A DNA stretch of 64,000 nucleotides from Acidimicrobiales bacterium. Lineage in GTDB: Bacteria; Actinomycetota; Acidimicrobiia; Acidimicrobiales; Bog-793. The notes under the pieces were generated by a model. It did no database searches. It was not told the DNA's origin and saw only the letters and a program-made list of their open reading frames with translations. The stretch is from positions 12,286 through 76,285 of the forward strand of contig DATKRV010000028.1 in NCBI GenBank assembly GCA_035532075.1. The letters are read 5' to 3'. The translations under genes were made by a program, and so were the position numbers. Shown here in pieces: positions 1 to 64,000 of the stretch (within the stretch, counting starts at the first letter, position 1; each line of letters begins with the position of its first letter).

Positions 1-1770
1 AAATATCGTGGCGAATTCGAGGAGCGACTCCGCGCGGTCTTGAAAGAGATCACTGAGTCCGAGGGCCAGGTCATCACCTTTCTCGATGAGGTCCACACCA
101 TCGTCGGTGCAGGCGCAGCGGAGGGTGCTCTTGATGCAGGGAACATCATCAAGCCGATGCTGTCACGTGGCGAGTTGAGGATGATCGGGGCGACGACGCT
201 CGACGAGTATCGAAAGAACATCGAGAAGGATGCCGCATTGGAGAGGCGTTTCCAGCCTGTCTATGTCGGGCCTCCTTCGGTCGACGACACCGTTGCGATC
301 CTGCGTGGGCTCAAGGAACGCTACGAGGTCCATCATGGCGTGCGTATCCAGGATGCAGCGCTCGTCGCAGCGGCGGTGCTCTCTGATCGTTATGTCTCAG
401 GCAGGTTCCTGCCTGACAAGGCGATCGATCTCGTCGATGAAGCCGCGAGCAAGTTACGTATCGAGATCGATTCGATGCCGACCGAGATCGACATCATCAG
501 CCGTCGCGCCCGCCAGCTCGAGATTGAAAGAGTTGCTCTCGCCAAGGAGACTGATGTCGCCTCTATGACGCGTCTCGCCAGAATCGACGAGGAGCTCGCA
601 AATCTTCGTGAGCAAGAGACGGCGATGACGGTCCACTGGCAGTCCGAGCGCGACGCGATCATGGCGATCCGTGAGCGGAAGGAGCGTCTGGAATCGCGTC
701 GCGGAGACGCGGAACGTTTCGAGCGCGATGGCAATCTTGGCGCATCAGCAGAGATTCGTTATGGCGAACTCCCCGTTGTTGAACAGGAGATCGTTGCAGC
801 GACAAGGAGGCTCGCTGATCTTCAGGAACACCAGAAGATGCTCAAGGAAGAAGTTGACGCGGAGGATATCGCCGAGGTCGTCTCGCGCTGGACTGGGGTA
901 CCGATCAGCCGTCTCATGCAGGGCGAAGTGCAAAAGCTCATCAAGATGGAAGATGAGTTGCATGAACGTGTTATTGGTCAGGATGACGCCGTGCGGATCG
1001 TCTCGAATGCAATCCGGCGGTCGCGTGCCGGTCTCTCTGATCCGAATCGACCAATCGGGTCGTTCCTTTTTCTCGGACCGACTGGCGTCGGCAAGACCGA
1101 GCTCGCACGTACCCTTGCGGAGTTCCTCTTTGACGACGACAAGTCGATGGTTCGAATTGATATGGGCGAGTATCAGGAGAAGCACGCAGTCGCAAGGCTT
1201 GTCGGTGCGCCCCCCGGGTATGTCGGCTATGACGAAGGAGGGCAGCTCACCGAGGCGATTCGACGTCGGCCCTATTCCGTGGTGCTGCTCGATGAGATCG
1301 AAAAGGCGCACTCGGACGTCTTCAACATCTTGTTGCAGGTGCTCGACGATGGGCGACTCACCGATGGTCAAGGGAGGACGGTCGACTTCACGAATACCGT
1401 TCTCGTGATGACCTCGAACCTGCGAGGCGAACCGAACGATTTTTTCAAACCAGAGTTCATCAACCGGATCGACGAGATCGTCCGCTTTCGTTCGCTCGAT
1501 CGTGAAGACCTCGCGCGTATCGTTGACATTCAGCTCCGTCAGCTCGACAGTCGACTCGCGGAGCGCGGTCTCGTGCTGCAGGTGTCGCCGGCGGCAAAGG
1601 CCCTGCTCGCGGAGCGCGGATACGATCCAGATTTTGGCGCTCGCCCTCTTCGCCGGGTCATCCAGCGCGAAATCGGCGACACACTGGCTCTCGCCCTCTT
1701 GAATGGCCGATTTCCCGAAGGGTCCGCGGTACATGTGAACGTGGTCGACGGGGAATTTTCCCTTGATTGA
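1..1770 (+). CDS. clpB: ClpB AAA+ disaggregase, 5' end cut by window edge
   Basis: The frame is open from base 1 ([17 protein letters not shown]...). It has a middle coiled-coil region and a second AAA+ module with Walker A GPTGVGKT, Walker [12 protein letters not shown] and a GARPLRR sensor. Confidence 0.95.
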
Positions 1771-1885
1771 CCAAGTGTTTTCGACGATGGTCGCGCGCCC
1801 GTTCGAATCGTTGCAAGAGTGTGAAATATGCCAGCATGAGAGCGGATCGGACTCCTCCACTTGTGCCGGCGAACTACGTTTGTAA

Positions 1886-4488
<2,603 letters not shown>

Positions 4489-4489
4489 T

Positions 4490-5818
4490 GTGATTCCCCG
4501 CTACTCATTGCCAGAGATGACCGTAATTTTCAGTGACGAGGCCCGCTTTGCGAAATGGCTCGAGATCGAGTTGCTGACCGTGGAAGCTTGGTCGAGACTC
4601 GGCGTGCTCCCCGCTGGATACGGTGCAGCGACAAGGTCGCGCGCGCCGCGCATCGATGCTGATTTTATCGCCCGTGCCGCCGATCGCGAACGCGTCACGG
4701 ACCACGACGTTGCGGCTTTTGTCGACATCACCCAGGAGGCGATTGGTGCTCCGGAGGGATCGTACATCCATCATGGCCTCACTTCGACCGACATCGTTGA
4801 CACTGCGTTAAGCGCGACGCTGGTCGAGGCTGCAGATCTTTTGATCACGGCATCGAGTGATCTCATTGCCTCGCTGAAGCGTCGCGCACTCGAACACGCG
4901 AAGACGCCCATGCTTGGGCGTACACATGGAATGCACGCGGAGCCGACCACCTTTGGTGTGAAGCTTGCGCTCTTTTGTCTTCAGGCCGACCGGGATCGTA
5001 CTCGATTGCGAAGAGCGCGCGAGGCGATCGCAGTTGGCAAGCTATCGGGCGCCGTCGGGACGTATTCAAATATTGATCCAGCGATCGAGGCACACGTGTG
5101 TGCGGCATTGGGACTTACCCCCGTACCCGCGACACAGGTTCTCTCGCGTGACCGACACGCCGAGTATCTTTACGCGTGCGCCTCGGTGGGTGCGACCGTA
5201 GAGGCACTCGCGACGGAGCTTCGTCATCTGCAGCGCAGTGAGGTCGCGGAGGCCGAAGAGCCCTTTGGCATTGACCAGAAGGGTTCGTCCGCGATGCCGC
5301 ACAAGCGCAATCCAATCATTGCCGAGCGACTCGTCGGAATGTCCCGGGTTCTGCGTGGCTATCTACTCTCAGGACTTGAAGATGTCGCACTTTGGCATGA
5401 GCGCGATATCTCCCATTCAAGCGTGGAACGGATCGTCCTTCCGGACGCGAGCCTTCTCGCGTATTACGTCATGCGCCGAATGACCCGACTTATCGATGGA
5501 CTTGTCGTGTATTCGGCTCGCATGCGCGAGAACCTCTTGGTCGGGTCGTACGGTCTCGTGTTCAGTCAGCCCGTGCTTTTAGCGCTCGTCGCGTCGGGTT
5601 GCGTGAGGGATCAGGCATATCGCATCGTTCAGCGCGATGCCCGAACTGCATTTGAACAGCGAAGTGCGTTTCGCGCGGTGCTTGAATCTGACGTCGAATT
5701 GGTTGAACTGCTTGGTCAGGATCGCATCGCAAAAGTGCTTGACGAGGCGTTTGATCTCGAGCGCGCGTTGCGTTATACCCATCTTACAATCGATGCACTT
5801 GAGGAGGTAGAGGTTTGA
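4490..5818 (+). CDS. purB: Adenylosuccinate lyase
   Basis: IPRYSLPEM N-terminus and fumarate-lyase signature SSAMPHKRNP. The start is placed at GTG 4490, just after the purD stop; the track ORF from 4412 would overlap purD. Confidence 0.9.
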   Translation: MIPRYSLPEMTVIFSDEARFAKWLEIELLTVEAWSRLGVLPAGYGAATRSRAPRIDADFIARAADRERVTDHDVAAFVDITQEAIGAPEGSYIHHGLTSTDIVDTALSATLVEAADLLITASSDLIASLKRRALEHAKTPMLGRTHGMHAEPTTFGVKLALFCLQADRDRTRLRRAREAIAVGKLSGAVGTYSNIDPAIEAHVCAALGLTPVPATQVLSRDRHAEYLYACASVGATVEALATELRHLQRSEVAEAEEPFGIDQKGSSAMPHKRNPIIAERLVGMSRVLRGYLLSGLEDVALWHERDISHSSVERIVLPDASLLAYYVMRRMTRLIDGLVVYSARMRENLLVGSYGLVFSQPVLLALVASGCVRDQAYRIVQRDARTAFEQRSAFRAVLESDVELVELLGQDRIAKVLDEAFDLERALRYTHLTIDALEEVEV

Positions 5819-6708
5819 TGTTGGAGCGTCTCTATTCGGGCAAGGTTCGTGACATTTATGCCGCGGGCGAGGACCAGATTCTCATGGTTGCATCGGATCG
5901 CATCTCTGCCTTTGACGTCATCTTCGCGGAGCCAATCCCGGACAAGGGAAGGGTGCTCACCGCAATGACGGATTTCTGGGATGAGGCGCTTGGGCACATC
6001 GCGCCAACGCATCTCATCACCACCAATCCCGCCAAGTTTCCTATCGGTGCTGACGACATTCCGGGTGTTGCAGGGCGCGCAATGCTGGTACGTCGCGCCG
6101 CGATGCTGCCGATCGAATGCATCGTGCGCGGCTATCTCTCTGGCTCTGCATGGAAGGAGTATCAGTCGACTGGCAAGGTCCACGGCACGGATATGCCGGC
6201 GGGAATGCGCGAATCTGCCCGGTTGCCAGAGCCGATATTTACTCCCTCGACCAAGGCTACCGAGGGTCACGACATCAACATCTCATATGTCGAGGCCGTG
6301 GAACTCATCGGAGGAGAGGTCGCGGAGCGCGCGAGGGATATCTGTCTCATGGCCTATGCCAGCGCCGCCAAACGTGCTCTTGATTGCGGCATTGTCATTG
6401 CGGATACAAAGTTCGAACTTGGTTTCATCGACCACGAGCTTGCGATCTGTGACGAGATTCTCACCCCGGACTCCTCCCGGTTTTGGTCGGCAGAAGCCGT
6501 TGTCGAAGGGAAGTCGCCGCCCTCCTATGACAAGCAACCGGTACGTGACTGGGCTGAATCGACGGGGTGGGACAAGGCTTCGACTCCGCCCAAGATCCCT
6601 GGGCAGGTGATCGCCGAGACGCGCGAGCGTTACATCCGGGCATATGAGACGCTGTCGGGTCGAAAGTTCGCCGAATGGTGGGGCGGACAGGGCGGGGATG
6701 ATCGATGA
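5818..6708 (+). CDS. purC: SAICAR synthetase
   Basis: LYSGKVRDIY N-terminus; ATG 5818 overlaps the purB TGA and follows GAGGAGG. Confidence 0.9.
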   Translation: MLERLYSGKVRDIYAAGEDQILMVASDRISAFDVIFAEPIPDKGRVLTAMTDFWDEALGHIAPTHLITTNPAKFPIGADDIPGVAGRAMLVRRAAMLPIECIVRGYLSGSAWKEYQSTGKVHGTDMPAGMRESARLPEPIFTPSTKATEGHDINISYVEAVELIGGEVAERARDICLMAYASAAKRALDCGIVIADTKFELGFIDHELAICDEILTPDSSRFWSAEAVVEGKSPPSYDKQPVRDWAESTGWDKASTPPKIPGQVIAETRERYIRAYETLSGRKFAEWWGGQGGDDR

Positions 6709-6965
6709 ACTTTGACGTCAGCGTGCTTGTGCGTGGTGTCGAGGGTATCGCCGATCCCGAGGGTCGCACGGTCGAGAGGGCACTTGGTGCGCTTGGATTC
6801 GCTGGTGCGTCGTCGGTGCGCGTCGGGAAGGTCATCAACCTCTGTCTCTCGGCTGACGATACGGAGAGTGCGAGGGTAGAGGTGGAGGAGATGTGCGATC
6901 GACTGCTTGCAAATCCGGTCATCGAACGTTATGAGATCACGATCGTTCCCACGAAGACGTCATGA
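6705..6965 (+). CDS. purS: FGAM synthase subunit PurS
   Basis: 86-aa ORF lying between purC and purQ, with overlapping stop/start codons at both ends. Confidence 0.8.
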   Translation: MNFDVSVLVRGVEGIADPEGRTVERALGALGFAGASSVRVGKVINLCLSADDTESARVEVEEMCDRLLANPVIERYEITIVPTKTS

Positions 6966-7663
6966 ACGAAAATATTGCGATCATTCGTTTTCCCGGCTCG
7001 AACTGCGAGTTTGATGTTGAGGAGGCGATAAATAGGATTGGTGCTCACGCGCGAATCGTCTGGCACCACGAGCATGATCTCGAAGGATTCGATGGCGTGA
7101 TCATTCCCGGCGGATTCGCGCATGGCGACTATCTCCGGTGTGGGGCAATCGCGCGGTTTTCTCCGGTGATGGAGGCGGTCGCGAGTCTTGCAGAACTTGG
7201 CGGTCCGGTACTGGGAATCTGCAATGGTTTTCAAGTGCTTACCGAGGCCGGGCTGTTGCCTGGCGCGCTAATGCGCAATGCAGGAATGCGTTTTGTCTGT
7301 GAGACTGTCACGGTCGAGGTCGCTTCGAATCGATCTGCCCTCACCGCAGAGGTAGCCGCGGGAACGCGTCTTCGACTGCCCGTCAATCACGGTGAGGGGA
7401 ATTACATCTGTGACGCGGAGACTCTCTCGGAAATTGAGTCCAGTGGACAAGTTGTGCTGCGCTATGCGAACAACCCCAACGGATCGCTGAATGACATCGC
7501 GGGCATAACGAACCGGACGGGAAACATCGTCGGACTCATGCCACATCCCGAGCGTGCCTTTGATCTTGTTGTTGGTTCGGCCGACGGCGTGCCGTTACTC
7601 AGATCGTTCGTCCATTCTGTCGAGGCATTCGCCAAATGTCGCGTCGTCGTGGGCCAGGTATAG
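6962..7663 (+). CDS. purQ: FGAM synthase glutaminase subunit
   Basis: Class-I amidotransferase motifs GICNGFQ and MPHPER. Confidence 0.9.
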
Positions 7664-7668
7664 GGCAG

Positions 7669-9939
7669 ATGCCACTGACCGATATCACTCAGCTCATTTC
7701 AGATGATCGGCGTCATCTTCCTCTTGGACTACTTGACGAGGAGTATCGCTCAATCATCGAGATTCTTGGACGCGTACCCTCCGATGTCGAGCTCGCGATG
7801 TACTCGGTGATGTGGAGCGAGCACTGTTCATACAAGTCCTCGAGGATTCATCTCGGTCGCCTCCCGACCAAGGCGAAACATGTGCTCGTTGGACCCGGGG
7901 AGAATGCCGGCGTGATCGACGTGGGCGACGGCGTCGCGGTTGCATTGAGAATCGAGAGTCATAACCACCCCTCCTTTATCGAGCCCTATCAGGGAGCGGC
8001 AACCGGGGTTGGTGGGATTCTGCGGGACATCTTCACCATGGGAGCGCGCCCGATCGCGCTGATGGATCCGCTCTTCGTCGGACCTCTCGAGGATGCCCAC
8101 AGCAGGTATCTTCTCGACGGCATTGTTCGCGGTATCGGGGGCTATGGCAACAGTGTTGGGGTGCCGACGGTAGGTGGTCAGATCACCTTCGACCGGAGCT
8201 ACGAGCGCAATCCGCTGGTGAACGTCTTCTGCCTCGGTGTCTTGCCGGTTGACCGCCTCGTCCTCGGTCAGGCCTCGGGTGCCGGGAATCTCTGCGTGCT
8301 GCTCGGATCTCGTACAGGGCGTGACGGTATTGGCGGCGTGAGTGTTCTCGCCTCTGCAGGTTTTCGTGATGATGAGGGTGGATCTAAACGTCCTTCGGTC
8401 CAGGTAGGAGATCCCTATGAGGAGAAGCGGCTGATCGAGGCGTGCCTCGAGCTTCTTGATGCGAAGCTTGTCGTCGGAATTCAGGATCTCGGTGGTGCCG
8501 GACTTGCCTGTGCGACGAGCGAGACCGCGGCGCGCGGTGGTGTCGGCATGGATGTTGATGTCCGTGCGGTTCCAAGACGCGAGCCTGGGATGAGTGCCAT
8601 AGAGGTGATGACGAGCGAATCGCAAGAGCGCATGCTCGCGATCATTACACCCTCGGCTGTGGATCAGGTTCTTGAGGTCTGTCGTCGCTGGGAGATCGAG
8701 GCAACCATTGTTGCGACGGTCACGGGTGTCGATGAAAATGGGATCGGTCATCTTCGTGTTCTCGATGGCCCAGGGGGTGCGGTACTCGCGGATGTGCCAG
8801 CGAAATCCCTCGCTGACGATGCTCCGCTTTATGACAGGCCGATGGTTGCGCCGCCTGATCTCGCCGAGCGTCTCGACGGGGGTCTCGCCAATGCTCTCGT
8901 CTCTCCGGATTACTCCGAGGATCTCGCGTCGATGCTGGTCGACCCCGCGTGGATCTATCGCCAGTATGACCACCAGCTATTTGTCAATACGATCTTTGCT
9001 CCTGGAGAGGCGGACGCTACGCTGCTCCGTCTTGCCGGTCCAGGAATCGAGCGATCGCAAAAGGGACTGGCGATGAGCAGCGATGCAAACCCTGCGTGGT
9101 GCGCGACAGACCCGCGTCGTGGTACACGTGCAACGGTCGCGGAGTCCGCTCTCAATGTCAGCGCGACCGGGGCAACGCCGCTAGCCCTGGTGAACTGCCT
9201 GAATTTTGGCAATCCCGAGCATCCTCAGGTGATGTGGGAACTCTCGGAATCGATCGATGGCATGGCAGAGGCATGTGACGCACTGGCGATACCAGTCGTT
9301 GGTGGAAACGTCTCGTTCTACAACGAATCGGCAGGGAGAGATATTGACCCCACGCCAACCGTGGCGGTCATAGGTCTTATCGATATCATCAAGCACCGTC
9401 CTCCATCGATTGGATGGCGCGATGGTGACTTCGTCGTGCTCCTCGGAGAGCGAAGCGCAAATGCAGCAGGCTCAAGATGGGCGCGTGACCTCCACGGGAT
9501 ACGCAGTGGTCAGATCGACGAGGTTAACCTTGTCATCCATAGAGCACTCTGCGAGTTTGTCTCCGCCTGTGTCCGCGACGAGGCCGCCCTGGAGATTGCG
9601 CCGGACCTTGTGCACGGTCTTCACACGATTGGCGATGGCGGGCTCGGGGTCGCGCTCGCTGAGATGTGTATTGCCTCTGGCATTGGTTGCGCAGTTGATC
9701 AGATTGTCGATCATCGCGAGCTCTTCTCCGAGTCCGTTTCTCGCGTGCTGGTCGCGACGCTTTGCCCTACGGAGTTGATCTCCGCGGCGCGGGCAAAGGG
9801 TCTTCGCGCGATGGAGATCGGAACCGTAGGGGGAGATCGATTGATCGTTTCCGATCTTGTTGACCTCAAACTCGAGGATCTCGGTGCACGATTCCATGAT
9901 CGCATCGATGAAGCACTCGGAGAGGTTGCAAGCCACTAA
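7669..9939 (+). CDS. purL: FGAM synthase subunit PurL
   Basis: [17 protein letters not shown] and GGVGMD motifs. The start is placed at ATG 7669, after the purQ stop. Confidence 0.9.
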
Positions 9940-10146
9940 GGCACCTTTTGGAGTCAGCAGGTGATCTCACTCACCTCAATCGAGTGATCGGACATCCGGA
10001 CTACGCGGGCCCTGATCGGTTTCGATTTGGCATCGTCAACTGGGTTCCGCCTGTCGTCCTGGCTGTCGCGGGCTGTGTGGATATGGATTCGCTAATGGTT
10101 CACGGCAGCTGTCGCTGGCTCGCTGACGTTTGGGTCATTCTTCGTT

Positions 10147-10686
10147 TTGCCCCCTATGCGCGCGAGAATCGTCATCGTGAAAAACTCTGCATGGCAAGCT
10201 CATTGGCACAAGCACCCCGGTGTACGCACGGGAGATCAACTCTCTGTGGGCGAACGAGCTGCAGATCGGATGCGCAACATGATGGGGTCCTGGCCATTCG
10301 TATTCGGCTTTTTTGCTGTGATGATTGTCTGGGCCCTTGTCAATACCCTTGTCATCGAACACATCCTTCATCACAAGGCATTTGACCCTTATCCATACAT
10401 CTTGCTGAACCTGTTCCTCTCGATGATGGCTGGCGTACAAGCCGCCGCCTTATTGATTGCCGCGAAGCGCGCCGACTCGATCTCCTCCGAGGTCGCTCTC
10501 CATACGGCGAACAATACGGACGACATCAAAACGCTCATCGCGGAGAACACCGCACTTACTTCGCAGGTCAAGAAGAATACGGACCTTCTCGATGAGATTC
10601 ACCTCCATGTGACCAATATCGGCCAGAAGATCGGTGCAGACATGGGGAACTTTGCTCCCGGCGAGCCGCCGACGACACGAACCTGA
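10147..10686 (+). CDS. DUF1003-type membrane protein
   Basis: GERAADRMRNMMGSWPFVFG followed by FDPYPYILLNLFLSMMAGVQAAALLIAAKR, which is typical of DUF1003. The start is uncertain (GTG 10177 is an alternative). Confidence 0.6.
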   Translation: MPPMRARIVIVKNSAWQAHWHKHPGVRTGDQLSVGERAADRMRNMMGSWPFVFGFFAVMIVWALVNTLVIEHILHHKAFDPYPYILLNLFLSMMAGVQAAALLIAAKRADSISSEVALHTANNTDDIKTLIAENTALTSQVKKNTDLLDEIHLHVTNIGQKIGADMGNFAPGEPPTTRT

Positions 10687-11060
10687 GCCATGTCATAAAG
10701 GGATGCGCTCTTTTGAAGTGTTTCAGATAAGCACTCCTACTTGGTGATGAGCCGTGTGAGAGATCTACAACGGCGCCATCTGTCGAGTCTCGCGCCCTCG
10801 ATAATCTTGCATACGCCTGTGCCCTGACACATTCGACGGTGAACCTGCTCCGTTCCTTGGGCGGTGTGTTGGCGAAAGTCTCGAAGCGCGCTTGCTGGTT
10901 TCCTACCGGACCTTCCGTGGAATATTTTCGTTGAGGGGTTGACGCATCACGTGTTGGCGTCCCGCATCGTGGTGTAAATAGCGCTGAGGATCCGCTACAA
11001 GGTGGACCATCGGAATGAATCTTGACGTGTCCTGATAGATACGACAAGGAGTTCAAACCG

Positions 11061-11282
11061 ATGCCCCAACATGATTTTGACCCATACGCGATGCTCGATG
11101 CATTACGTGCAGGTGAAGATATCGATCTTGTGAGACAAAGCGTCGAATTTGTCCTGCAGGCCCTCATCGAGGCCGAGGCGACCGAGGTGATCGGCGCCTC
11201 CCGTCACGAAATCCGAAGAATCGACTCTGTGAAAACTAGACGCGCCGCTACCCAATCATCGACCTGTCAAAAAGCCGACTGA
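11061..11282 (+). pseudogene. IS256-family transposase N-terminal remnant
   Basis: MPQHDFDPYAMLDALRAGEDIDLVRQSVEFVLQALIEAEATEVIGA resembles the conserved IS256/mutator-type N-terminus. The reading frame degenerates after about 50 aa and no DDE core follows. Confidence 0.55.
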
Positions 11283-11638
11283 ACTCACCTGAAACTGGCA
11301 TAAGCGTGGCGGAGGCCTATCGGTGATGTCGAGATGTCTTTGTGAGGACCAGCTCAGAGGGAGAAGACGTGTGGATTCGGGTCCGCTTTTGCCAATGGTG
11401 CAAACGGGCGCCCGGAGGAGATATTCGGCCGCGGTCGTGAGATCGGGCGGATCGATACGATGTTTGGTGCCTGGGACGGGCGGGTCCGTGGGTAAAAGTT
11501 TGGGAAGGGATTCCGTGTCGTTCATCCCCAGCTGTGGATAACGCTGGGGAGAATTACAAGTCTGTGATATTTCGATTGTGATTTCTGGCCGTTACATTCG
11601 CACCAAATAGAGGTCGAGGTGGCTCGTCTCCTACCGAT

Positions 11639-11944
11639 TCAGCGATAGTAGGTGGCGGCAAGTGCGCCGGTGAGGATACAGACGAGACCGGCAAGGGTAT
11701 ACCAGTTGCTTGGGCTGGCAGGGAAAAACGAGGCGTAGTTGCCGATGACTGCGAGGATCCCTGCGATGAACAGGCTCAACAGCATCCAGGGAAACCAAGC
11801 TGGGCTGCGCTTGACCTCGCGCGGCACAGGTGGAGTGTAACGCTTCGAGGCATTTGGCGCGGTTCCCTTGGCCTGTGCGCGGCCACGCCGGTGGTCCTTG
11901 TTCTGATTTTTGCTGCCCATCCGTCGCTCGGAGATCTTTGTCAC
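11639..11944 (-). CDS. crgA: Cell-division membrane protein CrgA-like
   Basis: About 100 aa with a basic N-terminus, a PPVP motif, then two TM helices (WFPWMLLSLFIAGILAVIG; WYTLAGLVCILTGALAATYY). It sits beside trpG/pknB, the conserved position in Actinomycetota. Confidence 0.6.
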   Translation of the reverse strand: MTKISERRMGSKNQNKDHRRGRAQAKGTAPNASKRYTPPVPREVKRSPAWFPWMLLSLFIAGILAVIGNYASFFPASPSNWYTLAGLVCILTGALAATYYR

Positions 11945-12067
11945 CCTTTCACCATATCGCTGACTTCGTGAGAGGTGGAAAGCGAGGTCGGCTCAAAGTC
12001 GGAGACCGCGGCACTCTTCTCACCCCGCGTTGTCCGGCGAGAGCTGGCTGCGGGTAGCGTCTCTGGC

Positions 12068-12670
12068 ATGAAGACGCGCATTGTGGTGATCGACAATTAT
12101 GACAGTTTTGTCTATAACCTCGTGCAGTATGTCGGCGAACTTGGTGCAGAGCCCTGTGTGGTCAGAAACGACGAGATCGATGTGGCCGGGATTAAGGCGC
12201 TCGATCCCGATGGCATCCTGATCTCTCCCGGTCCTGGCCGGCCCGAAGATTCCGGAATTTCGCGCGCCGCGATTGAATACTTTGCCGAACAGGGAGTTGC
12301 GGTCTTTGGAGTGTGTCTTGGCCACCAGTGCATCGGAGAGATTTATGGCGCCGAGGTCGTGCGTGCCCCAGAGGTGATGCATGGAAAGACTTCGATCATC
12401 TGTCACGATAACAAGGGGGTGTTTCGCTCGCTTGAGCCAAAGTTTGTCGCGACGCGTTATCACTCGCTTATCGTCGATAGGGCATCAGTACCGGAATGCC
12501 TGATCGTCAGCGCGACGACAACAGATGGGATCGTTATGGGCCTTCGCCATCGCGAGCTGCCCGTTGAGGGGGTTCAATTCCATCCCGAGTCGATTCTTAC
12601 CAAATCCGGTCATACGTTGATCGGCAATTTTCTGCATCAGGCAGCCTCTTCAAGATCTGTCGCTCACTGA
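12068..12670 (+). CDS. Anthranilate/aminodeoxychorismate synthase glutamine amidotransferase component
   Basis: MKTRIVVIDNYDSFVYNL N-terminus, GVCLGHQ catalytic Cys motif and QFHPES. Confidence 0.85.
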   Translation: MKTRIVVIDNYDSFVYNLVQYVGELGAEPCVVRNDEIDVAGIKALDPDGILISPGPGRPEDSGISRAAIEYFAEQGVAVFGVCLGHQCIGEIYGAEVVRAPEVMHGKTSIICHDNKGVFRSLEPKFVATRYHSLIVDRASVPECLIVSATTTDGIVMGLRHRELPVEGVQFHPESILTKSGHTLIGNFLHQAASSRSVAH

Positions 12671-12695
12671 CCAGCTTCGACTGTTGGGGTCGTCG

Positions 12696-14666
12696 CTAGC
12701 CAGGGAAGGGTGAAGTCGTCGTCGTGGTCGTTCCGGAATTACCGGTGACCCCAGTCGTACCTGTGGTACTCGGAGTCGTCGAGACTCCAATACGGTAAAG
12801 AATGGTGCTCCGAGGTGCCACCTGGTCGCCAACACGTGCGTTCGAACCCAACACTCGCTGCGCGGCAACGTTTCCGATGTAGCCCGCAATCGTCGTTCCG
12901 ATCGGAGCACCCTTCTTGGCAACGAGACCGAGCGAGGTAATTGTTGTCACTGCCTGGGATTGAGATTGTCCAATCAGTGATGGAACGGAGACCCCAGGCC
13001 CAGAGCTGATGATCAGGTTGACTGTCTTTCCCGCGCGTACGACCGTTCCGGCAGCAGGAGTGGTCGAGACCACATTTCCATTCGGAATCGTCTGGGAGAA
13101 CTGCGAACCTGTGGAACCAACTCGGAGGTTCGCCTTCGTAAGCGCGCTTCCTGCCTTCGCAGCGTTGTCTCCAATGATCATCGGCACGATGACGGTATGA
13201 TTTTGTACGTAGGAGATGGTCACCAGAGTGCCCTTCGGCTTGGTGATACCACCTGCGGGTGACTCCTTGACGACAACGTTCTGTTTGACGCCTGGCAGGC
13301 CGACTGGTAGGGACCTCGATCGAAATCCCGCAAGCGAAAGAGCGCGCTCGGCAGTGATCCGCGATCTGCCCACGACACGGGGAATCGAAGCGGTTGGAGC
13401 CGGGCCCGCGATGGTGAGCAGGACCTTGGCGCCTTTGCGCACCGTGTTCGGGTACGTGGGACTCTGACCAATGACGGTGTGTTGGTTGGAGATATTGCCG
13501 ACGACGGTCCTGGTCCGCGCGATGAGCTCGGCATTCTTGAGTACACGCAGTGCGGTGGCAGGCTTCATTCCCTTGACGTCCGGAACGGCGAAGTATGCAC
13601 CCCCTCCGAAGTATCCGAGTGCCTGACCGCCAAGGATAATCAAAAGGATGATCGCCACGGCAAGCGCTCCGCCTCCGATCAGCCATTTTCGGGTGTTGGT
13701 CGCGCGCTGTTCGACGATTTCGTCGTCATCTTCGAACTCTTTCTCACTGTTGAGATGTGCGTTGATTGCCTCTGCATCGATCACCGCCGTCGCTGGGCCG
13801 GTAAATGTCTCGACTGGTGGATGTGCAAGAACGGTCTGGCCGCGGACGAATCGATCAAGATCGGCTCGCATCTCGTCGGCGCTGCGGAACCTGTCGGCGG
13901 GAAGTTTCGCCATCGCCTGCAAGATGATCGCCTCGAGTGCCGAGGGAATAGCTGGATTCATTGATCTTGGAGGGACGGGTTGTTCGCGGACATGTTGGTA
14001 GGCGATTGCGACCGGCGTCTCTCCCGTGAATGGAGCTCGTCCTGTCACCATTTCGTAGAGCACGACACCAAGCGAATAGATGTCGCTCCTGCCATCGACC
14101 TCGAGGCCCTGTGCTTGCTCGGGAGCGAAGTATGTCGCAGTTCCCATGACCAGGCCAGTCTGTGTGACCTGCTCGTCCGCGCCGATAGCGCGGGCGATGC
14201 CAAAATCGGTCACCTTGACCTGACCATCTTGAGTGATCAGGACGTTTCCTGGTTTGACGTCTCGGTGAATCACGCCATGACGATGTGCGTATCCGAGCGC
14301 CTTGGCGATATCCGCGGCAACAGCGGCCGCCTGGTCGGCAGCGATCGGCGACTGGGTGCGGATGATCGAGGAGAGCGGTTCACCATCGATGTACTCCATC
14401 ACGATGAAGTAGGTGTCCTCTGATTCACCCCAGTCAAAGATCTGCACGATGTTGGGATGCGAGAGGTTCGCTGCTGCCTGAGCCTCTCGACGGAAGCGCT
14501 CTACAAAGGAATTGTTGGTCGACAGCTCCGGATAGAGGACCTTGAGCGCAACGGGCCGATCGAGCAGGATGTCATGTGCGAGGTAGACGTGCGCCGTACC
14601 GCCGCGGGCAATCTGGCTACGGAGTTCGTAGCGTCCGTTATAGATCGAGGAGGGGGTCTGAGTCAT
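12696..14666 (-). CDS. pknB: Ser/Thr protein kinase with PASTA repeats
   Basis: Hanks kinase motifs (VALKVL, HRDVKPGN, DFGIA, APE), one TM helix, repeated PASTA-like modules and a Thr/Gly-rich tail. Confidence 0.9.
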   Translation of the reverse strand: MTQTPSSIYNGRYELRSQIARGGTAHVYLAHDILLDRPVALKVLYPELSTNNSFVERFRREAQAAANLSHPNIVQIFDWGESEDTYFIVMEYIDGEPLSSIIRTQSPIAADQAAAVAADIAKALGYAHRHGVIHRDVKPGNVLITQDGQVKVTDFGIARAIGADEQVTQTGLVMGTATYFAPEQAQGLEVDGRSDIYSLGVVLYEMVTGRAPFTGETPVAIAYQHVREQPVPPRSMNPAIPSALEAIILQAMAKLPADRFRSADEMRADLDRFVRGQTVLAHPPVETFTGPATAVIDAEAINAHLNSEKEFEDDDEIVEQRATNTRKWLIGGGALAVAIILLIILGGQALGYFGGGAYFAVPDVKGMKPATALRVLKNAELIARTRTVVGNISNQHTVIGQSPTYPNTVRKGAKVLLTIAGPAPTASIPRVVGRSRITAERALSLAGFRSRSLPVGLPGVKQNVVVKESPAGGITKPKGTLVTISYVQNHTVIVPMIIGDNAAKAGSALTKANLRVGSTGSQFSQTIPNGNVVSTTPAAGTVVRAGKTVNLIISSGPGVSVPSLIGQSQSQAVTTITSLGLVAKKGAPIGTTIAGYIGNVAAQRVLGSNARVGDQVAPRSTILYRIGVSTTPSTTGTTGVTGNSGTTTTTTSPFPG

Positions 14667-14739
14667 GCCTCGTACAGCCTACGCAGTCTTGGTGGGCCAT
14701 TTGGCTTGATTGCCCTTGAGATTGGAGCTATGGAGCAGT

Positions 14740-16278
14740 TCATTTCGCACCGAGAAGATACGAGTCGACAACCTTTGCAACGATAGGTCCCGCGATGCCA
14801 GCACCGGTCTCCGAGCATCCGATCGCGGACTGAGCCGGGACTACTGCCGCGACCGCGATATTGGGGATGTCATTTGTTGCCGCAGGTCCAAATGCCACGA
14901 GCCAGGTCGATGAACAGTTCGCAGGTCCCGTCTCTGCAGTACCGGTCTTCGCGGCGATGTGGAGATTCGCGGGAAACAGGCCTGATGCGGTACCGAACTT
15001 GGCGACGCCAAGCATCAGCTGGCGAACTCCATTGGCGGTGTCCTGGGAGGTCGCATTGAGATAGGCGTGCGGTCTGTAGATGGTCACAATCTGCCCTTGA
15101 TTGTCGATGATCGCTCTCATGAGATGCGGGGTCATGATGACACCACCGTTTGCGATGCCTGCGACAATGAGCGCATTCTGGAGCGCCGTTTCGGTGACGT
15201 TCTCCTGTCCAATAGCCGAGTAAGCCACTCCGGGAAGGTTGTTTGGACCGATCGACGCGATGCTCTCGGGAGGACAGTCGCTCACGTTGTAAACGGTGTT
15301 TTCAATTGGGGGAAAACATGAAGTGGCGACCTCACTCGGGGGGATGTCTATCGGCGGCTTCCGATTGAATCCAAATGCATTCGCTTCCCGCGAGAGCGCA
15401 TTGGCACCGAGTTCAAGTCCGATCTCTCCGTAGCTGGTGTCGCAGGAGACCGCGAGCGCGTTGGCGAGTGTTCCGCCGCAATTCTCGCCTGCGAAGTTGT
15501 GGAGTTGGAGATTTGTCTCTGGCAGCTTCAAGGCGGTGAGATAGGGAAAGATCTGAGTTTCGATGCTTGGATGGTGATCAAAGATCGCCGAGGTTGTGAC
15601 GACCTTCATCGTCGAACCCGGATTGTAGGTACGTGCTGTCGCGGCATTGACGAGGGGAGAGGCGCCGCTGCTCGGGTCAAGCGACTTGTAATAGGCAGCG
15701 ACCTTGGTGGGGTCGTGTCCGGCCATCTGGTTGGGATTGAAGTTGGGTTTTCCGTACATCGCGAGGATGTTGCCATTCTGTGGGTCAATTGCGACGACTG
15801 CACCCTGGCTATAGGGAGCGAGAGCATGTGCCGCAACCTGTTGCAACGAATAGAGGATCGTTGTCGCAACCGTGTCTGTCCCTGACTGTTCCGTAAGCAG
15901 TCCGTGCAGTGAGTTCGCGCTCGCCTGGTGTTTCACAAGATACTGGTTGTACTGGTATTCGAGGCCGGTCGAGTTCGCATCAACCACGTCGTAATAGCCG
16001 GTGATCTCTGCGAAAAGCGAACCGCTGGGGTAGATCCTCTGGGGGCCGTACTGGTCCTTCGGATTGTTTGGACCTGAATAGGCCATGATGTGTCCATCTG
16101 CAGTGACAATTTCTCCAAGCGCGACCGCATAGGGGTCGGTCACGCCCGCCGGAGCTGGCTGGTATTGCGAGGCGTTCAGCGCGGCCGCCTGACGTACTTG
16201 AAGGTTATTCAGTTGGAGAAAGAGCAATGCGAAGCAGATCGTGAGCACGACCAGCATTATGCGAATGCGTTTATCCAT
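14740..16278 (-). CDS. pbpA: Class B penicillin-binding protein (transpeptidase)
   Basis: N-terminal TM helix, SxxK motif (GSTMKV) and KTGT motif (AAKTGTAE). Its start overlaps the pstP stop. Confidence 0.8.
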   Translation of the reverse strand: MDKRIRIMLVVLTICFALLFLQLNNLQVRQAAALNASQYQPAPAGVTDPYAVALGEIVTADGHIMAYSGPNNPKDQYGPQRIYPSGSLFAEITGYYDVVDANSTGLEYQYNQYLVKHQASANSLHGLLTEQSGTDTVATTILYSLQQVAAHALAPYSQGAVVAIDPQNGNILAMYGKPNFNPNQMAGHDPTKVAAYYKSLDPSSGASPLVNAATARTYNPGSTMKVVTTSAIFDHHPSIETQIFPYLTALKLPETNLQLHNFAGENCGGTLANALAVSCDTSYGEIGLELGANALSREANAFGFNRKPPIDIPPSEVATSCFPPIENTVYNVSDCPPESIASIGPNNLPGVAYSAIGQENVTETALQNALIVAGIANGGVIMTPHLMRAIIDNQGQIVTIYRPHAYLNATSQDTANGVRQLMLGVAKFGTASGLFPANLHIAAKTGTAETGPANCSSTWLVAFGPAATNDIPNIAVAAVVPAQSAIGCSETGAGIAGPIVAKVVDSYLLGAK

Positions 16279-17470
16279 TGCTAGAGCTTGAGGCGTTCGA
16301 AGTATTCAGCGCCGCGATTGCTGCCTGTTCGCTGGATAGGTTCTTGATGATGTGTTGCGCTACCGCGTATGAGGGTTCGAGCATTCCCTGTTCGATGAGC
16401 GGCAGGTTCGCGGGAAGCACCGCGCTGGCCTTGAGCGGAGTCGTCGTCATCAAACTGGGCTTGAACCAGAGAAAGCCTCCCGGTCTTCCGCTGTAGATCG
16501 CCACATACTGGTGATCGATGCCGATGAAATAGCTCGCCTTATTGAACCAGATGGTGAATCCAAGTGCTCCGGCAAGTACGAGTGTGAGCACGAAACTGAA
16601 CAACGCGACTCGAAAGGTGACGAGCTGCTCCCCCAGATTTTGTCCTGAACGCTCTCTGGAATGTCTGGCGCGCCGCTCGCTCGCGGCAGACATCTTCACC
16701 CGGGAGAGATGAGATTGTCCAGGTCCAGCCACGGTTGCCAGTGGCTGTTCACCGGCGACAACGTCGGCGACGATGACGGTGATGTTGTCGTTGCCTCCGT
16801 GGTCCAGCGCGCGTCGAATGAGTGCGTATGCGGCATCTGCCGGCTCCGCGTTTGCAACCAGAATCTCCTCGATGACTGCGTCTGAGCACTCATTTGTCAG
16901 TCCGTCGCTGCACAGGAGGAATCGCGTTCCGGGATTTGGCACGATCGTCCACGTGTCGACTTCCACACGTTCGTTGATTCCAATCGCCCGTGTCATCACA
17001 TGACGGTAAGGATGCACCTCTGCCTCTTCGACGGTGATCTCTTCCTGACGCAACATCTCCTCCACGAGACTGTGATCTTCCGTGAGTCGCTCGAGCTCGC
17101 TCCCTTCGAGTCGATACGCGCGCGAGTCTCCGACGTTGATCAGCGCGATTCTGTCTCCACTGCGATGGGGTAGCAGTGCGATCGCGACCAGCGTGGTCCC
17201 CATTCCGTGAAGCTCTTCGACCTCGGAGGCCCGGTCAAAGATCTCCTTGTTGACTTTCCGGGTCCCAGCGAGGAGTCCTTTTGCGCTTGCATTGGATTGA
17301 AAAGCCTCTACCAATCCAGATACTGCACACTGCGCGGCCACCTCCCCGCCGGCGTGACCACCCATGCCATCTGCGACGATGCAGAGTCGTTCACCGGCGT
17401 AGACGGCGTCCTGGTTCGTTGCCCGAGTGTTCCCGACTTCGGTGGCACTGGCGGTAGAAAGAATGGTCAA
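16271..17470 (-). CDS. pstP: PP2C-family Ser/Thr phosphatase with C-terminal TM and extracellular segment
   Basis: PP2C motifs (NQDA, ADGMGGH, DGL, GGNDNITV) followed by a TM helix (FSFVLTLVLAGALGFTIWF). Confidence 0.85.
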   Translation of the reverse strand: MTILSTASATEVGNTRATNQDAVYAGERLCIVADGMGGHAGGEVAAQCAVSGLVEAFQSNASAKGLLAGTRKVNKEIFDRASEVEELHGMGTTLVAIALLPHRSGDRIALINVGDSRAYRLEGSELERLTEDHSLVEEMLRQEEITVEEAEVHPYRHVMTRAIGINERVEVDTWTIVPNPGTRFLLCSDGLTNECSDAVIEEILVANAEPADAAYALIRRALDHGGNDNITVIVADVVAGEQPLATVAGPGQSHLSRVKMSAASERRARHSRERSGQNLGEQLVTFRVALFSFVLTLVLAGALGFTIWFNKASYFIGIDHQYVAIYSGRPGGFLWFKPSLMTTTPLKASAVLPANLPLIEQGMLEPSYAVAQHIIKNLSSEQAAIAALNTSNASSSSNG

Positions 17471-17487
17471 GGCAGGAATCCGTGACC

Positions 17488-17937
17488 TTAATGCCGGACC
17501 TCGAGCACAGTGCTACCGATCTGTACTCGATCCCCACGATCGACGATGACGGGTTCATCGACTCGCGCCTCATTAACGTAGGTTCCGTTTGTTGAGCCAA
17601 GATCCTCCACCACTGCATCTGACCCCTGGAGAAATATACGCGCATGCACCGAGGAGACAAAAGTGTCCTGAGAGAGACTGACGCTGCATGACGGGGAGCG
17701 TCCAAAGGTCAGTTCGCCGACAAGTTCAATTGTTTCGCCTCGGTACTCCCCTTCAGTGATGCGAAGTCGATACGGAGTCTTGCGGTCAAGTCGATCTTCG
17801 TGGAGCTCGCTGGCTCGAGATCCAGCACCGCGCGTCCGGCGCGCATCGACGAGCACCATTCGCGCGGCGTAGATAAAGAAAAGCCACAGGACAACTAGAA
17901 AGAAGTACTTGAGTATTTCGAGAAGCCCGTGTGTCAT
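17488..17937 (-). CDS. fhaB: FHA-domain protein
   Basis: N-terminal TM helix plus a C-terminal FHA domain (GRSPSCSVSL...SSVHARI...STNGTYVN). Confidence 0.75.
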   Translation of the reverse strand: MTHGLLEILKYFFLVVLWLFFIYAARMVLVDARRTRGAGSRASELHEDRLDRKTPYRLRITEGEYRGETIELVGELTFGRSPSCSVSLSQDTFVSSVHARIFLQGSDAVVEDLGSTNGTYVNEARVDEPVIVDRGDRVQIGSTVLEVRH

Positions 17938-17951
17938 GGAGAACTATCCGG

Positions 17952-18605
17952 TCAGTTCATTTCGAACCGCAAAGTCGTGGTGCCGATGGAGATGACGTCG
18001 CCATTTACAAGGCGGTGCTGCGAAATAATGACGTTGTTCACGCGCGTTCCGTTCGTTGAGGAGAGATCAATGAGCACGATCGATCCACTCTCCCGTCGTA
18101 GTTCGGCATGACGACGTGATGCGTTGGTGTCATTGATTTGGATTTCACACTCCTCCAGACGACCGATCGTAACTGGTGTATTTCCTATCCCGATCCGGCG
18201 TCCATCTTCGAGGACGACGTTCCCCACGAGAACTTCCTCCCCCTCAATCACCGAAGACTCGATCGTAAAGGTGCTCTTGCTGAGCGCGGCGTCCTTGCCG
18301 ATGACGACTTCGATGGGCCCTACAAAGCTGTATCTCGAGCTGCGAGCGTGTTCCTGAGCGGCCTCGACGAGCTCCTCTGCGAGGACATCGAGAAATGATC
18401 CGAACCGCTCGAAATCGTCGGGAGCAAGGCTGATATCAAAGGCATTCGGGCTGATTAGTCCGCGCACCGACACGGCGCGATGGAGGTCCATCTCGCGCGT
18501 CAATCGCTTGCCGAGTTCGACTGGCTGAAGTTGGCCGCGAAAGGCCTTCGCGAACGTTCCCTCTACCAAACGCTCGAGCCGGCGCTCGAACTGCTGGAGT
18601 CCCAT
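17952..18605 (-). CDS. fhaA: FHA-domain protein with DUF3662-type N-terminus
   Basis: The MGLQQFERRLERLVEGTFAKAF N-terminus is typical of FhaA. The C-terminal FHA domain shows GR...RRHAEL...STNGTRVN. Confidence 0.75.
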   Translation of the reverse strand: MGLQQFERRLERLVEGTFAKAFRGQLQPVELGKRLTREMDLHRAVSVRGLISPNAFDISLAPDDFERFGSFLDVLAEELVEAAQEHARSSRYSFVGPIEVVIGKDAALSKSTFTIESSVIEGEEVLVGNVVLEDGRRIGIGNTPVTIGRLEECEIQINDTNASRRHAELRRESGSIVLIDLSSTNGTRVNNVIISQHRLVNGDVISIGTTTLRFEMN

Positions 18606-18669
18606 TTGCTAAACACTACCTGCGCTGTCGTTGTCGTATCTATCGCGGGCTATCCTGAACTGCTGCTTG

Positions 18670-18753
18670 GGGCGAGTGGCGGAATAGGCAGACGCGCAGG
18701 ATTCAGGTTCCTGTGTCCGTAAGGATGTAGGGGTTCAAGTCCCCTCTCGCCCA
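18670..18753 (+). tRNA. tRNA-Leu (anticodon CAG), type II with long variable arm, no encoded CCA
   Basis: Cloverleaf folded by eye: acceptor GGGCGAG/CTCGCCC, D stem GCG/CGC, anticodon stem CAGGA/TCCTG with loop TTCAGGT, and T arm AGGGG-TTCAAGT-CCCCT. Confidence 0.9.
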
Positions 18754-18961
18754 CGCAGGGTTATTTGTAAAACCTGACCGAAAGATTTACGAAACCCCTC
18801 TCAAGGGCCTTCTTGCTGGGGAAATGCTGATCCGGATGGAGATCGTCGAGCGACTAACTTGCGAAACTGTCTTAAATTACGTGATCAGTAAAGGGCTTGA
18901 GCACGTTGATTAGTTTTTGGGCGCGCCAAATTCCCTGTTGTTATTCCCGTGGTGCTCGGAG

Positions 18962-20836
18962 TTAGGCACTCCGAGCGTTCGCTAAATCGCTGTCGTCAAA
19001 ATAGGCGTCGTATCGCAGCCGATGGGGACTCGGCTTTCGCTCAGAGATTTTGATAAGAACACCTTCGCTTGTGGGTTCGGCCTCTGCAATGAAAGTCTCA
19101 ATCTTTCGCAGGTTGGCAGCGACAAGACCCAGGCAACTGAGAAGAGACTGAGCTGCTAAACCACGTAGGCGACGACGCCCCGGGGCACCGAGGTCTTGGT
19201 ACGCAGGGTCCTTCATGTACCCGTTGTAGCCCTCAACGTAATTGCGGAGAAGTCGATAAACCTTGTCCCATTTTTCCAACGCGTAAGGAAATGTCTGGGC
19301 GTATTTTGCGCCTGCACTTGGCGGGAAAGCGACGGTGTGCTTGTTGGTGCAAATCTTTCCAGGGCTCGTCGGAGTCACGGGAATGCGGGTTTTGCCGGCA
19401 TGTTTACGGTCAAGAGACGTCGGTCGCATCTCGCACCGAGCGGTAGGACTGGGCCCAAAGGCCGGGCACACCATGTCGACTGATTCTCCGGGTCGGGAGC
19501 GCTCATTAGGACGCAAGGCGTATCGCTGGCGTTGAATGAGTCGGTCCATCCAGGTTGTGAAGTCGGCATCTGTCTGCGCAGAAGCTTGGAACGTAATGGT
19601 TGCATTGATGAGTGGTTTTGGCATCATCGGGCAGTACCATTGGCCCTCAACGAGAATGGCTCCTTCGTATGTATCCATCTTCCCTAGTTGGTCTTTTCGA
19701 TAGTCGAAGACCATGAGATAGTCGAGCTGTTTTGTGAGAAGTTGGACATCCTCCGGCTTGGCATTGGGAAGAATTCCTCGGTCAGCGACAAGCAGGTCAG
19801 CAGGATAACCGCGTCGGGACAAACTTTTGAGAACGCTTGCCACTCGCGGCGAAATGTCGTGAACATAAGGTCCAAGTTTTAAGGCAGTGACGATTACTGG
19901 GAAGTCCTGGTTGTCTGGGTCCGACGACCCCGCTACCGCCATCATTGCCCCCATCGCGTATTTTGTGCGCGTTCTGGAACGTAATAAACCATCAGGAAGT
20001 TTGGCGAGTTGTTCAAGTTTTGATTTTTCGTCACTTCGCATGACCCACTCACCATGGGGTTCGATGGATTTCTTGTCGGAACGCTTTGAGGGACCGCGAG
20101 CGGCGAGCGGAAGTGCACTCTCGTCAATGGCGATAGCTCCCTTGTACCGGCGACGAATATCGCGGGGAATCGAAAGAAAAGTCACGTCAAGAAGTGCACC
20201 CGTGATTAAGTCGAGGCGGTCAGATTTCATTTCGATATTTGCCATATTTTCGGGAGTCGACCATTTCGCCTTGTATTTGGCGAATTCGGCGTTTGTGAGT
20301 CTTCTGTTCCGAGGGTATTCGTAGGGTTCAATTGGTTCAAGAATGTCTTGCATGCGACGCCAAATCATCGCGTAGTCCGCATTTTTAATAGCTTTTTGAT
20401 GCTTTGCTGAGCCATCTGTTATCACGTGCATTCTGAAATGTGCTCCGATTTCGTCGCACATCTTGGGGCTAATGCGTTTGGTGAGAAGTTCATAAACCTT
20501 GGTCAACAGGAGTGGCTTCTGGTCTAGCGCTAGTACTACGAGCGCGACCAATACTGCTCGGACTGAGAGCAAGTTTCTGGGTCGACCACCAAGGTTTGCT
20601 GGAGAATCCTGCCCCTCTAGCGCTGCGAGTCGGTCTTGTTCTCGCCAGATTTCTAGCTGGTCGAGAATGCTTTTCCCGTTGATTGTCGCCGAGTCTACGA
20701 TGCGGGCTGCTCGTCGCACCCTTGAGTCGGCGATACTTTCTTCGTTGTGGTTCGGGTCAGGGAGCACATCGACGTCATCGAAATCTAAGATTGAAAGTTC
20801 TTGTGAATTTTCAAAGGCGACAGGGATACAGCTCAT
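18962..20836 (-). CDS. Large DDE-transposase-like protein (IS4-superfamily-like motifs)
   Basis: 624 aa. Candidate catalytic triad: AIAIDES, LVADRG, and RNYVEGYNGYMK, which matches the R-x3-E-x6-K spacing of the IS4-type YREK signature. A Cys-containing segment lies between the second Asp and the Glu. No database search was possible. Confidence 0.4.
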   Translation of the reverse strand: MSCIPVAFENSQELSILDFDDVDVLPDPNHNEESIADSRVRRAARIVDSATINGKSILDQLEIWREQDRLAALEGQDSPANLGGRPRNLLSVRAVLVALVVLALDQKPLLLTKVYELLTKRISPKMCDEIGAHFRMHVITDGSAKHQKAIKNADYAMIWRRMQDILEPIEPYEYPRNRRLTNAEFAKYKAKWSTPENMANIEMKSDRLDLITGALLDVTFLSIPRDIRRRYKGAIAIDESALPLAARGPSKRSDKKSIEPHGEWVMRSDEKSKLEQLAKLPDGLLRSRTRTKYAMGAMMAVAGSSDPDNQDFPVIVTALKLGPYVHDISPRVASVLKSLSRRGYPADLLVADRGILPNAKPEDVQLLTKQLDYLMVFDYRKDQLGKMDTYEGAILVEGQWYCPMMPKPLINATITFQASAQTDADFTTWMDRLIQRQRYALRPNERSRPGESVDMVCPAFGPSPTARCEMRPTSLDRKHAGKTRIPVTPTSPGKICTNKHTVAFPPSAGAKYAQTFPYALEKWDKVYRLLRNYVEGYNGYMKDPAYQDLGAPGRRRLRGLAAQSLLSCLGLVAANLRKIETFIAEAEPTSEGVLIKISERKPSPHRLRYDAYFDDSDLANARSA

Positions 20837-21768
20837 CGCGCGTCTCGCAACATTTTTCGGAACTCATCGGCTTCAAGTTCTGGAACGAAGCGGATGTATC
20901 GGCTGAAAGATTCAAGACTCGTGACACCGGCTGCAATTTGGAGCCCCTGGAGCGGTGTGCGTGCAGTGAGGTGGCGAACAATCCACGTTGCGCGCATTTT
21001 TTGGAGATTTGTGCGCGGAGCAATTCCATTTGTCTGGGTTACAAAGCTTGCAGAGACGAGTCGTCCGTTTCGAGCTCTATTTGGCCGAAACAGGTAACGC
21101 TCGGGATGGCCCAGGTAATCAATGAACTCCTGAAACCGCCCTTCCCAATCGGACAACACTGGGACTGCACGCTCTTGAGGTCCACGGATGTAGAGAACGA
21201 CGCCGTCGCTGTCAATGGTTACGTCGCCGACTCTTAGGTCACGTAGTTCGAAATCCTTTAGACCAGCACCGAAACCAGTCGAGATAAAGACGTTTGCGTC
21301 ATGACAACGCGTCTCTGTGCTCTGGCCGTCTGCCCAATTACGAAGCTGGACGATTTCCTCAGCAGAATGAGGGGCTGTGGGGTGTGGCTGCTGGATGACG
21401 CTTAGTCGTGGCGGGATGACACCGGGCCCGAGCAGATGACGAGCCATTGCATAGAGAAGAGAACGCCAGTTACCTACGGTCCCGGTAGAAAGGCCTTTGC
21501 CTCGGGCGAGGATTGATTCTTCGATGACGTCAGGGTGAAGGATGACTGAGCGGTCGAGTTCTAATCCGGCAGTCCGAACGCACCAAGCAATGTGGCCAGC
21601 AAGAACATAAATGAGCATGCTGGGTTCATAAGGCGTCTTACCAATGCACTCTCTGACCAAAGAGCGGGCGAAGTCCCCAATCTCCGGCCAAACAGCTCTT
21701 GCTGGGCCCTGAGGAATGTATTCATCGAGCTTGCGTAGCGGGTCGACCATGGGTTGACGTCGTATCAT
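20833..21768 (-). CDS. Divergent tyrosine-recombinase-like protein
   Basis: The C-terminal half aligns by eye to phage-integrase catalytic boxes (GAGLKDFELRDLRVGDV; ERAVPVL; MRATWIVRHL; SLESFSRYIRF). The start is placed at ATG 21768; the track ORF extends to 21843 and would overlap the divergent HTH gene. The stop overlaps the start of the 624-aa gene. Confidence 0.45.
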   Translation of the reverse strand: MIRRQPMVDPLRKLDEYIPQGPARAVWPEIGDFARSLVRECIGKTPYEPSMLIYVLAGHIAWCVRTAGLELDRSVILHPDVIEESILARGKGLSTGTVGNWRSLLYAMARHLLGPGVIPPRLSVIQQPHPTAPHSAEEIVQLRNWADGQSTETRCHDANVFISTGFGAGLKDFELRDLRVGDVTIDSDGVVLYIRGPQERAVPVLSDWEGRFQEFIDYLGHPERYLFRPNRARNGRLVSASFVTQTNGIAPRTNLQKMRATWIVRHLTARTPLQGLQIAAGVTSLESFSRYIRFVPELEADEFRKMLRDAR

Positions 21769-21821
21769 GATTGATACACCCTGTCTACCCCTGCGCCGTT
21801 TTCGTGTTCTAGCGTGCTTCC

Positions 21822-22109
21822 ATGGCTCGACTCCAGCGGGCAAAACCCAACCAATTGGTCAGTGGGGATTGGCTCGATGGTGCTGCTAATGGTGCTTCTG
21901 CTGCTGCGGCTCAGGTTGTGGCGCGTCGCCTCAGGACCGCTATCGGGGATAAGTCCTTCCGTTCCATCCAGCAACTGACCGGCGTTCCACATTCCACCGT
22001 TCGTAGAATTCTCGTGGGCGACGCCTGGGCTGATTTGGAGACGATTGTCAAGCTTGAAGTCGGGCTTGATATCGACCTTCTCGGTGGTTGGCGTAGCGAA
22101 GCGAAGTGA
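21822..22109 (+). CDS. XRE-family helix-turn-helix regulator
   Basis: SFRSIQQLTGVPHSTVRRILVGDAWADLETIVKLEVGLDIDLL fits the XRE HTH pattern. It is divergent from the recombinase-like gene. Confidence 0.65.
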   Translation: MARLQRAKPNQLVSGDWLDGAANGASAAAAQVVARRLRTAIGDKSFRSIQQLTGVPHSTVRRILVGDAWADLETIVKLEVGLDIDLLGGWRSEAK

Positions 22110-22418
22110 GTCGCGCCAAGGTCGTACAGCTTCGATTGCGGCAGCACGACGGGCAGCTAGTTTTGTCGTCGGCGTCTTGACATTCTTCGGGTTACGAGTC
22201 CCCCAGATGGTTTCGTATGCCGGGCCGCGTTCCCAAACGGGATACGTACCTTTTCCAAAACTCTTGTGCGATTTCATGCACCAATTCTTGATCCGCAAAT
22301 GAATGGCGCCAAGAGCGCAAAACTGGCACTGGAAACCATGAAGAGGTAGTGGGTTCCATGACCAGTCGCGAGGAGCCAACCATGGCTCCTGCCACCCGAA
22401 TCACGTATCGTTTATTCC

Positions 22419-22973
22419 GTGACCAACCCACCGAATAGTTCGAAAAGTAACGGTCCTAGGGACTTCCTTACCAATCCTTCCGATTTTGGAACTGTGGCTG
22501 CTCGCTGGAAACCGTGGAAACCGCACCAAAATATCGCGGTCAAGGCGTCGTATTACCAGCACCTCGTTATTGCGAATTGTAGGACCATGCATGGTGTCGA
22601 GCAGATTCAACATTTGACAACATTTGCTCTACAGGTGAAGGAGCATGCTTTGAAAGTTGCGTACGGTCCAGATAAGGGTCCCGCAAAAAGTGTGCCCCCA
22701 CTTACGAGAGCAGAGGAACGCGATATGCAGCGGCTGTTTCGGGGTGAGCGATATGCTCGCATTGAGGATTACTTGGCGTGGTGCGGCGTTGTTGGTATCC
22801 GAGTGCTACCCAATTTCGGTGATCGGGAGTATCTCTTGCCGGTTGATCTTATTGAAGATCCGACACCAAAGATGAACCGTGGGCCGCGTATTGCGCGCAT
22901 AGGTTCTGAACGGGACCGAAAGAATGAGCACTCCTCTGGCGAGATTGCAGACGACTTGTACTCAAGCGACTGA
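22419..22973 (+). CDS. Hypothetical protein, possible degenerate HTH; start uncertain
   Basis: Only the C-terminal ~105 aa look protein-like (LTRAEERDMQRLFRGERYARIEDYLAWCGVVGIRVLP). An AAGGAG box at 22638-22643 sits 5 nt upstream of in-frame TTG 22649 and suggests a shorter product. Confidence 0.35.
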   Translation: MTNPPNSSKSNGPRDFLTNPSDFGTVAARWKPWKPHQNIAVKASYYQHLVIANCRTMHGVEQIQHLTTFALQVKEHALKVAYGPDKGPAKSVPPLTRAEERDMQRLFRGERYARIEDYLAWCGVVGIRVLPNFGDREYLLPVDLIEDPTPKMNRGPRIARIGSERDRKNEHSSGEIADDLYSSD

Positions 22974-24308
22974 AATGCGCGCGGCATCGACCAGCGACAT
23001 GACAAAGTCAGTCAATCTTGTCTGCTCTTGGCGTAGATCATTCGCCGATAGATCAATAATGTATTGGTGAATCTCGATGTCGCCAATAGCACCAATCCAG
23101 CGGTGTCCGACGAACCCGCCGCGTCCTTTAGGTTGAACGATCACGACGTCTTTGCATTCGTAAGAGAGCCCGTAGACAATGGTTTGTTCGAGGTCGTCTC
23201 TGTCGGGTCGGTCTTTTGCAGGCTTGTATTTCACCTCTACGACAACAGGAGATTTTGAGCCTAGGGGCACTGGTCTCACGACGACGTCTGGCTCCGCCTC
23301 AATGTACATTCCTGCACTCAGAAGCTCATCATTTGGATTGCCAAGTACGCTAACCGGAAGGTTTCTATGCTCCGCGTCAGTCGCCAGGGTTCGATATATG
23401 AAACTTTCGAATACATCGCTCATCTGGATTACAAGTGACGAAAGAGGGATTGATTCGCCGCTCTTCTCATGACTGATTCCCTCTTGATGAGCAATTGCCA
23501 CCGATAGGTCGAGCGCATCTCGGTAGTAAGCCCTTGTTGCCGGGAGTGTCAACTTTCCGGTTACCCAAGGGTCGCTCAGAAAATTCAACGACGTATCGAG
23601 TTCAACTTTCTCAAACAATTGGTATGCACGGTTGAGGCGACGGCTCAAATGTGCTTCGACGTTTGGAATTCGGTTTCGTGTCTTCGCAAGAAACCATAAG
23701 GCATGTTTGATGCAGCGGTTGCAATCGATGTCGACAGTTCGTTCGAACCAGCTTGCAGCAACACGGTGAGTGGTACCTCGCGCCTGGAGGGTGGTCACGG
23801 TGCGGTTCATCATGATGCGCCCGCGCGGGAACGATGTCGCCTCTTCGTGTTGGCGGTAGTCGCGTATCAGGCCGTCCTGTGCGATTCGGTCAACGAAATC
23901 ACAAATAGACTTTGCATAAAGCTCAAGAAGGTCATGGCTAAGGTCGTCTTCAGGAAGATAGCGGCGTAGCGAATTCGACAAGCGTTCCGGGATGTATCCC
24001 GCGATCAGCAGAATCTTTGTGAGGTTGCGGAGAGGAGTTCTTGGGACGACTTGAAGTGTGATTGATTCGTTGAGCGGAATAGTTCCAATCCAACCATTGG
24101 CCTGCATCATTAGGCGCCCGTTCTTGGCGCTCAACGTGACGTATTTTGTCCGATTGGGCTCGATATCCACGAGACCATCTCGAAAAAGGAGCTCAGTTTC
24201 TATTTCAAACTGCTCGAACTCCTTGACGGTGATGATTCGCTCCACAGAGTTGTCGGATTCGGGCACGCCATTCGACGAATATGTCGAGTCGTTGGCGGTC
24301 AAAGCCAC
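22962..24308 (-). CDS. mcrC: McrC-like nuclease subunit of a McrBC-type restriction system
   Basis: McrC hallmarks: QANGWIGTIPLNESITLQVVPR, SFPRGRIMMNRT, MSDVFESFIY, and a PD-(D/E)xK core (EPDVVV...VVVEVKYK). GTG start lies 3 nt after the mcrB stop. Confidence 0.8.
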   Translation of the reverse strand: MALTANDSTYSSNGVPESDNSVERIITVKEFEQFEIETELLFRDGLVDIEPNRTKYVTLSAKNGRLMMQANGWIGTIPLNESITLQVVPRTPLRNLTKILLIAGYIPERLSNSLRRYLPEDDLSHDLLELYAKSICDFVDRIAQDGLIRDYRQHEEATSFPRGRIMMNRTVTTLQARGTTHRVAASWFERTVDIDCNRCIKHALWFLAKTRNRIPNVEAHLSRRLNRAYQLFEKVELDTSLNFLSDPWVTGKLTLPATRAYYRDALDLSVAIAHQEGISHEKSGESIPLSSLVIQMSDVFESFIYRTLATDAEHRNLPVSVLGNPNDELLSAGMYIEAEPDVVVRPVPLGSKSPVVVEVKYKPAKDRPDRDDLEQTIVYGLSYECKDVVIVQPKGRGGFVGHRWIGAIGDIEIHQYIIDLSANDLRQEQTRLTDFVMSLVDAARISVA

Positions 24309-24311
24309 TTG

Positions 24312-25301
24312 TCAGTCTTCAGGTGAGGCGGTGGTGGTGTCAGCGCTGTCGCTTGGAGACTTTGACGGGACAATTTGGTTCCAGCTCTTCTCGGCGTCAG
24401 CGTATCCGTGTGGGTCGATGACGTACGCCTTCTTCAAAAGGAATCGCAACTGGTGGTCCCAAAGCGCCTGAAGTGACGCTTCATCCCCGATTCCCCTAAA
24501 GAAGGTATGACCAATAGCTGCCGCGGGCGTCTGAGCAGCCCTGCCATTGATAGTCATGAAGAAGACCTCTACGCGACGTCTCAAATCTGCTGGCATCCCA
24601 GATTCTTCCAAAAACTGCCCCAGCAGAATTCTGCTTGGATCCATCTGGATTTTGGCGAATCGACGCTCAAATGCTGCATCAACTTCATCGACTCCACGGT
24701 CCTGTGGATTCATTGTTGCGAGTATGTAAAGGTTCGCGGGAATCGAACATTCTGTTCCTGAGGCGACCCTGAATTTCAGTCCCCGTTTGCTTTTTTCGAT
24801 GTAGGTGAGAGCTTCGCCGAATACCCTGCCTGGGTCGACTCTGCTGAGTTCGTCGATAACTATAAATACCATTTCATTCGGATGTTCTACCGCGACTCTG
24901 CACATCTGGAGCAAATGTTTGGGGGTGAGTACGAAACCCCCATTTTCTTCGTCGGGAATATAGCCCTCAACAAAATCTTCGTATTGGTATGACGGGTGGA
25001 ACTGGACAAAGCGGACGAGTTCTGATTTGCCCTTAGCTAACGTCACTGCGATTGCAGAGGCGTACCAGCTCTTGCTCGTGCCGGGGGGTCCAACAAAGAT
25101 GACCCCCCCAAAGTCAGAGAGAAGCTGGTTTGTTGTTAGCAAAATATCGTCGTTGTCTTGCAACACGAGATCCTCAAGGTGTTCAGTGGCATCGTTTGCG
25201 ATATAAGTCGCATTTTCCGGAACAAAGAGATTGAGATCTTGCGCGGAAAGTTCCCGAACTTGTGTTCGCGCAAGTGGCGAATTTGGTGTGTCAGTTGTCA
25301 T
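24312..25301 (-). CDS. mcrB: McrB-like AAA+ GTPase lacking an N-terminal DNA-reader domain
   Basis: Walker A GPPGTSKS at about aa 70, McrB signature FHPSYQYEDFVEGY, Walker B VIDELSR, and ATMNPQDRG (NxxD-type guanine specificity). It is only 329 aa. Confidence 0.8.
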   Translation of the reverse strand: MTTDTPNSPLARTQVRELSAQDLNLFVPENATYIANDATEHLEDLVLQDNDDILLTTNQLLSDFGGVIFVGPPGTSKSWYASAIAVTLAKGKSELVRFVQFHPSYQYEDFVEGYIPDEENGGFVLTPKHLLQMCRVAVEHPNEMVFIVIDELSRVDPGRVFGEALTYIEKSKRGLKFRVASGTECSIPANLYILATMNPQDRGVDEVDAAFERRFAKIQMDPSRILLGQFLEESGMPADLRRRVEVFFMTINGRAAQTPAAAIGHTFFRGIGDEASLQALWDHQLRFLLKKAYVIDPHGYADAEKSWNQIVPSKSPSDSADTTTASPED

Positions 25302-25983
25302 GATTAGAGAGTTTTGTCGAAGCTGATACCCGAGTACCTACCGTTGTTGGTTCATCCGAAGATGAACCTGTTTGCTCGAACCAAGTTGTCACACCGGGGA
25401 CCGGATCCGAAGAGAAGAGGTGGTCGAACTCATCGTCATTTCGCGATGCATAACCGAATTCGTCGCGAAATGACCCGATGAGATTTGTGGCGTTTGGGCG
25501 CTCTGAAGAATAAAAACCGAAATTTCTGAGCAAATAGCCCGCGAGGGCGAGCGCTGGAAGTCGATCTCCGTAGAGGAGGTGTTCGCGGGCAAGAACCCAA
25601 TGTTCGGCAGGCAGGTCGATTCCATCCGTGGCCGGAACATTCACGACTCGGGTCAAGGGTTGATTGGGCCGGAGAGAGGATTTCTGGTAACTGCCAGCCA
25701 AATTGTCATTCATCCACGAACGGCCCGCCTTGTTGGCCTGATGCCAAATAGGGCGGAAATACGGTTTGTTTGAAGGTCCACCTGGGACTTTGAGGTATTT
25801 TTCGAGGCGGTGAATTTCCGGCTGGATACCAGTGCTCTTGCCATTTTCAGCCGCAATTTGTCGGTAATGCAAATAGCCAAGGAAGCCGGGATGAACCCTT
25901 CGATTCAGCAACATTTCGACAGAGGATTGAACGGCGACGATAGTAATCACCCAAATGTGTTGTTGCCCATCCGCACCCGCCAC
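25291..25983 (-). CDS. Hypothetical 230-aa protein between the methyltransferase and mcrB
   Basis: Open frame with coding-like composition. Its stop overlaps the mcrB ATG by 11 nt, and a GTG lies 9 nt after the MTase stop. I recognise no motif. The start is uncertain (ATG 25914 is an alternative). Confidence 0.5.
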   Translation of the reverse strand: MAGADGQQHIWVITIVAVQSSVEMLLNRRVHPGFLGYLHYRQIAAENGKSTGIQPEIHRLEKYLKVPGGPSNKPYFRPIWHQANKAGRSWMNDNLAGSYQKSSLRPNQPLTRVVNVPATDGIDLPAEHWVLAREHLLYGDRLPALALAGYLLRNFGFYSSERPNATNLIGSFRDEFGYASRNDDEFDHLFSSDPVPGVTTWFEQTGSSSDEPTTVGTRVSASTKLSNHDN

Positions 25984-25992
25984 GGGATGAGT

Positions 25993-27075
25993 TTACTGGA
26001 GAGCTGGGCTCAGATCGACCCCGAAGGCAGTTCGTCCCATCTCAAAGGCGGTGTCTAACGTGGTGCCAGTGCCCATGAACGGGTCAAGCACAACTCCTGG
26101 CATGAATTCCGCACCGTGTCCGCAGTCTGTCCATCCAACCGTCTCGCGAATGGGGAAAGTGAACTCGCGAAAATAACCACCGAGCACTGACTTCGCCTCC
26201 GCAGCGAGTTGTTTCACTTCGGCCGAATTCCTGCCGGTACCGTTCTGTACGCGGAGTGCTTTACCAGCATCAGAGATGCCGGTTGCCTGGATCGCTGCGA
26301 TGTGAGCCTCGGTGAGCCCACCTTCCTGAGCGAGCTCCATTGCGCGCCTTGCCTGAACACGAGACATGTTGAGGCGGCCAGTCTTCTGCACGATACGCTC
26401 ACGGGGTCGACCACATTGGCTGCAGACTTGTTCTGGACACGCGAGCAGAACCGTCCTTCGGACCAGCTCGGTTGGAAATGGAGCCAAGTGCTCGCCCATG
26501 TTTCTTTGCTGATTTACTGACCACACATCTCCGGGGTTTGCACCATTACCAAAAGCTTCGGAGTAACCAAAGAGGTCGTAGTAGTAGGTGTGCCTTTTTA
26601 CGAGATGGATTATGTACTCATGCCGGTTCGCAAGCCGGTTCTTGGCCGGCTCAGGCATACCACCTTCTTTTGTCCAGATAATCCGGTTTCTGATGATCCA
26701 ACCAGCATCAACAGCAGCTGCCTCAACCCGCCCCGGAATGCCGACAAGTGTGCGTTTGAAGAAAGTGTCGCCAACGTTGAGAAAAACGGAACCCGTTGGT
26801 CTAAGGATCCGACCCCACTCGGTGAGACACTGAAGCATTGCATCTACGTATTCAGCCGGAGTGTCCTCCTGGCCGATTTGCCCCTTCACCCCGTAATCGC
26901 GCTTTTTCCAGTATGGCGGAGAGGTGAACACCAGATCTGCTGAGGCGTCGGGTAAAGGAATGTGACGTGCATCAGCCACATAAGTTCGGTAGATGGGAGC
27001 GCCGCCTGTTTCCAGAAGGGGAGAAAGTAACGGCTCTGACGCGGCCAGCTGGTAGCTCATTTGTGCATCATTCAT
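25993..27075 (-). CDS. Beta-class amino (N4-C or N6-A) DNA methyltransferase, SPPY type
   Basis: Motif IV (LVFTSPPYW) is near the N-terminus and motif I (VLDPFMGTGTT) near the C-terminus, which is the beta-class order. A CxxC-containing insert (CPEQVCSQCGRP) lies between them. Confidence 0.8.
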   Translation of the reverse strand: MNDAQMSYQLAASEPLLSPLLETGGAPIYRTYVADARHIPLPDASADLVFTSPPYWKKRDYGVKGQIGQEDTPAEYVDAMLQCLTEWGRILRPTGSVFLNVGDTFFKRTLVGIPGRVEAAAVDAGWIIRNRIIWTKEGGMPEPAKNRLANRHEYIIHLVKRHTYYYDLFGYSEAFGNGANPGDVWSVNQQRNMGEHLAPFPTELVRRTVLLACPEQVCSQCGRPRERIVQKTGRLNMSRVQARRAMELAQEGGLTEAHIAAIQATGISDAGKALRVQNGTGRNSAEVKQLAAEAKSVLGGYFREFTFPIRETVGWTDCGHGAEFMPGVVLDPFMGTGTTLDTAFEMGRTAFGVDLSPALQ

Positions 27076-27095
27076 ATTGCTAGTATAGCTCGTTA

Positions 27096-27386
27096 ATGTA
27101 TCATTCTGTGATCACTGAAGACTCTCAAAACCTCGACTTGGTTCTGGAACTTGCAGATCGAGTACGTATTGCCAGGGCAGGGAAGCCTTGGACTCAGATT
27201 GAGCTTGCTGCCGCTGCCCGTGTGAGTCGGGCCACGGTCGTACGAATCGAGTCGGGCATCGGGACGCCGCATATGCGTACGGTCCGAGCTCTCGCCGAGG
27301 CATTCGGCTTGGCACCGAGCGAACTGTTCCCAGACCTTGCTCGTTTGTGGGCAGGGCCATCTGTTCGTAAAGTTCGCAGTGGCTGA
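27096..27386 (+). CDS. XRE-family HTH regulator (controller-protein-like position)
   Basis: WTQIELAAAARVSRATVVRIESGIGTPHMRTVRALAEAFGLAPSELF. It is divergent from the MTase with only 20 nt between the two start codons. Confidence 0.7.
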   Translation: MYHSVITEDSQNLDLVLELADRVRIARAGKPWTQIELAAAARVSRATVVRIESGIGTPHMRTVRALAEAFGLAPSELFPDLARLWAGPSVRKVRSG

Positions 27387-27957
27387 TCGCGCGAGCACGG
27401 GCCAACAATAGACAGGGGTGCTGTCATCGCACTTGGATGGTCGACCTGAATGTCTACAAGTTTTTTGCCCTCGATTGCGCGATCAGCGTGACTGGCAACA
27501 GTTGACCGATCGCAACCGCGTCAAAACCAGTTACCGATCCGTCGTTATCAGTAGCAATTCGTCCCCTGTAGAAGGGAATCGGTGATGACGCGTATGAGAC
27601 GTTCTGTCGCTCGTGCTGCAATTGAACCTGGGTAGTCGGGCGTAGGGAGGTCCCTCGTGGGGGTTTGTGTCGGAGGGCCGACGTGCACGTTCTCCGACTG
27701 GCGGTTGCAACCCTGGAGTTGATCAGGGAGGGCCCGTCAAGGCCGGCCGCAGGGTTCAATCTTGAGGGACCCGGTCAGCGGACATCGGACAATCGGACCG
27801 GAGCCGCTGCAGGTGGCTCCTTGCGGCGCGTCCCTCGCCGGTGGACAGTGTTCAAGTGTCCTCAACCAGCACCCATGCCCCATCTTCGCCGCCGGGCAGG
27901 CATGCGTCGTCAACGACGCTACGCAGCAATCACCGAGAGGGTGAAGAATGGTTGTCC

Positions 27958-28422
27958 ATGGGCGTTGATCTCGACGAATTGCGGTGCTTGCGTAGGGCGC
28001 GAGACCAAATGGATCGCGAATACGCGCAGCCTCTCGATGTCGCTGAGCTCGCTCGCACGGCATCGATGTCATCGGCGCACTTCAGCCGCCGATTCCGTGA
28101 AGCGTACTTCGAGTCGCCCTATTCCTACCTGATGACTCGACGTGTCGAGCGCGCGAAGGCGCTGCTACGTCGGGGCGATCTGAGCGTCACAGACGTGTGC
28201 TTCGCCGTCGGTTGGACGAGCCTCGGCTCGTTCTCCACTCGCTTCACGGAACTCGTCGGTGAGTCGCCGTTGAGGTACCAGGCTCGCGGCCACGAGGGGC
28301 TCCGGGTCGTGTCGCCCTGTCAGATGATGGTGATGACCCGACCACGCAAGGGCGGCAGCCCCGCGGGCAGGGAAGAGAGCAGTTTCGAAGAAGAGTCTGT
28401 TTGTTCTACGGATTATCGTTAG
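27958..28422 (+). CDS. AraC/XylS-family transcriptional regulator (HTH-only, short)
   Basis: LARTASMSSAHFSRRFREAYFESPYSYLMTRRVERAKALL...VTDVCFAVGWTSLGSFSTRF is a double AraC HTH. The start is placed at ATG 27958. Confidence 0.8.
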   Translation: MGVDLDELRCLRRARDQMDREYAQPLDVAELARTASMSSAHFSRRFREAYFESPYSYLMTRRVERAKALLRRGDLSVTDVCFAVGWTSLGSFSTRFTELVGESPLRYQARGHEGLRVVSPCQMMVMTRPRKGGSPAGREESSFEEESVCSTDYR

Positions 28423-28425
28423 CGC

Positions 28426-28830
28426 ATGACCATTTCCCTGAGCACCGTTCACATCACCGTTGACGATCCGGAAGCCGCTCTTGTCTTCTACCGTGACACC
28501 CTTGGGCTGACCGTCAAGCTCGACGTCTCAAACGAGGGGTTCCGCTGGCTCACGCTCGGATCTGACACCCAGCCTGACGTAAACATCGTGCTCTCCCAAC
28601 CCCATGGAGGACGGTCCCAGGAGGACGGAGATGCCCTTGCAGCCTTGCTCGCAAAAGGCGAGCTATACCCCGCGCACTTCCGCTGCCAGGACCTTGACTC
28701 CACCTTCGAGAGAATTGCTCGCACGCCCGGAGTGGGGGTAATCCAGGAGCCCACTTCTCAGCCTTGGGGTGTCCGTGACGCCGCAGTTCGCGATCCCGCC
28801 GGTAATCGGCTGCGGATCGAGCAAGCGTAG
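28426..28830 (+). CDS. VOC/glyoxalase-family protein
   Basis: 134 aa; HITVDDPEAALVFYRDTLGL and RDPAGNRLRI are typical of the VOC fold. It pairs with the AraC gene. Confidence 0.75.
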   Translation: MTISLSTVHITVDDPEAALVFYRDTLGLTVKLDVSNEGFRWLTLGSDTQPDVNIVLSQPHGGRSQEDGDALAALLAKGELYPAHFRCQDLDSTFERIARTPGVGVIQEPTSQPWGVRDAAVRDPAGNRLRIEQA

Positions 28831-28941
28831 GGCTGGCGCAATGACTGGGGTATCGCTCATCGCCGGACGACCGTCACTTCTCAGAGCATCGGTCCATCTC
28901 AGACAATGGCTGAAGTGTGTCGCCAATCATGGTTGCCGGCT

Positions 28942-29406
28942 ATGAGTTACTCCGTAGATTTCGTTAACGTGTCTCACGTGGGTCTGGAGTCATCACCGGT
29001 GGTGACTGCGCTGGCCGGCCTTCGAGCGAACGAGGCTCGCTACTTCAAGAACAAGTACGACCACGTCTTCACGGTTGAGCCTGCCGCCAAAGCCAAGAAA
29101 GAGATTGCCCTGGTGCACCGGATCCTTAAGGAAGAGCGGGGCATCGTCATCGAGTCGCCCGCGCTCGAGGCTACGACATTCCAGGTCGAGAACATCCGCT
29201 GGTCCTACGTGTTCTACGAGAGCGGGCTCTCGATCAACGTCCTGTACACCCTCGACGGACCAGATCCGAAACGGGCGGTAGGGTTCAAGCTTTCCGAAGG
29301 AATGGACATTCCCGCGGAGCTTGATTCGTTCAAGTTCGCACGTCAGAAGTCGAAACTGGCTGGGACCATCCGAGGCTCGTATTTTGTGATCAAAGGCAAG
29401 TACTGA
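28942..29406 (+). CDS. Hypothetical protein
   Basis: Coding-like ORF with no recognisable motif. The start is placed at the ATG giving MSYSVDF. Confidence 0.4.
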   Translation: MSYSVDFVNVSHVGLESSPVVTALAGLRANEARYFKNKYDHVFTVEPAAKAKKEIALVHRILKEERGIVIESPALEATTFQVENIRWSYVFYESGLSINVLYTLDGPDPKRAVGFKLSEGMDIPAELDSFKFARQKSKLAGTIRGSYFVIKGKY

Positions 29407-29814
29407 GCTGAGAGGGCGTTCGAATAGCAGGTACCCAGTCCTTGTCCGACCGGGCCCGAGTGTCAGGTCGCGGCAACATTCAGTCCCCTAATGCAGGGTA
29501 TGAGGCGGGTCGAGCCTCTGGGTGCGCTCCCTGTATAACAGCACCCGCGAACTGCACCGGGCCGAAGGCGGCCCATTGCTGCGGGGCTGGGGATACACGC
29601 ACACAGAACAACGAAGGAATCGACTGCGTCAGCTCACGACGATAGGTGCATACTCAGCGTTATTGCCTTAGAAATGCATAACGATCCGTCGTTCTGGCGC
29701 GGCGTCCACCTCCCTCAGCTTGTTGTTCGGCATGTCGATCTGTTCGCTAGTGGCTCCGACCACACCTTAGGGATGGGTCGCTTTTCACTTGCGCCCTCCT
29801 CCTCATCCTACTAA

Positions 29815-29836
29815 TCTACAACTATATGGTTGTAGA
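29815..29836. promoter_or_regulatory. Perfect 8-6-8 palindrome TCTACAAC-tatatg-GTTGTAGA spanning the ArsR start codon
   Basis: Read directly from the sequence. The ATG at 29826 lies in the spacer, so this is a likely autoregulatory operator of the ArsR-family gene. Confidence 0.6.
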
Positions 29837-30176
29837 ATGTTCATTGACGGAAGAGGACGTCGATCGCATTTTCCAGGCACTGGCTGATCAGACTCGGCGC
29901 GACATTCTGAGACGGACAATCCAACACGGCGAGTCGGTGTCGGTCCTCTCGCGTCGTTACGAGATGAGCTTCGCCGCTGTGCAAAAGCATGTGGCGGTGC
30001 TGGAACGGGCCGCGCTCGTCACAAAGGAACGACGCGGTCGCGAGCAGGTCGTGCATGCAAACAGGGTGACAGTACGCGAGGCGTCGATACTCATTGACGC
30101 ATATGAGCAGCTCTGGATTCAACGCATCGACCAGATCTCCGACATTCTCACAACCACAGAAGGAGAATCGAAATGA
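29826..30176 (+). CDS. ArsR/SmtB-family transcriptional regulator
   Basis: IFQALADQTRRDILRRT...SVLSRRYEMSFAAVQKHVAVLERAALV is a winged HTH. Confidence 0.8.
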   Translation: MVVECSLTEEDVDRIFQALADQTRRDILRRTIQHGESVSVLSRRYEMSFAAVQKHVAVLERAALVTKERRGREQVVHANRVTVREASILIDAYEQLWIQRIDQISDILTTTEGESK

Positions 30177-30673
30177 CCGTTATCAGCACGCACAAGGACG
30201 CGGAAAACCTCACCCTCACCGTCATCGCCGAATTCGACTCGACCCCTGAACAAGTCTGGGAGGTCTGGGAGGACCCGCGCAAGCTTGAACAGTGGTGGGG
30301 ACCACCGACGTTTCCCGCCACGTTCATCCGGCACGACTTCTTCGTCGGAGGTGAGTCTCGCTACCTTATGACCGGACCTGAAGGTGAGACTCCGAAAGGA
30401 TGGTGGCGCATAGAGGCAATCGACAGACCACGTCGCCTCGACTTCGCCAACGGCCTCGCAGGCGATGATGGTGAACCTGTCCCTGGCGTGGAACCGATGT
30501 CCGCCTACATGGTGTTGGAAGCAGTGGGTAGTGGGACGCGCATGACGGCCGTAACCAGCTTCGTCGATGTCGCTCAGATGGAGATGCTTCTCGGCATGGG
30601 CATGCAAGAGGGGATGGCCCAGGCGATCGGACAAATCGACGACCTACTTTCTCCATCCCGATCGCGGGCATAG
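30173..30673 (+). CDS. SRPBCC/AHSA1-domain protein
   Basis: FDSTPEQVWEVWEDPRKLEQWWGPP is typical of Aha1/SRPBCC proteins. It is coupled to the ArsR gene through an ATGA overlap. Confidence 0.75.
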   Translation: MTVISTHKDAENLTLTVIAEFDSTPEQVWEVWEDPRKLEQWWGPPTFPATFIRHDFFVGGESRYLMTGPEGETPKGWWRIEAIDRPRRLDFANGLAGDDGEPVPGVEPMSAYMVLEAVGSGTRMTAVTSFVDVAQMEMLLGMGMQEGMAQAIGQIDDLLSPSRSRA

Positions 30674-30690
30674 CGTCGGAGGGAGTTTGT

Positions 30691-31242
30691 ATGAGGAAGT
30701 TGATCGAATCGACCCACGTCTCTCTCGGTGGAGAGATTGGGTCGCCCCAGTGGGCGTTTCCATATCTGAACGAGGAACACCATGGCTACGCCAAGCGATT
30801 GCTGTTTGCGGCTGACGCGCTACTGCTTGGGCGGTTGACGTACGAGGGTTTGTCAGCGGCATACCCTGCGATGACCAGCGGTAATTCCGGAGTTCCGGAT
30901 GACTTTATCGATCGGATGAACAACATTCTGAAGTACGTGGCATCAACGACTCTTCGAGAGGCAACGTGGAATGGGGCGGTCATCGACGGGGATGTGGCCT
31001 AGTTCGTGGCCGATCTAAAGCAGCAGCCCGGTGGCAACATAATCAAATACGGTAACGGTTCGCTCGATGTCACCTTGATGGAGCACGGCCTGATCGACGA
31101 ATTCCACATTTTGATGACACCGGTCGCTGTCGGACGAGGCCAGCACATGTTTGAGGCAATCGAAAACGGTCCCGCCCTGAATCTCATCGATGTCACGCAG
31201 TTCAGCAACGGTGTCGTGATACTTACCTACACACCCAAATGA
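30691..31242 (+). pseudogene. RibD C-terminal-domain (dihydrofolate-reductase-like) gene interrupted by one in-frame TAG
   Basis: The ORFs 30691..31002 and 31006..31242 share one frame. Read-through gives ...IDGDVA*FVADLKQQPGGNIIKYGNGSL...LIDEFHILMTPVAVGRG, a continuous family-like sequence. Confidence 0.7.
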
Positions 31243-31513
31243 CGTCGTTGTAGGTGACCCCGACCGGGTTGGTGGCGCGCCAGAACGTTCTCCCAGTGGG
31301 CCCTCCGAGTCCGACCCAATGGGCGCAGAATCGGCGATCACGTGCGCAACAAATATCCGTCTGGTTGAGAATTCACGATGTGACCGAAGACACACCTCGC
31401 TTGGCGTGCATATGGTTCGATCTGGCGGTAGAGCTCGCACTGAACCCACAGCCTTGGGATGGTGGAGGGACGCGAACACGGCGGCCAGTCGCGTCCCAAT
31501 TGCCGAGTCGCGG

Positions 31514-31553
31514 TTGACAGCGACTCATAATGCTATATCATTGTCTTATGACA
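31514..31553 (+). promoter_or_regulatory. Promoter TTGACA-16 nt-TATCAT followed by palindrome TGTC-ttat-GACA that contains the GntR start codon
   Basis: The -35 box is at 31514-31519 and the -10 box at 31536-31541. ATG 31548 lies 7 nt after the -10, which suggests a leaderless mRNA. The palindrome at 31542-31553 is GntR-operator-like. Confidence 0.55.
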
Positions 31554-32036
31554 GTAGATAAAGCTAACAGCAGGGTGGTTCCGCGGCGAGTCTCGCCGAT
31601 CGAGTTCCGCCTCGATCTCGCTTCGGGCGTGCCGACGTACCTGCAGCTCGTCCATCAGGTCGAGCACGCGCTCCGCCTCGACTACCTCAAGCTCGGCGAT
31701 CAGCTTCCGAAGGTCCGAGACGTGGTCGCAGAACTCGCGATCAACCCCAACACGGTGCTTAAGGCCTACCGCGAACTCGAGACGAAGGGTCTCGCGGTCG
31801 GGCGACCCGGCCAGGGAACATTCATCCTGGCGACGCTCGGCCAGGTGGCACTTCCCGAACTCACCGAGCTCCGCCGTTCGCTCACCTCCTGGGTCGCCTC
31901 TGCCGACGCGGCGGGCCTCGACGAGGACGGGATCGCAGCGCTCGTCGCGAACGTGCTGCGGGATTTTCGTGAGCGTCGCGGAGGCACTGCCGACCAGCGC
32001 GGCGCAGCGCGACACGAGGCGGAGGGTGTGGCATGA
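31548..32036 (+). CDS. GntR-family transcriptional regulator (YtrA-like, short)
   Basis: LGDQLPKVRDVVAELAINPNTVLKAYRELETKGLAVGRPGQGTFI. Confidence 0.8.
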   Translation: MTVDKANSRVVPRRVSPIEFRLDLASGVPTYLQLVHQVEHALRLDYLKLGDQLPKVRDVVAELAINPNTVLKAYRELETKGLAVGRPGQGTFILATLGQVALPELTELRRSLTSWVASADAAGLDEDGIAALVANVLRDFRERRGGTADQRGAARHEAEGVA

Positions 32037-32950
32037 ACGTCATCGAGACCCACGCTCTCGGCAAGTCCTACGGTTCCACAAGAGCACTACACGACTGCAC
32101 GCTGGCGATCCCCGACGGCCATGTCGTCGCGCTCGTCGGGCCGAACGGTGCCGGGAAGTCGACTCTGCTCAACATCGCGGTCGGGCTTGCCACTCCGACC
32201 ACCGGTGATGTAACGGTGCTCGGCGGGCACCGTGCCGGCTCACTGGTCGCGCTGGACGGGATCGCGTTCGTTGCTCAAGACACGCCGCTGTACAAGAACC
32301 TCTCGGCTGGCGATCTGATTCACGTGACCCGCAATCTCAATCGCCACTTCGACCAGGGATACGCCGTCCAGCGTCTCGGCGAGCTCGGCATACCCCTGAA
32401 GCAGAAGGCAGGGAAGATGTCAGGTGGACAGCAGGCCCAGCTTGCCTTGACATTGGCACTGGCGCGCCGGCCGCGACTCCTCATGCTCGACGAGCCGATG
32501 GCGACGCTCGATCCGCTCGCCCGACATGACTTCATGGCGAGAGTCATGACCGCGGTCGCGGACGATGGTGTCTCAGTCGTGCTGTCGTCGCACGTCCTTG
32601 CAGAGCTCGAGCGGGTTGCTGACTATCTCGTGCTCGTTTCGCGTGGGACCGTCCAGATGGCGGGCGAAGTCGATGATCTACTCGCTCGCAATCGCGTACT
32701 CACCGGTCCAGCGTTGGAGTCCGAGCGTTATGCGAGCCAGTGGAACGTTGTGCACGCGACCAGTGCTGCATCACAAGCACATCTGCTCGTTCGCTTTGAT
32801 GGTCCTCCCGATCCTGTGCCCCCGGGATGGGACGCGCACTCTCTCACCTTGGAAGAGCTGACCCTCTCTTATCTCCGTGAGCCCGGCGCCGCGACACTGC
32901 CCGGCCCAGTCCGCGGACGTTACGACGAACCGTCGGAGGCGACGAGATGA
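32033..32950 (+). CDS. ABC transporter ATP-binding protein
   Basis: Walker A GPNGAGKST, signature MSGGQQ, Walker B LLMLDEP. Confidence 0.9.
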   Translation: MNVIETHALGKSYGSTRALHDCTLAIPDGHVVALVGPNGAGKSTLLNIAVGLATPTTGDVTVLGGHRAGSLVALDGIAFVAQDTPLYKNLSAGDLIHVTRNLNRHFDQGYAVQRLGELGIPLKQKAGKMSGGQQAQLALTLALARRPRLLMLDEPMATLDPLARHDFMARVMTAVADDGVSVVLSSHVLAELERVADYLVLVSRGTVQMAGEVDDLLARNRVLTGPALESERYASQWNVVHATSAASQAHLLVRFDGPPDPVPPGWDAHSLTLEELTLSYLREPGAATLPGPVRGRYDEPSEATR

Positions 32951-33981
32951 CCACATTGACCACCGTGCCCGTGCGTCCGGAGGAGGATGCAACGCTGCGG
33001 CCGGTGCCATGGCGTCAGATGGCCTGGATCACCTGGCGCCAGCATCGCTTGGCGCTGACCGGGGTAGTCACGCTTTTGGGTGCGTTGGCGTTGTACCTCT
33101 GGCGCGCTGGCCTTCAGTTGCACCACGGCTATGGCGCTGCGACCGCGTGCCGCCCTGCAAGCTCAATTGCTTGTGTGAATGCGATCAGTGACTTCATGAG
33201 CATCTACGACCACACGACGACGATCATCCCAGCGTTGCTCCAGGCAGTGCCCGCGCTGATCGGGGCATTTGTCGGAGCGCCGGTGTTGGCCCGTGAGCTG
33301 GAGACCGGCACCTTCCGGTACGCCTGGACCCAGGGATTCGGGCGTTGGCGCTGGACGCTCGCCAAGCTAATTCCGCTCGCGGTCGTGGTGGCTGCGGCCG
33401 CCGGAGTGTTCAGCCTGCTCTTCTCCTGGTACTACCAGCCGTTCATCGCTGACGGTCAATCCAACCGGCTCGGTGCCATCGTCTTCGACCTCCGCGGAAT
33501 CGCGTTCGCTTCTTGGACACTTGCCGCCTTCTCAATCGGCGCTGTGGCCGGCATCTTCGTCCGCCGCGTCGTCCCCGCGATTCTTGCCAGCCTTGCCGCG
33601 TACACCGGGCTCGCTGTCGTAGTCGGAGTATTCCTGCGTGAGCACTACCTGACGGCGCTGGTCACCAGTAGACCGAATGTGCCCGCCTCCGCGTTGATCA
33701 CGGGCAATTGGGGGACCAAGGACGGCACGGTTGCATTCGTCGGCCGGCCCCCCATCGACCTACTCCAGCAGTTCTGCCCTCCCTCCGCGGTGGGGCCGGG
33801 CAAGCCGTCGTTGGGATCATTCGCGCAGTGCTTCTCCCAGCACGGCTACACGCTCTGGACCAGCTACCAGCCGGCCAGCCGGTTCTGGCCATTCCAGTGG
33901 ATCGAGGGCGGTTGGCTGCTCGCGTTGTCGGCGCTGCTCATCGCCGCGACCGTCTGGATGGTCCGCGGCCGGGCGACCTGA
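32947..33981 (+). CDS. ABC-2-type transporter permease
   Basis: Multi-TM hydrophobic protein, translationally coupled to the ATPase gene. Confidence 0.65.
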   Translation: MTTLTTVPVRPEEDATLRPVPWRQMAWITWRQHRLALTGVVTLLGALALYLWRAGLQLHHGYGAATACRPASSIACVNAISDFMSIYDHTTTIIPALLQAVPALIGAFVGAPVLARELETGTFRYAWTQGFGRWRWTLAKLIPLAVVVAAAAGVFSLLFSWYYQPFIADGQSNRLGAIVFDLRGIAFASWTLAAFSIGAVAGIFVRRVVPAILASLAAYTGLAVVVGVFLREHYLTALVTSRPNVPASALITGNWGTKDGTVAFVGRPPIDLLQQFCPPSAVGPGKPSLGSFAQCFSQHGYTLWTSYQPASRFWPFQWIEGGWLLALSALLIAATVWMVRGRAT

Positions 33982-34214
33982 TCGTCTCATTCGCTCGTTA
34001 GGCACGTACACGCAAAAAAGGAGCCGGGAACGGTTAGCTCACGGCGTGCATCGTTCCCCACAAAGGGGCGTATCGAGCAGCACACCTCATGCACGAGGCC
34101 GGGTTGCGTCGCGACAGAACGACGGAAAGCTCGTATGGTTGGGCGTCGAGAACGAGCGCAAGTATTCGGCGTTATTTGGCAAATAGGTTCACAAAAATAA
34201 CCGTCGTTATGCGC

Positions 34215-34631
34215 TGAACCGACGCAAAACGCGATTCACGCAGATGAGTCATTCTGCGCTCGCCGGCCACACAAAGCGCCGGGCGTCGATCCCGCTGGAG
34301 ATCACTCGACGTCGCACGCGTCGGCGGAACTCCATATGTGTTCACCACACCGGATGACCGGCTCTGGCACGCGGAGAACTGGCGCGCCAACGTGTGGCGC
34401 CCTTCGGTCAAGGCTGCGGGACGGGCACCGCTTCGGCCGCACGATCTCAAACACACGGGCATTGCGCTAATGGCTGCAGCGGGTGTCGATCCTTCCGAGA
34501 TCGTCCGACGCGCCGGTCATTCCGGCGTGGCGTTCACCTACGACCGCTATGGGCTCCTCTTTCCCGAAATCGACAAGCAGGCGGCGGAGAAGTTGGAGCG
34601 AGTACGACGTTTCGGTCGCGACTGGCTTTGA
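34215..34631 (+). pseudogene. Tyrosine integrase remnant (C-terminal part, frameshifted, N-terminus missing)
   Basis: 34338..34631 reads VFTTPDD...LRPHDLKHTGIALMAAAGVDPSEIVRRAGHSGVAFTYDRYGLLFPEIDKQAAEKLE (HxxR and Y boxes). Upstream, in another frame, GHTKRRASIPLEI matches the beta-hairpin Lys box. Confidence 0.75.
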
Positions 34632-34766
34632 CCGGCGGGTGGGGGATCGCCGCGACTTGAACGTTCTGAGTAGTTCAAATTGGCCATTCGGCGTGATTCG
34701 ATTCTGCTGAAGAGAATGACACGTTCTGCTCTATCGCCTCTGTAGACGGTACATAACAATTGGAAC

Positions 34767-37223
34767 ATGATTCTCTTCCAGCCCTCCAGAGTGCAAAAAA
34801 GCGACTTCGCTCCATCTGCTGAGCGAGCATTAGAAACAACACGCCGCGGATTTATTGGAAGTAAGTGGGCGATTTATGGTGCAGCCATCGTCCTTTCCGG
34901 AATTGTCGGGTCGACCTTCGCGGCGCGGAGTGCTGCTCACGGTGCAGTGAGTAACTCGCGCATGGCTTTCGCTGCGTCGTCGAAAGAGATCTCTTCGACG
35001 TTGCAGTTGGCGATTCAGCACGAACGAGATCTGATCGTCAGCGCCGGCGGCTTTACCGCGGGCGCGCCCAATGCATCCAATTCACAATTTACGAGATGGG
35101 CAAACTCGGTTCAGGCGCGCGCTCGTTACCCGGAGCTCTTAGGCATCGGTCACTCGGTGATTGTGCCTGCGTCACAGCTCGCGAGTTTTGCGGCACGGAG
35201 CCTTGCCAACCCGGCGGGGCCACTTGGCCCTGGCGGAACATTTCAGGTGTCGCCGCCGGGAAGCCGTGCGGTCTATTGCTTTGCCGAGTCCGACTTCGCC
35301 CGTTCGATCCAGACAAAATTCCCCGCGGGCTTTGATTTTTGAGCGGGCAGTTTTGGGACCGTGCAGTTTGCGGTTCGAGACTCTGGCAAGAGCGCCTATC
35401 TTCCAATCAAGAACAAGAACTCGACGCTGCTGTCGGTAATCACTCCTGTCTATCGGGGAGGCGTCACACCGGCCACCGTCGCGGCCCGCCGCAACACGTT
35501 CATCGGCTGGATCGGGATGTCGCTTGTGCCCAACGTGGTCTTGGTCCGCGCGTTAGAGGGCCACTCAAATATCGCGGTCAAGTTCAGCTACAGCGCAAAT
35601 GGGTCGCATGCGGTGTTCACAAGCGGCGTCGCCCCTCGAGGCGCGCACTCGGTAATGACGAGTCTCCACAACGGCTGGACCGTCGAGACCTACGGAGCCG
35701 TCGCCGGCGGTGGAATCTTCGAAAACGGGGGTGCCACTCTTCTGTTGCTTGGTGGAATCGCGCTCAGCTTATTGATGGGACTATTGATCTACGTGCTCGG
35801 CACTGGACGGGCGCGTGCGAAGCAACTCGTGCGAGAGCGAACCTCGGAGCTCGAACATCAATCAGCAGAGCTCGAATATCAAGCGCTGCACGATTCGCTC
35901 ACGGGCCTACCCAATCGAGCGTTGATTCGTGACCGCATCGAACAGATGCTCGCTCGTGCTCGGCGCGACCAACTCCCCTGCGCGGCGATGTTTTTAGACC
36001 TCGACAACTTCAAAGATGTCAATGACACCCTTGGGCACAAGGCCGGTGATGATTTGCTAGTTGCTGTCAGTCAAAGGCTGAAGAGCGCGGTCCGTGGAGT
36101 CGACTCGGTTGGGCGCCTTGGAGGAGACGAGTTCGTCATCCTTGTTGAAGGCGCAACGCTCTCGGAAGGCACCGAGGCATTAGGCAACCGGATCCTCGAA
36201 GCGTTGCTGCCTCCAGTAGAGGTCGCTGATAGTCCAGTCCCCCTTTCGATTTCGGCCAGCATCGGTATCGCAACGGATAGTGGCAGCAGCACCTCCGATG
36301 AACTACTGCGCGATGCGGACATTGCTCTTTATCGCGCCAAGGCAGCCGGAAAAGCCTGCGTCACGACGTTTGCACCTGCAATGCAGGACGCGGTGAATGA
36401 ACAGCGCTGGTTAGGAGTCGAACTTCATCGAGCCTTTGACGAGCATCAGTTCTTCCTGCTCTACCAGCCCGTGATCAATTTGGCGACAAACGCCTTTGTC
36501 GGAGTCGAAGCACTACTACGGTGGCAGCATCCCGAGCGTGGTGTCATCCAGCCTGATGAGTTCATTCCTGCGCTGGAGGCGAGCGGTCTCATCGTCTCGG
36601 TCGGTGCTTGGGTACTGAAGGAAGCCTGCCGTCAAGGTGCCATTTGGGCTGGCCAAGGTCATGCCATCTCGGTTTCGGTCAACGTCTCGGGAAAGCAGTT
36701 GGAGCGAAATCGCCTGGTCGATGATGTCCACGATGCGCTCGATGCCACCGGTTTTGATCCGGTGCTCCTCATTTTGGAACTCACCGAGACTTCCATGATG
36801 GAAAATGTCGATGCGGCAGTCGAACGACTGACGATCTTGAAGTCGATCGGAGTGCGCATCGCGATCGACGACTTCGGGACTGGTTACTCATCGGTTGTCT
36901 ACCTGCAGCAATTTCCCCTCGACATTTTGAAGATTGATCGCTCCTTCGTGTCGAAGATCGTCGACTCGAAGGAGTCCGCTGCCCTCGTTCACACCATCAT
37001 CGACCTTGGAAAGGCTCTCAATTTCGAAACCATCGCCGAAGGAATCGAGGAGGAGGATCAACGATTGGCTTTACTTGACGAGCACGTCGATGCCGGACAG
37101 GGGTTTCTCTTTTCCCGGCCAATTGATGTCTCGGCAATCGAACACCTCTTCAAGGAGTCCGTCACCAGTTCTCACCCGTCAGTCGAGGTGACGAGCGCGG
37201 CGGTGACTCAGCATCAGCCATAG
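34767..37223 (+). pseudogene. CHASE-sensor GGDEF-EAL protein interrupted by one in-frame TGA (35340-35342)
   Basis: 34767..35342 and 35361..37223 share a frame. The layout is TM, a CHASE-like periplasmic domain that continues across the stop (PAGFDF*AGSFGTVQFAVRDSGKSAYLPI), TM, GGDEF (RLGGDEFV) and EAL (EALLRW). Confidence 0.65.
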
Positions 37224-37337
37224 GCCGCCTGGACGTCCTATGGGCGGGATGACATCCGATGAGCGCTTCGAACTTCGACCCGTTTGGGATTGAAGCCGAA
37301 TCAAGCCCTGTCGTGCGACCATTTTGACGGGCTGACG

Positions 37338-37862
37338 TTAGAGCCTGAAGCGAGTCAGCCCACCGGGTTCGGTCCCCAATGTCACGGTCACCGAAACTGT
37401 TTTGATGCGATAGACGCTCCACGGCGGTGGTCCCTGCGACGGCGCGTTGAACGGGGCGGTGATACCGACCCCGGTCTCATCCACTTTGGCAGGCCTCCCC
37501 TGGTCCGCCCATGCTTTGGCAAGGCGCGTCAGTGTGGCGCGGTCAGTCTCCCGCGCTGCCTCACCCTCGACAACGACGTCTGCATCGCGGATAGACACCG
37601 CGATCGAGCAGCGTGGATCCCGGGCGACATTGCGGCATTTCCGGGTACCCGATCCGGTCTGGAACCAGAAGCTTCCGTCCAGCCAGAGCGCACCGACCGC
37701 TGTCACATGGGGGCTCCCATCCTCGTTCACAGTCGAGAGCCACGTCGTTCGAGCGTTGTGGGCATCTGGAGCCGGCGGCGAACCGGCATCGAGCTTCTCG
37801 ACGATGCTCGCCCAGTTCACCGGGGGCAACCCGTCCGTCGCACCCAAGTTGATGACGTCCAT
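37338..37862 (-). CDS. Pyridoxamine 5'-phosphate oxidase-family (FMN/F420-binding split-barrel) protein
   Basis: TTWLSTVNEDGSPHVTAVGALWLDGSFWFQTGSGTRKCRNVARDPRCSIAV is typical of the PNPOx-like fold. Confidence 0.7.
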   Translation of the reverse strand: MDVINLGATDGLPPVNWASIVEKLDAGSPPAPDAHNARTTWLSTVNEDGSPHVTAVGALWLDGSFWFQTGSGTRKCRNVARDPRCSIAVSIRDADVVVEGEAARETDRATLTRLAKAWADQGRPAKVDETGVGITAPFNAPSQGPPPWSVYRIKTVSVTVTLGTEPGGLTRFRL

Positions 37863-38100
37863 TGCGTCTCCCTTCTCGCAATGTGGCGAAACTACCAGTT
37901 CGTGTTGTCCATCAAATGGTTATCGCCGGCAGAGTCATCGGACGAGGAAGGTGGAATGAACTGTGGCCTCCCCTGCCGGTGTCCCCATGTACCGATGATC
38001 GAAGCGGCCGCTGCGTATCCAATATCGCCGGAACCACTTCCCACGCGGAGCCGTCGATCTGCGCGGTTCGGTCCAGCCGAGTTGGCTGTGATTCGGCAGG

Positions 38101-38271
38101 GCGTTCTGTTCGCGCTTGTACACCCGGAATCGCGGGTCGGAGATCGAACGACTCGCTGGCTACGCCAGCGCCGCGTTCACATACGACCGCTATGGGCACT
38201 TCTTCCCAGAGGTCGACAAGCAGGCGGCGGACAAGCTGGAGGCGGTACGTAACGCCGTTCGACTCAGCTGA
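38101..38271 (+). pseudogene. Second tyrosine integrase 3' remnant
   Basis: My translation gives ...GSEIERLAGYASAAFTYDRYGHFFPEVDKQAADKLEAVRNAVRLS*. This parallels the end of the remnant at 34338..34631. A stop codon lies immediately upstream. Confidence 0.65.
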
Positions 38272-38463
38272 TTGGCAAGGCGATTTCTATCCGTTCCGGT
38301 GGACTCTCGCTTCCCGCTGCTGAGGTCCACGTCGAAGCGCTCGCCAGTCGGTGACCAGCTTTGGACCTGTTCGCCGGGATGGAGTCGTTCATCCTCGCAA
38401 TACCGGTTGGGAACGGTCCACAAAAGGTCCGCAGTGCAGCTCGGCAAGTGAGAGTCTGGGGGC

Positions 38464-38874
38464 ATGACCGATCGACCTCATATTGAGTTCGTCCGCGCAA
38501 CTGAGCTGGCGCCGAACGTTCCATACGCCTACGCGGCTGTCGTGCATAACGCGACTGAGTTCGTCTTTACGGCCGGCGCGTGCCCCCTCGACGTGGATGG
38601 TCGCGTTGTTTGCGCCGGTGATGTGAGAGGCCAAGCCGAGGCTGCAATCAAGAATCTCGAGACCGCGCTCAAAGCGGCCCACGCATCGTTGACTGATGTC
38701 GTGAAAACGACCGTTTACGTCGCGAGCAGCAACCGTGATGATCTGGTTGGGGCCTGGCAGGTCATTTCCGGAGCCTTCGGTGACCATGACGTACCCAGCA
38801 CTCTCGTCGGCGTTGCCCTTCTCGGATATCCAGATCAGCTCGTTGAGATCGAGGCGATCGCGGCAATTCGCTGA
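38464..38874 (+). CDS. RidA/YjgF/RutC-family protein
   Basis: FTAGACPLD...VKTTVYV...GYPDQLVEIEAIA matches the family pattern. Confidence 0.75.
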   Translation: MTDRPHIEFVRATELAPNVPYAYAAVVHNATEFVFTAGACPLDVDGRVVCAGDVRGQAEAAIKNLETALKAAHASLTDVVKTTVYVASSNRDDLVGAWQVISGAFGDHDVPSTLVGVALLGYPDQLVEIEAIAAIR

Positions 38875-39090
38875 AGTTGAACCTCCGGTAGGTCGGGGTA
38901 GACACCAGTTCCCCCGTGACTCGCTTCAAGTGTCCGCCGTCGTTTCTCTAGCGTGATCCGCCGTAGTCTGAGGCACGTTTGAGGCATGAGGAAGGGGTCA
39001 CAGTTGGGCCACGCCTCCCGGTACCTCCGCTAGCTGGACTACGGCACTCGTCGTTGTCCGCGAAATGGGCGCACTGGGCAGCGCACCTGA

Positions 39091-39313
39091 TGCACAAAGC
39101 GGGTCGCTTCGCTACAGAACACCGGCCACGCCGCACGGTCGAGCATTTAGAGACCCACAAATAATCGGCGATCTGTGCGCTCTTCGGCGGCTCAGCCTGC
39201 AACTGTCAAACAGCGCAAACGTTGCCGGTCAAGGCACTAGCCGCGCATTATCTGCACAAAAGTTCCCACACCTGCACAAAAAGTCAGGCATTAGGCGTAT
39301 TTCCTGTGCAAAG
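39091..39313 (+). repeat. Cluster of direct TGCACAAA(A)G repeats in a non-coding stretch
   Basis: Copies at 39091-39099, 39253-39262 and 39273-39283, plus the variant TGTGCAAAG at 39305-39313. No credible ORF lies here. Confidence 0.5.
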
Positions 39314-40052
39314 CCCCTCAGATTCTCAATAAAAGTCGGGCGGTTCAGGCATCGACGAGCGTGAGAGGGGCCGTTGAGAAGGGTGGCTGGACGGCATTTG
39401 GTTCATTCTTTGATTCCCGCGATTTGACGTAGAGATTCCGCGCGCACCGCGATGGAGGAGATTGATAGCTTATGTCGAGAAACATCTCGAATTGGTCGTC
39501 GGTAGGGGCGTTAGAGCAGGGGTTTTTCTTTTAAAAGAGGAAAATCTGCTCAGCTTGAGAGGAAACGCTATTTCTGCAAACGATGTTGCTCCTGCTGAAC
39601 TGGGTTAAATAAATGACCCACGCAATTCAGCAGATAGCGCGGGGGATCAAGCAGGGATTGCAGTCGGAAAGTCAAGGAATCCCTCGCAGCATTGGATCTG
39701 TGCATCTCACCTACTCGCCGTACCGGCGATTCTGAGAACTTCTTGAAGGCGCTGAGGGCAACGTCTGTCGGGAGGTCGGAGAATGCAAACGCGATGTGCA
39801 CTCTTGTTTTGTATCTCGTGGCGCAAGACGGCTGTTGTCGAGTGAATCTGTTGTCGAGTGAATCCTGTATTCATTGGGGTGACCAAGATCATTTCAACGT
39901 TGATGATGATCCAACTCGAGAGCGTATGTCAACGAACTGACCGCTCAGATACCGCCCAAGGACGTCGGCAACGGACATTTGAGCCGAGGGCAAGACGAGA
40001 GCATGTCGATACAGATCCATAGCGAGTGTTGTGAAGATGAGAGTCACTGGCG

Positions 40053-40981
40053 TTGTTGGCCGTTGCCTTGTCTCTTGTAGTGTTTGGCGCCTCCGCAGTA
40101 GCGATGGTTGATGCTCAGATAATCGTTCTTGCAGTCGGAACAACCAGAGGTTTGCGCTCGGCCCTTGAGGGTGTCGTCGTGGCCACCGTGGTACTCGCCG
40201 CAATCGTTGGAGCAGTTGGAGTTCCCCTTATCCAACTCGTGACGATCCCTGTTCTGCGGGTCGCTGTCGCTACGATCTCGCTCATTTTTGGATCGAGCTG
40301 GCTTCGCAAGGCAATATTGCACGCCAGCGAGCACATTGCGATCCACGATGAGGATGTCGTCTTTGAAAATACCGTTGCCTTGTCGACCGGGCAAAATGGA
40401 GAGGTCTTTCGGCGTGCGCTTCACAACGGGGTCGGATCTGTTGTTGCCTTCAGGGAGGTCATCCTCGGGGGCACTGAGGTCGTGCTCAATCTGCTCGGTC
40501 TTGGGGCGTCTGATCACCGGGCGAAGCTGGCCTGTCGCGCTTGGGGATCAGCTCTTGTCCTCGTCGTCGGGTTCGGTTTTGTCGTGGCTCATCAGATTCC
40601 GGGCGCGAAGGAGAGCGAGAGGGTGCTGGCCCTGATCGGATGCGCTCATCCAAGTCTTGATCGCGCCAACTTTCTCGCGCCAACTTTCTCGCGCCAACTT
40701 TCTCGCGATTGCGCTCGTACGTCATAGATATTCTGGGCGGGTCGCCGATCAGGTAGCGTACGGAATCCATGAGGTTCGTCTCTACGTGGGGTCAGGCGTT
40801 GCAAAGTTTTTGGTGGGACCTCCCCGTCGGAGACACCCCGGAGCTGTCTGTGGGAGTAATTTCGACACTCGGAGCTGCATTTCTCTTTCGGCTGAAACGC
40901 ACTCTCGCAGTCGACCCGGTTCTCTTTGTCGCAATATTCGTGCTCATCGTAAGCATGACGCGTGGTCGACAGCGCGCCTAA
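40053..40981 (+). pseudogene. Membrane protein gene (COG4280-like by recollection) apparently frameshifted twice
   Basis: Frame 0 is strongly coding-like (G-rich first codon positions; ...SLIFGSSWLRKAILHAS...HDEDVVF...AFREVILGGTEVVL). Family-like sequence seems to continue in frame +1 (IHEVRLYVGSGVAKFLVG) and then frame +2 (SFWWDLPVGD...). The family assignment is from memory only. Confidence 0.35.
40662..40707 (+). repeat. Perfect tandem repeat, 3 x 14 bp (CGCGCCAACTTTCT) plus a partial CGCG
   Basis: Read directly: copies at 40662-40675, 40676-40689 and 40690-40703, then CGCG. It lies at the 3' end of the frame-0 part of the membrane gene. Confidence 0.95.
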
Positions 40982-41077
40982 CCTCAGGCTATCCAGCCCA
41001 AACCAACTACGACCGCTGCGCAAGACCGTCCGGGATATCGCGAACTCTTTCTCCTTGCTGGCTTTACCCCGCTCATT

Positions 41078-42265
41078 TTGTCCTCGTTGTTTGCGCGAAT
41101 GGCGACCCAGATGTTCTCGGTACTCATTGTCCTTTTCGTTCTCGGCACAGGGCACTCCTCTGCTCTCTCGGGAATTGTCCTGCTCGTCGGTCAGGTTCCG
41201 GGGATCATCGTCAGTCCTGTTGCGGGCGCCCTGCTCGAGCGCAATATCAAGGTCATGATGATGAAGCTCGACTTCTACACAGCTGCCGTGGCAATGGCGT
41301 TGATCAGCTCCCTTTCGATCGTTCATATGCTCTCGACAGCGGTACTTCTTCTCATTGTCGCATTGAGTTCACTGACGCAACCTCTCAGCCGGGTCGGAGG
41401 ACGGTCGTTGTTCCCGATCTTGGTGCCACGCGAACTCTGGGATCGATCGAATGCGCTCGACAGTGGGACTTTTGTCATTTCGAGCGTGCTCGGTCCCGGT
41501 ATCGCTGGAGTATCGGTGTCCGTCATCGGCGCGCGTTGGTCGTTGTTGATACCCGCAGTGCTCTCTCTTCTCGCTGCGGCCGCACTTTCGTGGGTAAAGG
41601 TACCTCATCGCGAGATCCACCACGAGGTTGGGGTGTTTGCCGATGCAATCGCGGGGATCAGGTATGTGCTGAATAACCGAGTTCTGCGCATGCTTGCCGG
41701 AACAATGACGATCTACAACATGGGGTCGGGCGCTCTCGCGGTCGCGATTCCCGTTCTGGTTCTGCATCGGCTTCATGGAGGTTCAAAGAGTGTTGGCCTT
41801 TTCTTTGGCGCGATGGGGCTCGCAGGATTTGTCGCAGGCATGGTTATGGGAAGGATCGGTACGGAGCGGCGCGAGAAGGGAATTCTCTCCCTTGGCTGCG
41901 CACTGAGTGCGCTTGGGTTCACCTTGCTTGCCTTTACCCACAATCCTGAACTTGCTGGCCTCGAGATAGCCCTGTGTGGAATTGCCAACGGGCCGTTGGT
42001 CGTCGCAATGTTCTCACTCCGGCAGCGCGCGACAGATCCGCTCTGGTTCGGTCGTGCGTTCGCGGTTTCGATGAATGTCAACTTCGCCGGATACCCAATC
42101 GGGTCCGCCATTGCCGGCGCGCTTTTGACGCACTCCATCTCGCTCGCCTTCGCGGTTGCAGCCTGCCTCTCGTTGCTGGGAGGGGTCTGGCCGACGGTGC
42201 TGCCGAGCCGCTTCTACGAGCCGCTCACCGTCGAGACTTCGAGGCCGATCGTCGTTCTCGAGTGA
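41078..42265 (+). CDS. MFS transporter; start codon unresolved
   Basis: Twelve-TM-like hydrophobic profile with a typical MFS N-terminal region. The frame stays open back to 40982 and encodes family-like YRELFLLAGFTPLIL, but with no ATG/GTG/TTG before TTG 41078. Confidence 0.7.
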   Translation: MSSLFARMATQMFSVLIVLFVLGTGHSSALSGIVLLVGQVPGIIVSPVAGALLERNIKVMMMKLDFYTAAVAMALISSLSIVHMLSTAVLLLIVALSSLTQPLSRVGGRSLFPILVPRELWDRSNALDSGTFVISSVLGPGIAGVSVSVIGARWSLLIPAVLSLLAAAALSWVKVPHREIHHEVGVFADAIAGIRYVLNNRVLRMLAGTMTIYNMGSGALAVAIPVLVLHRLHGGSKSVGLFFGAMGLAGFVAGMVMGRIGTERREKGILSLGCALSALGFTLLAFTHNPELAGLEIALCGIANGPLVVAMFSLRQRATDPLWFGRAFAVSMNVNFAGYPIGSAIAGALLTHSISLAFAVAACLSLLGGVWPTVLPSRFYEPLTVETSRPIVVLE

Positions 42266-42271
42266 CTCGGG

Positions 42272-42487
42272 CTAACGCCGAGGACGGTTCCGGCTCTCGT
42301 GAGCAGGACCGGTCCAGGTGCGACCAGAGAACCTCCAGTTGGTCCGTCGCTCTCGCCAGGCTGAACGCGGCGGTGTCCGGTGCTCGGACTGGTTCTCGAG
42401 GTACTCTCCAAGCGCCTTGATGATCACCTTGAGTGTCGTTTCGTCAGGGATGCGACGTTCACCCGATTGGATCGCGGCCTTGATCAC
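42272..42487 (-). CDS. Acyl-CoA carboxylase epsilon subunit-like small protein
   Basis: 71 aa. Its GTG overlaps the carboxyltransferase TGA (GTGA). The MIKAAIQSGERRIPDETTLKVIIKAL N-terminus and the Trp/Arg-rich tail (SAWRERRTNWR) resemble AccE/PccE. Position directly downstream of the beta subunit is canonical in Actinomycetota. Confidence 0.55.
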   Translation of the reverse strand: MIKAAIQSGERRIPDETTLKVIIKALGEYLENQSEHRTPPRSAWRERRTNWRFSGRTWTGPAHESRNRPRR

Positions 42488-44055
42488 AGTGGAATATTCC
42501 CGTGTTTGCGTCGTGGGAGGTCCTCGCGCTTGGTGATCAGAAGGTCGAGACTTGCAGCCAGTACCTGACGGGTCTCCGCGGGGTCGATGATGTCGTCGAT
42601 GTATCCGCGCTCCGCGGCGACGTAGGGATTGGTGAAGCGCTCGGTATATTGCGCAACCAACTCCGCGCGTCGTGTGGAGGCGTCGTCCGCATTGGCGAGT
42701 TCTCGCCGGTGCACGATCTCGACTGCACCCTCAGGACCCATGACGGCGAGCTCAGCCGACGGCCACGCAAAGCAGAGATCCGAACCGATCGACTTTGAAT
42801 CCATGACGAGGTACGCGCCTCCATACGCTTTTCGCGTTATTACCTGAATGCGCGGCACCGTCGATTCGCAGTACGCGTAGAGCAGTTTTGCGCCGTGGCG
42901 GATGATTCCGCCGTATTCCTGATCGGTGCCAGGCATGAATCCTGGGACATCAACAAAGGTGATGAGGGGGATGTTGAACGCGTCACAAGTTCGTACGAAT
43001 CTGCCGCCCTTTTCCGATGAATCGATATCGAGTACACCAGCGAGAACCTGGGGCTGGTTGGCGACAATTCCGACGACTCGACCGCCGATACGCGCGAAAC
43101 CGCAGGTGAGATTTGCAGCAAAGAATGGGAAGTACTCGAAATATTCTCCCTCGTCAACGACGGAGGTAATCAGGGTCTTGACGTCGTAGGGCTGATTGGG
43201 GCGCGCCGGCACAAGATCGCGAAGTTCGGGAGTTGATCGAGTGACCGAATCGCTATTGCTAGTTGTTGGTGGCTCTTCGAGGTTATTCGAGGGCAAGAAC
43301 GATAGCAGCTGACGTACATCGTCAAGACATGACTGCTCATCTGTGGCGACGAATGCGGCAACGCCTGAACGCGTTGCGTGGGTCATTGCGCCTCCGAGCT
43401 GTTCAGCGGAGACCTCTTCGCCAGTGACGGTCTTTACCACATCTGGACCGGTAATGAACATGTGACTCGTGCCCTGAACCATAAAGATGAAATCTGTCAG
43501 CGCGGGTGAGTACACTGCTCCTCCAGCCGACGGGCCAAGGATGATCGATATCTGTGGAATGACTCCGGACGCGCGCGCGTTGCGATGGAAGATTCCACCG
43601 AATCCATTCAGAGCAGCAACGCCCTCTTGGATACGCGCTCCACCACCGTCGCTCAATCCAATGATTGGAACGCCCATCTTGAGCGCCATGTCCTGGATCT
43701 TTTGGATCTTCGCGGCGTGAGCCTCGCCGAGAGAGCCACCAAATACCGTGAAGTCCTGCGCGTAGATGCACACCTTCCTTGCTTCGATCGTCCCAAATCC
43801 CGTTATGACACCGTCAGTGAAAGGACGGTTTTCGTCGAGCCCTACTCCGTAGGCGTGGTGTCGAACGAGCATGTCGACCTCGTGAAACGAGCCTTCGTCG
43901 AGGAGATAGTCGATGCGTTCGCGTGCGAGCAGCTTGCCCTTTTGTGCCTGTGCTTCGATCGCGCGGTCGGTTCCTGCGCTCCTCGCCTCGCTACGCCGCT
44001 CGATGAGTTCATGCAGTCGATCAGACATTGCGTTGGGAACTCCGCTCTCAGCCAT
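42484..44055 (-). CDS. Acyl-CoA (propionyl-/acetyl-CoA) carboxylase carboxyltransferase beta subunit
   Basis: 523 aa with two crotonase-like carboxyltransferase halves (GGARIQEGV, GPSAGGAVYSPALTDF, GGAYLVM). Confidence 0.9.
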   Translation of the reverse strand: MAESGVPNAMSDRLHELIERRSEARSAGTDRAIEAQAQKGKLLARERIDYLLDEGSFHEVDMLVRHHAYGVGLDENRPFTDGVITGFGTIEARKVCIYAQDFTVFGGSLGEAHAAKIQKIQDMALKMGVPIIGLSDGGGARIQEGVAALNGFGGIFHRNARASGVIPQISIILGPSAGGAVYSPALTDFIFMVQGTSHMFITGPDVVKTVTGEEVSAEQLGGAMTHATRSGVAAFVATDEQSCLDDVRQLLSFLPSNNLEEPPTTSNSDSVTRSTPELRDLVPARPNQPYDVKTLITSVVDEGEYFEYFPFFAANLTCGFARIGGRVVGIVANQPQVLAGVLDIDSSEKGGRFVRTCDAFNIPLITFVDVPGFMPGTDQEYGGIIRHGAKLLYAYCESTVPRIQVITRKAYGGAYLVMDSKSIGSDLCFAWPSAELAVMGPEGAVEIVHRRELANADDASTRRAELVAQYTERFTNPYVAAERGYIDDIIDPAETRQVLAASLDLLITKREDLPRRKHGNIPL

Positions 44056-44100
44056 TGGAGCAAGGCTAATGGTGTGTCGCGCCCGATGTGGAAAGGACGG

Positions 44101-44706
44101 TCAGGCTCCGATCTCGCGGCGTCCCTCAAGCGCGCGCCCAAGTGTGAGTTCGTCCGCATATTCAAGGTCTCCACCGACCGGAAGTCCACTCGCAATGCGT
44201 GTGACGGTCAATCCCATCGGTTTGAGAAGTCGCGCGAGGTACATCGCGGTGGTATCTCCCTCAAGGTTGGGGTTTGTGCACAAGATTACCTCCGCAACCC
44301 GCTCATCTTCGATACGTGATAGGAGTTCTCGCACGCGCAACTTTTCAGGTCCAATGCCTTCGATCGGATTCAATGCTCCACCCAGAACGTGGTAACGCCC
44401 ATTGAATTCATGTGTCCGCTCAACTGCGACGATGTCGCGCGGATCTTCGACGACGCAGATCTTCGTGGTGTCTCGCTGGTTGTCATCGCAGATCGAGCAC
44501 TCATGCGACAGAGAAACGTTGAAGCATCGTTCGCAAAGCGTCGTTCGCTCTTTGACCTCGATGATTGCTCCGGCGAGCCGAAGCGCATCTTCCTTTGCAA
44601 CCTTGAGCAGGTAGAAAGCGATGCGCGCGGCGGATTTCGGCCCGATGCCGGGGAGTCGGCCAAGTTCATCGACGAGATCTTGGATGGGTCCATCAAACAG
44701 TGCCAG
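44101..44706 (-). CDS. recR: Recombination protein RecR, apparent CTG start
   Basis: My in-frame translation upstream of the track ORF gives (M)[33 protein letters not shown]...[18 protein letters not shown]...Toprim. There is no ATG/GTG/TTG in frame upstream of codon 112. CTG 44706 follows AGGGGAAG. Confidence 0.75.
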
Positions 44707-44717
44707 CTTCTTCCCCT

Positions 44718-45068
44718 TTAGTGAGTCGGGTCGCGATCGTTTGATCCAAAAAGGCCCTCGAGCGCCTGTGCAACTGCTCCGCCCATGGCCTCGCTTCGCA
44801 CCTTTTTGAGCTGACTTGTCGCGTCGCGAATTGCTGCGAGGACGAGATCCTCGAGCAGTGAAAGATCGCCGGGATCGACGACCGAGGGATCGATGGTGAT
44901 CCTGTCGAACGAGAACTCACCCGAGACCTCGACGCGCACCTTTCCCTGCGCGGCGCTACCGGTCACCATCCGCTCGTTTGCCTGTTGCTCGGCGCGCGAG
45001 AGTTGATCTTGCAACTGCGCCATTGCGTCAAGGAGACCGTCGCCCCCTTCATCCGGGGAGAGACTCAT
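44718..45068 (-). CDS. ybaB: Nucleoid-associated protein YbaB/EbfC
   Basis: 116 aa lying between dnaX and recR, with typical family sequence ([25 protein letters not shown]). Confidence 0.85.
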
Positions 45069-45071
45069 CGT

Positions 45072-47051
45072 CTAGATCTCCTTTGCGCCCGGGAAGGCGG
45101 CGCGGAGCTGGTCTTCTGCCCAGGCGAAATTGGTGTTCGGCTTCTTTTCGGATTCGTGGTCCGCGAGGGGAAGGCCGAGATCATCGAGATCATCTTCATG
45201 CTCGGTTGTATCTGCATTTCGTCCATCATCTGCCGTGTGCGATTGGAGACGAGGAGCCGACGTTGGAGCAGTTGATCTGATCGCCGGGGCGGGGGTGTGG
45301 GGTGCTCCGACGACCAGTCGGAGACTGAGCTTGGTGCCGAACTGCGTGGAAAGGGTGTCTTCGATATCGGATTTGAGGGGCTCTGCGTGGCGGATGTGCG
45401 CTTCGTTGGGAAGCCCGGCGATAATCGTCTGGTCCTCAATTGCCATGAACCGGGTTGCCTGGTAGATCGCACGTGCCTTTGGTCGAAGCGACGCAAGGAC
45501 CTGGTCCTCCCAGACGCGAACAAGTTCCTCGAAGGACGGCATCGGACGGCGGTGGGGGTCGCTCCCCTGAGCCTCGACGTCGATGGTCGTGGTGGAATCT
45601 AGCGGGTCGCCCGCTTTTGGCTCCTCGGTCATCGCGCTTTCGTCTTGGAGGTCACGTACGACGGGATCTGCCAACCTCTTTTCGCCACCTGCAGACCTCA
45701 GCAGGGCTCCGAGCGATGGGCGCGGTCTTGAGGCCGCGAGCTCCATTGAAGCTGGATCTTGCGCAGCCGGTGTCGCTGGGGCAGTCGGCTCCGGTGTCCT
45801 TGGTGCGAGTGGGGCGGAGGTCGGTGTCGCCGACATAGCAGCGCCCTTTGGGCTCTGGGGAGCCCCGACAAGCTGTCGTTCGATCCGTTCGATGCGTTCA
45901 ACGAGCGCCTCGGGAGTCGTCTCCGCCCCTGGATGCGTGCACCGGATCATTGCGACCTCAAGGGTGATTCGTGGTTCAGGAGCGTCGCGCATTGCGACTA
46001 TGGCGGCGCCGACAAGCTCCATCGCCCGGACACACCGCGCGGTTCCGAGTGAGAGTACCTGATCGCGTTCGAAATCAGAGAGCGGTATTGCGGTATTTGC
46101 GTGGTACTGCGCGAGAAAACCTGCGCGCAGACGCTCGATGACATCGACTCCGAGTTGTTGAGGATCATGACCCGCATCCACCGCGCAGTTGATTGCAATC
46201 AAGAGGGCAGCAGTATCGCTCTCACGCATCGCGCCGATGATCTCGTTGATGACATCGGTGCTGTCTTCGATGACTCCCGATGCCGCAACTTGATCGAGCA
46301 TGCTGAGTGCGTCGCGCGCCGAGCCGCGCGCGCGTCGGACCGCGGTATCGAGAGCTCCTTCGGGAAGTTCGAGCCCGGCATCTCGTGCGATATCGGCAAG
46401 GAGGGCATCAAGCGTTGTCTCATTTATGAGATGAAACTCAAAGTGTTGGGTGCGGCTACGGATAGTGGGAAGGACCTTCTGGGGATCGGTCGTCGCGAGG
46501 ACAAAAACGACATGCTCGGGGGGCTCTTCGAGCGTCTTGAGGAGCGCATTTGAAGCCTGTGCTGAAAGCATGTGGACTTCGTCGACGATGTAGACCTTCC
46601 AGCGACCCGGGGTCGCGAGGGTCGATCGTGCCACCAAATCTCGCATTGCATCTACGCCGTTGTTCGAGGCCGCGTCGAGCTCGTGAACGTCGAACGAGGA
46701 GCCAGCGGTGATGGAGCGGCATGAGGCGCAGATTCCGCAGGGTTCGCCCTCTTGTGGAGATTCACAGTCAAGCGCCTTGGCGAGGATTCGAGCGGTGGAG
46801 GTCTTGCCGGTGCCACGTGGACCGCTGAATAGATACGCGTGAGCAACGCGGCCATCTCGAACCGCATTGCGCAACGCGAGCGCGACATGCTCTTGTCCTC
46901 GGACCTCGTGGAATCGCTGCGGACGATAGCGCCGATAGAGGGATTGATACGGTAAATCTGCCTCGGGAGATGTTGGAACATTCTTGGCCACGTCCTCGAG
47001 CCTAATGGCCGAGAGCGTCACGAGAGAATGGACAGATCCGGACCGTTCCAT
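45072..47051 (-). CDS. dnaX: DNA polymerase III subunit gamma/tau
   Basis: LYRRYRPQRFHEVRGQEHV, Walker A GPRGTGKTS, a Zn module (CxxC) and a long Pro/Ala-rich C-terminal half. The start is uncertain (ATG 47051 or GTG 46991). The track start at 47126 would run into the SRP RNA. Confidence 0.85.
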   Translation of the reverse strand: MERSGSVHSLVTLSAIRLEDVAKNVPTSPEADLPYQSLYRRYRPQRFHEVRGQEHVALALRNAVRDGRVAHAYLFSGPRGTGKTSTARILAKALDCESPQEGEPCGICASCRSITAGSSFDVHELDAASNNGVDAMRDLVARSTLATPGRWKVYIVDEVHMLSAQASNALLKTLEEPPEHVVFVLATTDPQKVLPTIRSRTQHFEFHLINETTLDALLADIARDAGLELPEGALDTAVRRARGSARDALSMLDQVAASGVIEDSTDVINEIIGAMRESDTAALLIAINCAVDAGHDPQQLGVDVIERLRAGFLAQYHANTAIPLSDFERDQVLSLGTARCVRAMELVGAAIVAMRDAPEPRITLEVAMIRCTHPGAETTPEALVERIERIERQLVGAPQSPKGAAMSATPTSAPLAPRTPEPTAPATPAAQDPASMELAASRPRPSLGALLRSAGGEKRLADPVVRDLQDESAMTEEPKAGDPLDSTTTIDVEAQGSDPHRRPMPSFEELVRVWEDQVLASLRPKARAIYQATRFMAIEDQTIIAGLPNEAHIRHAEPLKSDIEDTLSTQFGTKLSLRLVVGAPHTPAPAIRSTAPTSAPRLQSHTADDGRNADTTEHEDDLDDLGLPLADHESEKKPNTNFAWAEDQLRAAFPGAKEI

Positions 47052-47109
47052 CAGGAGAACAGTCGATATCGCCGGGAGAGAACGTCCTCCCCTGCGTGTG
47101 CAACGGCCA

Positions 47110-47222
47110 GGTCCCCTGCGGCACACTCAATGTTCCGCTGAGAGCTGCTGCCTTCCGACCCTGACTCGGTTCACGGGATTGCGTTGCGCAGAACCCGGCC
47201 GCTGCACACGCGGGTGAGGACC
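47110..47222 (-). ncRNA. ffs: Signal recognition particle RNA (small/4.5S type)
   Basis: The minus-strand sequence contains the domain IV core GAGUCAGGGUCGGAAGGCAGCAGCUC (GGAA tetraloop, AGCAGC). The termini GGUCCUC.../...GGGGACC can pair. It lies upstream of dnaX, the usual position. Confidence 0.8.
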
Positions 47223-47248
47223 ATTACAGGGTAGCGTCTATTGCTCCG

Positions 47249-47337
47249 AGGATGAGTGCGAGAGCGGCCGAATCGGCACGATTGGAAATCGTGTGAGGGG
47301 AAACCCTCCGTGGGTTCAAATCCCACCTCATCCGCCA
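47249..47337 (+). tRNA. tRNA-Ser (anticodon GGA), CCA encoded
   Basis: Acceptor GGATGAG/CTCATCC, anticodon stem CACGA/TCGTG with loop TTGGAAA, long variable arm, and T loop GGTTCAAATCC. Confidence 0.9.
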
Positions 47338-48627
47338 CCTCATCCGCAAGTGGTCGTTCCGCGAACGCGATGAAGCAATATCGGGGTGCCGGTGTCTGAC
47401 TCATCGGTGCTGATGGCCCAACACACGTTCGACCCCCCACCAGCCACTACTGAGGGCTCCGAACGCCGATTGTCCATCGGTGGTCGGTCTGGCGGGGAAA
47501 TCTCGGGTGGGCGTGTTACGCCGTTGCCTCCCCCAACGACAGGGCCGTTCGAGTGAGGAGGTGGGCCACAACGTTGGCGGAACGGCGCCCGAACACCTCC
47601 TCGGGACAGCCGCCAGCCTCGAGGCGTAACACCGACAATGGCACGATGCCCCAAATAGCGACCACCTCCGGTTGCGACGCGGACCGCTGTCAGGTAATCG
47701 GGAAAACGCCCATTCGAAGGGCGCTCTTCCCGGGAACCCACTCGATGCGGTCGGGCAAGATCCGTACCCGGCCTATGAACTCGCTCGCGTCACGCACTCA
47801 CTGCCCAATGTTCGTTCCGTGCCCCCGTGCTTCCCACGCCAGAACCTGACCGGTCATCTCCGGTTGGGACGGATCGGATGGTACCTGCTGATATTTGCGT
47901 CGGCACGCGATGTAGAGCTTCCCTAGCCCGAGGACGAATAACGCGCCGGTCCAGCTGGCTTTCAAGATCAAGCTCGCTCCGCTATAGACAACGACGATGA
48001 GAAAGAAGACGGTCTGACGCCTCTGTCGCCTGTCGCGCTGCTACGCGCTTTCAATGCCGAGGCTGCTTTTTTTAAAAGTTCCGTACCTCGCGCATTGATC
48101 CCTGGTCGATCTGACATCATGCCCAAGAGTCAGGCTGGTTTCTAGAGACAGATCTCTCGATCTGAGCAACCGGGTCGTCGGGCGAACTCGGTCAACCGGG
48201 AGATCCGATCAGGCGGATCGGGTGCTGGTCAACGTGGCATCGGGCCCGGTGGTAAGCGAGCAAACAGTTTCGGTCGCGGGACTGGCATTGACGCAGACGT
48301 GCTCTGCCTGGCCGGTGAGTTGCCCCTTTGACGAGCCCGGCACAATTTGCGCAATTGAGTTCTTTCAACGTCGAATTGTGTCGTCCTATCGGGCTGCTTG
48401 GCGCGATGGAGAGATTCGTCACGAGCAGTGCAGACATTGGGTTTTCGCTGTATCTCGCGTCTCTCTGTTCTTGTGCGCTGCCATGGTGCGCGTTCTTCCC
48501 ATGATCGTGACATCAGCTGACCTAGAGTGATGCTCCCGACGGAAACAGATGTCTTGGATGTGTTGAACCCGGGTCGATCGCGCAGTTCTCGTGTTGGGCT
48601 GCCAGCACACCTGAGAGGGGAGCGCCC

Positions 48628-49107
48628 GTGCAGTGGACCGATGAACAATTGATGCTCCTTGCGATCGAGCAGGCCACGCTTGCCATGGACCAAGGAGAGG
48701 TTCCCGTCGGGGCGGTCGTCTGTTTCGATGACGAGGTGATCGCCAGGGCATACAACGGCCGCGAGAGGCAAAAAAATCCCGTCGCGCATGCAGAGATCCT
48801 TGCCCTGGGCGGGGCCGCAGGTCGACTTGGCAACTGGAGGCTCGAAGGTTCCACGCTGGTCGTGACGCTTGAGCCCTGCTCGATGTGCGCAGGAGCGCTC
48901 GTCAACGCCCGCGTTGACCGCGTGGTGTTTGGGGCATCTGATCCAAAGGCGGGAGCGTGTGGAACGCTCTACAACCTTTGCAGCGATCCGCGGCTCAACC
49001 ATGAAGTCAGTGTTACCTCCGGTGTTCTCGCGAAAGAGTGTGGTGAACTTCTCCAATCGTTCTTTTCTCAGCGCCGAGTCAACAACGTGGTGGGGCAGAA
49101 CAACTAG
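48628..49107 (+). CDS. tadA: tRNA-specific adenosine deaminase
   Basis: Deaminase motifs HAEILAL and PCSMCAGAL; 159 aa; GTG start. Confidence 0.9.
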   Translation: MQWTDEQLMLLAIEQATLAMDQGEVPVGAVVCFDDEVIARAYNGRERQKNPVAHAEILALGGAAGRLGNWRLEGSTLVVTLEPCSMCAGALVNARVDRVVFGASDPKAGACGTLYNLCSDPRLNHEVSVTSGVLAKECGELLQSFFSQRRVNNVVGQNN

Positions 49108-49150
49108 GTGCGCGAAATCGCGTGAGTTATCGTCCACTAGCCTCGTGAGC

Positions 49151-49237
49151 GGATGAGTGCGAGAGTGGACGAATCGGACGGTCTCGAAAACCGTTGAGGT
49201 CGCAAGGCTTCCGTGGGTTCGAATCCCACCTCATCCG
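49151..49237 (+). tRNA. tRNA-Ser (anticodon CGA), no encoded CCA
   Basis: Acceptor GGATGAG/CTCATCC, anticodon stem ACGGT/ACCGT with loop CTCGAAA, long variable arm, and T loop GGTTCGAATCC. Confidence 0.9.
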
Positions 49238-50196
49238 CCGATTCGGTCTTTTGTTTCGATCCATCGTCGCAACCCGGCAGCATTTGAGTGAATGCCATTT
49301 AGCGTCTCGATCCTCGTGCGCTGTTCTGGATCGACATCGTCGTTTTCCTGGGCGAACTCAGCTGTCAACGCCTCTGCAATGTCCATGCCGCCGTGGTAGG
49401 CATTTTCTGCAACGCCGACCCATTCACGGAGTCGCATCTCTGCCTCTTGGAGAAGGTCATTGGGATCAAGCGGGATGAGTCCGTAATGGGTGAGTGCGAT
49501 CCCCGCAGGACGCAGCGCGGAGAATCTTCTCATTGAGGCGATTGCCTTCGTAAAGTCAAAGTCCGCTGGAGGTGTCGCCGGTCTGAGTACCCCTCCGTCA
49601 GGGAGTTGGACTCCGAGTGCATCGCCAGCAAAGAGCAGTCCGCTCGTCTCGTCGAGAAAGGCAAGGTGATGTTTTGCGTGTCCGGGCGAGTCGATCGCGC
49701 GCACAGCTCGATTGCCGACATCGACGATGTCGTCATCGAACAGAACAACGATTCGTTCTGCGTCGGTCGGGTCGAGTCGGCCATAGAGGCTGTCGAGAAG
49801 ATCGCCATAGACACGCGACGCGCTATCGATGAGGCGCGATGGGTCGACGAGGTGACGCGCTCCGAGCTCATGGACGTAGACCGTGGCGTTTGGAAAAAGT
49901 CGGGCAATGTCCCCGACTCCTCCAGCGTGGTCCAGGTGGATGTGAGTGACCGCAACTCCGGCGAGGCTTTCGTGGTCGACGCCAATCTGAGCAAGCGCGC
50001 GCGACAATGTTGCGACAGATGACTGTGAGCCAGTTTCGATAAGGAGTGGTCGCGAGCCGGTGACGAGATACCCGGCCGTGGCCTTTTCCCACCCACCAAG
50101 CAGCGTATCGATCTCGAGCACCCCTGGCGCGATCTCGTTGACAAGTGCTTCGTCACTCTCGTTCTGTGTCTCCATCGATTCACCGGGAGGCGTCAT
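49231..50196 (-). CDS. MBL-fold metallo-hydrolase
   Basis: HIHLDHAGG metal-binding motif. The start is placed at ATG 50196, after the pyrE stop. The 3' end overlaps tRNA-Ser(CGA) by 7 nt on the opposite strand. Confidence 0.75.
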   Translation of the reverse strand: MTPPGESMETQNESDEALVNEIAPGVLEIDTLLGGWEKATAGYLVTGSRPLLIETGSQSSVATLSRALAQIGVDHESLAGVAVTHIHLDHAGGVGDIARLFPNATVYVHELGARHLVDPSRLIDSASRVYGDLLDSLYGRLDPTDAERIVVLFDDDIVDVGNRAVRAIDSPGHAKHHLAFLDETSGLLFAGDALGVQLPDGGVLRPATPPADFDFTKAIASMRRFSALRPAGIALTHYGLIPLDPNDLLQEAEMRLREWVGVAENAYHGGMDIAEALTAEFAQENDDVDPEQRTRIETLNGIHSNAAGLRRWIETKDRIGG

Positions 50197-50203
50197 CGAT
50201 GGA

Positions 50204-50785
50204 TCACGCGATCGGTTCGATATTGAGGTCGCGGTATGTGAAGAGCGCGAAGTAGGGAACCGAGCGCTTTGCAAACTCTTCTGTCGCCCGATCGCCGCGA
50301 TCGAGAAGGGTGCAGGCCGCGATGACCTCTGCGCCAGTACGTTCCAGGACATCTATCGCCTCAAGAACAGAGCGCCCGGTTGAGACGGTGTCTTCGAAGG
50401 CCACAACACGAGTACCAGCGCCGACCTCTGCGCCTTCGATCCGGCGCTTGGATCCGTGGTCCTTCTCTGCTTTTCGAACCGAGAACCAGTTTGTCTTCGT
50501 GATGAGGGCGACGGCGTGGGCGACTGGATCTGCGCCCATTGTCATTCCACCGATCGCAGAGAAATCGATCGTTGCAATCTCGAGTGCCTTGATCACGCCG
50601 CGTGCTGCGAGCTCGAGGTCTTTACCGCGCGAGACGGCGCGACGCATGTCGACATAGTCATGGCTGAGTCCGCCGGAAGAGAGACGGAAGGGCTCGACCC
50701 TGTGGGAGTACCCGCGCTCTTCGATCACGTTGAGCAAATCGGTACGAAGCGGTTCGGTCAGTTCGATCTGGAGACGGCTGGTCAT
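50204..50785 (-). CDS. pyrE: Orotate phosphoribosyltransferase
   Basis: PRPP-binding motif VVAFEDTVSTGRS. The start is placed at ATG 50785 (MTSRLQ...). Confidence 0.85.
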   Translation of the reverse strand: MTSRLQIELTEPLRTDLLNVIEERGYSHRVEPFRLSSGGLSHDYVDMRRAVSRGKDLELAARGVIKALEIATIDFSAIGGMTMGADPVAHAVALITKTNWFSVRKAEKDHGSKRRIEGAEVGAGTRVVAFEDTVSTGRSVLEAIDVLERTGAEVIAACTLLDRGDRATEEFAKRSVPYFALFTYRDLNIEPIA

Positions 50786-51124
50786 ATGTGGCAACTGTAG
50801 GGCGCAACGCGAGGTGATGAAAGACCGACCGTAGTCTGATCCTCTGCAGACAGAGACCGAGCCGTTCGTTGGTAGCGGGCGTCGAACCGACAACTCTCAC
50901 CCGGCAACATGATGTCGAGCAAGGTGACGCCTTGCTCAAGAGTGGTCGCGATCTTGAATACCTTTCGAACCTCACTCGCAATCGAGACCGTAACTCTCTC
51001 GCGCTGGTGACTGAGGTTGGGCGCGAGAATATACGATCCATCGCTCTTGACAGCGAGGAACTCTGCCCATGTCGCACGGTTTTGTTGATCCGCCTTTCCC
51101 GTCTCTTGTACTCTTGCCCGAGCG

Positions 51125-52057
51125 ATGGGGGTGATTTCGACCTCATCGATGAATGCTCGGACGATGGAGAGCGCCCTGGAGCGTGATATTTGGGAGAGGT
51201 CCAGAGAGATTTCGAGCGAGCGTTACAGCGAAGCTCAACGTCTGGTCTCTCGTCGCTGGTCTTTCAAGTTCGGCGCTAGCGTTGCAATGATGGCAGCGAA
51301 CAGAGTTTCGAGGTACATCCAATCGCAGCTCGGTCTTGGGAGATCTGAGGCCGAAGTGCTCCATGGGGGATTGAGGACGCATCGTGATGTGCGGAATGGG
51401 TCGCTTCGCGCGGCGATCTTTGGCTTCAATGACGGTCTGGTCTCTAACGTCTCGCTCGTGCTCGGCACCCTTGGGGCGCATCCTGGAGGAGGGGTCATCC
51501 GCCTTGCCGGCCTTGCTGGCCTCTTTGGTGGTTCATTTTCAATGGCTGCAGGTGAGTACATCTCCATGAGTGGCCAGCGCGAGGTCTTCGAAAGAGAGCT
51601 CTCGATGGAGCGCGATGAGCTGAAGAATCAGCCAGAGGCTGAGTTTCTCGAACTTGAAGCGATTTATGTCGATCGGGGAATTTCGGCTGAAGTTGCACAC
51701 CAGCTGGTACACGAATTGATGGCGGACCCAAAGCTCGCTCTTGCCGCTCATGCTCGTGAGGAACTCGGTATCGACCCCGGATCGCTCGGTTCTCCGATTC
51801 AGGCGGCGGTGAGTTCGTTTCTCACCTTTGCCCTTGGGGCATTTATCCCGCTCATTCCCTTCCTCGGGGGTTCGGGATCGCTTGTCGTGGCGCTGGTGGC
51901 TATCGGACTTACCGCACTGGCTGCGATCACCGGCGGTGCTGGTCTTTCGTTTTTCACCCTGAGACCACCCGCTTTCTCCGCGCTGCGCTCATTGCTCATC
52001 TGTGGCGTCGCTGGCGGCGTGACCTTTGGGATCGGCGCTTTGATTGGAGGGGCGTGA
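51125..52057 (+). CDS. VIT1/CCC1-family iron/manganese transporter-like membrane protein
   Basis: LRAAIFGFNDGLVSN, a cytoplasmic helical insert (ELSMERDELKNQPEAEFLELEAIY) and C-terminal TM helices. The start is uncertain. Confidence 0.7.
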   Translation: MGVISTSSMNARTMESALERDIWERSREISSERYSEAQRLVSRRWSFKFGASVAMMAANRVSRYIQSQLGLGRSEAEVLHGGLRTHRDVRNGSLRAAIFGFNDGLVSNVSLVLGTLGAHPGGGVIRLAGLAGLFGGSFSMAAGEYISMSGQREVFERELSMERDELKNQPEAEFLELEAIYVDRGISAEVAHQLVHELMADPKLALAAHAREELGIDPGSLGSPIQAAVSSFLTFALGAFIPLIPFLGGSGSLVVALVAIGLTALAAITGGAGLSFFTLRPPAFSALRSLLICGVAGGVTFGIGALIGGA

Positions 52058-52569
52058 TCATGCACTCGACGCCCCCTTCTTCGGGCCGGATCATTCTCGT
52101 TCGTCACGCGGACGCAGGAGATCGCACCGTGTTCGAACGGCCGGATTACCTCCGACCGCTCACCGAGAAGGGTATACATCAGGCACGCGAGATCGCGGAA
52201 ATTCTCGGTACCTACGATCCGAGTCGGATCGTTTCAAGCAAGGCGGTGCGATGTCTCGCAACCGTCGCACCTCTTGCGGAACGACTTGCTCTTGAGATCG
52301 AACAGGTCGATGAATTATTTGAGGGAAGCGATCCGAGGGAGTCCTGGAGTGAGCTTCTTGATCTTGTTGCTGAAAGAGATGGCACGCTGGTTGCCTGTAG
52401 CCATGGGGATGTGATTCCGGGCATCATCGAGTTGTTGAGTGACTGTAGTGCTCCTCATAGCAAGTTCCCCAAGATCAAGAAGGGGTCAATGGTGGTGCTC
52501 GATCTCGGCGGAGCACCGGATCCCGAAATGCATTTCGTTCCTGCCCCTCGCAGAGGTGGACAGATTTGA
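52054..52569 (+). CDS. Histidine phosphatase superfamily protein (SixA-like)
   Basis: ILVRHADAG (RHG-type motif) and a later CSHGDVIP. Confidence 0.7.
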   Translation: MIMHSTPPSSGRIILVRHADAGDRTVFERPDYLRPLTEKGIHQAREIAEILGTYDPSRIVSSKAVRCLATVAPLAERLALEIEQVDELFEGSDPRESWSELLDLVAERDGTLVACSHGDVIPGIIELLSDCSAPHSKFPKIKKGSMVVLDLGGAPDPEMHFVPAPRRGGQI

Positions 52570-52598
52570 CGGGAGACGTCAGCCAAAAAGGAGCTCCG

Positions 52599-53288
52599 AT
52601 GAATGATCCCCCTTCCCATGGCCCGCTTGCGCTGATCGGCGGAGGAGAGTGGCTCGGCGATGACGCGATCGACCAGAGACTCGTTGCACTCGGCGGTGAT
52701 CAGGTGCTGGTGCTTCCGACGGCCGCTGCATACGAGAATCCGGCCGCGGCAGTAACGGTCGCCTCGAAGCGCTATGAACAGCTCGGCGCGACGGTGAAAG
52801 GTTGCATGGTCTTGAGTCGCCAGGATGCTGAGAATGCGATCTTTGCCGACGAAATCCGCGAGGCGAAGTTCATCTATCTTTCGGGCGGATCGCCGTTGCA
52901 CCTTCGGGTGACGCTAAAAGACTCTCTGGTCTTTGATGCACTCCGCGCCGCGTGGCATGCCGGCGCGCTGATTGCTGGTTCTTCGGCCGGGGCGATGGTG
53001 CTGACGGATCCGATGATCGATCCGCGTGGTGGCGCTTTCACCGTTGGCCTCGGTCTCGTCAGTGACGTCGCGGTGATCCCACACTACCGGGGTGAGCGGA
53101 ACGTTCAGCTTGAGCGAACGCTCTCGCTCGCGGAGGGTTCATGTGCCGTCATAGGTCTTGGTGAGGCGACCGGTGTCATCTTGTTGCCCGATGGGACTTG
53201 GGAGGTCTCTGGCTCTGGGACGGTGGATGTCTTTCTCGGCGGACACCGTACTGGACTTGAGGCACTCGCCGGGAAACGCCTCGCCTAG
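52599..53288 (+). CDS. Peptidase S51/cyanophycinase-like (type 1 glutamine amidotransferase-like) protein
   Basis: LALIGGGEW, FIYLSGGSP and GSSAGAMVL (nucleophile Ser). ATG 52599 follows AAGGAG. Confidence 0.65.
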   Translation: MNDPPSHGPLALIGGGEWLGDDAIDQRLVALGGDQVLVLPTAAAYENPAAAVTVASKRYEQLGATVKGCMVLSRQDAENAIFADEIREAKFIYLSGGSPLHLRVTLKDSLVFDALRAAWHAGALIAGSSAGAMVLTDPMIDPRGGAFTVGLGLVSDVAVIPHYRGERNVQLERTLSLAEGSCAVIGLGEATGVILLPDGTWEVSGSGTVDVFLGGHRTGLEALAGKRLA

Positions 53289-53316
53289 ACCGTTCAAGAT
53301 TCAGGACTCTTGGCCG

Positions 53317-53871
53317 TTATTCAGCCTCGGTGATCGAGACCGACAGCATCTTTACGGTCTCTGACGTTTTGCCCGACGAGCTTCCGACGGCCTCGAGCGC
53401 GGCAATCGTCTCGAGTCCTGCCACCGCCTTGCCAAACAGCGCATAGAGCGGCGGGAGTTGTGCGCCGGAGGAGCCGCAGATGATGAAGAACTGGCTGCCG
53501 TTGGTGTTTGGTCCGGCATTTGCCATGGCGAGCGATCCGATCTCGTAGCGCCCTGGCTTTGGTAGCTCGTCATCGAATCGATAACCGGGACCACCTGTGC
53601 CGGTTCCCGTCGGATCGCCTCCCTGGACGACAAAGCCAGGAATGATTCGGTGGAAAACGACATCGTCATAGTAGTGATAGCGCGAGAGGAAGACGAAGTT
53701 GTTCACCGTCTCGGGAGCCGAACTCGCGTCGAGTGCAAAGGTGACCGTTCCCTTGGTTGTTTCCATGACCGCGCTGTAGCGCTTTGTCGGATCGATGCAC
53801 ATCGGTGGCTTGCCGGGGAAGGTCTGCCTCTTTGCAGAGGATCCATCTGCTGCTGGGCATTCGATCGTCAT
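53317..53871 (-). CDS. ppiA: Cyclophilin-type peptidyl-prolyl isomerase (soluble)
   Basis: FHRIIPGFVVQGGDPTGTGTGGPGY and SLAMANAGPNTNGSQFFI. Confidence 0.85.
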   Translation of the reverse strand: MTIECPAADGSSAKRQTFPGKPPMCIDPTKRYSAVMETTKGTVTFALDASSAPETVNNFVFLSRYHYYDDVVFHRIIPGFVVQGGDPTGTGTGGPGYRFDDELPKPGRYEIGSLAMANAGPNTNGSQFFIICGSSGAQLPPLYALFGKAVAGLETIAALEAVGSSSGKTSETVKMLSVSITEAE

Positions 53872-53956
53872 ATCTTCTGTCTACTTTCACTAAGGGGTTC
53901 CGTAACAATTGGAGTGCGGATCCATGGTGCAAACAAAGGATTGCGCGCTTCGCGCG

Positions 53957-54838
53957 TCAACTTTGCACGATGGTCACGTTGACGATGTGGTGGGTAATGA
54001 CAGGAGGAACTCCGTTTGCGCTCGTAGTTGCGTTTCCATCGGCGTTGATCTTTTCGACCACGCTAAGGCCCGATGTTACGGTTCCAAGAATCGTATAGTT
54101 GGCCGGTAGCGGTGAACTCGTTCCGGCCATGATGAAGAATTGACTTCCGTTGGAACTCGTCGCACCAGAGTTCGCCATCGCGACGGTTCCAACTGGGTAG
54201 CAGCTGTTGGTCGATCGACACGCTCCGGTCGGGGTGTTGCCAGTCCAAGAGTAACCCGGTCCGCCCGTTCCCGTACCGGTCGGATCTCCGCCTTGATCCA
54301 TGAACCCCGGAATTACCCGATGAAAGATCGTTGAATCGTAGAAGTGGTAGCGCGCGAGAAAGACGAAGTTGTTCGTTGCAACGGGATTACCCGAAGCGAG
54401 GCTGATCACGAAGGTCCCGACATCCGTCTTCACCTCAGCTTTGTAGCTCGCTGCCGTGCTGATGCATGTCGGCGGAGCTTTTGTGAAGTTGATGTAACGC
54501 TTTGATGAACCAGTTGGCGGTGGACACACTGGCGCTACGGGAGAGCTCACGGTGGCGATCGTCGGTAATGTCGTCGCCGTCGATGGAGCCGTGGTCGTCA
54601 CGCCCGTTGAGTTGGTGGTACTCGTCGACGATGACGCAATCGATGTCGTACTGGACGCAGCGATGGGTTTTTTCGCAGGCTTGCCCGAGAGCAGCACGAC
54701 GAGCAAAACGACCACTCCAACGATGGCGAGTCCACTAAGGAGGCGACGCACCAACTTCATTCGACTTGCTCGGCGTTGCTCTTGGGCAACCTTGACCTGA
54801 CGCATTGCTCGCTGACGAGCTCGTTTTTCACTGGGCAC
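53957..54838 (-). CDS. ppiB: Cyclophilin-type peptidyl-prolyl isomerase with N-terminal TM anchor and Ser/Thr-rich linker
   Basis: Basic N-terminus, TM helix (LLSGLAIVGVVVLLVVLL), S/T-rich linker, then FHRVIPGFMDQGGDPTGTGTGGPGY. The start is placed at GTG 54838. Confidence 0.8.
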   Translation of the reverse strand: MPSEKRARQRAMRQVKVAQEQRRASRMKLVRRLLSGLAIVGVVVLLVVLLSGKPAKKPIAASSTTSIASSSTSTTNSTGVTTTAPSTATTLPTIATVSSPVAPVCPPPTGSSKRYINFTKAPPTCISTAASYKAEVKTDVGTFVISLASGNPVATNNFVFLARYHFYDSTIFHRVIPGFMDQGGDPTGTGTGGPGYSWTGNTPTGACRSTNSCYPVGTVAMANSGATSSNGSQFFIMAGTSSPLPANYTILGTVTSGLSVVEKINADGNATTSANGVPPVITHHIVNVTIVQS

Positions 54839-54964
54839 GAGAGAAAAAGCTAATGGCTCTTTGTCCCAGGTGTCGACCGCCCGGCAAATGGGGCCGGTAA
54901 GAGAGCGGGCGGTGATTGTCGCCGTGCCCCATTGCGAGTGCGATCGAGCACGTAGTCTGGGGAG

Positions 54965-55852
54965 ATGAGCGTGTTTCGCGACTTTTTCCCGAAGCGCCTT
55001 CGGGCGCCCCGACCAGCGCCGCCGCGGCACCCCCTCCTAGTCTCGACACCGGTGCGAGTGCACCATCACGGGAACGGGGTCACCGAACTCGTCCTCGCGG
55101 ACGGACCGCGCCGCAATGTCCTTGGCCGCTCCACGATCTCGGCGATCGAAGAGGCGGTCTCGTCGCCCCCGGAGGGAACCCGGGTGATCGTGATCTATTC
55201 AGAGGGACCCGACTTTTGTGCGGGCTATGACCTTCGCGAGGCGGCCGAGGGTGATGCGGAGTCGCTTATCGCCCATGAATCAAACTTTGCGCCGCTGCGC
55301 CGCTCGCAGGTTCCGATCATCGCAGCCTTGCAGGGCAACGTGATTGGCGGCGGACTTGAACTTGCGCTTGCCGCGGATGTGCGGATCGCCTCTCCGGAGA
55401 TGCAGATGTCGATCCCCGCGAACCGACTGGGCCTGGTCTATTCGCGCCCCGGTGTGCGACTCTTGGTCGATGAACTCGGTGAGTCGATGACGAGAGCGAT
55501 GTTGCTCGCTGGCAAGGTTCTCGACGCCCAAGAGGCCAAGAGCTCTGGACTGGTAGCCGAGATTTCAGAGCACGAGGAACTTGTCGCAGATGCGCTTGCG
55601 CTCGGCGTGACGATGGCCTCATGGTCTCCAGAGGCAACCGCGGGGAATCGGCGTGTGCTCGATGTGGTGGTGGGTCGCCTTGAAGACGATGCCGAAGCAC
55701 TTCGTCAGGCAAGCTTTCTTCCGGGCGGACGACTGCAGGGATCGATCTCGCGTTTTGCACAGATCCCTCGCACTCGGCGACAGAGGGCTGTCGCTCGCCT
55801 CACACGGCTCAGGCGCAGGTCCGAAAGAAAGGCCGCCACATCACCGCTTTGA
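54965..55852 (+). CDS. Enoyl-CoA hydratase/isomerase (crotonase) family protein
   Basis: FCAGYDL, ALQGNVIGGGLELALAADVRIA. The start is uncertain. Confidence 0.75.
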   Translation: MSVFRDFFPKRLRAPRPAPPRHPLLVSTPVRVHHHGNGVTELVLADGPRRNVLGRSTISAIEEAVSSPPEGTRVIVIYSEGPDFCAGYDLREAAEGDAESLIAHESNFAPLRRSQVPIIAALQGNVIGGGLELALAADVRIASPEMQMSIPANRLGLVYSRPGVRLLVDELGESMTRAMLLAGKVLDAQEAKSSGLVAEISEHEELVADALALGVTMASWSPEATAGNRRVLDVVVGRLEDDAEALRQASFLPGGRLQGSISRFAQIPRTRRQRAVARLTRLRRRSERKAATSPL

Positions 55853-55929
55853 CGTGTGAGCGCCTCTCGTGGAGCGGGTCGTCCGTCTGCTGGTGAACGT
55901 CTCGTCGTTGAACAACTAGTTTGTCTCAC

Positions 55930-57147
55930 GTGGTACTAGCCGTTCAAAAATTTGGTGGGAGTTCCGTCGCCGATGCGGATCGCATCCGCGCGGTGGCAGA
56001 CAGGATCGCCCGGACTCGTCGAGCCGGTGATGACGTCGTCGTCGTGGTCAGCGCGATGGGAAAGACCACCGACGGACTTCTCCGCCTCGCCGATGACGTC
56101 TCCTCTGTCCAACCGGGTCGCGAGATCGACATGTTGCTGACCTCGGGAGAGCGTATTTCGATGGCATTGGTATGCATGGCTCTTGCCGATCTCGGCATTG
56201 AAGCCGCCTCATATACGGGGAGCCAGGCGGGGATCGTCACCGATACCGCGCATACGAACGCGAAGATCCTTGAAATCCGTCCCGGTCGACTTCTCTCTGC
56301 ACTTGCGGAGGGGACGGTTCCCGTCGTCGCTGGCTTCCAGGGGGTGTCGACGGAAAATGACGTAACAACCCTTGGTCGTGGGGGGTCCGACACGACAGCC
56401 GTGGCACTCGCGGCTGCACTCGGCGCAGATCGATGCGAGATCTATACAGACGTCCCTGGTGTCTTTTCGAGTGATCCGCGCGTCGTGCCGAATGCCCGTC
56501 GCCTGCATTCACTCTCGTTCGAGGAGATGATGGAGATCTCCGCCACTGGTGGCAAGGTGCTCGCGTTGCGTTCGGTCGAGTTTGCACGCAATCACCATGT
56601 TCCGCTCTATGTCTGTTCAAGCTTTACCTGGGAGCCTGGCACCTGGGTTATCGAGGAGGATCCGTCCATGGAACAGCCAATAGTCTCAGCGGTGACCTGC
56701 ATCGTCTCCGAGGCAAAGGTCACCATTACCGGAGTTCCCGACCGTCCGGGGGTTGCAGCCTCGCTCTTTCGGGCGCTTGCGGATGAACGCGTCAATGTTG
56801 ACATGATCGTCCAGAACACCTCAACCGAGGGCATCACTGATATATCGTTCACCGTCCCCCAAGATGAGCTCTCAGTCTCGCGTGCTGCGGCCGATCGGCT
56901 TGCTCCGTCGATTGGTGCAACATCAGTTCTCGTTGATGAGAACATTGCCGAAGTTTCGATCATCGGAGGAGGGATGAAGACCCATCCCGGTGTGACGGCG
57001 CAGATGTTCGAGGCGCTGTACGCGGCGAATATCAATATCGAGATGATCTCGACATCTCCGATCAGGGTCTCGTGTGTGGTTCGTCAAGAGCAGGCGGATG
57101 AAGCGGTACGCGTGCTTCATGCAGCATTCGAACTGGAAAAGGGCTAG
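55930..57147 (+). CDS. ask: Aspartate kinase
   Basis: VQKFGGSSV and [11 protein letters not shown]-terminal kinase motifs plus two C-terminal ACT domains. The start is placed at GTG 55930. Confidence 0.9.
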
Positions 57148-57215
57148 CCAGGGATTTCGGAAGATGTCAGAGGTTGTCGGCGCCTGCGGCACCCTATTTG
57201 GAGATACGTAGCTGA

Positions 57216-58274
<1,059 letters not shown>

Positions 58275-58326
58275 GAACTGGATGCTCGACGTTGGCCAGA
58301 ATTGGATGAACCTTTAATCCACCCGA

Positions 58327-59775
<1,449 letters not shown>

Positions 59776-59828
59776 TTATTGCCGATGGATGCACGGCCGG
59801 GATCCTGGTCGTGCTATGACTCATCCCC

Positions 59829-60161
59829 ATGAACAGCTCCCGCGTCTTTGACGTTCGCACCTATAGCGCCGCGCCGGGCAAACTCGAGGAGCTCAAAGCG
59901 CGGTTTCGAATTCACACGTTGGGTTTTTTTAAACGCCATGGGATCAAAGTCGTCGGATTCTTCGAGCCGGTCGACGGGAGCGAGACTCTTTTGTACATCG
60001 TCGAGTTCGAAAGCAGCGAAGAGGCCGATCGCGCGTGGGAGCGTTTTGGTCGGGACCCTGAGTGGGCAAAGGCAAAGGCATCGACAGAGACCGATGGTCC
60101 GCTCGTAGTGCACATTGATGCGCAGCGCTTCAGGGCAACGGATTTTTCGCCGATGAGCTAG
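59829..60161 (+). CDS. NIPSNAP-family protein
   Basis: 110 aa; VFDVRTYSAAPGKLEELKARF...LLYIVEFES is typical of NIPSNAP. Confidence 0.65.
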   Translation: MNSSRVFDVRTYSAAPGKLEELKARFRIHTLGFFKRHGIKVVGFFEPVDGSETLLYIVEFESSEEADRAWERFGRDPEWAKAKASTETDGPLVVHIDAQRFRATDFSPMS

Positions 60162-60198
60162 CGGACGAACACATCTTTGAGTTGACGGGAGACTCTCT

Positions 60199-61062
60199 CT
60201 AGTCCTTCGTCTGGTTGCGCAGGTATCGCTCGAGTTCGTCCGCGATCTGGTCACCTGACGGGAGCGTGCGCTCGTCGATGTCAATCGGCGAGATCCGGTG
60301 GTAGCGCTCCTCGAGCTGGCGCACCATCTCGGTGTGCTCCTCGGACTGGGCGATCAGGCGGTCGACCTCCCGGTTTGTCGAGTCCGCCCCGTCTTTGAGC
60401 GCTGAGGTGTCGATCACCAGCCCCGAAACCGAACTCAATGCCTGCAACAGCGCGATCGAGGCCGCGGGGTAGGGAGTCGTGCTCACATAGTGTGGAACGC
60501 GCGCGATCAGACTGATTGAGGGAATTCCCGCGAGGTCTGCGACCGATCCGATGACGTCAATCATGCGAGCAGGTCGGTCGTGTGATCCCGCGCGATAGCC
60601 GACTTCGGCTGCGAGTTTCTGTGTCGACGCGGTTGCAGAGATTGGAATCGGCCGTGTGTGTGGTGTCGAAGCGGGAGCAGCTCCGAGCCCAACAATCAGC
60701 CGACAGCCAAGTTCAACCGCAAGTCCGGTCATCTCAGCAGAGAATGCCTTCCAGTGAAAGTCCGGTTCGGGGCCAACGAGAAAAGCCATTCCGTGTCCCC
60801 GTTCGTCGGATCCAACGCGAAGACGGGGACCTTGCCAGTAGACGCGGTTGCGTAGTCCATCGCGTGACATCACACGCGGTCGGCGCGCTCGAAGGTCAAT
60901 CAGGTCATCGGTGTCAAACACCGCGAAGGTATGGGTATCGAACTGCTCAAGTAGACAGGTGAGCGCCGCTGCGGCGGTGAATCCAGGATCTATCCAACCC
61001 TCGAGGGCGATGATGAGCACTGATTCGACCGGGATCCTCACCTGGCGTCGTTCGAAGCTCAT
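60199..61062 (-). CDS. PAC2-family (proteasome assembly chaperone-like) protein
   Basis: LIIALEGWIDPGF...FLVGPEPDFHW...HTRPI matches the PAC2 family pattern. Confidence 0.7.
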   Translation of the reverse strand: MSFERRQVRIPVESVLIIALEGWIDPGFTAAAALTCLLEQFDTHTFAVFDTDDLIDLRARRPRVMSRDGLRNRVYWQGPRLRVGSDERGHGMAFLVGPEPDFHWKAFSAEMTGLAVELGCRLIVGLGAAPASTPHTRPIPISATASTQKLAAEVGYRAGSHDRPARMIDVIGSVADLAGIPSISLIARVPHYVSTTPYPAASIALLQALSSVSGLVIDTSALKDGADSTNREVDRLIAQSEEHTEMVRQLEERYHRISPIDIDERTLPSGDQIADELERYLRNQTKD

Positions 61063-61151
61063 GCCAAGACGCTAATGGGTGATCGGTCGACTGTGTAGTT
61101 TGTGTGACAAAGGCGCTGCTATTGCAGGAGTTTCCCGTATCCACAGCCGCG

Positions 61152-62012
61152 TCAACCGAGCGAGGCGTTTGGCAGATACGGAACGACGAAGTCCCGGACA
61201 TTCTTCGTCAACATCGCACCGTGAACCTCGATTGTGGCTCGACTGCGCATCGCCGCGGTAATCGCCCACTGTTGTTCCTTGACGATCCAGGCTGCCTCAA
61301 GTGGCATGTTCCCAAGGGCACCACGCAGTGCGGTCGACAGGAGGCGATCTGCAATCTGGATTGATTGCGCACACAAAGAGATGAGCCGGTTGTCGTCAAA
61401 GAGAAGGTATCCGCCCTCGTCATCGATGAGAACGCGGGATTCGAATTGGAGCCAAAGTTCGAGGTCCTTTCTCCGGCTCACCCCTCTTTGCTTTTGGTCG
61501 ATAGCGTCAATCAAATCGAGGTCGCTACGGTTTCCAGTGCGAATCGAAGCAGGCAGATCGGAATCGCCGTTGTGACCCCAAAGTCGAACGCAGGGATTCA
61601 ATGTGAACCCTTCGCGGACATAGGTGTGTATTGCCCTTGGATCGAGCGAGGTGAAGATGTACTGCTCATCCGACTCGTCGGCGTACGCGAGTGCCAATGA
61701 AAGGAGTTCACGTCCGATCCCCTGTTCCTGGTGATCAGGAGCGATTCCGAGTCTTGAGAGGACGAAGATCCCTCCGCGACGAAGTGACTGGCAGATGCCG
61801 ATGATCTCTGTGTTATCGGTCGCGACAAATACACCCTTGGGGTCAGTCGAGACGAGGTGGTGGAACCGGGCAAGCGCTGCCTCCTCCTCTCGGTTCGAAC
61901 GGGATCGAGAGGGCTGGTCTCGGCTGATCATCTGCGGCATGATCGCCGCTTTCCACACCTCATTGACTCTGGTCACATCGTCGTGGGTCATGGCGCGATA
62001 GGAGATTGGCAT
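61152..62012 (-). CDS. GNAT-family N-acetyltransferase
   Basis: The acetyl-CoA binding motif QEQGIGRELL lies in the N-terminal half. The 286-aa length suggests a second, degenerate GNAT-like half. Confidence 0.65.
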   Translation of the reverse strand: MPISYRAMTHDDVTRVNEVWKAAIMPQMISRDQPSRSRSNREEEAALARFHHLVSTDPKGVFVATDNTEIIGICQSLRRGGIFVLSRLGIAPDHQEQGIGRELLSLALAYADESDEQYIFTSLDPRAIHTYVREGFTLNPCVRLWGHNGDSDLPASIRTGNRSDLDLIDAIDQKQRGVSRRKDLELWLQFESRVLIDDEGGYLLFDDNRLISLCAQSIQIADRLLSTALRGALGNMPLEAAWIVKEQQWAITAAMRSRATIEVHGAMLTKNVRDFVVPYLPNASLG

Positions 62013-62128
62013 GCCTCCATCTTTATCCGGCCAAGCACATGCAATCGCGAATGTCTAGATGCGGACGGTGGCCTGACGTCTCAAAGCACTCGCTTTCGGA
62101 GTTGTGCTGGTCACACTACGCTGCAGTC

Positions 62129-62686
62129 ATGGATGAGACCCCTCGACCTTCTGAGTCGCTGTCTTTAGAATCGCCTGCTGCGCGAGTCGAACACGAGATT
62201 GATCGCGTCTTTCACTATCACCCGAATGCCCATACGAAGGCGATGCGGGCAGGATCCATCTCCCCTGTCAAGGTTGCCGATCAGTATCCGAGTGGGACGA
62301 AGATGGCTAGGATCAATGCGCGCCTTGGTGTAAAGATCACCAACGCGGTTGGAACGATGGCCTGCGCGTACGTCTTTACGATCATCGCCCTGATATCGCT
62401 GCCGTCCGCGATCAAGAGCTCCAACGTGATCATCATCATCTCATGGATCGCCCAGACGTTTCTTCAGCTCGTGCTGTTATCGATCATCATGGTCGGTCAG
62501 AATGTGCAGGCACAGGCAGCAGACCAGCGCTCGGAGAATACCTACAAGGACGCGGAGGCTGTGCTGCACGAGGCACTGGAGATCCAGCACCATCTTGAGA
62601 GTCAGGACAGCCAGATCGCAGACCTGCTCGCAAAGATCGATTCGCTGGAGAAGAGACTCGCACCATCGAGTCAGACCGGCTCTTGA
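62129..62686 (+). CDS. Membrane protein with C-terminal coiled coil (architecture like DUF1003)
   Basis: Two TM helices (MACAYVFTIIALISL; IISWIAQTFLQLVLLSIIMVGQN) followed by a helical tail. The start is placed at ATG 62129. Confidence 0.5.
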   Translation: MDETPRPSESLSLESPAARVEHEIDRVFHYHPNAHTKAMRAGSISPVKVADQYPSGTKMARINARLGVKITNAVGTMACAYVFTIIALISLPSAIKSSNVIIIISWIAQTFLQLVLLSIIMVGQNVQAQAADQRSENTYKDAEAVLHEALEIQHHLESQDSQIADLLAKIDSLEKRLAPSSQTGS

Positions 62687-62747
62687 CTGAGCCGTTACAA
62701 TCGTTTTGGCAAAATAAGGGTGGAATACAACAGAGAGCGGAGACGTA

Positions 62748-63674
62748 GTGGAGACGCGCAAGATTGGATCGCTCGAAGTTTCAGTAGTCGGTCTCGGTAC
62801 GAATAACTTCGGTAGTCGCCTGGACGAGAGGGCGACCGCGCAGGTGCTTGACGGCGCCCTCGACTTCGGCGTTAACTTCATCGATACTGCGGATGTTTAT
62901 GGCGCGACACAGAGCGAGACCTTCATTGGCAATCTGCTCGGAGCTCGCCGATCGAAGGTCGTGCTTGCAACGAAGTTCGGGATGCCAGTCGGTGGATTTC
63001 CTGCAGGAGGAAGTCCGAGTTACGTGCGCCAAGCGCTTGATGCGTCGCTTGGTCGTCTCAAGACCGAATACATCGATCTCTATATCTACCATCGTCCCGA
63101 TCCCGATACTCCGATTGGTGAGACGCTCGCGGCCCTTGACGAGGCTGTACGTGAGGGAAAGGTGCGCGAGATTGGCTGTTCAAACTTTTCAGTCGAACAG
63201 TTGAGAGAGGCCGAGGCGAAAACGCGCGAAGGAGCCGCTCGTTTTGTCAATCTGCAGAACAACTACAGTCTCTTGCATCGCGAACCCGAAGCGGGAGTGC
63301 TTGGCGAATGCGTCCGACAGTCAATCGGTTTTGTTCCCTTTTGGCCACTTGCCGCAGGTCTTTTGACGGGGAAGTACCGTAAAGGTGCACCAGTCCCCGG
63401 AGGAACGCGCATCGCCAAGATGACAGATGAACGTCGCCAAGATGCACTGAGCGAGCACAACCTTGAAATTGTCGAACAGCTCATCGCATTTGCGAAGGGA
63501 CAAGGTCACTCGTTGCTTGATCTCGCGTTTTCGTGGCTGCTCTCTCAACCATCGGTGGTCTCCGTTATTGCCGGTGCATCGAACCGCGAGCAGATGAAGG
63601 CAAATGCGGAGTCAGTGCCGTGGGAGATGACCAGTGACGAACTCGAAATGGTGGATAGGATTTTGGCGGCGTGA
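62748..63674 (+). CDS. Aldo/keto reductase
   Basis: GLGTNNFG, FIDTADVYG, IDLYIYHRPD and IGCSNF motifs; GTG start. Confidence 0.85.
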   Translation: METRKIGSLEVSVVGLGTNNFGSRLDERATAQVLDGALDFGVNFIDTADVYGATQSETFIGNLLGARRSKVVLATKFGMPVGGFPAGGSPSYVRQALDASLGRLKTEYIDLYIYHRPDPDTPIGETLAALDEAVREGKVREIGCSNFSVEQLREAEAKTREGAARFVNLQNNYSLLHREPEAGVLGECVRQSIGFVPFWPLAAGLLTGKYRKGAPVPGGTRIAKMTDERRQDALSEHNLEIVEQLIAFAKGQGHSLLDLAFSWLLSQPSVVSVIAGASNREQMKANAESVPWEMTSDELEMVDRILAA

Positions 63675-64000
63675 GTCCTTTCCATCGCAACTTGATCCCA
63701 TCGGCTCTCGTCATTTTGCCGGAAATCGTATGGGCCTGACCTGAATAGCGTTTCGGTCGAAGCCCCTTTTTGTCTTTGAGTGTAGAAATTCCGAGAACAC
63801 CAATCCATTTCCAACTGTCGTGTCGATGGAGACTCTCGTTTGGCAGTCGCAGAGTCATTGCATCTTGGAGGCTTTCTAAGCCGAACTTACGGCTCCTCTA
63901 CCCCCCGATTCATCCCCTGAGCAGGAGATTGCTCATCATTTGGGGTCGATGATGTAGACACGAGTATGCGTGCAATCACGAGAATGGTATGCGATAATTA

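Follow-up and report, generated by a model that had tools for sequence, protein, structure and literature searches.

The locus analysed here raises the question of why a DNA methyltransferase (MTase) would be encoded in one tightly packed block with a nuclease of the McrBC type, a pairing that an earlier note on this DNA regarded as paradoxical. The block lies in a 64,000-nt stretch of Acidimicrobiales bacterium contig DATKRV010000028.1 (the window) and comprises four minus-strand genes, for an MTase, a 230-aa protein, McrB and McrC, together with a divergent gene for an XRE-family protein (Table 1). A check against the ORF list bore out all five ORFs, with their spacings and overlaps, as first described: the GTG of the 230-aa ORF lies 9 nt from the MTase stop, the 230-aa ORF overlaps mcrB by 11 nt, mcrC follows mcrB after 3 nt, and the divergent MTase and XRE starts are 20 nt apart as annotated. 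Both of these start codons are uncertain and, since conservation in the MTase family alignment begins only at about residue 27, the real divergent spacer could exceed 20 nt. The spacing of the four minus-strand genes suggests that they are co-transcribed, and a terminator-like hairpin marks a possible end of the operon. Genome and metagenome neighbourhoods contain the same module at over 100 independent loci, spread over many phyla; the arrangement is therefore far beyond chance.

Table 1. Features of the block and its surroundings (positions are those of the window).
Feature	Position	Strand	Description
Island context	18670-21843		tRNA-Leu, 624-aa ORF, overlapping 336-aa ORF
Terminator-like hairpin, then T-run	22693-22716	-	about 250 nt downstream of mcrC; consensus match only
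McrC-like gene (R3 equivalent), PD-(D/E)xK endonuclease	22962-24308	-	448 aa, GTG start; PF10117
McrB-like gene (R2 equivalent), AAA+ NTPase without fused reader	24312-25301	-	329 aa; AAA_5
McrB residues 15-25, VRELSAQDLNL	25227-25259	-	conserved N-terminal motif, candidate docking peptide
230-aa ORF (R1 equivalent)	25291-25983	-	GTG start
MTase gene (M), beta-class amino-methyltransferase	25993-27075	-	360 aa; N6_N4_Mtase
Divergent control region	27076-27137		near-palindrome and face-to-face promoter-like hexamers
XRE-family HTH gene	27096-27386	+	96 aa, divergent from the operon; HTH_3

An association of McrBC with methylases has already been noted (PMC11090510). LlaI, from Lactococcus lactis pTR2030, consists of C, M, a DNA-binding protein encoded on its own (R1), the McrB-like R2 and the McrC-like R3; LlaI and BsuMI of Bacillus subtilis are ‘non-canonical’ three-gene McrBC restriction–modification (R-M) systems, site-specific and methylase-dependent; the LlaI R genes cannot be established without LlaI.M, and the site cut by BsuMI is CTCGARB (bioRxiv 10.64898/2026.08.31.748284). 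In LlaJI, a McrB-type NTPase–nuclease pair reads an unmodified site that is protected by cognate methylation (PMC12707154, PMC1459862). All three act on unmodified sites and have cognate methylases (PMC12707154; bioRxiv 10.64898/2026.08.31.748284), and with these precedents the paradox falls away. We consider it probable that the window block is likewise one methylation-protected, NTP-dependent R-M system with the LlaI/BsuMI layout, in which an XRE controller accompanies M, R1, R2 and R3.

The two effector genes encode proteins with intact catalytic motifs. McrB matches AAA_5 over residues 66-215 (4.1e-16) and the NCBIfam McrB model at 1.1e-25, below the equivalog cut-off, and carries Walker A GPPGTSKS (71-78), DE (150-151) and the McrB signature NPQD (198-201); Walker A, Walker B and NxxD are conserved among its homologues. 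More than 1700 of these were found, and among the 120 listed nearly all are short and are named ‘AAA family ATPase’ or ‘McrB’. A profile search detected no domain ahead of AAA_5 in the 329-aa protein, including DUF3578/SRA-like, YTH and EVE domains, in keeping with the earlier description of a short McrB without a reader. McrC matches PF10117 (1.6e-25) and has its catalytic residues at PD 340-341 and E-x-K 358-360; 33 McrC homologues from related loci all retain the PD pair and K360, and have either D or E at residue 358.

The MTase matches N6_N4_Mtase (8.4e-37) and the PADLOC MTase_II model PDLC03316 (3.9e-160). Motif IV, TSPPY (residues 51-55), precedes motif I, DPFMGTGTT (331-339), which upholds the beta-class order and SPPY-type motif IV initially read from the sequence. 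In the family alignment the region between the two motifs is highly conserved and contains a Cys cluster, and TSPPY is present in all 53 full-length copies. The homologues encoded beside relatives of the 230-aa gene are 57-73% identical across phyla, whichever effector is present. The motif suggests N4-methylcytosine as the product, and the MTase is predicted to be the protective enzyme. A cytosine target is also hinted at by one locus (L010) in which a C5-cytosine methylase takes the place of this MTase, and by the presence of cytidine-deaminase-like effectors. The closest solved relatives of the MTase include both N4C and N6A enzymes, which counts against the explanation preferred here.

The 230-aa protein, which we refer to as R1, is the new element of the block. 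It is a member of a widespread, hitherto undescribed family: an exhaustive search recovered 292 representative clusters related to it (a word-index search gave just 2), so that the protein is not the orphan it was first taken for. Family members are about 205 aa long (230 aa in the window copy), with a median identity of 35% across loci. R1 has no match in Pfam, NCBIfam, PADLOC, PHROGs or PDB sequences, the last at E ≤ 10. The AlphaFold2 (AF2) model is confident (pLDDT 90.8, pTM 0.85) and predicts a mainly helical protein without a seven-stranded sheet. The earlier note had called for a Foldseek comparison; the model has no neighbour in PDB (none at E < 2) or BFVD, it does not match the ERCC1, Eme1 and FAAP24 structures included in the PDB library, and it matches neither a B3-like fold nor any of the modified-base reader folds (DUF3578/SRA-like, YTH, EVE and others). 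Profile and Foldseek searches likewise detected no PD-(D/E)xK, HNH or GIY-YIG family or fold. Two of these properties count against the explanation preferred here: the R1 fold has no match among known reader or DNA-binding domains, and the family is acidic (median pI 5.4), unlike a simple DNA binder.

Natural fusions point to the partners of R1. In seven of the 10 long homologues scanned first, the R1 domain is N-terminal to a McrB-type AAA_5 domain, and in the other three it is fused to AAA_21 ABC ATPases; further fusions join R1 to AAA_5 (P0090, P0137) and to a cytidine-deaminase domain (P0101). Read end to end, the 230 residues of the window R1 and the 65 McrB residues before AAA_5 reproduce the fused layout, in which AAA_5 begins at residue 258-289. 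The R1 gene is directly upstream of mcrB, and functional coupling of R1 to R2 is supported both by these fusions and by conserved synteny. We propose that the 230-aa protein acts in trans as a reader of the target or as an adaptor, the equivalent of R1 in LlaI; as such it would bind DNA, and methylation would block this binding.

The gene neighbourhoods of R1 were surveyed in 56 genome loci, with MTase linkage defined as the same family within 5 kb; the earlier note had suggested that homologues of the 230-aa protein be examined for linkage to short McrB and SPPY-type MTases. McrB and McrC are downstream of R1 in 33 of the 56 loci, and in three others a McrB-like ATPase is followed by a DUF2357-PDDEXK_7 protein, a RE_LlaJI protein (L045) or the contig end. 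In 18 loci the downstream gene encodes an ABC ATPase. This ABC variant, an AAA_21 ATPase followed by a DUF4276 protein, ranks second in frequency among the relatives of the window module; deaminase-like proteins are also found among the R1 partners. The same TSPPY beta-class MTase family is beside R1 in 54 of the 56 loci; of the two exceptions, one is cut by a contig end and the other is L010, where the C5-cytosine methylase is directly upstream. Conversely, R1 is present in 29 of 32 well-flanked metagenome loci surveyed from the MTase. The linkage is therefore near-obligate in both directions; it spans several effector swaps, in bacteria and haloarchaea. Most loci have the MTase gene next to the R1 gene; in actinobacterial loci it is beyond mcrC on the other strand, and R1 stays with McrBC.

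Nearly all R1 partners, despite their unrelated folds, start with a shared motif, VRxLTAxDL (more fully [VI]R.L[TSDN]A.[DE]L), which is found at the N-terminus of the McrB-, ABC- and deaminase-type partners and also in the fusion linkers. Of 104 pairs, 54 contain the strict pattern; among the 50 that do not, 34 score higher than the 99th percentile of controls. A natural fusion (P0013) was modelled with AF2 (pTM 0.62): the motif region has a pLDDT of 94-95, and the linker after it is disordered. We propose that this motif is a docking peptide for the 230-aa protein.

Under the preferred explanation, the TSPPY methylase (M) would mark a cytosine-containing host site, probably as N4-methylcytosine, and the separately encoded 230-aa targeting subunit (R1) would recognise the same site when unmethylated. 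The McrB-type AAA+ ring (R2) would be coupled to R1 through the N-terminal peptide VRELSAQDLNL, docked on R1, with a flexible linker leading from the peptide to the ATPase. McrC (R3) would then stimulate NTP hydrolysis and cut via its PD-(D/E)xK site, as in McrBC and LlaJI. Two proposals of the earlier note are favoured by the fusions to the McrB N-terminus, the recurrence of the four genes as a module and the near-obligate MTase linkage: target recognition in trans by the 230-aa protein, and the AAA+/nuclease pair as the R component of a methylation-protected system. Elsewhere the R1 family also pairs with killing modules other than McrBC.

All five parts of LlaI have a counterpart in the window: a candidate controller, a methylase, a separately encoded protein proposed as R1, a reader-less McrB-like R2 and a McrC-like PD-(D/E)xK R3. 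The parts list also agrees with that of BsuMI, likewise a McrBC-type R-M system whose DNA-binding module is a separate protein, and the reader-less R2, the R3 gene directly after R2 (3 nt in the window) and the accompanying methylase are likenesses to both systems. The R1 proteins differ. LlaI.R1 is described as a protein of 329 aa with a seven-stranded ERCC4-like domain and a second domain, whereas the window R1 family is ~205-230 aa long and mostly helical; the window R1 is set apart from LlaI.R1 and BsuMI.R1 by the published description (of LlaI.R1 for the seven-stranded sheet) and by the PDB and Foldseek negatives, and is probably not their homologue. LlaI.R1 has one acidic face, and the window R1 family is acidic too. 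LlaI.R1 has been modelled outside the R2 ring, attached via a surface patch, and LlaI R2 reportedly lacks an N-linker, whereas the window R2 retains an N-terminal extension of about 65 residues with the conserved motif. Unlike in LlaI and BsuMI, the methylase is a single beta-class TSPPY enzyme, and the divergent XRE gene is not conserved across the family.

LlaJI also has an NTPase–nuclease pair with cognate methylation, and in L045, one of the relatives of the block, the reader occurs with AAA_5 and RE_LlaJI. However, LlaJI consists of two C5 methylases, a B3-like reader fused to the McrB-like NTPase (R1) and a RE_LlaJI nuclease (R2), a layout also seen in a LlaJI locus inspected for comparison; the window block is not of this type, having no B3-like fold match and a McrC nuclease of PF10117, not PF09563. 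Canonical type IV McrBC (Escherichia coli, Thermococcus) resembles the block in its AAA+ core, Walker A/B and NxxD motifs, PD-(D/E)xK McrC and tandem gene order, but canonical McrB has a fused N-terminal modified-base reader and no cognate methylase. In the window module the proposed reader has its own gene and comes from an unrelated family, and essentially every locus has a linked methylase, which sets the block apart from canonical type IV systems. The AAA_21 ABC and DUF4276 relatives resemble PARIS (AriA ABC ATPase and AriB TOPRIM) and OLD pairs as two-gene ATPase/nuclease-like effectors. This ABC-type variant is absent from the window, and PARIS has neither a methylase nor such an N-terminal reader and is triggered by phage proteins. 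The resemblance of the ABC ATPase/TOPRIM-like partners to PARIS-type sensors of phage proteins is a further point against the preferred explanation.

Among the alternatives, the one we rate highest, although still improbable, is that the 230-aa protein acts as a sensor or regulator and not as a reader of a DNA site; it might respond, for example, to a phage anti-restriction protein or to lost methylase activity (guard logic) and then release or activate a tethered effector. Such a role would suit the acidity of the R1 family, a fold unlike known DNA-binding domains, and the coupling of R1 to PARIS-like ABC ATPase and DUF4276 pairs and to deaminase-like proteins besides McrBC. Nevertheless, in the McrB fusions R1 sits exactly where characterised McrBs carry their DNA-reader domains, the precedent LlaI.R1 binds DNA, and the tie of R1 to one conserved methylase family is strict, with a single swap for a cytosine methylase (L010); a shared DNA site is the simplest explanation of this tie. 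The earlier note had also suggested orthogonal specificities. The block would then be a true type IV system: a foreign modification would be read by the 230-aa protein, and the mark made by the MTase would have some other use, for example in epigenetic regulation or to protect against a different system. This we think unlikely. McrB does have the NxxD signature that is canonical for the GTPase clade, homologues are annotated as 5-methylcytosine-specific restriction protein B, and Bell et al. call the McrBC–MTase association unexplained; but R1 and one MTase family travel together through effector swaps in bacteria and haloarchaea, and the sole replacement seen is another cytosine methylase, both of which the suggestion leaves unaccounted for, and unmodified sites are what LlaI, BsuMI and LlaJI, the known McrBC relatives that have cognate methylases, act on.

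We give very little credence to the view that the block is two ordinary neighbours, a type II R-M system with the 230-aa protein as its stand-alone endonuclease and an independent reader-less type IV McrBC, an outcome that the earlier note had kept in view. Type II endonucleases usually have no recognisable homologues, and no family was matched by the 230-aa protein; moreover, its gene adjoins that of the MTase in most loci, and PADLOC places the MTase in type II. However, neither a nuclease family nor a nuclease fold was matched, and the 230-aa domain is covalently fused to McrB-type AAA+ and ABC ATPases. In addition, nearly all effectors after R1 carry the shared N-terminal motif, actinobacterial R1 stays with McrBC where the MTase lies elsewhere, and two separate systems would leave McrB without means of finding DNA.

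The position of the XRE gene had suggested a controller protein. The divergent position and the matches to HTH_3 (8.6e-12) and HTH_31 (1.9e-11) are consistent with this, but the gene is not conserved in the family. Of the 89 upstream-divergent ORFs scanned from other loci, only a handful encode an HTH domain, and no single HTH family matches more than two of the full 90, the window XRE counted. The handful includes the gene in the nearest relative (L001), which encodes a 97-aa HTH_3 protein in the same divergent position with 33% identity to the XRE protein. Given this rarity, a controller role is plausible just for this sub-lineage. An inverted-repeat search of the control region identified a candidate operator at 27104-27119, the 16-bp near-palindrome TTCTGTGATCACTGAA. 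Because it falls inside the annotated XRE ORF, the XRE protein may begin later, at GTG 27108 or TTG 27138. Promoter-like sites run from 27128 to 27100 (-) and from 27077 to 27104 (+), and are no more numerous than in shuffled sequence.

The block is preceded in the window by a tRNA-Leu gene at 18670-18754 (+), then by a 624-aa ORF without assigned function and the 336-aa ORF that overlaps it. No att repeat was found. The product of the 336-aa ORF shows weak likeness to integrases (XerC, 0.0025; phrog_1 integrase, 2.6e-4), and in the GC profile of the window GC content dips to about 51% over 20-26 kb, compared with about 58-60% elsewhere.

The ORF table agrees exactly with the five ORFs, spacings and overlaps claimed in the earlier note: a methylase gene, a gene for a 230-aa protein (hereafter R1, the proposed targeting subunit or reader), mcrB and mcrC are separated by a 9-nt gap, an 11-nt overlap and a 3-nt gap, respectively, and a 20-nt divergent spacer lies between the methylase gene and an XRE gene. 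Window McrB (R2) has a Walker A box at residues 71–78, DE at 150–151 and the NxxD signature of McrB at 198–201, and McrC (R3) has PD at 340–341 and E-x-K at 358–360, all conserved in homologues; the methylase has TSPPY ahead of DPFMGTGTT, which is the beta-class order. Judged by these intact sequence motifs, all three look like active enzymes. Gene spacing is the only basis for predicting that the block is co-transcribed; promoter-like matches in a scan of the window did not exceed their frequency in shuffled sequence, the 12 terminator-like matches (vs. 5.6 expected from shuffles, sd 2.8) were weak consensus hits, and neither was given weight as evidence for co-transcription.

Coordinates of the gene block, neighboring features of the window, and related loci discussed in the text
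Feature	Location	Strand	Length	Match or context
tRNA-Leu, then 624-aa ORF and overlapping 336-aa ORF	window 18670-21843			624-aa ORF without family match; 336-aa ORF with weak tyrosine-recombinase/integrase similarity
95-aa ORF	window 21822-22109	+	95 aa	weak HTH_3 match
184-aa ORF	window 22419-22973	+	184 aa	converges on mcrC
mcrC-like	window 22962-24308	-	448 aa	Pfam PF10117
mcrB-like	window 24312-25301	-	329 aa	AAA_5/McrB-type ATPase (Pfam, NCBIfam)
R1	window 25291-25983	-	230 aa	no Pfam, NCBIfam or PADLOC match
methylase	window 25993-27075	-	360 aa	N6_N4 methylase; PADLOC type II MTase model, 3.9e-160
XRE	window 27096-27386	+	96 aa	HTH_3 protein
near-palindrome	window 27104-27119		16 bp	TTCTGTGATCACTGAA; candidate operator
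L010	6193-10934			Pseudonocardia lutea NZ_JBHSQK010000037.1; C5-cytosine methylase (PF00145) directly upstream of reader-McrB-McrC
L025	8573-10521			example of ABC variant (L023-L037, L041, L044, L050, L051); methylase and reader, then AAA_21 ABC ATPase
L072	7069-10277			methylase 68% identical, then 659-aa AAA_5 protein and 419-aa protein, not reader
L116	2762-5306			metagenome contig LFFM01002002.1; second reader gene and deaminase-like protein
L127	1619-6046			distant methylase, reader not next
L132	1757-6139			distant methylase, reader not next
L138	3376-7392			distant methylase, reader not next
L141	5992-7063			Salarchaeum japonicum plasmid NZ_CP085325.1; reader and deaminase-like protein
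L142				Haloprofundus plasmid NZ_MN918441.1; reader and deaminase-like protein

Bell et al. (PMC11090510) called the association of McrBC with methylases surprising and left its treatment for a later publication. The earlier note regarded it as a paradox, which is resolved by precedent. LlaJI, an established system of the McrB/McrC type, recognizes its unmodified site with a fused B3 domain and requires two methylases (PMC12707154), and the LlaJI locus encountered in this analysis has that layout. The closest match is LlaI, onto whose scheme the five window genes map one-to-one: a controller, a methylase, a separate DNA-binding R1, a McrB-like R2 and a McrC-like R3, as described in a September 2026 preprint (bioRxiv 10.64898/2026.08.31.748284). 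BsuMI has the same three R genes with two methylases, and the target CTCGARB; LlaI.R1 binds both R2 and non-methylated DNA, and how it couples to the motor was addressed by modelling only (bioRxiv 10.64898/2026.08.31.748284). However, LlaI.R1 has 329 aa and two domains, with an ERCC4-like seven-stranded sheet, whereas window R1 is smaller, mostly helical and without a PDB neighbor; LlaI R2, reportedly devoid of an N-linker, was modelled as binding R1 by a surface patch, whereas window R2 keeps an N-terminal extension with a conserved motif. Based on the published fold description together with our negative searches, R1 is probably not homologous to LlaI.R1 and BsuMI.R1 (YdiR). A search of the plasmid collection for the LlaI locus by McrB similarity returned only LlaJI-type and canonical McrBC loci.

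The 230-aa protein had been labelled an orphan in the earlier note, a description that does not survive an exhaustive phmmer scan, which recovered 292 representative clusters (215 of them < 1e-10). A fast word-index search gave two matches, namely the protein itself and one relative, and had it stood alone the orphan status would have been an artefact. The typical homologue is a stand-alone protein of about 200–220 aa, and the family is acidic (median pI 5.4). An alignment of 82 sequences has the conserved motifs HP..F..YL, VPGGP..P.RPF, W.N.N.AGSYAPSSLR and FR.EFGY, as well as an invariant Arg within YRD.GF, and begins at the same place as window R1, which makes the GTG start of the latter reasonable. 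With the family alignment as input, AlphaFold gave a confident single-domain model (pLDDT 90.8, pTM 0.85). Foldseek, which the earlier note had proposed, found no neighbor of this model in PDB or BFVD (best E-values > 2) and provided no functional clue; searches with the family against PDB sequences (by profile) and PHROGs were likewise empty. The R1 fold thus differs from those of the solved McrB readers (SRA-like, YTH, B3) and of any nuclease. The modelled fold offers no hint of DNA binding, and a profile–profile comparison of reader and methylase for a common recognition domain indicated that they are unrelated (probability 0.7%).

Linkage of the reader to both McrB and the TSPPY methylase, which the earlier note had proposed to survey, was assessed in a scan of 57 loci (one genome per species), in which ORFs were called and then searched with window-protein profiles. 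These loci derive from Actinomycetota, Acidobacteriota, Pseudomonadota, Bacteroidota, Chloroflexota, Deinococcus, Planctomycetota and others, and 56 contain the reader gene. It is followed by McrB and McrC in 33 loci; by an AAA_21 ABC ATPase in 18 (with a DUF4276 protein next in the loci checked); and by a McrB-like ATPase in three single loci, accompanied by an 818-aa DUF2357-PDDEXK_7 protein, accompanied by a RE_LlaJI-family protein, or cut by the contig end. The other two have an unclassified partner (L057) or the reader gene at a contig end (L028). The ABC variant, the second major one, in which the ATPase is sometimes fused to the reader, represents a swap of McrBC for a PARIS/OLD-like two-gene effector.

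The window-type methylase family occurs within 5 kb of the reader in 54/56 loci, as the immediate upstream gene in the same orientation or as a convergent gene just past mcrC. Of the two exceptions, one is truncated by a contig end and the other, with a C5-cytosine methylase, is the only complete locus without a TSPPY methylase (L010). Linked methylases are 57–73% identical to the window enzyme over their full length, and all 53 full-length copies have TSPPY regardless of effector; for reader, McrB and McrC, the median identities are 35%, 47% and 34%, respectively. In the reverse test, the reader was found in 29 of 32 metagenome loci picked by methylase and having at least 2.5 kb on both sides; among the loci without it are some in which a more distant methylase precedes a large helicase-like protein. 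The methylases of L127, L132 and L138 are at most about 56% identical and are followed by proteins of about 1340–1475 aa (that of L138 cut by the contig end); the large protein scanned, from L127, has AAA_11/AAA_12 helicase-type domains. These three loci and L072 are probably other restriction architectures with a related methylase. Carriers of the reader module include Streptomyces, Arthrobacter, Stenotrophomonas, Mesorhizobium, Deinococcus and haloarchaeal plasmids; among those in culture are Arthrobacter bussei KR32, Streptomyces marokkonensis, Stenotrophomonas capsici MH1, Kaistia defluvii, Mesorhizobium muleiense, Deinococcus sp. VB343 and Larkinella punicea.

Natural fusions identify what the reader domain is attached to. 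Of the ten long homologues scanned first, seven begin with the reader and continue into an AAA_5 (McrB-type) ATPase (first residue of the AAA_5 match, 258–289), and in the other three the reader is joined to an AAA_21 ABC-type ATPase; a second scan added two AAA_5 fusions (P0090, P0137). Window R1 plus the 65 McrB residues that precede the AAA_5 match have the same layout as the fusions, and thus the window pair corresponds to a split reader–McrB protein; the split form is commoner than the fused one. Another McrB, P0196 (501 aa), is 60% identical to window McrB over 83% of its length, with a fused N-terminal domain that resembles the reader family only in a short stretch (FFAVPGAPAGKPY...W); this domain may be a divergent paralogue of different specificity.

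A short motif, approximately [VI]-R-x-L-[TSDN]-A-x-[DE]-L-[GLN]-[ILV], is common to the N-termini of partners with unrelated folds (McrB AAA+, ABC ATPase and deaminase-like proteins). In window McrB it is VRELSAQDLNL (residues 15–25), and in fusions it is part of the linker that follows the reader. The strict pattern was present in 54/104 reader–partner pairs; when scored with a matrix built from the strict matches, 34 of the 50 other pairs exceeded the 99th percentile of unrelated control ORFs, and most of the remaining pairs have a still recognizable degenerate copy. In the AlphaFold model of the natural fusion P0013 (pLDDT 91.8, with a pTM of only 0.62 for this two-domain protein), the motif (227–235) lies within residues modelled at pLDDT 94–95 (221–240), and a disordered stretch (241–260; pLDDT about 53–55) separates this region from the AAA+ domain. 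The simplest reading is that the peptide docks on the reader, since the reader is its only constant partner, and would tether it by a flexible linker to whichever effector is present. This peptide provides a concrete handle on how a detached reader could be coupled to a motor.

On two haloarchaeal plasmids (L141 and L142), methylase and reader are accompanied by a small (158-aa) cytidine-deaminase-like protein. A metagenome locus (L116) has one methylase and two reader genes, the first followed by McrBC and the second by a deaminase-like protein with a fused GyrA C-terminal beta-propeller. In P0101, the reader is directly fused to a cytidine-deaminase domain that passes the Pfam cut-off; several other deaminase assignments fall below the Pfam threshold, with H..E and CxxC motifs present. 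A VRRL..DLGI motif occurs in P0101, L116, L141 and L142. From the SPPY motif only, we infer that the methylated base would be N4-methylcytosine; among solved relatives of the methylase are N4C as well as N6A enzymes. The C5-methylase substitution in L010 and the deaminase-like effectors are indirect hints of cytosine as the protected base. As N4-methylation would chemically block cytosine deamination, the deaminase-linked variants suggest restriction by deamination, which, if real, would be a different outcome of restriction.

The best explanation of the window block is a methylation-protected restriction system in the style of LlaI and BsuMI, with a detached targeting subunit that belongs to a new and widespread family without a recognizable fold. 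The possibility that the 230-aa protein is a stand-alone type II endonuclease, leaving the block as adjacent ordinary systems, was rejected based on the fusions and the synteny. We keep alive a model in which R1 is a sensor and not a reader, with which the resemblance of the ABC ATPase/DUF4276 partners to PARIS-type sensors is consistent. A further difference from LlaI is that the present reader family is linked to a single methylase family and combines with a number of alternative effectors. A broader and rather doubtful proposal is that reader and TSPPY methylase might form a portable cassette for self/non-self discrimination, in which the reader, docked by VRxLTAxDL, would aim a choice of effectors at unmethylated cytosine sites: McrBC, a McrB-like ATPase with another nuclease, ABC ATPase with DUF4276, or a cytidine-deaminase-like protein, all interchangeable. 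The deaminase versions would then mutate foreign DNA instead of cutting it, and N4-methylation would chemically block their attack.

Noteworthy here are the novelty of the reader family, its strict pairing with one methylase, the swapping of effectors and the putative docking peptide. The family adds a putative targeting domain without a known fold to McrBC systems, and the combination of one reader and one methylase with several effectors constitutes a natural experiment on modularity. In automated annotation, these genes appear as “hypothetical protein,” “AAA family ATPase” or “5-methylcytosine-specific restriction protein B,” so that the module is taken for a type IV system or a paradox; recognition as a methylation-protected restriction system changes predictions of which DNA a host accepts.

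The XRE gene had also been proposed as a controller. A divergent HTH gene is likewise present in L001, the nearest relative (methylase 61% identical), but the gene is not conserved: among 90 upstream-divergent ORFs scanned, window XRE included, no HTH family matched more than two members, and thus very few other loci, including L001, have an HTH domain at this position. A controller role is plausible for this sub-lineage only, and XRE is not a defining part of the module. Between the divergent genes, the near-palindrome falls within the initial codons of XRE as annotated, which suggests that XRE might start at a later GTG or TTG; promoter-like matches around it were no more numerous than expected by chance.

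At the other end of the block, the 184-aa ORF overlaps the 3′ end of mcrC by 12 nt; Pfam, NCBIfam and PHROGs searches gave no match for it, and it may not be a real gene. In the window, which comes from an Acidimicrobiales MAG, GC content is about 51% from 20 to 26 kb, vs. 58–60% elsewhere, and a search for att-type direct repeats that would delimit an island found none that were convincing. Based on the low GC content, the adjacent tRNA-Leu and the weakly integrase-like gene, the restriction module is probably part of an integrated island.

Follow-up and report, generated by a model that had tools for sequence, protein, structure and literature searches.

Within the 64,000-nucleotide stretch of Acidimicrobiales DNA analyzed here (the window) lies a locus consisting of a gene for an XRE-type helix-turn-helix (HTH) protein and, transcribed divergently from it, genes encoding a DNA methyltransferase (MTase), a 230-aa protein here designated ORF-X, a McrB-like AAA+ motor and a McrC-like endonuclease (Table 1). 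The gene for the HTH protein starts just 20 nt from the annotated start of the MTase gene. In homologous loci (numbered L below), a homolog with 48% identity adjoins the MTase gene in L004, and in L001 the MTase gene has a divergently oriented HTH_3 gene; the HTH protein may thus be predicted to regulate the system as a C protein. Within the MTase, motif IV reads SPPY (residues 52-55) and motif I reads DPFMGTGTT (residues 331-339). From SPPY alone, m4C specificity would be predicted, the target base being fixed no further than this motif allows because m4C and m6A enzymes both occur among its nearest solved structures.

Table 1. Features of the locus, with positions counted from the first nucleotide of the window.
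Feature	Position	Strand	Basis
McrC-like PD-(D/E)xK endonuclease (R3), 448 aa	22962..24308	-	Pfam McrBC PF10117 E 1.6e-25; NCBIfam McrC E 3e-12
McrB-like AAA+ motor (R2), 329 aa	24312..25301	-	Pfam AAA_5 E 4e-16, residues 66-215
ORF-X, 230 aa; predicted R1-type DNA target-recognition subunit, new unnamed family	25291..25983	-	
ORF-X stop/mcrB start overlap, 11 nt, ATGACAACTGA	25291..25301	-	sequence read directly
Ser/Thr-rich non-conserved tail of ORF-X, residues 205-230	25294..25371	-	pLDDT ~51
Conserved globular core of ORF-X, residues 8-204	25372..25962	-	homologs align q8-q204; pLDDT 86-98
Most conserved ORF-X segment, residues 66-106, VPGGP...KPYFRP...W.N.NLAGSY..SSLR	25666..25788	-	123-sequence columns
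Beta-class N4/N6 DNA methyltransferase (M), 360 aa	25993..27075	-	Pfam N6_N4_Mtase E 8e-37; PADLOC MTase_II PDLC03316 E 3.9e-160
XRE-type HTH protein, 96 aa, divergent, candidate controller (C)	27096..27386	+	Pfam HTH_3 E 8.6e-12, HTH_31

All catalytic motifs are kept in the McrB-like motor, namely Walker A plus aromatic (GPPGTSKSW, residues 71-79), the DE of Walker B (150-151), a consensus loop of the NxxD type (MNPQDR, 197-202), and ERRF (212-215). The motor carries no N-terminal DNA-binding domain: the NCBIfam McrB profile is matched (E 1e-25) at positions 189-358 of its 459 residues only, and in comparisons with the McrB structures 6hz4 and 6ut6 of the PDB (E ~1e-26) the AAA+ part alone is aligned. 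The mcrC gene begins 3 nt past mcrB, and the nuclease motif of its product, PD (340-341)...EVK (358-360), is intact.

ORF-X begins with a GTG at position 25983, 9 nt past the TAA of the MTase gene, which doubles as an in-frame stop upstream of ORF-X; this GTG was taken as the start since it is the sole start codon retaining the conserved N-terminal strand (residues 9-13). The earlier note had reported an 11-nt overlap between ORF-X and mcrB, and direct reading of the sequence bears this out, as ATGACAACTGA holds both the TGA of ORF-X (25291-25293) and the ATG of mcrB (25299-25301). Read from the overlap, stoichiometric co-expression of the two genes would be expected. In homologous loci the corresponding junction takes the form of a 4-nt overlap (L001, L035, L037) or a gap of 9 nt (L005) or 23 nt (L004). 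Scans for regulatory and boundary elements yielded no usable signal: consensus promoters numbered 3 as compared with 4.1 ± 1.7 in shuffled sequence, not above expectation; the 12 terminator-like sites (5.7 ± 2.3 in shuffled sequence) fell mostly inside coding sequence; and no convincing att-type direct repeats were found to bound the island beside the tRNA-Leu gene.

The ORF-X family and its structural model

In the earlier note, ORF-X was described as a coding-like orphan in which no motif could be recognized. The designation as an orphan is true only for a word-indexed search, which returns 2 matches. Exhaustive HMMER searching of 1.84 billion cluster representatives was needed to reveal the family, a sizeable one comprising 316 homologs at E<=1e-3 (257 at E<=1e-10) from Actinomycetota, Bacteroidota, Geobacteraceae, Opitutaceae, Gemmatimonadota and haloarchaeal plasmids. 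The numerous homologs, conserved synteny and a confident AF2 model place ORF-X beyond a chance reading frame. The family is essentially not phage-borne, with no match in phage genomes and 1 weak match among viral contigs. The lack of a recognizable motif, for its part, is upheld by searches of Pfam, NCBIfam, PADLOC, PHROGs and PDB sequences, none of which contained a match to ORF-X. Similarly, a profile of 123 family members reached a best E of 1.3 against PDB sequences, the same 123 members gave sub-threshold noise alone against Pfam (e.g., DUF7662 in 3 members, E 0.037), and no family was matched by divergent and archaeal members in a further scan. The N-terminal DGQQ of ORF-X was considered as a DUF262/ParB-like DGQQR motif and dropped, being conserved in neither the closest homolog nor the family.

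An AF2 model computed from an alignment of the 2 word-index matches was useless (pLDDT 40), while the model of ORF-X considered here is confident (pLDDT 90, pTM 0.84). Structure prediction followed by a Foldseek search had been proposed in the earlier note, and it delivered this model without a match to any family, DNA-related or otherwise, no neighbor being found in the PDB or BFVD. Taken together, these searches identify ORF-X as a conserved protein of an undescribed family, the relatives of which are undetected by sequence in the libraries above or by structure in the PDB and BFVD.

Within residues 66-106, the most conserved segment, the columns of the 123 sequences stand out at G97 (100%), S103 (98%), N94 (96%), P78 (95%), P74 (93%), R105 (91%), W90 (89%) and S98 (89%); positions invariant or near-invariant in the family are G97, R153, Y37, S103, N94, H31, R105, H128 and W90. 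The segment comprising residues 66-106 is confidently modeled though poor in regular secondary structure, and is a candidate for the loops that contact DNA. No acidic residue is invariant in these 123 sequences: D and E together never exceed 77% in any column, and in the best D column, where 66% of sequences carry D, the window protein has N154. The lack of an invariant acidic residue speaks against a metal-dependent nuclease. The median pI of the family is 5.6, an acidic value that is unusual for a DNA binder, though not disqualifying.

A flexible C-terminal tether, also suggested in the earlier note, is acceptable for the last ~26 residues, which are modeled with low confidence and occupy the site of the linker in fusions of X to McrB; in one such ORF, from locus L018, X extends to residue 211 and McrB homology starts from residue 244. 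Most homologs end at ~205-215 aa and have no tail. The preceding stretch that had been included in the tether, DDEFDHLFSSDP...TWFEQ (residues 181-204), belongs to the fold, as it contains the conserved residues F186, L189, F202 and E203 and has a pLDDT of 91-97.

Neighbors and fusion partners of ORF-X homologs

Analysis of loci encoding ORF-X homologs (hereafter X) reveals two recurrent associations. Firstly, 23 of 25 non-redundant loci have an orthologous N6_N4 MTase beside X. No other gene of the module is as well conserved, the median identity across loci being 65% vs 39% for X, a disparity that fits a single fixed specificity and would likewise fit an X that does not read sequence. In L015, the sole complete locus without this MTase, its place is taken by a C5 cytosine MTase encoded just upstream (PF00145, E 2e-62). 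Secondly, the genes directly downstream of X encode an NTPase and a nuclease, in most cases a domain-less McrB together with McrC; McrB-McrC is found immediately 3' of X in 19 of the annotated genome and metagenome loci and in further metagenome contigs. X keeps to mcrB even where the MTase gene is convergent and located downstream of mcrC (L004, L013, L014, L021, L022).

In addition to this adjacency, X forms the N-terminus of NTPases in at least 13 representatives (numbered P). Fusions to McrB-type AAA_5 motors make up 10 of these (P0009, P0038, P0042, P0043, P0074, P0077, P0093, P0117, P0126, P0139) and are present in two genome loci, L018 (Arthrobacter bussei) and L028, while 3 are fusions to ABC-type AAA_21 ATPases (P0056, P0085, P0122). 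In canonical McrB, the DNA reader is located at this same terminus (Bui et al., 10.64898/2026.08.31.748284).

The effector beside the MTase and X varies as well. It consists of an AAA_5 protein and an RE_LlaJI nuclease (PF09563) in L023 (Larkinella), of AAA_21 and DUF4276 proteins (PADLOC HEC-01A/B) in L016 and L025, and of a PDC-M26A-like protein and a DUF2357/PDDEXK_7 protein in L024. A nuclease is present in every complete bacterial locus. The ORF after X on two haloarchaeal plasmids is small and deaminase-like, and neither an NTPase nor a nuclease follows.

Proposed role and relationship to known systems

The reading that we favor, at a probability of roughly 70%, is that ORF-X serves target recognition as the R1-type subunit of a non-canonical McrBC restriction-modification system of composition C-M-R1-R2-R3. 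Under this scheme, the MTase would methylate a short cytosine-containing site in host DNA, and ORF-X would bind that site only when unmethylated, by way of the Arg, Asn, Ser, His and aromatic residues of loops 66-106 along with H31, Y37, H128 and R153. ORF-X would then dock onto the R2 hexamer, and NTP-driven translocation would precede cutting of foreign DNA by McrC. The cassette of reader and MTase appears to have been recombined with other NTPase-nuclease effectors, and ORF-X would therefore behave as a portable sensor of unmethylated sites and not as a nuclease. Because its fold matches no known DNA-binding domain, it is genomic context and the fusions that argue for a reader. Of the two roles offered in the earlier note, that of a detached specificity domain for a reader-less McrB accordingly gains support from the N-terminal McrB fusions (10 representatives and 2 genome loci) and from the position of X directly upstream of the NTPase even with the MTase beyond mcrC.

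Several features of the locus are shared with characterized relatives. Most of what is known of McrBC motors concerns type IV enzymes, to which modified-base readers are fused. The canonical systems of E. coli and T. gammatolerans resemble that of the window in having a homologous motor with an NxxD consensus loop and a McrC of family PF10117, but differ in that their McrB has a fused N-terminal modified-base reader and they lack a cognate MTase. With a separate, predicted reader of another fold and an MTase of its own, the window system should target unmodified DNA. ORF-X displays no similarity to the known McrB reader domains (DUF3578/ADAM of EcMcrB, YTH-like of TgMcrB, B3-like, EVE/SRA/PUA-like) in Pfam at E<=1, in the PDB profile search or by Foldseek. 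Systems of the LlaJI type offer a further parallel as MTase-protected, site-specific McrBC relatives, the X-containing locus L023 using a nuclease of the same PF09563 family. In their layout, R1 combines a DNA-binding domain at its N-terminus with a McrB-like AAA+ motor and R2 is the RE_LlaJI nuclease, so that the X-McrB fusions reproduce LlaJI.R1. The solved N-terminal domain of LlaJI.R1 has a B3-like fold, whereas no B3-like match for X was found by Foldseek against the PDB.

Closer in organization are LlaI, encoded by pTR2030 of Lactococcus lactis and composed of LlaI.C, M, R1, R2 and R3, and BsuMI of Bacillus subtilis (YdiO/P and YdiR/S/YdjA), in which R1, a McrB-like R2 and a McrC-like R3 form an operon (Bui et al., 10.64898/2026.08.31.748284). 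LlaI.R1 binds non-methylated DNA, docks on R2 and has an acidic face, while BsuMI cleaves site-specifically at CTCGARB and has cytosine methyltransferases for protection (Bui et al., 10.64898/2026.08.31.748284). Three of the features that define this class are present in the window, namely a motor without a fused DNA-binding domain, a downstream McrC-like nuclease and an accompanying MTase; in the R1 position, upstream of the motor and overlapping mcrB, stands ORF-X with its predicted DNA-binding role. The likeness to LlaI extends to an HTH protein, the candidate controller in the window, and to a small separate protein encoded just upstream of the domain-less motor. Differences are nevertheless evident. 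LlaI.R1 has 329 aa, made up of an ERCC4-like domain 1 and a second domain, as compared with the ~200-aa single core of ORF-X, for which Foldseek found neither an ERCC4-like nor any other PDB neighbor. Comparison of the 123-sequence profile with LlaI.R1, represented by one frameshifted 252-aa ORF of pUCCL629C, gave an hhalign probability of 0.16% (E 0.38). Additionally, the annotation of LlaI describes its MTase as an adenine methylase and its nuclease as LlaJI family, while the window encodes an SPPY-type N4/N6 MTase and a PF10117 McrC. BsuMI shares with the window system the three restriction genes R1-R2-R3 and MTase protection, but its methyltransferases are encoded in a separate operon, and AlphaFold reportedly fails on BsuMI.R1 whereas ORF-X models confidently. 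No homolog of BsuMI.R1 (YdiR) was found in the Bacillus plasmid rows inspected, one of which (H25) proved to be a fused LlaJI-type system.

Other roles for ORF-X can be envisioned. It could act, in the manner of HsdS in type I systems, as a shared specificity subunit guiding the MTase as well as the McrBC nuclease to one site, as the nearly exceptionless co-occurrence of X and MTase, the location of X between M and R2 in most loci and the 9-nt MTase-X junction of the window would suggest. This is improbable given that the beta-class MTase looks like a stand-alone enzyme of type II (MTase_II; Table 1), that it is convergent and points away from X in about 8 loci, that a self-sufficient C5 MTase takes its place in L015, and that not one X-MTase fusion was seen among 150 representatives. 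Similarly unlikely is that ORF-X is an enzyme or regulator in place of a passive reader, whether a metal-independent DNA-processing enzyme or glycosylase, or an activator or inhibitor of the NTPase that senses a non-DNA signal. The polar residues H31, Y37, N94, S103, R105, H128 and R153 could make up an active site, the fold lacks a Foldseek assignment in the PDB and BFVD, and the haloarchaeal plasmids pair X with a deaminase-like ORF and not with a nuclease. However, the N-terminus of McrB is the reader position in all characterized homologs, a nuclease is already supplied by every complete bacterial locus, and the obligate presence of the MTase implies sensing of DNA methylation status.

Also unlikely, and marginally the least probable, is the other role offered in the earlier note, a small type II restriction endonuclease (REase) serving the upstream MTase, with McrBC then being an independent type IV system next to it: X adjoins the MTase across a 9-nt gap, co-occurs with it strictly and has a size typical of type II REases, enzymes so diverse as often to lack a family match, yet the column data above reveal no invariant acidic residue, Foldseek against the PDB gave no PD-(D/E)xK, HNH, GIY-YIG, PLD-like or other nuclease match, X goes with mcrB where mcrB and MTase part, X is fused to NTPase N-termini, the operon already has a dedicated nuclease in McrC, and the adjacent McrB would, for want of its own reader domain, be blind in the absence of X.

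Returning to ORF-X as a target-recognition subunit, a broader and tentative proposal, possible but rather doubtful, is that it founds a new-fold family of methylation-sensitive readers of an unmethylated cytosine-containing site. Together with a cognate m4C MTase (m5C in one lineage), such readers would constitute a portable self/non-self cassette plugged into at least four unrelated effectors: McrB/McrC, the LlaJI-type AAA+/nuclease, the ABC-ATPase/DUF4276 pair of HEC-01, and DUF2357-PDDEXK_7 with a PDC-M26A-like protein. The cytidine-deaminase-like protein of the haloarchaeal plasmids is a possible fifth, and if this is true, N4-methylation would directly block the chemistry of the effector.

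Structural characterization of LlaI, BsuMI and LlaJI, the MTase-protected, site-specific relatives of McrBC, is just beginning, and a 2024 census of McrBC systems left the methyltransferase-associated branches for a later paper. To these the locus would add a third, unrelated R1 solution, LlaI.R1 being the one with which sequence was compared. With X encoded apart from the motor in some loci and as part of it in others, there is a natural means of studying the docking of a trans-acting reader on the McrB hexamer and the path of the DNA, an open question of the LlaI preprint (Bui et al., 10.64898/2026.08.31.748284). As ORF-X is without a structural neighbor, it may add a new fold to those used in DNA recognition, and a DNA-binding reagent of new sequence and methylation specificity might be derived from X. 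Finally, X accompanies a single well-conserved MTase through different phyla and effector types, which presents a clean case of modular exchange between the sensing and the killing parts of defense systems.

Operon layout and predicted fold of ORF-X

ORF-X (X), the 230-aa protein under study, lies where the earlier note had placed it (see table), and its 11-nt overlap with mcrB likewise holds, the TGA of X and the ATG of mcrB falling within one string, ATGACAACTGA. The in-frame stop 5' of X is the TAA of the DNA methyltransferase (MTase) gene, 9 nt away, and the first start past it is a GTG at 25983, which is taken as the X start because any later start codon would lose a conserved N-terminal strand (residues 9-13). 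MTase, X, mcrB and the GTG-initiated mcrC, which follows mcrB after 3 nt, are the four genes of a single tightly packed minus-strand operon, 20 nt upstream of which lies a divergent gene encoding a 96-aa XRE-type HTH protein. Divergent promoters, and any operator for a controller protein, must lie in or near coding sequence. Homologue alignments of the MTase start near residue 25-33, so its true start may be further downstream.

With an input of two sequences AlphaFold2 reached a pLDDT of 40, and with 62 homologues it produced a confident model (mean pLDDT 90, pTM 0.84, 182 residues with pLDDT>=90). In this model, residues ~8-204 compose a core of mixed alpha/beta fold, and residues 205-230 are the sole low-confidence part. 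The acidic C-terminal tail proposed earlier is thus retained only in part: DDEFDHLF...TWFEQ belongs to the fold, which leaves the last ~26 residues as the non-conserved tail. The tail occupies the position of the linker in X-McrB fusions, and may be a simple remnant of it. Foldseek searches with the model yielded nothing in PDB (best E 3.9, TM<0.2) or BFVD (best E 4.8); the model is therefore unlike ERCC4, B3, SRA, YTH/EVE/PUA, winged-helix and any nuclease fold in these two databases.

Coordinates of features in the window and in related loci (L-numbers)
Feature	Coordinates	Strand	Remarks
tRNA-Leu(CAG) gene, window	18670-18754		adjoins low-G+C region with operon
624-aa ORF, window	18962-20836	minus	no Pfam match; overlaps 336-aa ORF; after tRNA-Leu(CAG)
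336-aa ORF, window	20833-21843	minus	no Pfam match; C-terminus R..H..R...Y-like
ORF-X, window	25291-25983	minus	230 aa
Interval from annotated MTase ATG to HTH ATG, window	27076-27095		just 20 nt
L015, Pseudonocardia lutea: C5 cytosine DNA methyltransferase	5217-6518		PF00145, E 2e-62
L016, Longimicrobiaceae MAG: AAA_21 ABC-type ATPase and DUF4276 protein	7573-9521		after MTase and X
L025, Geobacteraceae MAG: AAA_21 ABC-type ATPase and DUF4276 protein	7467-9529		after MTase and X
L030, Salarchaeum japonicum plasmid NZ_CP085325.1: 153-158-aa ORF	6587-7063		overlapping; after MTase and X
L031, Haloprofundus pMHR1-1: 153-158-aa ORF	6605-7066		overlapping; after MTase and X
L032, Lactococcus sp. 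plasmid pUCCL629C, NZ_PP589679.1: LlaI-like locus	2128-4943		beside abiA

Homologues, fusions and partners of X

X looks like an orphan, as it had been described, because a word-indexed search yields just two proteins, an identical one in an Acidimicrobiales MAG and a homologue of 39% identity. That description is not borne out once 1.84 billion cluster representatives are scanned exhaustively with HMMER, which detects 316 relatives at E<=1e-3 (257 at E<=1e-10). Among Actinomycetota, genome matches include Ilumatobacter, Solirubrobacterales, Streptomyces, Pseudonocardia, Arthrobacter, Rathayibacter, Micromonospora and Coriobacteriia; elsewhere they include Bacteroidota (Hymenobacter, Larkinella), Longimicrobiaceae, Geobacteraceae, Opitutaceae, Rhodobacterales and two haloarchaeal plasmids. 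The relatives are annotated as 'hypothetical protein' in every source, and a search for a published description of the family found none. The claim that X carries no recognisable motif stands, as Pfam, NCBIfam, PADLOC, PHROGs and PDB sequences gave no match to the X sequence, a 123-sequence profile or individual members.

Stand-alone proteins of 185-240 aa make up 123 of the best 150 of the 316 relatives. Within the same 150, X is the N-terminal domain of ten McrB-type AAA_5 proteins and of three ABC-type (AAA_21/AAA_15/SMC_N) ATPases (P0056, P0085, P0122). Two genome loci (L018, Arthrobacter bussei; L028, Coriobacteriaceae) encode X and McrB fused end to end, with McrC and MTase following. 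Other length variants include P0062 (461 aa), with a ~260-aa N-terminal extension (residues 1-260) lacking a Pfam match, and P0145, with ~125 aa C-terminal to the X domain; the long forms P0011, P0044 and P0190 appear to be ORFs called too long in high-GC DNA.

The window's own proteins served as queries for annotating the gene neighbourhoods of 29 related loci, and those of others were checked via precomputed Pfam hits. The commonest order is MTase, X, domain-less McrB (AAA_5) and McrC. The MTase lies either immediately upstream in the same orientation or just past mcrC in convergent orientation; in the latter case X remains with mcrB. In the window, L001 and L004, an XRE HTH gene is transcribed divergently from the MTase. 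An MTase orthologue is present in 23 of 25 non-redundant X loci; one of the two exceptions is interrupted by a contig end, and L015 is the sole complete X-McrB-McrC locus without an orthologous N6_N4 MTase. There, a C5 enzyme in the upstream position suggests that the MTase type was swapped, the rest of the system being unchanged.

The effector is likewise replaced beside MTase and X: by an AAA_5 protein and RE_LlaJI nuclease in L023, by a PDC-M26A-like protein and a DUF2357/PDDEXK_7 protein in L024, and in L016 and L025 by proteins matching PADLOC HEC-01A/B (E 1e-115 and 3e-75), such that these two loci look like a methyltransferase-protected version of the candidate defence system HEC-01. 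These swaps indicate that X and MTase stay constant and that the NTPase-nuclease machine can be exchanged. Separately, the haloarchaeal ORF of L030 and L031, where no NTPase or nuclease follows, matches cytidine/dCMP deaminases below threshold (PF00383, E 2e-4, 21.6 bits vs a cut-off of 25) and has a PCGxC motif, with H-x-x-E in place of H/C-A-E. On a speculative reading its product deaminates DNA, and N4-methylation by the MTase would then be a direct block.

Target recognition or cleavage

The earlier note offered two roles for X, a detached specificity domain for the reader-less McrB or a small type II REase partnered with the MTase. As the DNA reader of canonical McrB is N-terminal (10.64898/2026.08.31.748284), the fusions and swaps form the pattern expected of a target-recognition module. 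The conserved residues point the same way. G97 and R153 are invariant (100%) across 123 aligned sequences, and Y37, S103, N94, H31, R105, H128, W90 and S98 are near-invariant, a set more suited to base and phosphate contacts, or to a pocket that binds a base, than to metal-dependent catalysis. The best conserved segment, residues 66-106 (VPGGP...KPYFRP...W.N.NLAGSY..SSLR), is mainly loops and short strands. A type II restriction enzyme is very improbable, since D and E together reach at most 77% in any column of that alignment, the window protein has N at the position where D is commonest (66%), and the operon already has a nuclease, McrC, with an intact PD...EVK motif. In the McrB-like motor, Walker A (with an aromatic residue after it), Walker B, a consensus loop of NxxD type (MNPQDR) and ERRF are all present, and a DNA-binding domain is absent. 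Because of the residue pattern, the operon's own nuclease and this domain-less motor, the detached-reader role is preferred, and we put the probability that X is the target-recognition subunit at about 0.7.

In the proposed mechanism, the MTase would mark a short site on host DNA, X would bind the unmarked site and dock on the McrB-like (R2) hexamer, and the DNA would be cleaved through NTP hydrolysis and McrC. An SPPY motif IV in beta-class MTases suggests N4-cytosine methylation; the window MTase has this motif, which suggests the same activity here, although its closest solved structures mix m4C and m6A enzymes. A cytosine-containing target also fits the C5 replacement in L015, and the odds are roughly even that X reads such a site when unmethylated. 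The MTase is the best conserved gene (median identity 65%; McrB 50%, X 39%, McrC 35%), which suggests one specificity across the family.

Island setting and relation to known systems

G+C content is about 50-55% in the operon region (~19.5-27.5 kb) and 58-65% in the flanks. The 336-aa ORF looks, by eye, like a tyrosine recombinase at its C-terminus. The low G+C and the tRNA neighbour are consistent with horizontal acquisition and, together with the two ORFs, look like an integrated island carrying an R-M system; a flanking direct repeat was looked for around it and none was found. Two metagenome contigs lie beside transposase or integrase genes, L036 without McrC and L038 with McrB, McrC and MTase fragmented; some X loci are visibly eroding, consistent with frequent gain and decay of an island-borne system.

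The layout matches C-M-R1-R2-R3 of LlaI (L. lactis pTR2030) and R1-R2-R3 plus methyltransferases of BsuMI, 'non-canonical McrBC' systems with site-specific DNA targeting (10.64898/2026.08.31.748284). At the system level the window locus shows every feature of this class that sequence can reveal. LlaI.R1 binds non-methylated DNA and docks on the outer face of the R2 hexamer; its 329 aa form two domains, one of them ERCC4-like (10.64898/2026.08.31.748284), a fold not seen in X by Foldseek. Homology was rejected, as hhalign of the X profile against a frameshifted LlaI.R1 copy from pUCCL629C gave a probability of 0.16%. That dairy plasmid's locus looks decayed: the annotation shows its adenine methylase in small fragments, and its R1 frame is interrupted near codon 18 and a second time close to the 3' end; R2 and the LlaJI-family nuclease are intact. 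A 2024 census of McrBC noted methyltransferase-associated branches and deferred them to a later publication (PMC11090510).

Taken together, the system is no new principle, combining a known architecture with an undescribed reader family that is apparently unrelated, in a sequence comparison with LlaI.R1, and that also serves effector machines other than McrBC. X is predicted to be a tractable new DNA-recognition module, possibly of new fold, and offers a clear example of modular recombination between the sensing and effector parts of defence systems.
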